Of a stretch of DNA of 64,000 nt, positions 1 to 64,000 are shown piece after piece (position 1 is the first letter of the stretch; each line of letters starts with the position of its first letter). The position numbers and the translations under genes were made by a program. The stretch is from Pelomyxa schiedti (lineage: Eukaryota > Protista > Evosea). The stretch is from the NCBI GenBank assembly GCA_020536535.1, contig JAHLWZ010000306.1, forward strand, positions 1-64,000. Direction: 5' to 3'. The notes beneath the pieces are model-generated. The model was not told the DNA's origin. It saw nothing but the letters and a program-made list of their open reading frames with translations, and searched no databases.

Positions 1-775
1 ACTGTTGGTGGTTGTGGAGATGATATTAGTGGTCCATGTTGCAACAAGCCCTGACAACCGCATGCCTTGCAAACCCCACAAGCAGGGCCACAAGAAATTC
101 ACAGAAAAAAAGTTTTCCCTGACCAAAAACTGTCAGTCCCAAAATTACAGGGTTAAAGACCAAAAATAGCCAGGAGGAGAATAAAAATAGCAATAAGGAT
201 GAGACCCATGGCAAGTTTGTGCCTGAGCCACGCGTGGCTGTACCCAGGGCAATGCCATCGTAGGAAAATATGCTGCGATGTGACTCCAGCTCGTAGCAAC
301 ATCACAAAGCGGTCATACCAGATGATGAGCCCAACAATGGTCACAATTATTCCAAGTCGCTGCATGTGAGTCAATTGGCGGATGAGTGATGGTGTGGTGA
401 TTGATTGAATCATGTGGAGGATCGAAGCAAACCAGGGATTTGTGGTTGTCACGTTCCTTCCATATGTATTTGGTGAACAGGAATGTTGATGTCAGCATCA
501 CAGCGGAAGCTACAGCCACGAAAATCGAGTTCTGTGTCTGCTCATTTGGTGAGTTGTGACTGTTTGAATTTTTCAATTGTTGAAGATACAATTGATCGGA
601 AGAAGCAAATCCACTCCGACGGAAAAGGGATGGCTCCGGCGATAACAATGGCAGTCGGGAACCAGTAAAAGCTATTCGTCTGCCGGAAGAATGTGAGATT
701 GGGATGAGAAAAAAGAAATTCACCTCAGATGAAAGGGAAAATGCTAAAAGAATGAAGGCACTCACAAATGAAAAC
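1..775. repeat. Dispersed repeat, copy 1 (truncated by window start and N-gap)
   Basis: Near-identical to 34217-35015 in the same orientation, with scattered substitutions and small indels. Confidence 0.93.
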
Positions 776-875
776 NNNNNNNNNNNNNNNNNNNNNNNNN
801 NNNNNNNNNNNNNNNNNNNNNNNNNNNNNNNNNNNNNNNNNNNNNNNNNNNNNNNNNNNNNNNNNNNNNNNNNNN
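776..875. other. Scaffold gap (100 N)
   Basis: N run. Confidence 1.
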
Positions 876-3800
876 CAGTCACGAGCTTACCCAATTTAAT
901 TTGCTTCCAGTAGAAATTTTACGTAAACTTGAGGCAAAAAACGTGAGCCATGTCTTTGTTTCTGCTTTGCTTTTCCTCAAAATCCTAGTTGTGGCTAGAG
1001 GAACTTTATGAGATGGACTCCCGCGAAATTGGGAGTTTAGTTGGGCATCCCTACATGGGAATGGAGATCAAGAAACTGTGCAAAATGTTTCCTTATATTG
1101 ATATGACTGCAACCATTCAGCCAATAACAAGAACTATTCTCAAAGTTCACTTAGGTCAAGCACCCCTGTTATTACCGCCATCTAACCCTCTCTAGATCTT
1201 GATCCCCAATTCCAATGGAGCGACCGATTTCATGGTTCCGTTGAACCTTGGTGGATCTGGGTGGAGGATACAGATAATATTCACATCTACCATTCGGAAT
1301 ACTTTCTGCTGCAAAAGTAGAATTTCTATTAACTCTCAAAAATTCACTCCCATCTCACAGACAACAATGGAAGAACAAAAGAAAAGAGCCTATCTCCCTT
1401 ACGTTCACTATACCTATTTTCGAACCTCTCCCTTCTCAGGTACCACCTTAACATTTAACTAACTTTTTATGATACTTACAACCTTTAGTACTACATTCGA
1501 ATGGTTTCAGACAGGTGGCTGGGTGCACAAACTATTTTGCCTCTTTCCTTCAAAAATCTCATATTGCCTCACCAATATCCGCCCAATACTGACTTACTAA
1601 ATCTGATCCCTCTTCCGCTCTCTGCGTTGCATAATGATAAATTTGAGTCGCTCTTCAGCTTCCCATTCTTCAATCCAATACAGACACAGGTTAAATTTCT
1701 TCATTTCTTCCTCCATTAACAATGTTTAGGTATTTCATGTTTGTTACCACACAGGCCACAATGTTTTACTCGGGGCACCCACTGGAAGTGGTAAAACTGT
1801 TGCAGCAGAACTTGCAATGCTTCAAGTGAGTCACCAAAACACCCAGGAATTTACTAACCTTGCACCAGATTTTTCGAGATACCCCTCACCTCAAAGTCGT
1901 ATATATTGCCCCCCTCAAAGCCCTTGTTCGGGAGAGAATGAAGGACTGGCATGAAAAATTTGAAGTGAAGTTAGGGAAGAAACTTGTTGAATTGACTGGA
2001 GACTTCACCCCCAGTACCCAGCCCACCTTCCCTTTTCCATCTTAAACGTTGTGAAGATATCAAGGCACTACAAATGGCAGATATTGTCACCACAACTCCT
2101 GAAAAGTGGGATGGCATCAGTAGGAATTGGAAAACTAGAAGGTTTGTCAATCTAGAGGAATAAAGAATAATAAATTTATAATATCTGCTAGCTACGTACA
2201 AAGTGTTGGATTGGTGATCATTGATGAAATTCATCTTCTGGGAGAAGAACGTGGACCGGTACTGGAAGTTGTATGTATTTCTTCTAATGTACTTTACCTG
2301 CTCTGAGCACAGTTAGATTGTCAGCCGTATGAGGTACATCTCTTCCCAAACAGACAACCCTGTTCGTATCATTGGACTCTCCACAGCCATAGCCAATGCC
2401 CAAGTAGGTTGGTGTGGCACAGAGATTTTTTTTACCTTCTGTAGGATTTGGTTGACTGGCTCGGGATTGAAGGACCTGGACTTTACAACTTCCGGCCATC
2501 TGTTCGACCAGTACCCCTTGAAGTTCACATCGACGTACTGTTTTTTTTTATCTTGTTTTACAATGCCATTTTACCATAAAGCAGGGATATCCAGGCAAAC
2601 ACTACTGCCCACGAATGGCCACAATGAATAAACCTACTTATGCTTCGATTGTTGATCATTCTTTAAACAAGCCTGCCCTAGTTTTTGTCAGCAGTAGAAG
2701 GTTCCTATATTAAGAAGACCGTTTACTTTTTACTGTCTTCTAGACAGACTCGTCTGACAGCACTTGACTTGATTTCGTTTGCATCCATGGATGAAAACCC
2801 AAGACAATGGCTTCACATGTCACAGCCTGAGCTTGATACTTTCCTTCCGAAGATCAAGGCGTGTTGGTTGCTTCCTGTAATTAATTAATTGTTGGGCAGG
2901 ATGCCAATTTGAAACATGTTCTTCCTTTTGGGATCGGGTTGCATCATGCTGGTCTCTGCGACACAGATAGACAATTAGTGGAAGATCTGTTTTGCAAAGT
3001 GAAAATTCAAGTTCTTGTCTCAACAGCCACACTTGCTTGGGGTGTTAACCTTCCTGCTCACCTTGTTGTTATTAAGGTATGCGTGCGTATCTAGATAGGA
3101 AAAAGAAGTAAAATCCGGCAGGGAACAGAATATTATGACGCCAAAACGAAAGGTTACATCGACTTTCCCGTCACAGATGTTCTCCAGATGATGGGAAGGG
3201 CTGGACGTCCTCAATTTGATACCCTTGGAAAAGTACTTTGCTGGTTATCTTCTTTTGTTTAGGCTTTTCCAGGTAGTCATCCTTGTTGAAGAATCAAAGA
3301 AGAACTTTTATCAAAAGTTTTTGTATGAGCCTTTCCCAGTTGAGTCAAGCCTTGCTGGAGTATTACACGACCATTTTAACGCTGAAATTGTTGCTGGTAC
3401 ACAACTCAGTATTAGACAATTTGAAGGCTCAATTCTTGCAGGAACGATAACAACAAAGCAAGATGCTGTAGATTACTTAACTTGGACCTACTATTTCCGA
3501 AGACTCATAAGAAACCCATCTTACTACGGGTTGGAAGATGCCAGTTCCGATAGTTTGAATAAATTCCTTTCGAATAGTGTTGATGATACTATAAGAGTGT
3601 GTATCAACAGTGTACCCCGTACCTAATTATGTTTCCAGGATTTGGAGTACGCCTCTTGTGTTCAATCTGATGGTAACAACCTAGTCCCATTGACTCTTGG
3701 CAGAATAGGGTCCTTCTACTATCTGCGTTACACAACAATGAGGCATTCAATTTGAATTAAGTGTCACCGTATTAACTTTTTTTGATAGTATGTTCCGAGA

Positions 3801-5087
3801 CTCCCTTGGCCCAAGTTGTGATATACGAACACTCTTGGATATCCTGTGTAAAGTAACAGAATATGATGAACTTCCCGTCAGGCACAATGAAGACAAAATC
3901 AATGCACAACTGGCTGAAGAGGTATGTCACTTGAAAGACTACAATTTTTCATAGAGAGGCAGGTACCCTGGGCAGTAGACCAGATGGGAGGCCGAATGGA
4001 AGACCCACATACGAAGGCAAATTTGTTACTTCAAGCACATTTCAGCAACATTGCACTTCCGATTACAGACTACATTACCGACACAAAATCCGTTCTTGAT
4101 CAAGCTGTGAGAATCATTCAGGTATTCTTAAAGTATTTCTCGTTTCTGAAAAAGGAGCAAAAATACAGGCAATTGTGGACGTTGCCGCTGATAAAGGATG
4201 GCTATCCACCTCCCTCAACGCAATGCATCTTCTTGAAATGATAATGCAAGGTGTGTGGTTTACTGATAACACACTACTATCCCTTCCGAGCATCACCCGG
4301 GACAAACTTTCGTGGTTCCATGATGAGGTCTAATTGTACACTATTTCTTCCCTTTTCTAACCCGATACCTAGTTGGGAGTGGAAAGTATCCCAGAGCTGT
4401 TCGAAATCCCCAACTCCGAGTTGCGTACCAAACTCCAGGCAATTTGGAGTGAAGCACAAATTCAAAAGGTCTTTCCTATATCTAGCATTCCACAACTCAA
4501 ATACTCGGAACCGAATACAGTTCATGAAGGATTTGTCAAGGATACCACAAGTAGATGTTAATGTACAGTGTCCCCCAGCAGCGGAAATCGGGGCTGAAGT
4601 GCCACTGAAAGTAACCCTGACACGGCAAGGGAAGCAACCCTCCCCTTTTGCATTCGCCCCAAGGTTCCCGAAGATCAAGCAAGAGGTTGATTTTCGTGAT
4701 CATTCTCTGCTGACATTTACTCACAACTATCTTTGGGTGTAGGCTTGGTGGCTCGTAGTGGGACTCGGTGAGGAATTAATTGCACTACGAAGAGTTACAT
4801 TCGCGACCAACACCACAGCTTCATTACTCATAGTAGCACCTCCGGAACCCGGAAAATACACCTACACAGTCTACATCATGTCCGATTCCTACATCGGAAT
4901 CAATCAACAGTATGAAGTATCCATAGATACCACTACCACCACATCAAGTTCACCAACAACACCCCCAACAAGCTCAGAATCATCAAACACTACATCCACA
5001 ACAACCCCCACAACAACGCAACTTACACCGGATCAACTCGAACTGTTTGGAGACGGACAGATAGAGTTTCAGAATGAAGACCTGTGA
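876..5087 (+). CDS. ASCC3: ASCC3/Slh1 Ski2-like helicase, 3' half (end of Sec63-1, second helicase cassette, Sec63-2); multi-exon, 5' part missing
   Basis: Spliced motifs [144 protein letters not shown]; stop TGA at 5085-5087. Confidence 0.93.
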
Positions 5088-5489
5088 AGAAAGAAATAAC
5101 CCCTATTGAGATGGGAAATATTCTGCCTTTTGTGGACTTTGTGAAGAGCACATGTGGAATGTCGTGATCATTTTTCTTGTCGTTGACGAAATATCAAAGC
5201 AGTTATAACGCCTCATCATGGAAGAATTGGGAAAGGCAAGAAAAAAGAATAAACACGAGGAAAAAAAGTAAAAACACATTATCAAACATCATTTCCTGGT
5301 ACTTTTTTCCTTAAATACACAACAGCGAGTCCAAAAAAAAGTTAAAAAAACCCAAACACAAAGCCCGATCTCAGGGCCGTTGTTTTTTATTTATTTTTAT
5401 TTTCAAAGTTGGTTGGGTGAGCAAGGCCAAACAACAACGAAACACGACCAGAGAGATCTCAGAGTTATAAATACGTAGTAACCTGTATA

Positions 5490-7141
<1,652 letters not shown>

Positions 7142-7220
7142 TACTGTACTTAGTTTTTGTATAACTCCGGCAAAAAGTTTCTTCTCCAACAAATTTCTTT
7201 TTTCGTTTTGTTCCTTTCAT

Positions 7221-9509
7221 TCATGGGTAATTAGGGAGGTCCGTGCTGGAATTTCCTGTGTTTTCGTCCGTAGTAATCCATCCTTGGGATTCAAAAAACC
7301 TAATAATGTATTCACTGGCAGTGGGGTCTGATGCACAATAAATTGTTGATGGTAAGTAGGAAGAGGACAAATGCAAACCTAGTTTGGACAAAACCGAGGC
7401 AACAGCATTTTTGCTTGGCAGCGAGTTCATCCTAGAATATTCACACAGTAGAGTCTCTTTGATCATAGCATAGTCCCATGGGGACAATCTGAAGAATGAA
7501 TTGAGTGTGGATTGAGAGGTGACGTAGAACTTTGTAAGATGGCACAAGTTCTGTTCTTCGGGAGACAGCAGTAGAGGGAAGGAGGGACCTGTGTGTCTCC
7601 GAGATATCGCAGCAGTCCCAAAGTTCTGGGGAACTGAAGTCAAATACAACCACTCAACCCAGAGGCTAAAATACCTTTTTTGTATCTTCAGTGAACCGTG
7701 AGGAGTGTCGCCCACCACGTCCAGTATGGTGTGGCCCGGCTGGAGATGCACCAATGCCACTTGCCACAGAACTTCCCAGAGAGGATTTTTGTTTGCGGGC
7801 CTGTGACATCTCAGTCAAGTCGTGTCGTTTTTTCTCGGTCTCGTATACTTCAATTTCGGATAGTTGAGTGATTCCCCTGGATCTGATTGTTTTTAGTTCC
7901 GCTATTTGATTCATAAGGTCCATTTCCCCTTTCATCCTCTGTAAGATACCAAATGGAGGAAAAAAACCATACTAACTATGCCACTTAATAACTCATCCCG
8001 AACATCGGGGAGAAATATTTGGATATAGGCTCTCAACTGAGTGTTCAGTTCCTTGTCGCTCGAGATACGGCGTTCGGTGTTTTGCAACTAGTGTGATAAG
8101 AACAGCGAAGGAAGACCACAACTGCAACCTTCTTGTAATCCAATAAACCGTTAGTGACAATAAATTGCTTCCTTCTGTGCCTTTCTCTCAGTTTCCAATC
8201 ATACGCCTCAAGGGCTTTGAACTTGAGCTCTGTGAATCATAAAAATATACTGACTGAGAGGAAGAAAATATACCCCGTTCTTCTTCAGTATCCTCCGATG
8301 TGAAACTGATATCCTTTATCACCAGCTCGGCTTCGTTTTCCCATTCGTTCTCAAATTCGTTTCTGAGTGCGTTATACCCACTGGAGGTCTCCGTTTCATG
8401 CTTTTTTTATGGAAACGGGTAAAATGCGGGATTAATATCCAGAATGTTACCTGGCTTTGTTGCCTAGCAGTTCGAGCAGGACCCTAAGGTTTTTTTTATT
8501 GCTTAGGTTACATTGCTGGAGTTTTAAGTCTAAGAATAAAAGCAGTGATCTACACACTTTTGCTTTCTTACCGGAAGGCGCGGTTCCAGCATCTTTGGAT
8601 CTGGGTTCTTTGGATTTCGCAGCTGCCATCAAGGCCCCCTTTGACTTGCCGCAGATAACTCTGTTTGGATCCGGAAGGGGAGCTGTAGGTACGTTGAGAT
8701 ATGTTTCTATGTAGTGAGCCTTGCACTGCTCCATGGTTTTTGTGTCCACGTGTTCAGCCTACAACCACCTCAGTTGTGCCTTGGTAGAGCATTGCGCACA
8801 TACAACATCGGCCCAGTTTCCAAGTCCATATATTCCAATAGCATCGAGAAGTGACAACTCTTCATCGGCTCCCCAGTCAGCAGAGAACAAAGCAAAGTGA
8901 AGAGCATCCTTCATGCCAAGTGAACCAAAGTTTGAGCTTTAGAATAAACCAACCACTTGTTTGCATTGATGTGTCTTCTTGTGGGAGAGTACTTCGACGC
9001 CATTGGTATAGCAGTCAACACACAAATCGAAATCAATGCACACACAGCACTTCATCCTGAATAGGGTTTTTGTTTTGGTTTGGTTTTTTGAATGAATGCC
9101 ACAAAAACAACAAATCCAGTGAAGTGCAGTGACGTGGAACTCCAAATTTGGGCAAAGTCCTCCCACAAGTGCACCTGCTTCTGTTGCTCGTCAAATCGTT
9201 TTTACAGCCGTTGCAATGAAACTGTTCGCCTTTCCCGGCTCCCCCGCCCCCCGAAGCCGACGCGCTCCCGTGCGACGAAGAAGACGACGAGGTGTTGGTG
9301 TTGGTGGTGGTGGTTGCGGTAGTGGTCGTGGTGGTGGACGCCGCGTGCTCCATCTTCACCTTCACGCCCGAGGAAGACGACGAGTGGTGCGTCGCGCCGG
9401 ATCCCGACGCGCTTCCTGTGGTGGCGGCGCTCGCCCCCGAGCCCCTCCTTCCCGATGATGATGTGTGCGGCGACGTGATAGTCTCCGTCACTTCATCACC
9501 GTCGTCCAT
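7221..9509 (-). CDS. ADA2: Transcriptional adapter ADA2 (ZZ finger, SANT, ADA boxes, SWIRM), multi-exon
   Basis: ZZ: [10 protein letters not shown]...[17 protein letters not shown]; SANT: [41 protein letters not shown]; [24 protein letters not shown]; SWIRM-like [10 protein letters not shown]...FFESQGWI. Confidence 0.9.
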
Positions 9510-9864
9510 CGTTTTTGGTTTTTTGTCCCCAAGTTGGTACCCAATTTCGGCTTTAGGGGAAGAGTCCCTGATGGAGATTTCGGGGCTGTGTCGATTGTAC
9601 TCATCCTCAAACACTCAGAGCAATTGCTGCCCCGAAGACAGCACATATGACATAAGGATAGTCTCGGGAGTTTTATTGACTGGATAGGACAGAAATTGCA
9701 AAAACGAAGTCACAGGAACAGGCAAAAATTCACACTAAACTTGGGCAGCAAAAAACCAGTCGTGGGGGTTTGGCGCATCACATTCAGTTTTTTTGGTTTT
9801 CTCAAGAACGAGGAGCAGAATGGAAGAACTGTTCCAGTTTCACCTTTTGTTGAAAATGAATGAC

Positions 9865-12800
9865 TCAACCACAGAGAATAATGTAAGCACATACTTCATC
9901 CAGAGAATCAAAGCGACGGCCCAGGGTGGGTCCAAGGTATTCTACAAAGTTAGCTCTGTCCACGATGAGTATGTTTGCATCGGTGGGTATCTCAGGGAAA
10001 TTTCGATTCGCAGGAAGCTTCCTCAAACTAACAATCATCAGGATAAGTGTCGCTCCGCGCCATCCCACTGTTTGCATCAGGCCTCGCATCTGCAGCTGTG
10101 CATTGCGCCACTTGTCCAAAATTTCCGTTACAGTGAGTACGGTCTTACTGGATGCTTCTGAATACTTTGCTTCAAGACAAATGATGAACTTGCCTTCCCC
10201 ATCCGAGTACGGCAACAAAAAAACAGTCTCAAATCTTGTTTTGTTGTTAGACGATCATGATGTAGATGTAGTATTCGTGGTTTGAGGGATGTAAGTGAAG
10301 GTACACACCCTGGGTTGTTGGCACAGCACCGGACTACCGATCCAACTTTCAGTGAACTGCCATTGCTCTGAAACCACGATGAGAACCTGTGAGTTTTCCC
10401 TTCATGAGATGCATTCCAGCAATGAAACCTGGGCAACCGCGGGAAGATTGCCGTCAGTGTGTTGGTACATGCACCTCTACTGAAGATGGGGTTCCCAAAC
10501 ATTGAATTTACACAAAATGGCCTGCCACGATCGTTTGTGTCATGGCATAAGGTGAGAAGAAATGGATGAAGGGTTGCGAAATCCTCCAAAGCTTGGCCAT
10601 CCAACCAACTCACAGCAGGATTTAACAGAAACTTCAGGAGATTTGCAACCTGGAAGGGTATATTCTCTGCATTCAGCTCAAGTAGCCGTGCGATAGCCTC
10701 AAATGTACTCGCAGGGAGGTGGTGTGAAGTGAACTCATCAGCAAACGCAAGAAGGGTCAGCACACTGGTGTAGGGTTTGTTATCAACACAGAATAGGTAT
10801 CCACAGGCCACCAGCTGTGCGAATTTCTTGCCACCGATGAGGGAATCGGACTCCAGCCTTTTAGCAATGATCACAGCACGGATAACATCCAATGATGAGG
10901 CACCAGAAAAGCCAGTTCGGGTTCCTGCCATGATTGTTGCAAGGCAGTAGGTATGATTTTGGAGTAGCATAGAAGCACTAGTATCCTTCTTCAGCCAGTT
11001 GTTAATACTTGTCAGCAAGCAGGGGACCCCTCCTGTGTCCAGAAGCAAAAGCTTAAGACCAACTTTGGCTTCAGGTTCCAAGTGGTTGAGGTGCTCCTTG
11101 AACAGTTTTACACACAATCGGAATGGGATAGGGTCCAGTGGGGGAGCTATGATCCGTCGGCTTGACCCTGTTTCCACACTTTGTACCCAACCTCTATCTA
11201 GGCAGGATAAAACTACAATAAAGGCACTGGCATCAGGGATGTTGACTGTGATCATGTTGTCATCCATCATTTTGCCCAACTGGGAGCATATAAATTGAGA
11301 TTTGACCTCAGTATTGGATCCCCCATCAGATAGTAATATTTCGTCAACACACAATAAGAAGTGACGTTTCTTGCTATGCCGAACAATAGCGTCAAAGAGG
11401 ATGTCAAATAAATGAGGTTTGGAACTGGAAAGCTCAACCAGACTTTCCCAGTTTTGGATGTGAGAGACAAAAGTCTGAAACCCACCATTCACAAACCAAT
11501 GCCTTCAAAAGGTAAAGACAAGTCACTTGGGGAAATAGAAAAGCATACGAGTACAGCATTCTAAGGAACAGGCCAAGGAGTCCAGTGGCATGATCATCAC
11601 AATAGGGCCAATAAGGTGCATCACCGCTCCAACTTATTGTTGTACATGAGATATCACTTACTCCTTCCTGCTGTAGAGTTGAAGTAGTTGTTAATGGAGG
11701 ACTGTCTTTTTCGATAAAATTTACAATCTCATCTAGGGCCCTTGACTTGTTTTTTTTTGTGAAAAAGGGTTTCAAAAAAAACCTACTAACCTTTCCGCTA
11801 CCTGGAGCACCAACAATGGCAATAAGAGGATTCATCGTGCGTTTATCTTCCGGGACAGCTTGTTGAGGGTTGCAGCGTTTTTCAAGGTTTCCACGAATTA
11901 TCTTCAGTGAAGTGTCTCTGCCTACGAAATCAGGGAAGACCACATGTTCAACGAGTTTGTTGGCGGAAAATCTTGTCTTCAGTCTTAAGCCGAGCTGGAG
12001 GAAGTGTGGGGCAAGTATCTCCATGCCCTCGCAAATACTTTGTGCACTTGATACATCCAGGTAGAATTTGGAGTCTCCAGTTGATGAATAAACTGGTGGT
12101 ATGCTGGAGGGAATTGGCATGATGCTTGCCAAAATGACTTGCACTTTTTCATGTACCTTTTGTTATAACTTAACGTGTTTTTGAGAAAAATCAGGCAACA
12201 TACAAGATGGAGCTGTTCCATAGCGAGGTCGGCCACTGTCTTCATATCTTGAATGATACTTGCATTAGGGTGGCCCAGTAGTTGTTTTGCGTATTTAACT
12301 GCAACACTTCGGCGATCTTTCATTAATTGAACCACAGATATTTTGTCTTCCTTTTGAATGGTGTCGTCATGCAAAATTGATTCTATTGCAGAGTCTATTG
12401 CTGAGTTGACATCTAAATACTGTTTCTCCAGAGACGTGACGTGCATTAGAAGGGCTCTTGGGGGTACTTCAAGACTTTCAACAGTGAACTCATCCTGATG
12501 CTGCGTTATGAACTGGATAGCAGCCTCTGGGCAATCTGACATTGATGTGAGAGTCTCAAGGGCTGTGTGAAGAGCTTTTTTTTTATTGTAAGCCTGCTTT
12601 AGAATTGATGTTGTGTAAGACAAGATTGATTCTGCAGTCTGCAACTTCTTCAACTCTGCAATCTCAAACAGGGATGGGTGGCTCTGTATAAACTCAACTA
12701 ACTGCAGTTTCCTTTCTGTTGTATGAGGAGAGAAATGGCTGTTTAATTGGGCAGCACAGGTGGTATCAACAGGCTTGACAGAAGTTGAATCAGCGCATTT

Positions 12801-13238
12801 CAAATTGGTGGGGAGAGGAGCCGCAATTGTGGCGCTTTCCCCTTCACAATTCGTTGCTGACACATCAGAGTCAATACTGGAGGCAGTTTGCAATGTTGGG
12901 GGTTGGGACACAGTCAAAGTCTTGAACATATGTGAGATAGTACGGTTGATTGGCTTTTTTGGCGATTTGGCACGGAGACTGGCTCCTTTGGTCGCTGCGG
13001 TATTTGGCAGATTACGGCCACCGCGCCTGGCATTTTTATGTTGTGGAGAGCTGGCCTGCGTCGGCGGCGGAGCTGCAGCCGAGCTAGTCGTAGTCGTAGT
13101 CGTCGTGGTCGTGGTGCTTCCGGTGGTGACCGGAGGTATCGGGATCAGTGCTGCGGCCGTTGTGGTTGCACTGTGTGTTGTCTCTACTTTACGTGGCAGG
13201 GAGTGGGTTTGCATTGTGTTCTTCTTCGACTTGCCCAT
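9865..13238 (-). CDS. Crinkler/RHS-type protein: low-complexity and helical N-terminus + P-loop NTPase + C-terminal PD-(D/E)xK REase-like domain
   Basis: Walker A IAIVGAPGSGK(S) across an intron, Walker B FLLCVDE, DTGGVP; spliced C-terminal CANNPGFE...IICLEAKYS; long exons in ORFs 11985-13238, 11434-12144, 10128-11492 and 9865-10218. Confidence 0.7.
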
Positions 13239-13313
13239 TGCGGCTGGGGCCAGACTAGGCTCTCTTGTCTTATCTGAGGATCGAAGTCGGCAATTCGGTT
13301 TTATTGGACTTGA

Positions 13314-13592
13314 TATTGGCCTGACGATTCAAGTTCAGCAGAGGGTGTTGGGTTGGTACATTCCCTCTCCCTTGTCTAATATAACCACTCAACAACAACA
13401 GGACAATGGATGCCACTGACAAACATAGTGCATGGCAGGCTTTACCCGCCTTCACCCTCTTCCCCTCGGCACCAATACCCACACCAAGGGAGAAACCCCA
13501 AAAAGGTGCCAACAACCAAAAACGGACAGATTTCAGAGAAACTGGCTTTCAAACCCAACACCCTCTGCTGAACTTGAATCGTCAGGCCAATA
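13314..13592. mobile_element. MITE-like non-autonomous element with perfect terminal inverted repeats (39-bp TIR + TA, or 41-bp IR)
   Basis: tattggcctgacgattcaagttcagcagagggtgttgggtt (13314-13354) is the exact reverse complement of 13552-13592; 197-bp spacer with no recognisable product. Confidence 0.72.
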
Positions 13593-15143
13593 GGAAAAAA
13601 GAGCAACAATAGTGTCAGGAATCAGGAATGACAAATTGGCGGGCTTTGAGCGTAGCGTTCAACGTTCCTGCGTGCATCCACAGTCCTTGCAGTGGAGTGG
13701 GGCGTAAATAGATTAATCAGCGTTTTCTCATCCATTCCATCTTTTTGGGAGCATTCGTTGGCACCACTGCTGTTTGTTCCTCCAAAGGAGCAACAAAAAG
13801 GTGGGAAGAAAAAAAACCTGTGAAATGTTAGGGGGAGAGCTGCTGGCAATGGGGGGGGTGACAGGTCTATCGGGGGAATTACCACGGCCGCCCCCTGCCA
13901 CCTGCCCAATCTCCACTCTCCCTCGGGAAAAAATGCGGGTTTGCTCGGATTAAAACACCGTTTTTTGCTGTTGTGAGACAAATTGTGGGAAAACGAAAAG
14001 AAAAAAGCGTTACGGCCGGTCTGAAAACCCGACACCAGACGTCGAAGGTGTATATGGCAAAATACACCCCACTGTTGTGTCAGTTATCTCTTACTACCAC
14101 CTGATGGGTTCCATCACCACCCTCAGGTGGTCGGTTTGGACTGTGCAGGCGGCGGGGCCCTTTGCAATGTCCGTGTAAATGCATGCCCCGCCCCCACAAT
14201 GATTTGCACCACAAATCCTCAAAAACCTGTGTGCACTTGTTCCTATAAATGCATGTTCCAAGCACACAATATTGTGTTTTGCTGAATGTTCTGCCTTTAT
14301 CCTTGGTATTGGATTCTGATGTCATTGGGGGACATTGCTCTCGGCTGATTTTAACAGTGTCTGCCTTGCAGCATTACTGCTGAGCTGCGCATTTTCTTTC
14401 CAAGTGTTTGCAATCACCATAAGAGTATGTTTTGATCTGACTTGTGCTACAGTATCCAGAGCTTGTACAGATAAGTGTTTCTGCTCATGGTGGTCATAGA
14501 ATGAGTATTGAATCCTTCTGCCTCACTTTCAGCAACACCTTCAATCAATTTGATTTGGCACTCCATTCACCATCAATGCTACTCATGAAGTACAACTTAG
14601 CCACAGCCGAATTCTGAGGTACTGGCAATGCACAGCCATGTTACAGATACAGAAAGCACATTGCAATGTTGGCTTCTCTGTTGGCTTCTTCCTTCAGAAG
14701 ACCATGTCCTCAATACAAGCAAGCACCGAGACAATTTGATGTGATGGTTGATTCTCACAAGCCTCAGTGAGATGCAAACTGTATCAAAAATCACCTTCTT
14801 TACCACTGCCTCAATGCCTTTGTTTTTCATTGTGATTGCTGTTGTTTGTATGATAATGTTACAATTAACCCCCACCTTGTGCCTTTGCCCTGGTGACAAT
14901 CAACTACAGTGCAAATTAGTTCAAATAACAATGAAGTCAATTATGGTACTCACACACAAGGACTGCTGCAGGACCAGGCACAGTTTCTGGTCCACCCTTT
15001 GGGCCAGCTAAATCCACAAGAGCAGAATTTTCCCTCCACCCATCAACATCCCATGAGAACAAGACTCCGATTCATCAAAACGGGTTTTAGTGAGTCCCAA
15101 CATCCATAATTTCCACGAAAGTGTGAACCAGCGTCACTCGTAG

Positions 15144-16674
15144 ATGCAGTCGACGGGGCATCGTGGTGGCTCGAGCCTTCGCGAATCTGGAGGATCCCAC
15201 GCAACCCCGTTTTCGAAACGTTGCGTCATTGCAATAGCGGTGGTCTGCGTGACGTCGATACTGGCAGTAACTTTTGGCATTCTCGCATTGATTCCAACTT
15301 CCTCCGAATCGAGCGCACGGCAAGCTGTTACGACGAAAGAGGTGTGCATCGAAACTCCGAAGCAGGCGAGCAATCGTAGTATGTCTGGAGTAATTGACAG
15401 ACTCAGCACAACTTACACAAAAGTAGGTTTGCTTCATGCCACATTCGTTCGTTGAATTAGTACGAAACGATTTATAAATTAAATAATGACTGTTGGCTTG
15501 ATTCGACGTGAAGGCACACTGTAAATCAAAGATGAAATCCCAACGTCAATTATTGCTGTGAAGATGGCAAACTAATGTACCTCATGTTAGTCTGGAAAGA
15601 GATACACGTCCCTTGAGGCGGCATTGAAGGAAACAAATGAGTACAATTCAGCAACAGTCTGTTTGCACCCTATCATATTCGTGGAGTAATTTCTCTATCA
15701 GGTGGGAAACAAGAACTACAGAGGTGGAACATTTCCAACAGATAAGAAAACGAGGCATTTTTACCTTCGCCACTATGCGACTCTGTTTGCTCCCTACGTG
15801 GATCGTGACATTACCATTCTCGAGATTGGAGTCAAGATGGGTGGAAGTGTGGCCCTCTGGCGTGAATTTTTCTCGCCACAATCGCACGTNNNNNNNNNNN
15901 NNNNNNNNNNNNNNNNNNNNNNNNNNNNNNNNNNNNNNNNNNNNNNNNNNNNNNNNNNNNNNNNNNNNNNNNNNNNNNNNNNNNNNNNNGCCACTATGCG
16001 ACTCTGTTTGCTCCCTACGTGGATCGTGACATTACCATTCTCGAGATTGGAGTCAAGATGGGTGGAAGTGTGGCCCTCTGGCGTGAATTTTTCTCGCCAC
16101 AATCGCACGTTTTCGGAATTGATATAAACCCACTTGTGCCTGTCTTCACGCAGGAACCTAATATCAAAGTATTTTTGCTCACCAAAAAAAACCAAGTACT
16201 GATAAATAGGTTTTAGTGATGGATTCACGAGACTCCACATTGGTAGACCAAATATTTTCATTACGGAAATTCGATATAATTGTGTGCCATGTGCCGTTGT
16301 ACAAATGAAAATACCTACGTCGTTTTTATTGCACAGATTGATGATGGTAACCACACAGAGGAAGCTATTTTTCTTACATTTAAGTCTCTTTGGCAACACA
16401 CGGAACCCACTGGCGTCTATGTTCTTGAAGGTTGTTGGTACCTCCCTGATATCCTAAATGAGTCTAATCTACTTCAACAACAGATGTTGATGCCAGACCT
16501 CTGAGAGTGATAGCTCTAATGCAGAGTAACGGATGGGAGCACTGTTGGATTCAAGATACAGTCAACGCAGCACACAAAATGGAATACCTCGTAATAGGCT
16601 ACCCACCCTTAAGCCTTGCTCCCCGCATTGGGGAATGTATGGTCCCTTACTGGAATGAAACCAGCACGCTGTGA
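15144..16674 (+). CDS. Class I SAM-dependent methyltransferase (MycE/Methyltransf_24-like) with N-terminal membrane anchor; spans a gap
   Basis: TM segment CVIAIAVVCVTSILAVTFGILALI; TDKKTRHFYLRHY, ILEIGVKMGGSVALWREFF, FGIDIN, IDDGNH, GVYVLED. Confidence 0.8.
15890..15989. other. Scaffold gap with duplicated flanks (15769-15889 = 15990-16110)
   Basis: 100 N with an identical ~120-bp overlap on both sides. Confidence 0.95.
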
Positions 16675-16802
16675 TAACCATATCACAGTAAAAAGAAAAA
16701 AGGTGCACCAAAGTTTACACCCAAGCCTAGCCTTACAAAAAAAAAGGAAAAGTGAAAGTATTTGCTTGAATTTTGATTTCAGGCAAAAAGGCTACATGCT
16801 AT

Positions 16803-19132
16803 TTAGTCCTCGAATATGGAGCCTCCTGAGAATTCACGAAGCAGAGAGTCTGCTGGTATGAAGGTTGGTTGAATTGGGAAGAAATAGCCAAGAATCTGCA
16901 GCAAACTGCGGGCGTCGTTGTACTCCTGGGACCACGGTTTGACCGTTCTCAGAAGCGGCATCACGAGTGGGTGAAGAACTGGGAGATTGTGTTGTGAGTC
17001 TCGATGCTGAGGCTACAATAATGGGAGGATGGCATACCGCATGTTTCATATGGAAGTGCTGTGTTGAATACAACGTCCGCGTGCTTCATGTAGGGCAGGA
17101 TATTCTTCTCTTCTGATTTTGATACAGGTCCCCATCGGGATAGAGTGGCTCGGGCAGAGTAGCCTGAAGTTTAGTCATTAAAGGCAAGGTTCACACGAAT
17201 ATGGAAAAAGCAGTTTTTCCATACCGCGGTGGTTGTAATCCCTGTTTATTCTCCTCACAAGGCGGTGCACGGAGTGGCTGGGGAAGTTGCACTCATCCAG
17301 GTTCACTTGACTGAGAGGAGCGAGGAATATTTTGTACTTGTTCTCTCGGGGAATGCGTGGTGTTAGTGCATCATTTGTGCACAGAATTCCTTCCATGACA
17401 ATGATACCATTGGCTGGGAGCTTGACTGTACTATGAGGAATTAGAGCCGTTATGAGCAAGATATAACACACATAAATTTATCCTCCTTGGGGAAGCCAGT
17501 GTGGAAATCAAATATTGGTGTATTCACTGTCTCCCCAGCCATGATTCGAGCCAGATGGTCATTGAGTACATCAACTCGCAGGGCCTGGAGGCGTTCAAAG
17601 TCGTAAACACCGTTTTCGTCAACACACTCCTTTCTTGGTTTATAGTAGTTGTCGATTGACAATGTTACAGGTTGGAAACCGAGGATGCGCAATTGAGTGG
17701 TGAGTTTTGCAGCAAACGTAGTCTACAGTAAGGTTAAGAAAGATATTACGGAGGAAAGGGCACAACTTTTCCAGAAGCCGACGGGCCAGCAATGAGAACA
17801 AGCCGCAGTGTTGAACGAATTCTGTGTATGTTTTGTGCAATTTCAACAATTTTTTGATTGTGCAGAGCTTCACTCATAAGTACGAGGTCACGTGAGCCAT
17901 TCTCAATGATTTTTTTATTCAAGTCGCCAACACATTCAGCTCCTAGCAACTTCACCCATGCTGTGTAGTCCTTGCAGACTTTACTGGTTATTGGGTCTTC
18001 CATTGGGTCTGAAATAACTTCAGCACCTCCCGCTGCTGGTGGAAACAATAGTACAAATGCACTCCGATCTGGTAGTGCACGACATGTCCATCCAGTCAAC
18101 ACTCCAGTGGAGGCACACAGAGAACGGATAAAAGGAGCAAAATGACCAGCACATTGGAAGAGGCGGACGTGATCAGAGTTGGTTGCTTCTATAAGTGCAC
18201 GCGAGTAGGGCTTGTTCATCTTCTCGAAGTACTGAACCGCATCTCTGTAGCCCAGAGTAACCTCTGTGATTGGCAAATTTCTTGAAATAACGTTGTTGAG
18301 CCTTGCAGTCAGACGAGAGATGAACTCGTCTGTAACTTGCGTATCTCCACGGTTAAGGGAGATCACGTACCCAGCGTGAGATTCCACACTTATTGGGCGT
18401 TCAGCAATGAGCTATAGCAAATTGAAGAGTTAGTTATCTGGACTAATAAAGTAATACCAATTAATTGGTAATTATAATATAAGTAGTATAGAATGAACAA
18501 GCACCAGAGGGTCTTTGCCGAATTCCTCATTTGCGGCAACGATCATAGCAAAGCAGAGGGACCTACGATAGATAGACCTGCCTTCAGGCGACGAAGCAAA
18601 AACCGGAGCAACTTCAGCACTGTGCACCTTGAGTACAGAGTGCAAACTAGCAACCTTTCAAAGACCAAAATGTAAGCATCTCAAAAACCACCAAAAACTA
18701 AAAACCAAAAAAAAAAAAAAANNNNNNNNNNNNNNNNNNNNNNNNNNNNNNNNNNNNNNNNNNNNNNNNNNNNNNNNNNNNNNNNNNNNNNNNNNNNNNN
18801 NNNNNNNNNNNNNNNNNNNNNAACCGGAGCAACTTCAGCACTGTGCACCTTGAGTACAGAGTGCAAACTAGCAACCTTTCAAAGACCAAAATGTAAGCAT
18901 CTCAAAAACCACCAAAAACTAAAAACCAAAAAAAAAAAAAAAGTTGGTGGCACACAAATCCGTTGACCAGACAGCACATCAACGCGCCCGATTCTGCGGT
19001 GACAGCGAACTCAGGCTCCGTCGCCAGGCACGAGAGAGCGAGCCCCGACGGGAACGAAGCTGTCCTGCCCCCGGGAAACGAAATCATAGTGACGTCAGGA
19101 GTGGTGCCTGGTGTCCCTGTGCTTGCTGCCAT
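16803..19132 (-). CDS. Bacterial-type nucleoside (uridine) kinase with ThrRS N-terminal-like domain, multi-exon
   Basis: N-terminal TGS/ThrRS-like region (ISFPGG...CLVNG; AVQYFEKM); kinase LVLIAGPSASGK-TTFA, LSIDNYY, YDFERLQAL, IVMEGI, RLVRRINRDYNHRG, C-terminal IPADSLLREFSGGSIF. Confidence 0.85.
18722..18821. other. Scaffold gap with duplicated flanks (18601-18721 = 18822-18942)
   Basis: 100 N with identical overlap. Confidence 0.95.
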
Positions 19133-19404
19133 TTGTGCCTGTTGGTTGGAGTTTTTTTTTTTTGTTTGTTCAAACGTTCGTGCCTGCTTCACGTAAAATC
19201 ATCAAAGAGAAAAAGGCTGGAACTTCAACACTTGCACCTACCTCCTGAAACAATGAAGAACCAGTCATTGAACTTGCCGGTTGACACTCAGCAGGTGATG
19301 GGTGGATGTAGTTTGAAGGAGTCCAGGGAGTGTTCTATTGGGGGTGACGAGGTTGGGGATCTGTTGATTCAGGCCAATTTGGCAAAGTGAAAAGGAAAAA
19401 AAAA

Positions 19405-19807
19405 ATGTCATCATCAGCCGAGGACAGGGCGCGACAGACTACTCTGGACGAGCAACTAGCACGACAGCTGCAGGCGCAGGAGGCAACCGGCCTCGGCTCC
19501 GTCTTGTCCCACCCGCCGCCGTCCACCTCCTCACCGTCGTCGTCCAGGCTCCCGCGCGGCGGCGGCGGCTCCGGCCTCGGCGTGCCTGCGGCCTCGTTGT
19601 CGGGGTCACGTGTGGTCGACATCCCCGACGACGTCGAGGGCACGTACGTGATGATGCCGGGCATGAGCATCGGGTCTGGTTCTGACTCAGGATCCGGAAT
19701 GGGAATTGGGATGTCGCCCAGCGCTAGGGCGGTTCCCTATTCTGTCGGCGACCAGTACCCCAACTTAGTGGAGGAGGGCGCCGTGGATGCGCCACCGTCT
19801 AGTGTGA

Positions 19808-19838
<31 letters not shown>

Positions 19839-20554
19839 CTTTTCTCTATTTTGCTATTCCCACTCTGTCACTTTTTGTTTTGGTTTTTGCCAACCCCCCG
19901 TTAATTTTACTTACCGCGCCGCAAAAAGTGAGATTGTATATCTTTTTTTTTTTGTTTAATCTTTTGGATTTGTATAGTATGTGCCGGAAGTTCTGTCAGC
20001 ACATGCTGATCCTGTGCCTATGGCACTTGAGAAACACACATTTTCTATTCAGGTCATTGCAATTTCCACATTGGTATGAAACAAATACGCACAAAGAAAA
20101 AACCAAAAACTTACACCCTAAGAGTTATACTGGGGTTATGCTTGCTTGACCCGATCGAAGTTTTGGGTATTCTTACCAGCTTTCCTGTTTTGCCCCCTTG
20201 CCGTTTTTGGTGCAGCTAAGAAGAACCACTGGTTTTTGTTAACTGTGTGGTCCTTCTAAATTCTTCAATGCATAACCTACCACCCATTCAGTTCGTGTTG
20301 TATATGGGTATTGATACTGTCATGGAGATTGGATTCCTTCTAGTGGATTTCTTGGACCTACATTTACTGCCAACTTTTGCTAAAGTTATTGATGTTATTG
20401 TTATCATTTTTAAGGTATACAGTTACCCTCCCTTCTCCATATCTCACCCCACAAGTGCATAGCCACGTTCTATGTCTATTACTACTGGAAGCTTGTCAAA
20501 CAAACACTCTTTCTTGGACCTGTTTCAAGACTCCCTTCCACCGCATCACTGTGA
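19405..20554 (+). CDS. Hypothetical multi-pass membrane protein with N-terminal UIM-like motif
   Basis: DEQLARQLQAQE motif, low-complexity linker, then spliced hydrophobic exons (FVLYMGIDTVMEIGFLLVDFL, VIDVIVIIFK-CIATFYVYYYWKLVK). Confidence 0.6.
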
Positions 20555-20690
20555 AAAGAAAATGAATTCCAAAATAATATTTCTGTTATCAGTTGTTCGT
20601 TTGTGGAACGTTGTATTGATTAGGCACATGGGTCATGCTGCACCCAGCAAAATCCACACACCCTCAATTTCATTTGTAGGTTAAACCACT

Positions 20691-21401
20691 ATGCCGTACG
20701 CAATAACAAAAAACAAAGTGTGTACTGGGTGAGAATGGCGTCGGAAAATCGTCATTGGTTCAGAGGTGGCTAACAGGAAACTTTGTCCGAGTCGATGACT
20801 CAGTTGATGATTGCTATGTCGGCACTGCACTCAAACTATATTGGTGCTCTGACATCACCCAATTGTTGCTAGGACAAATTCATTTCAGTGGATGGTGTGG
20901 AGTCTGAAGTCAGAGTTTTTGATACAACAAAGCACATGGTCTACTACAAGCAACTAAGAGACCCTTCAATTTGGGTTCTTTTTGTTAATTTCGGTATTGT
21001 GCCTAATGTCAATATGTGTAGGCCAGTCAGGCATTCATTGTGATGTACAGCATCACTGATGAAAGGTCCTTCAATGAAATGCAGGATGACTTCTCTGACA
21101 TAATAAGAATCAAGGGGAGCAACAGTGCTGACATTCCTGTGATAATACTTGGTCACAAGGTGACACAAGCTTCTTCTTTTAGCACTGACACCAACCTCTT
21201 CAGAGTGACCTTGAATCTAGCAGAGTCATTGCAACTGATAGAGGCCAGAAACTTGCCTCAAAATGGGGAAAATATGGCACTTTCATGGAAGCCAGTGCTA
21301 AGGATAACATAAATGTAGATGAGGTCTTTACAAACTTACTGAGGTTACACCAGGCCAGCTCTGCAGCCTCAAAGACCCTAACATTAATGAAAAACCTATA
21401 A
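20691..21401 (+). CDS. Divergent Ras-family small GTPase
   Basis: KVCVLGENGVGKSSLVQRW, ISVDG..VRVFDT, FIVMYSITDERSF, PVIILGHK-SDL, FMEASAKDNINVDEVF; no CAAX box. Confidence 0.82.
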
Positions 21402-21575
21402 ATCCATTTTTTGTTTAATTCATGTCTTCTATTCCAGTCTCCCGGTAAATTCCTGTGAGACAGGTAGCTGTTGACCTTCAGAGAGAAAATGGCCATTAGC
21501 TGTTCCATCCCCAACAGTCCGTGCACTTGAGCCCTCAGTTTCCCCATCAGGACAGAATTGTGGGAGGTTAGCGGA

Positions 21576-22471
21576 ATGGACGTTGCAGCACGGAGCAAAG
21601 TCGAAGCGGCACTACGTGGGGCGTACCACAAAGTCAAGGCGAGCCTGGCCGGTTCCGTTGGCGGGTGGGCAAACTTGGTCGACAACCAGGGGGCGGCGGC
21701 GGCGCTGTCCGTGTGGTCGCGCTCCGTCTCCGAGTCGCGTGTCGCGCAGTTCAAAGTTGTGGGACAGGTGCCGTGCCTCACGCCCGCCGAGGTCGTGTCG
21801 AGGGTGCTCGTCGACGGCGAGCGCCGCGGCGAGTGGAACCCGCTGCACGACAACACCGTGGTTCTGGACACCTGGCGCGGCGCCCCGCCGTCCCAGGATT
21901 GTGGGACTGGGGCGGCAACCGCCGAGCAGCAGCAGGCAGATTACTCTGTGTTTGTTGAGAGGCACAAGCCTGCCCTTGGGGGGTTTGTTTCCCCCAGAGA
22001 CTTCTTCAAGGCCTCAGTCAAGTTCTACACCCACGGTGACACCTCATCATCTTCTACTAGTACTAGTACTAGTACTACAACGTCGGCTTCGACTGAGGGG
22101 GCAACAACTGGGCAGGAGGAGCACTGGTTCATCTATACCAGCCTGGACAGTGTGCTATCTGACAACATGCCGGCACAGGCCAAGCCAGCCAAATCCCACA
22201 CGAGGGCAATTGCTTTCCCATCGGGAACCGTGGGATTCCCCAGGGAAGGCGGGGGATCCCTACTTCACATGATTATTCACGCCGACCCATGCGGCTGGAT
22301 TCCATCCTGGGCAGTGAATCAGGTCCGTTGTTGTTTTTCCCAATCATTCTTGTTTTTATTTGTTTGCTTGCTTTCTACTACCGCTTTGTGCAACACTGAT
22401 CAGTGTTTTTGTAGGCTGTTTCTGGGGAGGTTACTAACTTTTTCAATGGTGTAATAAGTACTTTCTCTTAA
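21576..22471 (+). CDS. START-domain lipid-binding protein
   Basis: RRGEWNP, GFVSPRDF, HTRAIAFPSG, HADPCGWIPSWAVNQ. Confidence 0.85.
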
Positions 22472-22567
22472 GGCACAAGCCCGATAGTTTTTTTTTTGTT
22501 TTACCCAAAAAAAAACTGTAGTATCACATACATATGGTGGAGTTAGTAGTAATGAGCGTTCTCACTT

Positions 22568-23982
<1,415 letters not shown>

Positions 23983-24360
23983 TTGGTCTGTGTGGTTTTT
24001 TTTTTATTGAATGATGCTTGCACAGCCGGCGGAACTGTGTTGTCACCTCCTAAGATCGGATAGTACGTAATTCCGGGGAATTAGGCGAATGTATCTTGAT
24101 TGAATTGCCATAAGAGCCCAGAACCCCGAGGTTTTCTTGGTTTCTCAATCAGACCGAATGGTACCCCCAGGTGCCGCTCAGTCACTTAAGAACACCGGTA
24201 GCCATTCATACAGAGCAGAATAAGGAACTGAGGTGTGCTCCACGCAGGAAATCTTGATTTGGTGTCTCTTGGTGGACCAAAGATCAGACAACCAACAAGG
24301 AAAAAGAAAACACCCGAAACAACAAAAAAAACAAAACAAAAAAAAAAGCACGCTGAGCTT

Positions 24361-27300
24361 ATGGCGTCGTCGACATCCAAGTCGTCTGCGTCCATTGTGG
24401 TTGATAAATCTGCTGTTCAACATAATTAATTAATTATGCCACACTTCATGCCGTTGTGAATATGTGCCATCAATAATATCATATTTGTGAAAAAAAATAA
24501 CCACCCTTGTGGCTGGCCATGCACCAACGAGATCTTTATTATTACAGTCAAAGAAGAAAGTCAAGCCAGACGTAAACATCGTGGTATTTGGTAACGTAGA
24601 GGCAACGGCAAACTCGTTCGCTGCCAAGTGTGCTACAGGTTTTTCCCCTTTTTTCCCCCCCTTTCTCACCATCCACCACGTCTTTTATTACACAGAATTT
24701 CCTCTTCTTGTGGAGGGCAAATGCATTCAGTTAGGTCTTACTGTATCATGCGAGGTTTCAGGGAGTGGCCCTCCTGTGCGACCGCGTAGCAACAGCCTTA
24801 CTTTGGTGCCGGCATCATCTACTGCTTCTTCCAGTGCAGTGGGTTCTTCCCCACTTATCCAACCCACCCCATCACCTGCGGTTACACTGTTGAGAACATC
24901 GGCAACTTTCGTGGCCGCTGTTTCCCACTCTGAGTTCACTGTTGTGGTGATTAGTATATTGGATCCACAAGGATTCTCCCAACTACCAGGCCATATTCAT
25001 GGAATCATGTATGGCCCCCACGGGCACTCCATCAAATGCAAGCTGGCACTATGTGTGACTGATATTGATATGTTGGATGCTTGGGCTGCAGGTGATGTTG
25101 GTGCTGTTCGAGCTAGATGTTCTGCTGCTGGACTTGATGGCCCTCCTTTGGAAGAAAGTGTAGGGAACCCCAGCAATGAAACAGCTTCTCCCGAGAAGTG
25201 GGCCCCAGTCACTAAAGAGGAAGTGATATCTTTTATGAATAGTGAAGATGGTCAACAATGCTGTATGTTCCGAGCAATTCAAGCTATTGAGTCAGTGAGT
25301 GTAAATAAGTTCTTTCACGACCTTGTCAGCTACTGCTTCCTTAAAAAGAAAAAGTTATTTAAAGAGTTTTTCCCTGATGTCATTCACTTTCAACAGGCGG
25401 TCGTGGCAGAAGACCCTTCCACACCTTGATAAGAGCACTTTGACATCTTTCCCACCAAAATTTGGTGCACTTGTCAAGAAAAGAGGGTTTTCTCAAGAAT
25501 TGTATGATGTGGAGGACTCCTTAGTACATAAATGCTTGGAAATATCTATGCCACTTTCTGATATTCTTCTTTACTTTATTGGTAACTTAATTTTAATACC
25601 AATTCTGAATTTAACACCCAGAAACAGATCAGGATATTCTTCGTGATCCAAAATCCTTTATTACCTTGATGTCTCATTTCCCTCATGACCTACCTAAATG
25701 GAGGACTTTTTTATTGTCAACACATGCCTTTATCCTACCTGATTACGCAAAGACGGCCACTGAATTGGCCTTGAGTATGTGGTGTAATATCCCTTTTTAC
25801 CCTCATCTTTGAAGGAACGGCTCAGTTCAGTTCAGCAACCGACACTTCTATCACTATGACCTTCTTGATGCTTACAGCACCTCCCAGTTGGAAGATGTGT
25901 TCATTTATTTGTAATAATTATCTTCTAGAAATTATCCCCTGTACTTTGACTACACTGGATCTGTCCCATAATTTCTTGACAGAACTACCAGCAACTTTTT
26001 TCAAGGATCTCAGGACTCTTCAAATACTGAACCTATCTTGTTCTTACCTATCTAGTCAAATTAAATTACTAATCTTACTGAAGGGAATACCTTAGTGAGC
26101 CTTCCTGATTCCATAACTGCTGCATTTGAGCTTCGTAGTGTTAATGTCCAGCTCTCTGGTATTGATCCCTTCTCAAAAGTTTCAGGTAGAACACAATGAA
26201 CTTGATTTGCTACCTCAAATGTTTGGTGACTGCATGCAAATGGAATTATATTGTGGCTACAATAAGGTTCAATTCCAAACTTGAGGCTTGTTTGTAGCTG
26301 AAAAATCTTGTTGCTTGTTGAATCCCACAGCTGCGCTTTATCCCTCACTCCCTTATGGAGCATGTACGAGCAAACAAAGTGCGATATTTTCCAAATCCAT
26401 TGGGCGATATGCCTGCTTTTGAATCTAGCAGTGAACTGGCCACAATTTTGGAGGAAAAATGCCTGAAGGATTCCATGAGATGGCCAAAAGTAAAGTTGGT
26501 TCTTGTTGGGCCGGCAAGTGACCTTTTTTTTTTAAGTAATTCTCCTAACTTAAAATATCATAGGAGAATGTTGGAAAAACTACTCTACAAAAAAGATTTC
26601 AAAAGAAAGAGCATGACGGACTATCAACAGGTAAGAAAGGTCTTCCAAGGTGAAGATGTTAACTGCAACCCAGATGGAATTAGTATCCAAGAGTTGATAA
26701 TCAAAGATGTAATATTCAATTGCTGGGGTAATTATTTATCTTATTTTAATACTTTTTACCATTTCACTAGATTTTGGGGGACAGGTATTACTTCTCAGTT
26801 TCTCAGATTTTCTCACCTTTTCCTCATTTCTTTTTGTTGCCAGGCAGTTTTCCTTCCTACACACCAGGTCATACTTTTTTTTTTTTTGCTTTGGTGCACT
26901 AACTTCTTTTCAAAGTTCTTCCTAACTGGAAGAGCTCTGTATCTTGTACTTTTTGATACTGCCAATCCAAATTCTCACCGAATTGAGTACTGGTTGAGGT
27001 ACAAATCCTTCATTTTCTTATCCAGTAAACACACTTTGTGTAGACAAATTGGAAAAACAGTTAAAACCCCCCCTTATCCCCCGGTTATTCTTGTTGGTAC
27101 ACGAGCCGATAAGCTACCCTCATTGGAACGCGCACATGAACTGTGTAACTCGTTGCTCTCTCAGTTCAAGTGTGTTGCACAACCTGGTCAGATTATTGGG
27201 TGTATTCCTGTTTGCGCCAAGGATGGTGACCTTACTGAACTGGTTGACTGTATTACATACACAGTACATTCTAAACATTCCGTTCTGAAGGAGCGTGTAA

Positions 27301-30300
27301 GCCATTTTTTAACAGTTTTTGTTTTTTACTAGACTAGGTTCCAGGTAGCTGGGTTATGGTTGATAAAATTCTTTCGGAGAAGAGGAAAGCCAAGCAAGTT
27401 CTGCACTGGGATGAATTTCGCACAATATGCACAGAATTGAAAATATCCCCTGAAGATATTCTTCCAGTATGGGAAGCTGAATAAGAAGGGTGCATCTCAC
27501 CTCTTCACAGGCAGCCAGATTTCTACATGGAGTAGGGTCTCTCTTACATTTCGAGAGCACCGACTCCAAACTGGGGGATGTAGTCATACTTGATCCTGAA
27601 TTTCTTGCCGGTTCCAATTTTGTCTTTTCCGTCATTATATTCTGATTCCGCTAGGGGTCATGTCAACAATTGTCACATTCAAGACTACTATGATCACTCA
27701 TGGTTGTTTATCCAAGGAGGCGTTATTGCAAATATGGCATTCATATAGTCCTGATGATCACCCCTTCTTGATAGACTTGCTAAACATGTTTCTGATAATG
27801 ATGCCTGTTAAGATGCCAGATGGGCAAGAATGTTTCTTGATACCATGGTACCACTGGTTTTTCTTTTTTCATCTTAATTTCTCCCCAGTGTTTTACCTAC
27901 CTCTGAACCAGTGGAGGCTCGCGAGATCTGGGAAGAGGTAGTCTCTCCATCACAGATTGAATATGGTACAATATGAAAAAAAAAATATTTAATACTCACG
28001 TTTCATGGAACAAAAAAGAGAGAACTTTCATTTTTGGGAGTCTACCAATTGGACTTTTTGGCCGGATCTTATTGCAAATTTTGCACATGCCAGTAATCAA
28101 AAGGAGGGCTATTTGGCAAGATAATGCCAGAATCGAGGCAGTTCCCCCTTGTGGTAATATCCCTTACTTAAGGAAATGTTTTTACTTTCTGGGGAAAAAG
28201 ATTCCAGAGGTCAATTTGGTAGTGTGACCTTTGATTGTACATCGGGTTTTACACCCTGCCTGCGAGTGAGCGTCAGAGCCCCAAAGGAAGCCGTTTGTGC
28301 AAACTTTTTTGCCATTTCCAACTGACAACACAAAGAAACCTTGGCTCCTTATGCAGCTCATGGACTGTGTTGCAACAACTTTGGACTGCTTCTACGGGTA
28401 TTAACTCTAAGTACTCTTTCAGTGTACTGAAGATTACCAAGTATTCATCAGCTGAATATGCAACGATTGATTACTTGCAACCATTGTCCACCACCAACTT
28501 CTCCCTCAATTCCTCTTCCTCATCAATTCTCCTACAATGAAATCGCTGTTGCAATTTCCAAAAAGACAACACTAATGTGTCCTGTAATATGCCTCCTCAT
28601 GTATTCTTTCCTGAGTCAACAACTTAGATTGAAAAAAAAGAGATTCATCTTTGTGCACTTGTTCCCGAGCTAATTGTACCAACCAATTTTACTATCACAG
28701 CTGAAGAAATATCGGACGTCGTTCCAATAGCTGAAGGTTGTTTCTCTGTATTGTGCCTTTCTAACTAATATCAAACAACAGGTGGGTATGGAAAAATATA
28801 CAAAGGTATTACCTCTGCTACATCATTTTAAATTTAAGTAATATAAATAGGACAAATGGACAGTAGACAAGTTGTTTTAAAGGAACTGAAGCTTTGTTCT
28901 GCAGAACAAACAGCAGAAAAATTTTCTGAATTTCATCAGGAAGCAACAATTATGAGGTTTTCTTTCACATTTCCTAAAAAATCTCACACTGCTCGTAGTC
29001 TGTTGGATAGTCCTTATATTGTTCGCCTGTATGGTGTGTGCATGTCACCTCTAATGATGGTTATGGAATATGTCCCGCTTGGTGATCTGTACAAACTCAT
29101 TCACACACTACTTGAAACCAAGCCAAGAGATCATAAACTGCTTCTACGTTCTACAAGTAAACCAGAGTTGGCTCGAGACCGGCGACACAGAATGAGCTAT
29201 GGGGGTGGGCTCCTTGCTAGTCACAGTGCTTTGGCTAGCCATAGTGCTTTGGCTAGCCACAGTGCTTTGGCAAGCTGTGAGGCAGCGCCAGTCCCTGAGA
29301 GTGGAAGCGGTTTTGCATCCAACGATGGCAGTAGCAACAGCAGTGGCAGCAGTACAAAGCGAGAAGATGCACAACGGTCACCCCTGAACACATCTCGCGC
29401 ACATGCTTTACATGCCCTTCCAGAAGGGGAAGAAAACTTTAAAACCCAAATGAGGTGACGTGCTAGTCTTATCTGTCCTGTGTAGTAAATTGAAACAGTT
29501 GGAGGATGAAGCTGCTGATTGCACTTGATGTTGCTAAAGGACTATGCTATTTGCATGGTCTTCACCCTCCCGTAGTTCACAGGTGGGAGCATTTTTGCCT
29601 CAAAAAATCCTCTTACAGCTAAATAGGGACCTTCGTAGTGCCAATATTTTTGTGTGTTCCTTTGCACACTTGATTATCTTCTCAACATTTCTTAGATTCA
29701 AACCCTTGACACAGAGGCACCAGTCAGAGCCCAACTCGCAGATTGTATGTAGCGTTCAGGTGAAAAGATTTCTCTAATCCTTCACCACTCAGTTGGACTC
29801 AGTATAAAAGCTGCTGGTAAAGTAGCGGGGAAGTTACGGTCCTGGCAAGTAATCCTTCGCCTTCGCGTAATTGAAATATGAACCATTTTCCTCAGTGGCT
29901 TGCCCCTGAGATTCTTGACTCCAGGATTGAGACTTATGATGAGCAGTCTGATATCTTCAGTTTTGCCGTACATTACCTAATTCCATTTGAATATTGACCT
30001 GGAATAGATTTTGCTATTTGAAATAACATCCCGGCAGCACCCTTATGACGGTATTCCAATAAAACAAATATGATCAAGTAACACCAGAAAAAAGAATACT
30101 ATGCCCTTCCTCAGTACTCTACTACGAAAATGGAATGGCGGGATGTCAACATGAAAGTAGCAATTTCACAAGAGAATCTCAGACCCACAGTTCCTCGAAA
30201 CGTGCCAAGGTATCTTAAGAATAGTAATTCCATGTACAAATCTTCATAGGAAAGTGAGGCATTTGATTGAGAGGTGTTGGAGAACAGTCCCCAACACAAG

Positions 30301-31700
30301 GCCCACTGCACAACAGGTTGTGGAAAAACTTGAAGCAATATTAGGAATCTCCCGAGGACAGGACGAACTGCCTAGTGCTGACGTCGGGCCATGTGCGAAA
30401 TTTTATTCTCACACGGTCTTACTATCAATAGTGAATCTTCCTGAGCCAACACGTTGTTGGGAAATACCTCTGGAAGCCAAAATCTGGAGTTTCACGGAAG
30501 CTACCACCAGGCAGCATTTATGGGTACCAAGTTATTCTCAGCTTGTTGCTTACTAACCGTAATTAGGTAGGGTGTGCAGATGGAACAGCACGTCGTCTCG
30601 AATGGAAGTCGGGCATTTTTGACCTGACAGTACCTGCACATGACCGGAAAACCAGAATTCACGGCTTTGCCAATGCCAATGGGGAGCTGTGGGTGAGTTC
30701 TGACTTTGGGACCATTTCAGTGTTCAGTCCCGAGGTTCCTAAAATTTTGTATCTTTACCCTTTAATTTCTTTCACAGTCCAAGCATCCCCTTATTATTCA
30801 CGCTCATGGTGAAAAGCATAGTATTGCCTGTCTTTTAACTGTGCTTCATAAAAAAAATACCCCAGCAGTATGGAGTGCGTCATCAACAGAATCTGCAATT
30901 GTAGAAATCAATTCCCAAGTGTGCACTTTCAGCTCAAGGAACTGAACTAACTGAGTCAGCAGACAAAAACAATTACCAATAGAGTCTGCTTCGAGCAAGG
31001 ATTAATACTCAATTCCATGGTCCAGCACCGTAAACTTGTATGGGTTGCGTGCACAAGGCGCATTCTCATTTTAGATTCTAAAACCATGTCCACCTTTCGA
31101 GTACTTTCAAAATGTAATAAATACTGGTACTTGTGTCTCTAACTCTTTCCCAGTGCCTGTAATGAGTAGGTATTCTTGTGCTACTGTCATTTCCGATCGA
31201 GTCTGGTTGGTTGCACAAGATAAAATATGCATATTTGATAGCATGTATATGGTGTCGTGTCACGACATTATCGTGATAATACTCACTCTACTACAAAAGA
31301 ACTGTGTGGCAACATTAAGTGGACATGAAACTGATATAACGGCTCTCACTCCTTGTGCCGGGTGAGCCTCCTAAGAAATCCCTTTACAATCCTTATTGAT
31401 TCCGCAGAGCTGTGATTTCAGCGGACTCACAGGGAGTCATTCATGTTTGGGATCCAAGAAGTTATATGTCTCTCAGGAAAATAACACTACCAAATGCATG
31501 TTTCATCAATGCCTTGCACGCCTGTAATGAAAAGTACTGATTCACATGGATCTACCAACTTCTAATAAATCCCAAGCTCATTTCTCTGCTCTACAGTGCA
31601 TCCCGACTCCCTGTTAATCTGTTTTTCTTTTTGAAAGTACGTACCCACTCCCTCACTGACACAATAACACCAAAAAGATTTTGGGCAGATCCCAAATGTA
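24361..31700 (+). CDS. Roco protein kinase: degenerate Rho-like domain + LRR + ROC + COR + TKL kinase + beta-propeller; both ends approximate
   Basis: LRR LTTLDLSHNFLTELP; ROC KVKLVLVGP-ENVGKTT, W-DFGGQ, THQ-FFLTGRALYL, ILVGTRADK; COR FLHGVGSLLHF..VILDP, LPIGLFGR; kinase FSEFHQEATIM, HR-DLRSAN, AD-FGLS, WLAPE; WD-like GHETDITAL...DSQGVIHVWD. Confidence 0.88.
29216..29275 (+). repeat. 18-bp coding tandem repeat, (ASHSAL)x3, in the Roco kinase insert
   Basis: gctagYcaYagtgctttg x3, followed by gcaagc. Confidence 0.9.
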
Positions 31701-32198
31701 CAAACCCTGTACAAACAGCCAAATGTACAAATCTCTTTTCTTTCCATGCAAACCAATTTCTTGAATCCTTGTATTCCAGAGTGCTTATTCAGCACTTTGC
31801 CAGTCAATACAATAAAAAGAAAAAAAAAAAAAGATGGCCTCATGGCCGGCAATTGTGTTCCTTCTGTCCCGGGGCTCCCTCCCAGAAAGGAAGGAGTTAG
31901 CGCTGAGTGCTTGAGAACTTAAGGTAGCCATGCCTCGTCATTCTCAAACGCTCGCCACTAATTAGGTGGTCAATTTATTACCTTTGGAGAGTCATAGTTT
32001 GGGTTTTGGATTCGATGTAGCACGGCAACATGGAACCAAAGAAACACAACGCACAGACCACAAGGCCATTGACTAGCCCGGTTCTTCCTTCGTTTATTGG
32101 CAAAAAACAATTCCCACGCGAACTTGTGGGTCGGAAATTGGAAGAAGGAAAAAAAAGCAAAAAAAATGTTGGGTTTGGGCTGTTGTTAGTTGCGGTCT

Positions 32199-33057
32199 TC
32201 AGAAGAAATGACCGTCCATTTCCTTTCCGTCACTCTCTTCTCCAGAGTCATCACTGTCCTTTTCATCATGATCACCTCTGGCTATTGAGAGAAGTTCGGC
32301 AATTTCCGGTGCTTCTTCTAGTGTTTTCTTTCTGGCACCCTCCAACTCCACTCGCTTTCTTACTGGGCCAGTCTCAACCTCTTTTTCTTTCTTCTTCCTC
32401 TGTGCTAGCAACTCACCTCGTCTTTGCAGTGTATTTTTTACAGTGCGGACTTGCTTTTTTTTCTGGCTTGTAGTTCTTACAGATTCAAAAGTTGCAGGTG
32501 GTACATTAACAAGCTCCGTTTTCAATGCTTTTGAAATAACCTAAAATCCCTTGGACATCAACAAAACAAAAGAAGAAGTAAATACCTTGGTGGATGATAC
32601 ACGTGGTACTCCTGAAAATTGTGTTTGTAGGAAGTTTGATGCTGCCTCATCAGGAGAGGTCGAAACCAGTGCGGTAGGGGTTGCAGTGTATGCTTGCATT
32701 ACCAACGGTCTCCCACTAGCCCAATGATAAGAGCTAGGTGAAATTGAAGAGAAATTCCAGAAACCTTTTTGCGGGTGGTGCCTTTGGGGGTATGGATGAC
32801 TTGGATTTGTCTTTTTTGGTCTTTGGCTTTTGCTTCGGTTTAGCTTTGTGGGTGTCACTCCACAATACAAAAATATAGCATAATACCTACAGCTCCCATT
32901 ACCGTCGTTTTGTACAGTTTTCAACCTTGTTTTAAGACGTAAGACAGTGAACAAAAAAAAAAAAAAAACCCCAAAAACAACAAACAACTACGAACAAGGA
33001 AGCAAAGGCATTCAGTGATTTATCAGACAACGCCGTACTCCCACTCGCCCTGCTCAT
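32199..33057 (-). CDS. Hypothetical basic/acidic protein, multi-exon
   Basis: ATG at 33057 after an A-rich leader; GT-AG introns join ORFs 32932-33123, 32541-32987 and 32199-32525; Lys-rich then acidic C-terminus. Confidence 0.55.
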
Positions 33058-33221
33058 CTTAATTTTCGTTTGATTTTTTTGTTTAATTAATCTGGTGGCA
33101 ACTGAAACCCCCACAACATTCAATCCCCCAAGGGACTCCCAGAGTGCCCGTCTCTACGCCATACCAGCCCCTACGTGAGTATAGTCAATATTCCCCAGAC
33201 ACCTTGCTTTGATCGACTCGA

Positions 33222-34110
33222 ATGGGAGCCTCTGAGAGCCGCGAAGGGGCACCGCGCAGAAGGCGAGTGGTGCCCGCTCACCTCGCCCTCGTAAGTGTGT
33301 GCCACCGGCTCTAAAACGACTCGTTTTGAATTCAAAACGCATCACAGGTGGTTTGTGGCTGCAGAGGAGCGGGAAAAACAACTCTGGTGCAACACTTCAT
33401 GTCTCACTCACTTGCTCCTGCCACAGCTGCTGATGTTCCTCCTGCTCCCGCTTCTGGTTCTGGTGCTTCGGATGTTTCGACGGGGGGAAGAGAGGAAAGA
33501 GTGGTTGTGATGGACGATGGATCGAGGTGCAATGTGAGTATCACTTGTGTAGATTATGAGGACTTGGCCGAACTGGCACACAACTTTAATGTATGTTGGG
33601 GTGCACTCAGTTGGGCTGACAACTTCGGAATTCATTTTCACGCATATAATATTAACAATGGAAAACAATGACAGTAATAGCACAACACCATAGAATTATA
33701 AGGCTTTTGTACTTGTTTACGATGCAACATCCTTGAAATCATTTAATGCCCTGGATGCACTTCATGACCAAATCGTACATGACAAAGGCCCGGGAACAGA
33801 ATTACACCTAGTTCTCGTTGGTAACAAGGTATCTTCCATTCCGCGTTACGTTTATTTGCAACATAGTCCGATTTCGTTCCCTTCAAATTCTGACGCGCTC
33901 CTGCATCTCTCTTTCTAACTTTGCTTCTTCAAACCCAATCAACAGAGGGACCTGGAATCGCGAAGGGAAGTATCTACAGATGCAGGAAGGGACCTGGCAA
34001 CGAGGTGGGGCTGTGAACACATCGAAGTTTCAGCCACAACCACTTCAGAAAATGTATTCCGTGCTGCCGTCCTGGCCAGCACCTATGAGGAAATCTTATA
34101 TTTAAAATAG
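33222..34110 (+). CDS. Atypical Ras-like GTPase with predicted N-myristoylation (MGASES)
   Basis: Exon 1 MGASESREG...HLAL, GTAAGT donor at 33291, then VVCGCRGAGKTTL; AFVLVYD, LVLVGNK-RDLES, IEVSA; no CAAX box. Confidence 0.8.
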
Positions 34111-34216
34111 CAGAGGTTTTTTTTTGGGAAATGAATTTTTTTTGTTCAGAAGCATAGGAGACAAGTCCTCACTACCATACCATACCATTGTCTCAAAACC
34201 TTGGTTTTCAGCCATT

Positions 34217-35015
34217 ACTGTTGGTGGTTGTGGAGATGATATTAGTGGTCCATGTTGCAACAAGCCCTGACAACCGCATGCCTTGCAAACCCCACAAGCA
34301 GGGCCACAAGAAATTCACAGAAAAAAAGTTTTCCCTGGCTGACCAAAAACTATCAGTTTACTGGATTTTGGGACCCAAAATTACAGGGTTAAAGACCAAA
34401 AATAGCCAGGAGGAGAATAAAAATAACAATAAGGATGAGACCCATGGCAAGTTTGTGCCTGAGCCACGCGTGGCTGTACCCAGGGCAATGCCATCGTAGG
34501 AAAATATGCTGCGATGTGACTCCAGCTCGTAGCAACATCACAGCGCGGTCATACCAGATGATGAGCCCAACAACAGTCACAATTATTCCAACTCGCTGCA
34601 TGTGAGTCAATTGGCGGATGAGTGGCGGTGTGGTGATTGATTGAATCATGTGGAGGATCGAAGCAAACCAGGGATTTGTGGTTGTCACGTTCCTTCCATA
34701 TGTATTTGGTGAACAGGAATGTTGATGTCAGCATCACAGCAGAAGCTACAGCCACGAAAATCGAGTTCTGTGTCTGCTCATTTGTTTGGTGAGTTGTGAC
34801 TGTTTGAATTTTTCAATTGTTGAAGATACAATTGATCGGAAGAAGCAAATCCACTCCGACGGAAAAGGGATGGCTCCGGCGATAACAATGGCAATCGGGA
34901 ACCAGTAAAAGCTATTCGTCTGCCGGAAGAATGTGAGATTGGGATGAGAAAAAAGAAATTCACCTCAGATGAAAGGGAAAATGCTAAAAGAATGAAGGCA
35001 CTCACAAATGAAAAC
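34217..35015. repeat. Dispersed repeat, copy 2 (probably part of a longer decayed element extending to ~35800)
   Basis: Near-identical to 1-775. Confidence 0.93.
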
Positions 35016-35827
35016 TGTTATTGAAAGTTAGCAGTCTATACAACCTTTTGAGAAAAGGGAACTCACCAACACAGAGGTGGTAATGTAACTCTGGGCCGGT
35101 GGCCAAAGTGCGCAGTTGTTGTCCGTCTCCTTACGTGGAATGCTCAGGCACTTCACAAGCAAGATGAGAATTGGAATAAGACCAACAAGTCCAAGTGGAT
35201 TCCTCAGTGATGCCAACACCTTGGAGTCAGAGCTGTTTTTCTTCATGGCACTCTTTTGTGCAAAGAATCCGAGCCACTGGAATTTCCATGTTTGTGGTAG
35301 TCACTTCACAAAAGAGGAAGTGTGTGAGTGAGTGTGAGGCATACCTGGTAGTGCCAAATGTAACACCACAAGAAGCTTGCCACAACACGTGGAGACCACC
35401 TGTTACTTTCGTGAGAAATTGTTGAGAAGAAAGAGGAAGAAGAACCATTTGTCGTGAATCAATGGATTGAATCTCGGAACATCACCAGTCAGAGGCATGG
35501 GAACCCTCCCCTTTTTCCTCTTCACCCAAAGGAACTTCTCTTTGGAGTTGCCACAAAACTTTTCCGGTGGCGTTATTTGCCATGTTCTCAGTGCTTCCAT
35601 TTCAGTGTCGTTGGCGGTTGCCTTTCTCCACTCGTCTTTTTCCTCATGGGGAATTGTCTCATCCAGATATTTCACAGTGTTTCTCACTGCATCGCGAATT
35701 TCTTCTCTGCACAGAACATATGAACATTTGAGATCAGTGGGGCGGCGAAACGACTGGTTGGAGGGAAAAAAATACATGATGTGAGGAATCCAAACCGAAT
35801 CGTCGGCTGATAATTGCCGGCGCCAAA

Positions 35828-37133
35828 TTATGCACACTTGACTGCACGACAGGCAATCCTTCCAGGACAAAAGGCCCCTCCCACAACCCTGTTCAAAACA
35901 AAGGTTAGAGTTGGAGGGAAGCAGTAATTCAAAGTGGTGGAAGGGGTACACACGCTGTTGAAAGTACACACAATCTTGATAGCCAATGCACTCAGTTGCA
36001 CCTCACCAGAATTCAGTGGCTCTCTGTTTGCGGCTCCCTCTTCAGGTGAAGGTGTCTGTCTTTGATAATACTTGGCCGGCACCTGTTCTTGTTCTCCAAG
36101 TGAAAGTGAGATTGTTTGGTTTGTGAGGTCAAGTTGAAGTTTGGTCTTGTCCTCCAATTCCTCTCCACTTGCTGGAATCGTGACAAGCTCTTCCAAGCTC
36201 ACAGAAGTCTGTTGTGGGCAACCCTCCTGGAGTTGGTTGGGAAAATTATTATGAGGAATATGACTTGTGGAGATTTGTTGCTGGAAACACTTGCCTTGCT
36301 TGCGGAATTGTGATGGAATTCCTCCAGAAACAGAGCAATGTCATGGTGCCCAGTACTCTCAGCAGTCTCACATGGGGTATCACCATATTTATTACGAAGG
36401 GTGGGGTTTGCATTGCCTGTGTCAGTGGTTGTTCAGAGAACAAATGATCTGAAACAAAGTACAGTTTTGAACAAGCACTTTCACAACGTCGAGATGTCCC
36501 TGACTTACAGCCCACATAAGAGGTGTCCTCCAGTGAGTATCTCTGAGATTTACATCGGCATGATACTGCTTGACCAAAAGGTATGCAAGGTATGCATGCC
36601 CACTGTAGTATGGAAAATGAGTTATTGTTGGGAAGAGCTTTGGGCCAGTAACAATAAAAGAATAAAGTGTATACAAGAAGCATGTAAGGTGCAACGGTGA
36701 CATTCCCATCTTCTCAGTTTTCTCATCTGTGATATTTACATCGCAGTGGCACTCGTCAATCAAGTATCTGGTGGTCTTCACATACCCTCTCTTGCACGCA
36801 ATGTGCAAAGGGTATTCACCTATTGGAACTTATTTTTCACAAAAGAGAAACAAGGAAAGGGAGTTGCAAGGCAGGGTACCATCTAGATATGGACGCGTGA
36901 GCCAGGCAGGGTCGCAATGAGTGAGACACCTTAGGAGTGAATCAGGAGCTCTCAGGAATTCCTCGTAGGGCCCAAGCTTGAGCAGTCCCCTCAGCAAGGT
37001 GAGGAGCCTTGGCGAATACGACGAATCCCCCACCGTCGATAGTGGCCCCACTTCCGTCGACGACGCGCCGCTATTCGCTGGTATTGCCGGTGGCGAGGGT
37101 GTATGACACCCGGATGGGGTGTCTATTATGACC
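35828..37133 (-). CDS. Ankyrin-repeat protein, multi-exon; ends uncertain
   Basis: YPLHIACKRGYVKTTRYLIDECHCDVN, SPLHLTC, TPLMWAVSQGHLDVVKVLV, ANPTLRNKYGDTP. Confidence 0.75.
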
Positions 37134-37610
37134 TGTGTACTCGCAGCCAGGATGCGTTCAAGTTCTGGTTTACAATTTGTGGTGTTCTAGAATTCACGAA
37201 CCGACATGGCAGAAACAAAATAAACTCCGGACCGTGGCGTTCAACCAAGTTCCTCAGGAGCAAGGAAAAAGGCTGATTAGAACTAACTACAAGTTCTATT
37301 TGTTGTTCCGGCCTGTTGAAGGTTCTCATTCACTTTACAACAAGTCCTTTGCCTAACCCACAACCTCCAAAGTTTTGGAGTTTCATGCAATCATACACCA
37401 GGTACCACACCCTTTCCAGCACGAACTGCACATCTTTGGTTCTGTTGTGCCATTGTTCTCCAAGTCCAGTCCCCTATACTTGTTTTTGTCATCCAGCCTC
37501 CAGCACCTCACCCAGCCCTGTGACATGCATCCATAATTGCTTTTGCTCTGGTGGGGTGTTACCTTAGGTCATCGCATTCAGTGATTGAATGGCAGTGAAT
37601 GATGGGATCA

Positions 37611-37840
37611 TCAACCTAGGGTCAAAGACAGGCCGACGACCCAGCAGTCGTAGTCATCGTTCCGCATCACCAACCATGTCCTGGTCGTCAACACGTGACG
37701 CGACACGGCCACGAGAACCTCCCTCGCCATAGCCATCGACGCCAATCCCCCTTCCCCTCGATGCCGTTGTGACAGGCACGCGCAGGCAAGTGCTGTCATC
37801 TGTTCGCGGGCCAACGGCCCTAACGTCACAACCATCCCCA
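37611..37840 (-). pseudogene. Truncated or degenerate hypothetical gene
   Basis: GC-rich coding-like ORF (AREQMTALACACL...GLSLTLG) ending at an early stop; downstream frames contain stops. Confidence 0.35.
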
Positions 37841-38007
37841 GCATCGTCGCAGCCGCCAACACCTCACTACACCTCCACGGAACGGAACGGTTTTTCCACG
37901 AAAGCGTCAAGTTTCTTTTTCGAGGCTCCCGCCCAAACTCTTCTTTCTCCTCCACAAACAGTTCCCAGACAGTAATCTTATCGGTAAACGGGCACGCTAA
38001 CGCGCCC

Positions 38008-39832
38008 ATGGACACGATACCCGAGGACGTTGTGCAGTTTATATTGTCACTGGTACTAAGCAGGCCGTGGGCTCTACCTGTCGTTGTTGTCCCCGCTCAA
38101 AATGCCTCGGCCTCGGCGTCTACCTCCACCAGCACCACTACGGACGCAGCGGCTGTGCCCAGGAGCGATGCCGTGGACTACACGGACAAGGCCGCGCGGG
38201 CGGCGGAGCAGCGAGGCCGCGGCGGCGGCGGCGGGACCCCGGCGATGAGCGCAATGCTTGTGGACGAGGTGTCGAGGTACGAGGCGATGATGAGATTCGC
38301 GCTCGTGTGCAGGAAGTGGCACAGAATGGTATGCCTATGGTATGTCATATGATGTCATACGCCATTACATGGCTGTGCTGTGCCGTGGTGTGGAGGTTGT
38401 TGTGTTGTTGTGTGTTGTTGTGTTGTTGTGGTTCGTGTTGACTGGGTTGCTTTGTATCACGTGCCTATATAGTCACGTGACATGCGACTAGGTTTATGCA
38501 CTGAAGGGAGGGCCGCCGGGTTGGCTGGGTGCTTGTGGGAGGGTGACATTGGGGAGAGACCCTGCTGTTGTGCAAGAGTTCAGTGCTTCCTCTATGAGTG
38601 TCATTGCCCACAAAGCTGCCGCTGTGATAAGCTCCCTTCTGCCTGGAAATAACACGAAAACATACAGTGAAATCCCAAAAATCAGTGTTCTAGGTGGTGC
38701 CACTGGGTGGAAATGCAGGCTAAAAAAATATCTGCGTGTTACCGGACATCACGGGAAAGTTTATGCCTGTGCTTGGGGAGGTGATTGCAGCACGTTTGCA
38801 TCCGCCTCACAAGATGGCAAAGTCCTTATTCACGTTTGTTCTTGCCACTCTTCTGCTTTCCTGAATCTAGGAAGTAATTCCTAAATAGAGGCTGGAAAAC
38901 CAAGCAGTGACACTTGAGACTAATATCCATCTCGCCTCTTGCTGGGTGATGTGCTGTGCGCTTTCTCCATCGTGCCAGTTTGCTGCATCTGGTGGTCTTG
39001 ATAGTATGTAGAAACCATCACTACAACTTTCATCACAAGATCTCGTTCAGATGCTGTCACTATTCACCAGAGAGTTGGACAAGCTGGGAAAATTGTCCAG
39101 TCGTTCGGGCAGCACACTGGATATATCTCGTGTATAAAATTTCTCAATGAAAATCGGATCCTGTCATCATCAGGAGATTTTACATGCATGTTGCATGATA
39201 TGGAAACAAACACTTTGGTGGCCACTTTCCAAGATGCCCCCGTGGGTGTTCTTTCATCTCAAACCACCCCTGAAACAAAACTGATTCCATGAGAGGGAGA
39301 TGCAATGTCGATCAGCATAAATCCAGCAAATACAAACATCTTTGCCACTGGTCTATGCAACGCTACTGCCGTGTTGTATGATATTAGATGCCCAACCAAG
39401 GCCATAGCCGTTTTCGCCGGGGCCGATTCAGATATAAACAGTGTGACTATTTCCTCCAATGGAACACTGCTGGGAACTGCATCCGGTATGCCAGATATCA
39501 TAACACTTGCATAGCCCTAATCAGAGTTGAAACTCACAGACGACGGTGGATGCCGAGTGTATGACATCAGGCAGAATGTTCTGGCTAATATCTTTTTGCC
39601 GGACCGGCCCAGTGGCGGCGTCACCTCAGTCGATTTCTCACTGAGCGGTCACTTCATATTCAGTGGGCACGATGACTTCACCGTCTCTGGGTGGAGTGTG
39701 CTTACCGGCCAACCGGTATGGCGTTCCTCAATCGCCCAGAACAGAGTCTCTTGCATATCGATGTGTCCGGATGGATCATCCCTGCTCTCTTGCGCCTGGG
39801 ATACATCACTCTACCTCTACATGGCTCCCTGA
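38008..39832 (+). CDS. F-box-like N-terminus fused to a G-protein beta-type WD40 propeller
   Basis: MDTIPEDVVQFILSLV...RFALVCRKWHRM; G-beta-specific strings GHHGKVYACAW..SASQDGK, SCWVMCCA..ASGGLD, HTGYISC, SSSGDFTC, SDINSV, DDGGCRVYDIR, GVTSVDFSLSG, NRVSC..SCAWD. Confidence 0.85.
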
Positions 39833-39932
39833 ACAAATTACGAAACCATTTCGATAAGTTAAAAAAAAGTCTTCGCTTCATCGTTTATACAAACAAACAC
39901 AAAAAAAGGTGAGGGCTGAGAATCTCCCAGTG

Positions 39933-42536
39933 TCAGTCTAGGCCAGACCCAACAGCGGAGGTTGAGGTGGATGATGTTGTTGTCGTTGAGGCTGATGATG
40001 TGATGGCAAGAACGGGGTGGTAATCGGCTTGGTTTCTTAGGAACGCTTCGAGTCTCTGCTGCTCCTTTTTTTTCTCTTCGATGATGGCGCGGTCTCGGGC
40101 AATTTCCTCTTCTATGAGCTTCAGGGAGCGCTCGGCCGAAATCGTTTCGAGAACTGTTGTGAGTGAGTTTGGTTGAATGGTCCCAACTGCTTGGGGAGAA
40201 TGAATACCTTGGGAGGCCGGTTGCCACACCACTACGCCGGTTTTGGTGTGAACTTCGAAGGAGCTCGCCGCCTTGGCATTTGCAATTTCTTTGGGGTCAA
40301 CGTCATGGCAGAACTGATGTTGCTCTCCTCTGAGAGCGTCTAGCATACACTTAGCATGCTCATCCTTCAGAGATTCAATTTGCACGGTGAGTTCATCTCG
40401 AAGCTCTTCCAGTGTTCTCTGTTATAACTTAAGTTAGCTTTTATTGTTTTCCGTGAAAACGCATACCACTTCTTCTTTTTGTGCAACCAGAGCTTCCTTA
40501 TCTCTCTCTGTTGGCTTCTGTCTTGTTTTTATTAGCTGAGTTTGCCTGTGCTTTTCGGCTTCCACTCCTGCCTTGAGCCGACTCAATTGGTAATTGCAGT
40601 CTGCTTGCCTTACAGCTGTAGCCATATGTAAGAGGAAAACCTACAACCCAAAATTTCTTCTCCATTTCTCGTAATAGAGAAAGGGTCATACTTAGTTCTC
40701 GTAGGAGTGCAATAATCTGATCGCGGATGTAATTGAGCTCTGTTCCATGTGCAAGGAAATACTCGCTTCCTCGAGAATTGATATTCTGGAGATGGTCTGA
40801 TTACTTTATCTTATGCTTTTCCTCACACCTCTTTGCAGATATACAGTAAATTTATTGCCTTCTCGACACACTTCCAGGATTCTATCCTCGCATTGCAATC
40901 TCCGTTCTAATGTAAGGGAAAGTTAGTTTCCTAAAGGTATTGCATCAGTCTCCTCACCCGAGTCAAAAGCTGATTTTTGCGCGTTTGGGCAACTGCAAGC
41001 TTCCCTGCCTTTTCCAGATGCAACGTGCCCGTCTCCGGGGTTATTTGTTTTTCAATAAATGCAAGCTCACGTGAATCGCTTATATTCTGTGCTATTTGAC
41101 ATCTGTTCCTTTCCTTTGAACCAAAGTGAGTAACTTCCTTCCCAAAAATTTGATGGTTCAACAATTAAAAAATACCAGAAGTTCATGAATGATTGCTTCT
41201 ATAATCTTAGCATCTCTCTCCCCCTTTTCACGTTTTTGCATTAGAAACATCTGCCTTGCCTTCAATTTATTGAGCGTCTCTTCCAACTCACTCTCCACCT
41301 TGGAGCAACCTTGTTCAACGCACCTTTTTTTCCCACGTTACCAAGGGAAGGCAAGAGGTATAACTTGGCTCACTTTAGGTCTTCAGAGTCCATTGATAAC
41401 TCCACTTCCAAAGATCTTATTTCTGCAGAAGTAGCAATGAGCATTTCGTCAACAGAGGGCCCTTTCATCCTATTTATCTGGTTTTAGTTTATTAGAGAAG
41501 TACTTCTCGCCACTAACTCAAAACAGGCATTGTCCCCGGCGTTTTTGTGGATTGCATCCAGCTCAGAGCGATCTTGAACAGCTTCGTTCCACCGTAAAAG
41601 TAAATTCTTATCAGCCTCTGACCACTATACATTTCGTACAAAGTAAGCTTTTATATTGACCAGTGGTTAATTACCTCCTCTTGCTTCTCAAGAGGGTCAA
41701 TTGTTTCGGAAGCGGTTTTGGCATCTGCATATCTCTTCTGGATAGGAACAACTGTCGCCTGGTGAACCTTTGTCAATGTGGCATCTAACTCTGGCACTGT
41801 TGCCAACTGCATCGATGAGTTAATTGTACTTCCACCCCCACAACAACAGTCCCAGCACCAAATTGTGCACCACCCACACACCAGAAAATACCAATCTCAG
41901 GCACAATCNNNNNNNNNNTCCCCCCCCCCCCCCCCCCCCCCCCCCCCCATTTTTTCCCTCGTTATGCATGGTATAGCTACTTGCCAGTACGACAACATCG
42001 GCAACTCTGGTCAGGTTTCTAAGGATACCGTCGGACTGTTCGTCATCTCTGACGTACTTGGTTCGCTGCAAAGCCTCCTTTGCTGATGTCAGAAACGACT
42101 TCAGCGCAATTACAAGCTCTCCAACTGGGCTGTTGGGTGCAACATGCTGCAAAGATCATATTGAAAAAGGTAAGCAAAAATCCCGAAAGTACGGGACCCT
42201 CCCGCAACAGGTAAGAGGTTAAATAAATACTTATATTTACGAGTAGTTATTTAAATCTCATGCAGTTAGATATAAGAGCCAGAGATAACACCTTACCTCA
42301 GGGAGCACAAGTTTAAGAGTCAGAGCATCGAATCCAGGGAGCTCTAGGGTTGTTGATCTCTCAACAAATTGATTCTCCCGAACAGCGGTTCCTGCGAGAA
42401 CATCCGTATCCAGGGTGCTTGGAATGATAGGAACTTCTTCTGGAGGAGGGAACTTATTTCGGTATGCCTCGATTGCAGAATCTGTCACAGATACTGCCTT
42501 CTCATGTTTCTGCAGCAGTGCTGCAAGATCGCTCAT
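39933..42536 (-). CDS. Hypothetical coiled-coil protein, multi-exon
   Basis: Chain of E/K/Q-rich exons joined by GT-AG introns; no recognisable domain. Confidence 0.55.
41909..41918. other. Small gap (10 N) beside a poly-C tract
   Basis: N run next to a long C homopolymer. Confidence 0.95.
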
Positions 42537-42962
42537 GGGGAACTCGTCTTTTCATGTGGTGAGGAATATGAGTCAAAACGGTGAAGTCACGATACCAAAG
42601 CGTGCAAATACGGGACCCAGAAGGGCGCCCAGGAATTCCTCTCCACATGACGTGTTTGTCGACATTGCTTTTCCCTTTTGCTTTCTGTGTTCCTTTCGTT
42701 GTTTGCGTGTTCCTTTTTTTTTTTTTGTTTTTTGCTGTGTTTTCTGAAAAAAACTGAGTTGGTTCCAAGTGGGTCTCTCATCAACTTAGTTGCGTCTCCT
42801 TGTTGATGTCACTCTGCCTCAGTCTGATTAAGTGAGGTCCCGCACCACTTTCTCGGGACACCCCTTTTCGTAGGGGTCACCAGTCTCTGCGCCACCTTCC
42901 TATCCTGAAACTCTCACCCCTGACTGTAACAAAGATACACTACAATATATCCCCAACACTCA

Positions 42963-45900
42963 ATGAAGCCCATCGCCTTAAGCCACGAGGCCAACCGAGC
43001 CGTCGCAGGCGGAAACCTCCACGCAGAGACTGAGGCTGCAACGGCCGCCGCCACCAGATCCGATTCCTCGCCACCTGCCAATGCCGGCATTGTGGGCCAC
43101 CTTTTGGTGGGCCTCGACGTGGGCAGCACGACGGTCAAGTTGGTCGCGATGGCGCAGCAGATTCGACCTGCCTCTACAGAACCAACTTACTGGCCTGTCT
43201 ACAACCATGAACAAATACCGACAACGAATTCGCCTGTGGGTAGATCCATTTCGTATACTTCGACGACTACGGCTGCGGCGAGGGCGGACCCAACGCCCAT
43301 AATCACGCCTCAGCAAGGGAACGCGCACACCACTACATCGCTGGTGGACGAGTTTCTGGGCAGCCTCGAGTTTACCACCGTATTTGAGTGCTATAAAAGG
43401 CACAGATATGACGTCAATGGCACTGTATTGGAAGCTTTCCGCGAGTTTTTTGACGCGCTGCCGGACGTAACGCAGCGATACCAGACTGCTCAGAAAATAT
43501 TACGGGATACTTTTTCACGAATTTCCGGAATCACAGTCGATTTGGGGGAATCTGAACATCCTCCTTCTTCAATGGCACACAATTCACACGAAAATACAAA
43601 TGCAACTGCATCAAGTGACATTAAGGAGGAAAACTATGAACAGTGCCTGTTTACAACAGCATGTGTGACTGGCTCATGTGGAATGCAACTGGCAGAGGCA
43701 CTTGGCCTCCCATTTGTTCATGGTAGGTGGTCTTTCTCTATCACCTTAAGAACTGCATATGTTGTTTATTTATTTGCCCTAAGAGATACAGAGGTTGTTG
43801 CTTGTGCTGAAGCCGTAAGAAAATTGATTCAGCAACACGTTGATGTAGCCATAGAGCTTGGTGGTGAAGATGCAAAAATCATGCGCTTCACAGAAAATAG
43901 TATGGATACGCAAATGAATAGTACTTGTGCTGCAGGTACGAAGTTCAGGGTCAATAGGGTATTGCCTAGTAGTACTAATATCACCAAGGCACCGGGGCAT
44001 TTATCGATCAAATGGCTGCCCTGCTCCAAACTGACGCTGCTGGCTTGAACGCCTTCGCTTTAGAACACAAATCTATCCACCCAATTGCTGCACGTTGTGC
44101 TGTTTTTGCCAAGACGGATGTCCAGACTCTCCTAAGTGAGGGAGCAACAAAAGAAGACATTTCTGCTTCTGTTTTGCAGGCAGTAGCTGTTCAAGCAATT
44201 GGGGGATTATCTGGTGGACGCCGATTATCTGGAAATGTTGTGATGCTAGGGGGTCCAATGCATTTTTTACCTGGCCTGAGGGAGGCTGTATGTTCAGTGG
44301 CCATGACTGCCGGAGCACAAAATGCGTTTACACCACCCCATGCACACGCAATGGTGTGCAGTGGGGCAGCTCTCCATGGATATGGCAAATTTTCTCCAAT
44401 GCCTCTGTCTTTTTTGTTAAGGAGAGTGGATCGCTATTTTAGTGGAATTGGAAATTCCAGTTTGCAAGTGGAAAGCTCAATTCCGTCCCAGAGGTTGCCA
44501 CCTCTATTTACATGTGAAGACGAGTTGATAGCATTTCAGCAAAGGCATTCCTTGCATTCAGCCAAACGAGGAAATATTGAAGCAACATCTGGACCACTCT
44601 TCATTGGCATAGACTCAGGCTCAACAACCTTCAAAACCGCAGTCATCGACTGCCACGGCAATCTACTACATACAATCTACAGTTCTCATCGAGGAGAAAC
44701 CATGTCCACAGCAGTGACTGCACTGGCAGAAATACAGAAACTCATAGGATACGTCAGCACGGGTTCATTCTTCGCTGCAGCTTGTGCCACAGGCTACAGT
44801 GAACAGCTCATCAAAAAAGCTTTCCGGGTTGAATATGGTGTTGTGGAGACAATGGCACACCTTAAAGCTGCGAAATTTCTTCACCCAGATGCAGATTTTG
44901 TTCTGGTTTGTGACTAAATAAATATTATCATTTTTTTCTTATTTCCTCAGGATATAGGTGGACAAGACATGAAATGTATTTCAATTTCAGAAGATGGGGT
45001 GATAAAAGACATGTTCCTGAACGAAGCTTGTTCTTCTGGCTGTGGATCTTTCATACAATCAGTCGCCAATGTACTGGGCCTCACAATTGAAAAATTCGTT
45101 GAAGCTGGATTGAAAAGCCGATCTCCAGTAGACCTAGGGACACGATGCACAGTATTCATGAACTCCAGGTAGCTCTGTTTAGTCCTTCACTGTGCCGGTT
45201 TCAAACAAGAGTTTTCTACTTTGGCAGAATTAAGCAAGCTCAACAAGATGGTGCCTCCCTGGAAGACATCTCGGCGGGACTTGCCATCTCTGTTGTCAAA
45301 AACGCACTGTTTAAAGTTATGAGAGTTCGATCTATGACTTCACTCGGAAAGAGGATAGTTGTGCAAGGCGGGATGTTTTTGAATGATGCCGTTCTTCGCG
45401 CTCTGGAGATAGTAGCAGGTGTGGAAGTTATTCGGCCAGATATTGCAGGCAATATGGGTGCCTTTGGAGCGGCATTAGAAGCCAAAGCCATGTGGGAAAA
45501 GCAGTTAATGGTATAGTGTCCACCTCTGTTCTTCTATCTGACTGAGGGAGAGCAGACACAACAACAAGAGCAGACAAATTGTCCTGTAGCACATTCTACC
45601 TTTTTATCATTGGATGAATTGACAGCATTAAAGTGGAAGTCCGTAAACCGTCGCTGTTGCAAATGTACCAATAACTGGTTGTCCAGCCTACTTTTGTTTC
45701 TCTTTCTTTAAGTAACCTTTACAGTCTGCTCACAATCCAAAAATTCCATCACATAAATTCCACTACAGAACATATTTCGGGGAACAGATGTTCCTTGGGA
45801 AGCATGAACTTTGATAATCCGCAACACCCACCGTGTGCTTCACCTCAACTATCTCTCAACTTCCACAGTACCGGCACTTCACATCCTCTAAGCAACATGT

Positions 45901-48900
45901 TTGAGTGGCAACGAAGACGTGTTTTCCGCATAGCAGACCCAACTCCGCCAGCACGATGCAGAGGTAGTGTCGGAATACCTCGAGCACTTCAGTTTTATGA
46001 TGAGTTTCCCTTTTGGGAAGCTGTTTTCAGAGCACTACGGTTTGAGGTATTGTTGTCCCGCGAGAGCTCGGACAATCTCTTCTCCATGGGATTGAGCAGC
46101 ATACCAGTATGCACGCTTTTCGTATAGCATTTCCATTTAGAACTGCAGGTGGATGGATGTTGCCTCCCAATCAAACTCCTTCATGGTCATCTTGTGGACC
46201 TGATAAAAAATGGCAGAGCAAATTTTATACTTCTCCCTTGTGAGCCAATGGCTGCCAAAGACATTCCTTCTTCCAGTGGAAGCCCCTTCGAGAGAGCTCT
46301 TTCTGCAACTGAATATGACTATCAATATGGATCCACATCGGTGCTGAATCACTGTCCACTGTTAAGTGGTTACCATAATGTCATTGCCAGCAATTTAGAT
46401 ACTGCTCAAGCTCACTTTTTGCATCCTGCTGCTCCATTGTTTGATCTATCAGCAGCAGCTCAACATCTTTATGTGCAACTTGCACCTTATTTTTCTGGTT
46501 TGTCCTTCCCAATTGGGTATTTATTGTTTCACATCCTGTGACAGATATTACAAAGAGAGAAGTTTCGTCTGCAATGAAAGCGGGTGCATTGGCTCAGCAG
46601 TGTTACCGCGATGATATAAAACGTGCAGGTGAGGAGGCACTAAGATACATGAGACAGAGTGGTGCAAATGGAGTTGTTTTAGCATGTCGACCTTATCACC
46701 TTGATCCCTGGTTTGGGGCAAACAGTGTCGCTCGAATGTTGACTGCATGGGGGTATTGGGTCCTAACTTGTGAAAGCATAGTTCATCTGCAGCCAGATAA
46801 AAAAACCAAGGCAACACAAGGATGGCCTGGATGGCGACTTCTCAACACATTTGTGTACGATTCCAGAGTCCTCCATTCTGCCTTGGCTGTTGTGCAGGCT
46901 GTAGATTTGTTACTTGTGCATTTTATGTCGTTTGGATGCAGCATCTCCCCTGAGACAGATGACGAAATTAAGGTTAAACTTCCTTTTGTCTTCCATATCC
47001 CAAATTCATTTCACGTCAAGGCACTGTTCAGATACTTCAACCACCCACATTGTGCAATTAAAATTGATCAAAATGCTAATATGGCTTCACTGCGAGTACG
47101 AGTTCGTTCCCTCCTTGCTACGTGGGAAGAGCAGCGAGCACAGAAAATGGGTGCTTCGTTGACAGCTTCATCTCTTGCCTCTCGAACTTCCACAAGCAAC
47201 ACAACTATCTCTACTTGCACAAGCACTGGGATTACCACCAAAGCATCAGTAAGCTCCCTGCGTCCAATTCCTTATCGAGCAGATTCATGTTGCAAGGCAC
47301 CTACAACCATTCTCTTCATGGTACTATTTTACCATAAATACTTTGCTATAATTCATGGAACTTTCATCAATTACTAGAATTTCTCTCCTGAGCACACGAA
47401 ATTGTATGCCACTGCTTTTAATACCGGTGGTTACCATTCCATACCCTGCCCTGATATTCCTGAAGTGGCTCGTAATGAATTGGCAATGCGTTACATACAT
47501 CCTGATGTATGTTATGGAGTGAGTATAGTGGTTGGTTCGTGGTTGTATGCACTACTGAATGGCTTAGTGGATCCCAATAATACTGATGTAATGTAGAGTT
47601 GCTCTTTTATCAACGGGTTTTTTCCAAAATCAACAAATCTCAGGTGGATACATATGGGTGGATCCTGCACATCTAGGCGTATGGCCTGGTTTGCTCGGGA
47701 TGCTTTTGATAGGGCTGGTTTCCCACAAGTTGGTGTATTCTCCATTGATTGCTCAGGTAGATCAATTAGCCAGGATTGGTACTAACTTGAAACAGCAACT
47801 GTAAATCCAGCTTATACCTTGGGTCAGACTCTCCGTATTAATATGGGTCTAGCATGGGGTGACGCACTTTCTATGGTATCATCTACTCCTACCGACATTT
47901 TGTTAAAGAGTACAGGTTTTGTATCGCACTCGGCCCTATGAACTTATCCCCAACAGTGCTAATACACTACACCAAACTTGGATGGAGCGTGCCTTGGCCA
48001 GTGTAAGTACAGGCAGTCCTGTACTTTTCAGTTCTCTGGTTCACGAAATGGTGAAGGATTTTGAGGCCCTTCCCCTGTGGACAGAGACACATGACAAACC
48101 TAGAGTGGGACTTGTTGGCTTGATGTGCAAGGTCTTATCATTCTATTTATTACGGAAATTTATATATATTAGGCAGATCCTGTAAAATACAATTGGTTAC
48201 TGCGATTCCTAGAGGAAGAGCAGCAGTGCGAAGTAGCACCATTTTTTTTCACTGAATACAGTGAAGTTGCTGGGTACAACAATGTGGCGAATCATAACTA
48301 TTTTGCTTCTGATACTGGGAAGTGGCTGGGTGGGGCTGCGTGCAGGTTTATTGGTATCTTACTGCATCTCATTGACATTCATTAGGAAGGTCATTTGCTT
48401 ATTCAGAAATCCTGTGCTCTCGGCACTTGGAAAAAGCAAACGCTTCATACACCCACTCCCTCTTGAGAATTTGGAAAATTTGGCAAAGCGGTTTGTATCT
48501 CCACTTCACCAAGCCGGAGAAGGCTGGCTTATTGTAGCACAAATTCTGCAGCACCTACAGAACGGAGTCAGTAACATCGTTGTAACTGCGCCGTATGGAA
48601 ACACTTTGAAACTGCCAATTGACTAATTCTTGTTCTTAAGGTCTGGGTGCCTCCCTATTCACATAGGAGGCAGAGGCATGATGAAAGCTATTCAGGAACA
48701 ATACCCACAAGCGAATATAGTTGTTCTAGGTTTTGCCACTCTTCACTTACACCCAAGTAACCTTTCTTTTTCTTACAGATTATGATAGCTCCGCTAGCTT
48801 TATTCACCAGTTGAACAGAATCAAGGTAGATAGGAAAAAGCCACAACTTTCCCAATTAGTTAACACAGCAATAGTTGATGCTGTGGTGTGCCAAGGACAA

Positions 48901-49084
48901 ACCGGTACCACCACACCGCCAATTGTGTTCCCCACGTGATATTGAGGACAGTCTCTTATCTTTAGTGGATGGCCCACCCCCGCCTCATCACGGGGCACCA
49001 CCCAGCACAACTTGTTCCTCTGGAATTCCGGAATGCACTCACTGTTCCGGCTCATCCCATTGCAAGCTGACGATGGGACTATGA
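42963..49084 (+). CDS. plsA: Fused CoA-activase/reductase: 2x BadF/BadG/BcrA/BcrD ATPase + DUF2229 + HgdD-like; PlsA(R)/Ger anaerobic plasmalogen/ether-lipid synthase family; multi-exon
   Basis: Act1 [47 protein letters not shown]; Act2 [50 protein letters not shown]; CCKCTNN-C..SGNRC; [37 protein letters not shown]; [44 protein letters not shown]. Confidence 0.85.
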
Positions 49085-49184
49085 CTGTTATTGTAACCTC
49101 TTCTTATTGAATTAGTATGTTGATAAACGAGTGTTTCCTCTAGAGGATTTTTTTTTCTTTTAATAAGGGTGACACACAAGGTTC

Positions 49185-50481
49185 TCAGAGTTTACTGAGA
49201 CCATTTCTGTGTTTTGCAGTGAGAAATACGCGTTTTCCTGATGTTGCACTCTTCTCTGCCAAATCAACCAGCACAGCTGTTGCCACACAGCTACGTTCAG
49301 TACTCTTGCGCGGAATATTTTCACCTCTGACCACTCTGGAGAAGTACTCCACTTCACTGCTGAATGCAGCAAGGTACCGGTCCATGAATGTGTGGTGAAC
49401 CTCTTCCTTGCCGGTTTCCAGAGTGTTTCCAGTGTTGTTGTACACCCTGGCGTAGTTCTCGTATTTTCCATCCCCGTACCGTGTGGCTTCCATGTAGACA
49501 AATCGTCCCCCTGTGTATTGGAGAATGCACGTGGCACTGGTGAAGATTCCAACACCGGTACTGTCTTTGCCGTGTGCCTCAATGCTCACTGGCATTTCTT
49601 CCTGAATGAGGGTTATGGATTAAATAGAATTCATAGGTGAACCTTCATGAACATGCATGCTAGATTGAAATCGTGGCACATAAGGTCTTGAAATATGGAG
49701 CCCAATGTTTTGAGAAACGCTGGAGCCATGTGTGGGAAATCATTGGAGACAAGGTGCAGTGCGCAGACGTCTACTGGCTTTGTCAACACCGTCTTATATA
49801 GTGCTGAATAGCCTTGGTCGGATCGCCTCATCCAGCCACAAAGAAGTTCCACACCTATTGCATATGGGTTGGAAATGACAGGCACAAAAAGCGGACAAAA
49901 CCAAATATAAAAGAAAACGGAGAGGGAAAAATGGAACTGTACTGCTTCAGCAGTAACTCTTTCCATCACAGTTGCGAAAATACCTCTAGCTTTACACATG
50001 GCATAGCACTGTTTGACTTGCGCAGCAGTATATGCTATAGGTTTCTCACAGTATACAAATCGCGTTCTATTCACCGCTACACCAACATTTAACATTAAAC
50101 AATAAAAATAATAACAATAACAATATTATAAACGATATATTTGGTTGTTAGAAAATATTTATAGTATTAATAATAATAATAAGAAAAAAAAAACTAACCC
50201 TTCTCGATCATTGCAGGGTGGTATTTTGTAGGGCAGGAAATCCAAACGGCGTCAAACTGGACATTAACGTCCTCCAACGCAGCGAAAGCCGTCGGGTGCC
50301 CTGGCTTCCCGCTGTTGGCCCAAACCTCGTTTCCGCGATCGCTCTCAACGACGGCGACGCATCTTACGTGGGGCGACCGCGAAAAAAGGCCCAGGCGGAA
50401 TGTGCCGATTCGACCTGCGCCGATCTGGCACAGCCGAACGGGCGTGAGGGTGGTTGTGGTAGTCGAGGTTGTGCTGGCCAT
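49185..50481 (-). CDS. Gfo/Idh/MocA oxidoreductase (myo-inositol dehydrogenase IolG-like)
   Basis: IGAGRIG Rossmann motif, DAVWISCPT, YCEKPI, GWMRRSD, IFQDLMCHDF, FMDRYLAAF. Confidence 0.85.
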
Positions 50482-50994
50482 GGCGCTGTTATTATGGGAT
50501 GTAACTTGGGGATGAATAGCGGCGAGGCGGACGAGACGCGGAAGCAAAGGGTTCGTTGTTGGTCGTCGTTTAAACAAAAAAAAAGGGAAGAATAGATGCA
50601 GCGATTAGATAAGCGAGAAGGTACACCAAACTGCGAAACGGAAAAAAAAGGCAGTCGATCTGTTGTGGTTTTCTCTCCAAGGAGCCCGAGGCCGCGATTC
50701 GGAACAAAGGCTTCGTACTGAAGCGATACCACACCGTGGATTCCAAGCTCTCTGGAAGTTCGAACAATTCTCCTCTGCAAGATTTTCCTCTGGGAAAAAG
50801 AGGGGAAAAAGAAGTCTCATTCCAGAGAAAAGATTGCGCTTCCCCTCATTCCCGGGATCTTTGGGTTTCAATCCCCGCCGGCCCTCTCACAGGGACTCTC
50901 GCTGCACAGCCCGAACATCTAAACTGCCCGACAGTTCCACCCCTTGAACCGGCATTCCAACCGATTCCACTCACACCAAAAACAAAGCGATCGA

Positions 50995-52097
50995 ATGATT
51001 TGGCAAGCCGAGCCACACAGCGGGGCGCCGTCCACGACGTCGGCGTGGTCCTCCTCCCCCTCCTCGACGCCGTTCACCGAGGCCGCCCTGTGCAGCGGCC
51101 GCGGCCTGGTCGTCGAGGGCGTCCTGGTCTCCTGCCGCGTCCACGTCCTCACCGTCCCCTCTTCCCCCTCGTCCTCCTCTACTTCGACTAGTACTACAGC
51201 CAGCAGCAGTGGGGGCCTTAGGTCGTCGTCGTCGTCGTCGGCGTCGGCGTCGGGGAGCGGGGGCCTCCCCACGAGGTTCTTTGCGGTGCAGCTCAAGGTG
51301 ACGCGGGCGTGCCGCCGCAGGTTCGACGAGGGGACAGGGCAGGAGATAATGCCGCAGGACAAGCGGGTGACGGTGGTTAGGACGGGGTACCTGACGGCCA
51401 ACAGGACCGTCGTGGACACCCCTGACGAGGTCGACCCTGCTGCCCTGAACTCTGTCATTAGGACTTTCCCTGGTAGCTTTTATTGTTCATTGTTTATTTT
51501 TGCTTTTGCTTTTGCTTTTGCTTTTGCTTTTGCTTTTGCTTTTGCTTTTGCTTTTGCTTTTGCTTTTGCATATAGCATTGGGTATTAGTTTCTTATTTAA
51601 ATGCACGTTTAAATTCAACTTTATTGATGGATTTAAGGTGCACCGCCTGAGGCCCAGCGCTCCAAACTTCATCCCAATGGTTTATTCCCCTTTATCTTAT
51701 AATTGGTTTTCTTTCTTTTTCGTTAACATTCCTTTTTTTCTCCCAGTACCCAACACATATGAGTTCTGGGTGGATTCTGCGAAGTATGTCAACTCTGACT
51801 TTGTGAAAGGAAAGAGTGTGTGCCACGTTACGTGTTTGTTGCGCTCATCTTTTCCGTTATAGGTTTCCGCCTAAAAACACGTGGTGATTCTCTTCTTGTG
51901 GAAACAATCACCGTTATGGATGACCTCACAAACACCTTGAAAGACTTTGCTGGGGACACATCACTAGGTGCTCCCTACTTGCTCCCATACTTTTCTAAAA
52001 TCTCGAATCAGGGGATTCCTTTGCATCAAAAATTGCCAAGGCAAAGGCTGCAGAAAAACCGGCTGAGCCAGAGGATGACGATGCTGATTGGTCTTGA
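50995..52097 (+). CDS. ARPIN: Arpin (Arp2/3 complex inhibitor)
   Basis: GRGLVVEGVL, RRRFD..GQEIMP, RTGYL, FWVD, RLKTRGD, DFAGD..GDSF and acidic-Trp tail EDDDADWS*, collinear with animal Arpin as recalled (GNGVLLEG, RRKFD, RLKTRGD, EDEEWDD). Confidence 0.85.
51497..51569. repeat. (TTTTGC)n microsatellite in Arpin intron 1
   Basis: About 12 perfect hexamer copies. Confidence 0.95.
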
Positions 52098-52166
52098 TTC
52101 GTTGTATTCTATGAACTTTTTTTTTCATGTACCAAAATGCCTAAGACAAAACTCTTTGTTTTTTGT

Positions 52167-53020
52167 TTACTCTATTGTTGCTGTGAGAATATAGTCGAGA
52201 TTAGGGAAATTTTGCTCAAGATAGGTATTTCCTTGAGAATAAATCAGGGCCTGTTTCCCGTGAGCTTTAACAGAAATGCGATTTTCTACCTGCTTGGGTT
52301 CTTGCTCATATTCTGCATTGACATCCAATGCTACATCAAATCCCTCTATAACATTACCAATGGGGGCAAAGCCCTTTGAAGAGGTAAGACGTTTTGCATA
52401 ATTTTATGAGACATACATCCGCATCCAAGTATGAATTGTCAGCATAGTTGATGAATAATTGAGTTGTCCGAGAATTAGGGCTGCTTGACATGGCATAGGC
52501 AAGGGTTCCCTAAAAAGTGCAATTAGAAAAAGAACCCACATCAACAGCTCAAACCCTTTCTGCCAAACAAAAAACCAGATCAACATCAACCAAACAACAC
52601 CACAAACTAGCCAAATGAGCACCCCCAGCCCATAAGCCCAAAACACAGCCAACCACCCGCCGCAACCTTCACGTTGCTCAACACGACAGGATCGTCAGGA
52701 ATATACGCCGTCTTCCACTTTGCACTGACCGCAGGGTCTCCATTTATGCCGTACTGCACCACAAAGTCCGGCACCACGCGGAACATCCCATTATTGTTGT
52801 AGTAGCACCCCTCGGGCAGCGTGAGCAGCTCGTACAGCCGGTCGACGCCGTTTGGCGACGCCGAGCGAGTGATGTTGAACTTGATGATCGACCCGTGGCC
52901 CTTGTTGACCGTGGTGTTGTACACCATCACAAAGTGGTCTGGTGCAACAACAGCTGATGCTGAGGCTGCCATCACAATGCATGTGATTGCAATGGAAAGG
53001 ACGGACGACTGTGGCTTCAT
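52167..53020 (-). CDS. Secreted cyclophilin-type peptidyl-prolyl isomerase
   Basis: Signal peptide; SPNGVDRLYEL, FRVVPDFVVQYGINGDP, DDPVVLSNVK-GTLAYA, NSRTTQLFINYADNSYLD, GFAPIG. Confidence 0.9.
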
Positions 53021-53138
53021 TGAGGCCTGTGTGTCGTTTCGTTGTGCTGCGGTTGTGTGGGGTTTTTTTTTTGGATTTTTGATTTTGTTTTTGGTTTCCA
53101 TTTTGGGTTTCTTATTGAATGATTGTACAAAACCTGGG

Positions 53139-55341
53139 TTACTGGGAGTTGGGGGAGGAGGATTTGGGTGGTGGGTGTGAGATGGGTTCTTCTTCAGTGT
53201 TGTTGGTGCTGGTGGGGGTAGATAGGAGAGTAGGGGTGTGGAGTGACAGGGTCCGTGTGTTCATCAAGTCCATGAGTTTGAGTGCGTAGAGCCGCTGTTT
53301 CTCCTCCAGGAAGCGTGGGCTTGGTTTGAAGTACTTTAAATATCCATCCCACTCAACGTTGGCGAGACCGGCTTTGTTGGCAATCAAAGCCTGTGAGAAA
53401 TGCAAGTGAGGGGAGAGAATGTGATTGTGTCAATAGTACCTTGACTCTATTCGCGAATTGAGTGGGGGTTTCACCTGGCTGGAGACGCTGAGGCTCCAGG
53501 TACCACACATCGCACACAAGTGCCCAGGACCTCATCATGTTGAATACATGCCGAAGGAAGGATTGATTGCGTGAATCCCAAAAGGGGTCACAGAAGAGCT
53601 TACTAAGCACTTTCAGTAAAGTGATAATGTTGAGAAGGAATCAACTTGTATTTGATTGCAATTGGGCATACTGTTGCTCCCAACTCGAAGGCCTATGCAT
53701 AGTTGAGTGTACTTAATGAATGCTCTTTGGTTTTAGCTTACCCCCTTTTTGAACATGATGCAGTACTCGTTGTTGACGCACGTCCCTTCAGGAAAAATAA
53801 GGAGAGGGTTATTTTTCCGCTCGGCTAAATGTTCCTTCAATCTGGTGTTTAGTAAATACAATAAACCACATTTACACTAACAACCTCCGTTGTAAGTAGG
53901 CCCGATCATTTGCATATTTTCGCTCAAACCAAACGCAACCGAGGCAGGCAAGAGGGTAATCTTGGAAGAACCCTAAGGGAATTAAGCAGGGAGAAAATTA
54001 GATTACTCTTGGACCTACAACTCCAGTGTGTTTCTGACCAATGATAGCATATGACATGTTCTGTTGTAGTATGCAAATGTCGATTAGGGTGGTGTGATTT
54101 GCAACGAACACTTGATTTGGTGCCTTTCTACGGTATACCTCAGATTCCATTTATAAGCGAAAAGATACCTTGGTTTAATTCCGTGGTATTTCACAACTCC
54201 AGTGAAAGACGAAACCCAAGCTCCACAATACAGTCTTGCTAAAGAGCGCTTTTTGTTTTGAGTATGTTGCTTATTGTATTTGGAATCCATAGAAAGATAC
54301 TTGTAGAGACATCTTCGTTTCGGAGTTTTTTATGGCGAGTTGCACAAAAGCAAATGCAGGGATATATAACAGTGTACAAAATATAAGCCAACACGTTCTG
54401 AAAATGGTACCATTAACAAGTGACATAACAAAAAAAGAAGCCTACCTTCCGGGTATCAATAGTGCATATCGAAAAAGTATTCCTACTACCCACGCCGGAA
54501 ATAGGTAGGCATTCCAGTTCCAGGGTCGCGTTTTATTGGGTTGAAAGCAATTTGTAAATTCATCCTAGAGCAAGAATAACAATATCCACAGTTACGAGGA
54601 GGTGAACCTCGACAATTTTCTCCATGCCATTTCTGACCATAGGAGCAATGTCAAGTAGATTGAAACTGTACCGAGTGAGACCAAACAAAACTAAAAAACT
54701 AGTAGGGTGGGGATTCCAAGTACGCTTTTGGTTGCTGTGATTTATCGAGCTTACGTAGCATATCATGTTCTATAAACCGTTGTAGTTTTGTTCTGTAGTC
54801 CTGTGACGGGTTGTTTGGCAGACTCCTGAAGTGAGCAAGCACATTCTCTTAGCGTACTCACAACAAATAAAATAAAACAAAGCAAAGCAAAGCAAAGCAA
54901 CAAATAATAGAACCCATAATGGCACCCACAAGGAGCCAAGCACAACAGATCACAACACCACATACGTGTAATCCATGTCGAGTGTGTCAAGTTGCGTCTC
55001 ATCAGAGCCACTGGGCGACGTCGCTCTCGTCGGTGGGTGCGGTACGCCGCCGTTTTCGAGTGCGTGGGGCGATCCCGGCCTCGCGGGGTGCGGAATCGAG
55101 ACGCTGGCCGTGGCCGTGGCCGTGGTGGTAGTGGTGGTGGCGGCGGCGGCGACGGCTACGGCTACGGCTACGGTACTGCCGACCACGACTGAGGGCGGCG
55201 GATCTTTTAGCGTTCATCTCTGAGGTCAGAAAGAAATACGACTAGGGCGTAATGGGGCATAGGTGGCACACCAGATTTGCCTTCGATGTCGGTGCCGATT
55301 CCGCTGCTCTCCGTCGATACATGCGTCTCCCCGTTCATCAT
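53139..55341 (-). CDS. GPAT3: Glycerol-3-phosphate acyltransferase, GPAT3/4 (GPAT9) type; start uncertain
   Basis: FVANHTTLID (HX4D), PLLIFPEGTCVNNEYCIMFKKG-AFELG, PIAIKY, DPFWDS, SWALVCDVWYL, WDGYLKY. Confidence 0.9.
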
Positions 55342-56379
55342 CGAAATTTGGGCAAAGAAAGGCCAATTTGCGATGAGTGGAAAGTCTTCGGACTCCTCTC
55401 TGGGACTAACAAACATGCCACAGCGATGGACGCCAGGGACGAGTTCAGAGGGAGCCACAAGTCTGATTGTAATTGGAAGAAAAATATCCCATAATTATGT
55501 CTCAAACAAAAAACCTATTTAAACAGGCCTCATCAAACATTCTGTTTCGACGTTTTGTGGGTTGCTAGGTATTTCAAATCTCCACCTGATGTAATTCTTT
55601 CTTGTTTCACTGGTTCTTGTGGTATCTTCTACTTTTGCTCTTCTTTAGCCACTTTAACTCTAAGCTCACTATCCAGATATGGTTTAAGTCTATCAATATG
55701 AATTACTAATACACCAACATTGAAGTTATCACTTGCTTCCTTCAAGTGTGATAGCATCTTTTTTGCTGTTTTGACTTTTTTATGATCTGTTGCTCTTGTA
55801 CAATGTCTCAGATCATTTGTCTCTCATGCAGTTGTTGTTTCATTTTAGTATCACCTTCTTGATTGGATAATTCCCCAATAACAATGTATCAACAGGCGAT
55901 CAAAAAAGAAAGGAGTTTCACTGGTTAGGACTGATGGTGTTGTATTGATATCAAATTCTATCCAGTGCAATTGTTGATCCCAGTCAGTAGGATTGTTTCC
56001 TTGGGTGGGAAACTGCACCAAAAGAGAACAAAGAGGCACAAAGTATTATATTATATTCATCTTGGAATTATGCTTCTGTGTATGTTGTGCCTAAACTAAC
56101 TCAATAACAGAAGACAGAAAGAGAGGGTTCTATTGTTTACTTTGGATTTGTTGTTTGTTTGTTTGAGTTTATGTGATTCTGAGCTTGGAGTGTTGAAATC
56201 AAGTCGATGAGCCTCATCAACTGGAGTATTGCTTGTCACTGCCAAATCGCATGTATTCCTTGGCGAGGCACAACAGAATCAGTGATTTAATTGTCAATCC
56301 GCGTGAGACGTTTCCCGCCGAGCCAAGAGGTCAACGGCTCGGAAAACTTTTTTCCGTTTTTACCGATCAAGTTGTATTG

Positions 56380-57692
56380 ATGGTGGTTGGGCTTGTGGCA
56401 TTTTTGGCTGTTTCGTTGTGGCTCCCCGTCGGGGAAGCGGCATCTTCAACCACCCCCATAACTGCAAGATGGTGCGGCCAGCCGGACGGGTTGTCGGCGG
56501 AACCTATCCCTTACGAGAGGTGGCACTCCCTGATGATTGTAAGGTATAAATTATCGATGACAGCCCACGGCGGTGGATCATTTGTCTCAAATTTGTCCTT
56601 TGTGTTGTCTCGGAACCCCCATCATTCATCAAGTGGCGCAGTTCACACCCCGATGATATTGAGACCTGTATGGGTGGTTTGGTGTACCTGCTTACTCAGA
56701 GCGGGGTGCCTGTTTACTACGTTATTCTGACCAATGGAGATAAAGCACGAATATCCTCCCATTCAAATATTACAACACCCTACCTACCCTCAGCCACGCT
56801 CTCTCTATTTTTCGGTTAATGGAATTCGGGATACACACACAAAAGGGATGTGGAAACCCTTCTATATGTGAGAACCTCACAGCTCCCGAAATCGCTTCAT
56901 TGAGACAACAGGAGACTATAACTGCCGCGGCAATTCTAGGAGTTCCTTCATCTAATATCTATTTCCTTGGTTACGAAGGTTTACCAAAGTATTTAAGGCA
57001 ATCATCTTATACTGTTGTAGATGCAGAGTTAACAACATACCCCGAAGAGGATATTCGAAAGAATATTATTCAACTAATGAGGGAAGTGAGGCCAGAGGTC
57101 AGAAAGAAATTCCGCGTTAATGTATCTCTTATGCTCTCCCAGGTAGTTATAACGTGGTACCTGTTCCCGCGGTTTGAACTGCAACCTGGGGATATCTATA
57201 TTGATCTTGGATATCACCCGGATCACCAGCAGACAGGAAAATTGGTCCTGGAATCCCTTTTTGACGCGGTTATACTCCTTTGCGGACTATCCATCTTATT
57301 TGGTTACCATTATTAGGGTGTGTCACGTCTTTACCCAGAACTTGGTGAATCACACTATATCCTCGAATTCTACATGTGGGAGTTTTGTTACCCCTCTCAT
57401 TACTTCCAAATGACAAAGGCAAGCCACCCTCACTCCTTCCTAACCTCGCCCGCTCCCCTTCGCCGCTCTACGGAGAATGGATTGAGTGGGTTCGAGCACA
57501 ACTAATTCCTCACCAAAGGAACTCCTCTCCAAAGCCGCAAGTGCTGAGGCCGCACACGAGTCACAGTGCCTGGGGTTCTATGAAGTGGAGGCAGGAATGT
57601 ACCGCCTCTACACAGCAACAGCAAAATTCTCCAATGTCACGACCTGTGAGATGGCCACAGGCTTTACCCAATACTCTGAAATCACTTTCTAA
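56380..57692 (+). CDS. Secreted PIG-L/LmbE family deacetylase
   Basis: Signal peptide; spliced LMIVS-SHPDDIETCMGG, LTNGDK-G, RQQETITAAAILGV, FLGYE-D, HPDH, AHESQ. Confidence 0.87.
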
Positions 57693-57759
57693 AACCACTG
57701 GTTGTCTTCAGTTGCTTTTGTATTATTTGAGAGCTGACAAACCAATAGCATCGAATTTG

Positions 57760-58864
57760 ATGAAAGTTTTTTTTATATTCTTTTTTGTCAATCAAGTCCC
57801 CCAGAGCACAGCACCTCACAATGAAGTTGAGTACCTCACACTGTGGTTGCTTCAGTACCGAATCCGCGAGTTTGCATATCTTTCGTTGTTGCATGTCGGT
57901 TGAGGCACTGTTGGCAGCCGAGATTGCCCCCAGGAGAGACCATGAGTTGCGATCAGGAGGGAATGGTGGCGCAGTACTCCTTACACAGCAGTAACAAACT
58001 TCAATTTACAGCTCTTGCAGGCGGTCGTCATCATAGTCGCACTTCCTATTCACCAGATGGTGTGCCCAGTATACAAACACTCTTTTTTCTGTCATTCTTC
58101 AGAGAATGGCCGAGGAACCAAATCAGAGTAAGTGTTTGTTGTGCTCACAAACCTCAGGTGGAAGTCATCCTCGTAGTCTCTTTCAGGAGATGCTTCAGTT
58201 TCGAGCTCTTCTCTGCATATATGCCTAGCTTTTCTCCTTAGTCAGCAAAGTTCATCATTCTCTGTTCCCACCTTGGGTCATCGTTCCCTAATTTCCATCT
58301 CCTTGTCTCCAAAGCTTCTTCATAAAGACCGCGCTGAGTGAGTTTCTCTGCACTTGCCACTTTCATCTCCCACACACGTTGCTTCACTGCTGACTTCAAC
58401 ACTTTCTTTGCAGCTTTCATTTATGTCATATTTCTCTCCATGTCGCCACCGTTCCTCCTTGCTCATTTGACCCAGTCAACATCGATAGCGACAAGCATCA
58501 TCGCACCAGAACGGCTGTTCATGAAAAGCGTGGTGAGGTTCTCCATGTGTTCGAGCACGTGCTTGGCGGCATGTGAACGCATAAGCGTGCTGTTGTCAAT
58601 ACAATCATCGGTGAGGAGAACTGGATTACAGTGTATTCGTGGTGCTTGTCGCTATCGACGCCGCAGCAACACTGGTCGGGTTACTATTTCCAGGCACTAC
58701 CTTCACTTGAACGTAGTCGTACTCGTCCTCCTCCACATTGACGGACCGTCGGGGGAGCAACAACATCCAGTCCACGCACAGGGAGTTGGGGTTGTGGTTG
58801 TGGTGGGATTGCCACCTGTTCGTGACCGTTTTCGGGGTAGCTGCTTGGTCGCTGGGCCGATCAT
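57760..58864 (-). pseudogene. Degenerate tandem paralog of the 58886-60146 gene, with an internal inversion
   Basis: Collinear similarity (KQLPxKRSRTGGNP, RRWKLGxDDP, KICKLA..EVLNFIV.CC.LGDLID), but the reading frame is broken and ~58511-58646 lies on the opposite strand. Confidence 0.8.
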
Positions 58865-58885
58865 TTGCTGATTAACGTTTTTTTT

Positions 58886-60146
58886 TTATTCTAGTTCGTC
58901 AATCAAGTCCCCAAGGCCACAGCACGTAACAATGAAGTTGAGTACCTCGAACTGTTGCTCTTCTACTTCGGTACCGAATCCTGCAAGTTTGCATATCTTG
59001 CTCATTACACTGTTGATTGTTGTTATTTTAAAAAGGTATGGAAGAAAATCTCAGGGAAAATACGAACCTTGTGTCGATGCTCCAGTCATCAGTTGAGGCA
59101 CTGCCCTCAGTCGAGAGTACCCCCAGGCAAGACCATGAGTGGCGATTAAGAGGGAATGGTGGAGGTGGCGCAGTACTCTCTACACAGCAGTAAAATACTT
59201 CAATTTCAAACTCTTGCAGCTGGTCAATCTCATCACAATCGCGCCCCCTCTTCACCATATGCCCAAAGCAATATATAAACACTCTCTTTTTGTTGTGACA
59301 ATGGCAAAGGAACCAAATAGCACCAGAGTAACGGTTTGTTGTGCTCACAGCCTTGATGCCGTAATACTCATCGTCAGAGTCAGTGTCATCCTTTTCAGAT
59401 TCACTCTCGGATATGCATATACGCATAGCTCTGCTCCTCAACTCATAATACCTCATCATTCTCTGTTCCCAGCTTGGGTCATCTATTCCTAATTTCCATC
59501 TCCTTTTCAAAGCTTCTTCATAATGAATGGTGAGCTTCTTTGCAGTCACCACGTTCTTCTCCCACTCGCACTGTTTCACTGCCGACTCTAACATTTTCGT
59601 TGCAGCTTTCAGTTCTGCCAGGTGCCTATCCAAGACGCCAACATTACCCTCTGCAAGTTTGACCCAGCCAGCATCACCAGCACCGCTGCTGCTGTCAGCG
59701 TCGATCTCAGCACCACGAATACACCGCAATCCAGTTCTCCTCACCGATGATTGTATTGACAACAGCACGCTTATGCGTTCACATGCCGCCAAGCACGTGC
59801 GCGAACACATGGAGAACCTCACCATGTTTTTGATCAGCCGATTCGTCGTGGCTTCCGTTTCCATGGTACCGCAACCGGGTGGTTTTCCAGGCACCACCTT
59901 GAGCACTTTGACGTCGTCGTCGTCGTCATCCTCGCCCGCCTCGGCGCCGGCAACCCAAGTGAAGTGCAGTCGTGGTGTCGGCGGCAGTGGTGGATTGGCA
60001 GGAGGCCAACACAACATCGTCGCGATTATGTCCAGCACAGCCGGTGGAACAACCACATCAAGCCCACGCACAGTGGTAGTTGCGGGATTGCCACCTGTTC
60101 GCGACCGTTTCACTGGTAGCTGCTTGGCCGCTTGGCTGCTCATCAC
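58886..60146 (-). CDS. Hypothetical protein with split F-box-like N-terminus
   Basis: 372-aa ORF plus a spliced last exon (SKICKLAG...GDLIDELE*); VPPAVLDIIATML...MVRFSMCSRTC. Confidence 0.65.
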
Positions 60147-60320
60147 AGTGGTATGAGTGTAAGACTTTCTTACGAGAATTCGACTGACGCTGATGAAGCC
60201 TCCTCGAAGTCAATATTCTACTTCCAACACATTCTACACAAATGATATCACTACTATCACTCCCAATGGCGAAGGTTTTTCGGCAACAAGAAATGAGTTT
60301 TTGATTACTTAGGTGCATGT

Positions 60321-63300
60321 TTAGCCTTGCATGAAAATGAATTGAGCGGGAGACAACAGTTTGAGAAGAAAGTGCACAACAACAAACTTGGGCAGAACTC
60401 CAATCGGGTGAAACACTGGTGGTTGTTGTTGTTGTGATGGCTGTGGTAAACATGGTATCCTGCTGACTTCAACAACTGAAACAAGCCGTGGCTTCTTTCT
60501 CGTTGGTCCTTTGGGAGAAGTCACACAGTTGGAACTTGTATCAACTTGTGGACCTGCTTGTGATCGGGCAAAAGATGCGGAGGAGGCTGGTGAGTCAAAC
60601 AGGTTTTGCTCACCGTGGAGGAGATGCACGTACTCCTGAAACTGTTGATGCAACCAGTAATTTCTGTTCCAACTGAGGAACACTGTCTTGACAACGGTCT
60701 TGAACCACAGGGGAAAGTTAATGTGCCTCTCAGGGCTCCAAAGGGCAGGTGAGAAGAAGAACGCTGGGGTTGATGGTGACGGGCATTGCCGGTGGAGAAA
60801 CTGCATCACCATGTCAACTTGAGTGTGTTGAAGAAGTGGCAGCGCCGCCACGGAATCTTGTGAGGGAGGTTGTGGTGGCCTGAGTGACAACCCGTGATAC
60901 CACAGTACTGTTGCAAAATCTTTCTGACTTTCATTTCGTAAAGAGTGGAACAGAAAATGAGGATTGCAAGAGCTCAATTTGGCTCCAAACTTGAGAAGAA
61001 GTGATGCAATTTCGGGGCTGATGCAATTTCGGGGCGTTCTGTAATCTCCAGGAGGGTTTTGGGAATCATTTCTGGGAGTTGAGTTGCTGTACCCCGGGAA
61101 TAAATACTAGTATGTTCATGTGGCAATTTCAACTCAGCATTGGGGTCTGCTCCTTTCAGCAATAGAAACTCAACCATCTGTGCACACTTCTCTCCATACT
61201 GTCGACACAGTAGCAGCTCAATGGACGAGGCACCATTGTCCAAAGTAAGAGGCAGTGGGAAGCCAAGTCCATCATGTGCAGTATCATTGAAAAGATACCT
61301 TGAGAGCAAAACTTTTTTGCAACTCACAGCGTACTCGGCTAATTTCGCCCGGAACATTTCTGTGTCACTCAAAATCAATGAACCAAGCCAATAATTCCCG
61401 TCCACCTTTGTATTGCCAATGTCAACGCCTTGTCTCAACAAGGCATGCCTTGATGCCACAGAAACCCTGTAGAAGGTGTTCTTTGCATCACCGACCCACT
61501 CACTGTTGAGAAAAGGGAGAACCATATGAACGACGTTTTGTTGTTCCTCTGAAGTGGCACAGTGAGTGATTGCACTGATACAAAAGAATACTTCCTTGTA
61601 TGGCGTCTCTACGCAAGACTTTGTGAGTGTGCGAATTATGAGCAGTGATACAATGTGTGCCTTTGAAGCTGGTAGAAGGGAGGGGAGGTTGCGTTTTCCC
61701 AATCTAATAACTTGGGCCAAGATAGAGAATACATGACACACGGAACCTTCTTTTGTCAAGGAGTCGGCACAACATGCAAGTAATGTCTGAAGAGAAGAGT
61801 CGTCAAGATTTGCAAGAACTTTGTCTTTTGGCAAATCGGATCCGAACGGGCCATAGCTCCACCAGTGTTCAAAGCAGCCCAGTGAAACCTTCAAAAGAAA
61901 TTGCTGGTCCATTTTATTGCAAGCCGCCGAAGTTGGCAGAATTAGTTGGTCCCGCCTTGGTGCACCAGAATCCAAAAGTGAGTTAACAAACTCCACGCCC
62001 TTTGATTGGATTTCATCACCCCCCAACTGGAAAAATAACTCGATGAATTCTCGCCGTGTCTGGTGATCAACATCATTTTTGAGATTTGCGTACTTGTACA
62101 AGATTGTGATGGCATGTTTTTGGAGAAGTGGTTTAATTGGGGAATCTCTGCCTCCACTAGGTCTCATGAGAGCAAGAAGGAATCGAAGAGGAGACTTGGG
62201 TCTTTTCTGTTCATTATAATAATAATCCCGAGTGATTTTGAAGGGAGGTAGGGGAACGTCAAGCAGCTCCATTGCCATGTCGAAAGCAATTTCAGACACC
62301 TGAGGAGCTAATTCAACCAGGTCTCGAACACGGCAAGGTTCCACTTGTGGAAATCCCTTGTTCAAACATGCAGCAATCTCAGTGAAATAATGGGATGCTA
62401 TAGTTTTGCCGACGTCTGAATAACAGAATCCCGAAAAGAGTTCTTCCACTAATAGGTAGTCACTGTCCAAGTTGTCAAGCAGCACATTTAACACATCTAG
62501 CTCATGATGTTGTTCACTGCTGAGAGTATTCTCATTTCTTTCAAACTGAGCTTCATATTTGACATGATGAATTTCCCCACATGTGCACTGGGATTTGCAC
62601 GGTAACAACTCACAGTTCAGTAGCACACTGACTAAAGGCACAGCGCAATCTGGATTGGCTTTTGATAGCTTGCACAGGCCGAGGGACTTCCAGCACCCAT
62701 CCAGTGACAGTATGAACACTGACAGATGTATGAGTGGCCAAACTACCATTCCGCATGAAACCAGACCCTCAACACAGTGCTCCACCAGGTAGTGCCTCTG
62801 TTCCGCTGGCAACTCACTGTATGCCACCCTGACCTTGTGTTGGGTCTTCAGCCAGTGTGACACCAACTCCGCAAGCTTGAACGGCGCCGCATCGTCGGTG
62901 TCACCGCTGTCACTTGTCAGCGAAAGGTAAAACTCACTCTGTAATGTCATTGGTGGCATTTCCTCCACCTTCAGCGAGTCAACGCAACTCACAAGAAACG
63001 GCACGTGAAACAGCTCCTCCACTCCCGCCCGCACCACTTTATCGGTATTTTTCGACGAAACCACCACACTGCCGCTACGACTACTAGTATCATCTTCCGT
63101 GGCCACCGCCGCGTTCATGTCGGTGGCACGCGACACCGCGCAGTCGATCAGTGTCAGCGTGGTGTCGTAACACTCGGTCATTAGGCTCCACCAAGTAACA
63201 GCAGCACCGTACATTAGACTACGCTTTGGTGATGGTGGTGGTGGAGGAGGCGGCGGCGTCGGTGGTCGTGGTTGCGGAGGCGGCTGTTGTTGCTGTTGTC

Positions 63301-63400
63301 GTGGTGCTGGTGGCGCAGCTGCTGTCGTTGTGTTGGTGAGTACTTTCATTCGGACCGAGTGGGTTTTGGACCCCTTACGGCGGCCACGTCGGCCTCGCAT
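60321..63400 (-). CDS. Large hypothetical protein with C-terminal ankyrin-like repeats; frameshifted by a 17-bp duplication
   Basis: 847-aa ORF (likely ATG at 63400) with MVEFLLLKGADPN; removing one copy of the 61002-61035 duplication joins it in frame to ORF 60321-60977 (IASLLLKFGAKLSSCNPH...WSPERHINFP). Confidence 0.7.
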
Positions 63401-63571
63401 TTTGCCACCCGAAAGTGTCGTGGTTGTGCTGCCTTTTGGGAAAATTGATTTTTCTTCAAACGAACAGGTGGTGCGAGAGTCGGGGAAAGTAATCCCTTGT
63501 GTTCGTGGGTTGTTCACCAGAGACTATGGCGGCGAGATTGCGGAAGCGGTTGTGGACTTTAGTTTGGGTTC

Positions 63572-64000
63572 CTACGTATCCTCAGTGTCCTGTGCTGCAA
63601 GGTCTTCCTTGAAGAGTAGACTGAGGGGTGCAACGAGACCTGAGAATGGAGTTGTTGTTCTGGGTGTTGTTGGGGTGGAGGTTGTTGTTGAGGTGGCTGA
63701 AGTCGTTGTAGTGGTTGGTGTGCTTGTGATTGCACTTGTAATAGTGCTGGTGCCGGTGCCGGTGCCGGTGCCGGTGCCGGTGCCGGTGCCAGTGACAGTG
63801 CCGGTGATAGTGGATGTAACTGTGGTGGGTGTTGTAGGGCAATTGGTGGGGTCTGGGGTAGAGATCTGTTCTCGTGTTATGATCATTGAATCAAACGCGA
63901 TGATGACTGGAAATTCCTTTGGAGCACCATCAAATAATGGAATCTTGGGGTAGCGCTGACTAAAGTGCGTCATTGCAAGAGCATGTGCGCTCATCCTGTT
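63572..64000 (-). CDS. 3' end of a hypothetical protein with a Thr/Gly-rich tail (continues beyond the window)
   Basis: ORF with (GT)n dipeptide and Thr tracts, ending at TAG at 63572. Confidence 0.5.
   Translation of the reverse strand, partial: NRMSAHALAMTHFSQRYPKIPLFDGAPKEFPVIIAFDSMIITREQISTPDPTNCPTTPTTVTSTITGTVTGTGTGTGTGTGTGTSTITSAITSTPTTTTTSATSTTTSTPTTPRTTTPFSGLVAPLSLLFKEDLAAQDTEDT
63748..63792. repeat. (CCGGTG)n hexamer repeat encoding Gly-Thr
   Basis: About 7 tandem copies. Confidence 0.9.

Follow-up and report, generated by a model that had tools for sequence, protein, structure and literature searches.

A domesticated bacterial PlsA/Ger-family gene in Pelomyxa schiedti and its possible link to oxygen-independent ether-lipid synthesis

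The Pelomyxa schiedti gene described here (the focal gene, on contig JAHLWZ010000306.1; Table 1) was analyzed in a window comprising positions 1–64,000 of this contig (64,000 nucleotides) and raises the question of whether an anaerobic amoeba could make ether lipids with an enzyme of the bacterial PlsA/Ger family. A 2026 PNAS survey reports that Archamoebae have lost the aerobic ether-lipid pathway and, nowhere mentioning PlsA, concludes that plasmalogen synthesis was simply lost in this group (PMC13012113). Work from 1976, to the extent that it is cited in a later article (PMC9702350), described anaerobic protozoa that make plasmalogens without DHAP, i.e., by a bacterial-type route, and these protozoa were rumen ciliates, not amoebae. 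The literature searched yielded neither a named eukaryotic gene for a DHAP-independent plasmalogen route nor a report of a eukaryotic PlsA.

Gene structure and transcription

The focal gene is intact, with an exact start and stop, and its spliced frame is free of stop codons. Its introns are 36–69 nt long, and 16 of them would cause an early stop if retained (introns 1 and 9 are the exceptions, as both keep the frame and contain no stop); at intron 5, position 45555 is a possible alternative acceptor to 45546. Together with the 15 of 18 intron positions that are shared with the paralog KAH3732872.1, the stop-free frame confirms what the first-pass annotation had proposed, one complete spliced gene with many GT-AG introns. 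All motifs that it listed are also present in the order given: NSTCAAG (residue 296), ARCAVF (336), NEACSSGC (631), TRCTVF (671), CxxCxxxC (811), GNRC (837), and DYDSS...IKLM (1669). The protein was wrongly thought to end at this last motif, beyond which it continues into a eukaryote-specific tail.

RNA coverage of the gene is low (4–5 of 30 bins), and direct RNA support for splicing is confined to intron 3, whose 45-nt GT..AG junction is skipped in RNA contigs from two runs (X1 and X2) of one sample. The NCBI annotation cuts the gene into KAH3764173.1 and KAH3764174.1 by a false split within open exon 9 (46753/46925), and 14 of the introns in Table 1 (2, 3, 7, 8, and 9–18) recur unchanged in these two part-models. 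An additional last intron of the NCBI annotation (48905–48951) was rejected because it would delete a tail motif shared with the paralog, which itself lacks such an intron.

Table 1. Features of the focal gene (positions in the window).
Feature	Position	Strand	Residues	Remarks
Whole focal gene	42963..49084	+	1,753 aa	19 exons, 18 GT-AG introns
Introns 1–6	43723-43791, 43936-43988, 44906-44950, 45169-45227, 45511-45546, 45678-45724	+
Introns 7–12	46107-46148, 46498-46544, 46973-47020, 47321-47377, 47593-47643, 47757-47795	+
Introns 13–18	47876-47915, 48132-48172, 48346-48385, 48593-48640, 48730-48778, 48826-48874	+
Intron 3	44906..44950	+		Sole intron with splicing directly observed in RNA
Activator domain 1 (ASKHA ATPase, BcrAD_BadFG)	43110..44378	+	~50-432	Pfam E 5.5e-14 on exon 3, alignment; Fe-S cysteines C299 and C338
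Activator domain 2	44597..45490	+	~505-768	Pfam, alignment; C634, C638, C673
CxxCxxxC...GNRC linker	45655..45791	+		C811, C814, C818, C840; kept in all aligned homologs
Reductase module 1 (DUF2229 and the region after it)	45966..47135	+	~899-1243	Pfam, alignment; C950, C1014, C1193 retained; SFGCGLD, YHxR, KIDE motifs changed
Reductase module 2 (PlsR-like)	47306..48877	+	~1300-1685	Alignment, HAD/BCR predicted fold; C1349, C1384, C1642 retained; DACYP, GGxCRAxNY motifs changed
Tail	48878..49084	+	67 aa	Eukaryote-specific; Pro/Ser-rich, Cys cluster
DIEDS	48938..48952	+	1706	Fits CIA-targeting-complex pentapeptide consensus

Family membership and bacterial origin

Searches used single exons, NCBI's two part-proteins, and paralogs as queries. 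Exon by exon, Pfam matched BcrAD_BadFG on exons 3–5 and DUF2229 on exons 7–9, and the 2 BcrAD_BadFG domains and DUF2229 proposed earlier were also recovered on the full paralog; the expected HGD-D domain (PF06050) had no match on the focal exons, the paralog, or the genome. The description of the C-terminal half as an HgdD-like reductase therefore depends on its predicted structure (pLDDT 84.7), for which the best Foldseek matches are 7yyl, 3o3m, and 9gai (probability 1.0, TM by target 0.39–0.53). With resemblance to 2-hydroxyacyl-CoA dehydratase (HAD; 3o3m), DCCP, and benzoyl-CoA reductase (BCR) folds at E ~1e-4, this half is predicted to fold like HAD/BCR. The protein has 15 of 16 family-conserved cysteine columns, the missing one not being universal among bacteria, and its cysteine-rich linker is probably a metal or Fe-S site. 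Two low-complexity insertions of ~60–65 residues lie in exon 1 within activator domain 1.

The focal protein is collinear throughout with fused PlsA of Listeria (35.0% identity over 1,496 residues) and Acetoanaerobium (37.3%). It is 33%–36% identical to 23 Lactobacillales proteins, relatives that served as PlsA references, with 1 fused gene in each positive genome, and are themselves unvalidated; an NCBIfam model or a solved structure of PlsA was absent from the libraries searched. Domain order, end-to-end homology above 30%, Fe-S cysteines, predicted HAD/BCR-type fold, and branching are those of the broad PlsA/Ger family.

In a careful tree with such unvalidated relatives of validated enzymes as references, the focal gene branches among PlsA-type proteins inside a Bacillota clade (support 100/99). 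Seven amoebal homologs, 3 of them in the P. schiedti genome, 3 in Mastigamoeba, and 1 in Mastigella, are nested among Bacillota and form 2 subclades. The conserved subclade contains Pelomyxa KAH3745198.1 (on contig C881), Mastigamoeba m51a1_g2590, and the Mastigella eilhardi copy, and the long-branched subclade of the focal gene comprises 4 divergent copies over 2 genera, so that Pelomyxa and Mastigamoeba each retain both types. Mastigamoeba balamuthi grows without bacteria. All amoebal copies are monophyletic in quick trees (SH-aLRT 90–95) and in the careful tree (77/87); this single clade is absent from a FastTree run, and its placement is unsure because the stem is long (1.3–1.8). Other eukaryotes including Entamoeba are not among the best 120 matches in 3 lists, and ciliate homologs were not found; the best matches disfavor close orthologs and leave independent transfers unaddressed. 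The idea of bacterial acquisition and domestication is supported, as is the view of the focal gene as a real nuclear member of the PlsA/Ger family.

Conservation is markedly uneven between the 2 halves of the protein: the activator half keeps 162 of 187 invariant residues (87%) versus 94 of 156 (60%) in the reductase half, where the C881 copy keeps 148 of 156. The motifs SFGCGLD, YHxR, KIDE, DACYP, and GGxCRAxNY, an empirical set and not a published list, are each present in 22–23 of the 23 Lactobacillales PlsA, and all 5 are found in the 3 conserved amoebal copies versus none in the focal gene, which is therefore the weaker candidate for a standard plasmalogen synthase. It has kept all 6 reductase cysteines and lost near-invariant polar residues beside the cluster ligands; changes shared by the 4 divergent copies include Cys-Arg to Cys-Thr, GLD to S-I/V-S/A-P, and KIDE to K-I/L-DQ. 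An additional cysteine, C1109, occurs in all divergent copies and was considered as a fourth cluster ligand; some bacteria, too, have a cysteine there or in similar motifs. Judged by its sequence, the C881 copy looks like the standard enzyme and would carry the pathway claim better than the focal gene.

The tail has no transmembrane helix and no PTS1, and peroxisomal targeting was rejected given the C-terminus TMGL. Its DIEDS sequence (shuffle p 0.002) fits the CIA pentapeptide consensus D-[IVLM]-E-[DEN]-{not charged or large polar}, which was derived in human cells (PMC12910081). Such a pentapeptide is present in 6 of 7 amoebal tails and in none of 322 bacterial ones. Contig C466 of the Pelomyxa genome carries a eukaryotic Cia2 gene. 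This Fe-S targeting motif in amoebal PlsA-family tails is new, and DIEDS may serve in putative CIA recruitment; it would then clearly exemplify how an Fe-S enzyme acquired by transfer can gain a eukaryotic maturation signal.

Possible functions of the focal protein

PEDS1, FAR, and FAD-oxidase_C had no match in the Pelomyxa genome in searches of which 1 of 3 included a positive control, and this agrees with the reported loss in Archamoebae (PMC13012113) in that the host appears to lack the aerobic pathway. An oxygen-independent route to ether lipids is probably present in the lineage. Our best explanation, in which we have about even confidence, is that the focal protein is an ATP-dependent, O2-sensitive lipid reductase with altered specificity and the following history. 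In an ancestor shared by Pelomyxa, Mastigella, and Mastigamoeba, the O2-dependent pathway would already have been lost when a fused plsA was taken up from an anaerobic Bacillota bacterium in what we infer to be a single transfer. The acquired gene would have gained introns and the CIA-recruiting pentapeptide tail, letting the cytosolic machinery load Fe-S clusters, and a duplication before the Pelomyxa/Mastigamoeba split would have given rise to one copy that remained PlsA-like and to the focal lineage, which kept the ATP-driven electron pump and the 6 reductase cysteines and rebuilt the surrounding residues. The 2 activator domains would hydrolyze ATP to drive low-potential electrons into two [4Fe-4S] modules of the HAD/BCR type, which would reduce a glycerolipid acyl ester. 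The change in specificity may lie in the head group or the position, or in the product (a saturated alkyl ether in place of a vinyl ether).

Family, bacterial origin, and an anaerobic host without the aerobic pathway thus stand from the proposal of a PlsA/Ger route, but the focal gene is not established as an ether or plasmalogen synthase given its lost motifs and the 3 copies in the genome. Tentatively, and with some doubt, we suggest that the bacterial reductive route replaced the lost O2 pathway, was wired to CIA by the new pentapeptide, and split into 2 enzymes, with the conserved copy making plasmalogens and the focal copy another ether class. If true, eukaryotes would have a first oxygen-independent ether-lipid pathway identified at the molecular level, and the 2 enzymes would lend themselves to working out how PlsA and Ger chemistry differ. 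Which residues decide between vinyl and alkyl ether products has been called undetermined (PMC13274423), and the conserved/divergent pair could reveal these residues. The amoebal genes are a concrete candidate for eukaryotic anaerobic ether-lipid synthesis, and PlsA/Ger is active in anaerobic E. coli.

It seems rather unlikely that the divergent copy has taken on an ATP-driven radical reduction or dehydration of a non-lipid substrate (e.g., a fermentation acyl-CoA) in the manner of HAD/BCR. The much better conserved activator half would fit such a change, as would a predicted reductase fold common to HAD, BCR, and DCCP, the missing membrane anchor, and the fact that no classical HGD-D subunit was found in the Pelomyxa genome. 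However, the protein is ~10% identical to true HAD/BCR catalytic subunits versus 34%–37% to PlsA, the anchor is missing from many bacterial PlsA too, and the literature searched describes no such activity for a PlsA-family protein. Family members with tested function all yield vinyl or alkyl ethers (PMC9702350, PMC12838417, PMC13159169).

The full architecture and the complete set of reductase cysteines are also consistent with a fast-evolving but standard plasmalogen synthase that is redundant with the conserved copy, all the more as variation around these cysteines is seen in other bacterial subtypes and duplicates are maintained in Pelomyxa and Mastigamoeba. We nevertheless consider this improbable: both genera also keep the conserved copy, and a fixed new state looks likelier than drift because the same changes are common to 4 divergent copies in 2 genera. 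Loss of polar residues beside the cluster ligands with intact ATPase domains, and the finding of divergent copies solely alongside a conserved one in the same genome, might alternatively point to a catalytically reduced partner that supplies electrons or regulation in a complex without cleaving esters itself, but the conserved copy already has 2 activator domains, and we regard this role as quite improbable. A dead gene or contamination from symbiont or prey bacteria, brought to mind by the low RNA coverage and by a single-cell assembly of an amoeba described as having bacterial endosymbionts (PMC10579272), is hardly credible and already refuted by shared introns and existing orthologs, with 18 spliceosomal introns (1 seen spliced, 15 paralog-shared), eukaryotic neighbors, Mastigamoeba orthologs, and a stop-free frame upholding the earlier argument from introns and neighbors.

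Comparison with known systems

If our reading of the focal protein as a lipid reductase holds, it would share its end-product class with the aerobic eukaryotic route (FAR/GNPAT, AGPS, and PEDS1/TMEM189), which consists of unrelated proteins, requires O2, starts from DHAP, and is reported lost in Archamoebae (PMC13012113). The HAD, BCR, and DCCP systems have the ATP-dependent activator fold in common with it (paralog versus 4eht, E 5e-30) and a catalytic fold that matches the predicted one, but they are built from separate subunits with little identity in the catalytic part and act on soluble substrates. Ger of Thermotoga maritima (Tmari_0479) and Desulfatibacillum alkenivorans has 2 BcrAD_BadFG domains and DUF2229 like the focal protein, and this BBD core is described as shared among alkyl-ether producers (PMC13159169). 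By description, which is the basis of this comparison, T. maritima Ger has Pfam HGD-D matches after this core, unlike the focal protein; the architecture of Ger homologs is said to vary, Ger has no known diagnostic motif, and sequence is stated not to separate Ger from PlsA (PMC13274423).

Fused PlsA of Enterococcus faecalis, Lactococcus cremoris, and Listeria shares with the focal protein the single chain of 2 activator domains, cysteine linker, and 2 reductase modules, end-to-end identity of 33%–37%, the conserved cysteines, and the Bacillota-dominated clade, whereas Clostridium perfringens has split PlsA and PlsR. Unlike fused PlsA, the focal gene is nuclear, with 18 introns, N-terminal insertions, a CIA-pentapeptide tail, and 5 rebuilt reductase motifs. 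The conserved archamoebal copies differ from it in having all of these motifs and ~50% identity to Lactobacillales PlsA, in the hydrophobic C-terminus of 2 of them (C881 and Mastigella), and, for the C881 copy, in sharing no intron position. They belong to the same family, have the same tail motif, and probably go back to the same transfer event.

Gene structure and family membership

With 18 GT-AG introns removed, the sequence can be read for 1,753 aa without a stop; it carries all motifs listed by the first-pass annotation and bears out its intron-interrupted gene (coordinates in the table). Retention of any of 16 introns would create a premature stop, while introns 1 and 9 preserve the frame; excision of the former makes a motif contiguous again, as in bacterial homologs, and the latter recurs in the divergent paralog KAH3732872.1. 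RNA contigs from one sample span a minor portion of the gene and are evidence of transcription but not of its level, with intron 44906-44950 spliced out in two runs. One contig (depth 3.6) has a single G>C mismatch at window position 45139, which may reflect allelic variation or an error. NCBI annotates two proteins, KAH3764173.1 (1,071 aa) and KAH3764174.1 (558 aa), broken within stop-free exon 9; this split is probably an annotation error, since the paralog and all homologs are continuous.

Features of the PlsA/Ger-type gene, its paralogs and other loci (P. schiedti; C, contig)
Feature	Location	Strand	Remarks
PlsA/Ger-type gene	window 42963-49084	+	this gene, on C306
DIEDS motif	window 48938-48952	+	C-terminal tail
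NCBI split	window 46753-46925		inside open exon; public annotation
NCBI extra last intron	window 48905-48951		deletes DIEDS motif, shifts frame; public annotation
Gfo/Idh/MocA oxidoreductase	window 49185-50577	-	ends SKL; weak Pfam match; convergent, ~100 bp from this gene's stop
Conserved paralog KAH3745198.1 (L006)	C881, about 11150-16745	-	1,687 aa
Divergent paralog KAH3732872.1 (L007)	C1107		58% identity to this protein over aligned columns; 15 intron positions in common
Cia2/MIP18 gene (L094)	C466:12451-12633	+	eukaryotic
BcrAD_BadFG match	C424:15099-16173	+	no DUF2229; at a guess, sugar kinase

Search and folding queries were exons, public part-proteins and paralogs; the joined model was analysed by scripts. 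Exon by exon, Pfam places the expected BcrAD_BadFG on exons 3-5 and DUF2229 on exons 7-9. HGD-D has no Pfam match in this protein, so that the HgdD-like reductase proposed earlier stands as a predicted fold: the C-terminal part (pLDDT 84.7) resembles 2-hydroxyisocaproyl-CoA dehydratase, DCCP and benzoyl-CoA reductases, as does the predicted structure of the paralog's entire reductase half. The protein aligns end-to-end with fused proteins of Listeria monocytogenes (35.0% over 1,496 aa) and Acetoanaerobium (37.3%); in Fusobacterium, where the protein is split in two, both parts align. Together with domain layout and tree position, these alignments uphold the PlsA/Ger family call. Listeria is listed among carriers of plsA/plsR orthologs, active under anoxia (PMC9702350). 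All 36 positives among 121 genomes of the order of Lactococcus and Enterococcus have one fused gene each, suggesting that the fused type is the validated PlsA type.

A remodelled reductase half and a shared tail

Among 56 bacterial homologs, 343 columns are at least 95% invariant (activator half, 187; reductase half, 156). Our protein retains 162 and 94 of these, respectively, and the C881 copy 184 and 148. All six reductase cysteines are retained, yet none of the four divergent amoebal copies (C306, C1107, and g9340 and g1712 of Mastigamoeba balamuthi) has any of the five motifs flanking them, which occur in 22-23 of 23 Lactobacillales proteins and 3/3 conserved copies. Many replacement residues are identical between Pelomyxa and Mastigamoeba and were thus fixed early and subsequently maintained. 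The gene is therefore a PlsA/Ger-family member without the motif signature of canonical PlsA; of the synthase reading proposed initially, the gene, the family and an old bacterial transfer stand. The protein may nonetheless work like canonical PlsA. Since Ger and PlsA are reported to be inseparable by sequence (PMC13274423), its product is not readable from sequence; action on lipid esters of some kind is fairly probable, and a plain plasmalogen synthase unlikely.

Every amoebal protein has a tail beyond the last conserved helix that bacterial proteins lack. D-[IL]-E-D-[SALI] lies 20-33 residues into 6/7 tails (shuffle p = 0.0002-0.008 per tail), with a near match in the seventh, and in 0/322 bacterial tails, which are short (median about 34 residues). 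It agrees with the pentapeptide consensus, derived from human proteins, for binding of Fe-S proteins to the CIA targeting complex (PMC12910081). The main text of the P. schiedti genome paper makes no mention of the CIA pathway. We infer a cytosolic enzyme supplied with clusters by CIA, putatively recruited via this tail.

Origin and genomic setting

P. schiedti and M. balamuthi (g9340, g1712, g2590) have three copies each and Mastigella eilhardi at least one; no other eukaryote appears among the best 120 matches in three lists, to which independent transfers would be invisible. Under LG+C20+F+G4, every amoebal copy is nested in a Bacillota clade (100/99), in line with the bacterial acquisition proposed at first. 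The copies group in two subclades, each with full support: conserved (C881, g2590, Mastigella) and divergent (C306, C1107, g9340, g1712), the latter on a stem of 1.3-1.8 changes per site. Support for uniting the two is SH-aLRT 90-95 in quick trees and 77/87 in the careful tree, and FastTree does not recover the grouping. We favour a single transfer, then duplication before the Pelomyxa-Mastigamoeba split. The common tail motif supports this; the C881 gene shares no intron position with the C306 and C1107 copies, which is neutral to slightly against it. The C306 gene is real and its bacterial transfer real and old. The gene of a MAG titled Borreliella garinii (L039) clusters with free-living spirochaetes, and the MAG's label looks doubtful. 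Collinsella genomes hold two distant types of fused PlsA-family gene (L028-L035, L042, L081 versus L011, L089), so paired copies are kept in bacteria too.

In the assembly (5,337 contigs; 52,367,397 bases), the neighbours are eukaryotic, as the first-pass annotation had it (SNRNP200-type helicase, protein kinases, START, PIG-L and cyclophilin domains). The SKL-ending oxidoreductase is probably a myo-inositol dehydrogenase of peroxisomes, like that described in PMC8887013.

Ether lipids and known systems

Archamoebae are reported to lack the aerobic plasmalogen pathway, which was ascribed to loss in a paper that nowhere mentions PlsA (PMC13012113). PEDS1 (TMEM189), the FAR C-terminal domain and FAD-oxidase_C had no match in the P. 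schiedti genome, in searches with sensitivity reduced by introns and, for two, no positive control. Literature searches found no report of a eukaryotic PlsA. The best candidate for a standard synthase is KAH3745198.1, with nine introns, all within the activator half, before a single 3.3-kb exon, and, like Mastigella, a Cys cluster and hydrophobic C-terminus. These amoebae likely produce ether lipids by a PlsA/Ger-type route, mainly through the conserved copy. Prins and Van Golde (1976, cited in PMC9702350) described DHAP-independent plasmalogen synthesis in anaerobic protozoa, which were rumen ciliates; this fifty-year-old question is now testable through amoebal PlsA-family genes. To the known family our finding adds a remodelled subfamily and a putative maturation signal. 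The protein keeps the Act1-Act2-Red1-Red2 order of PlsA (PMC12838417) and the BBD core described for Ger (PMC13159169). Classical HAD activators match only the activator domains.
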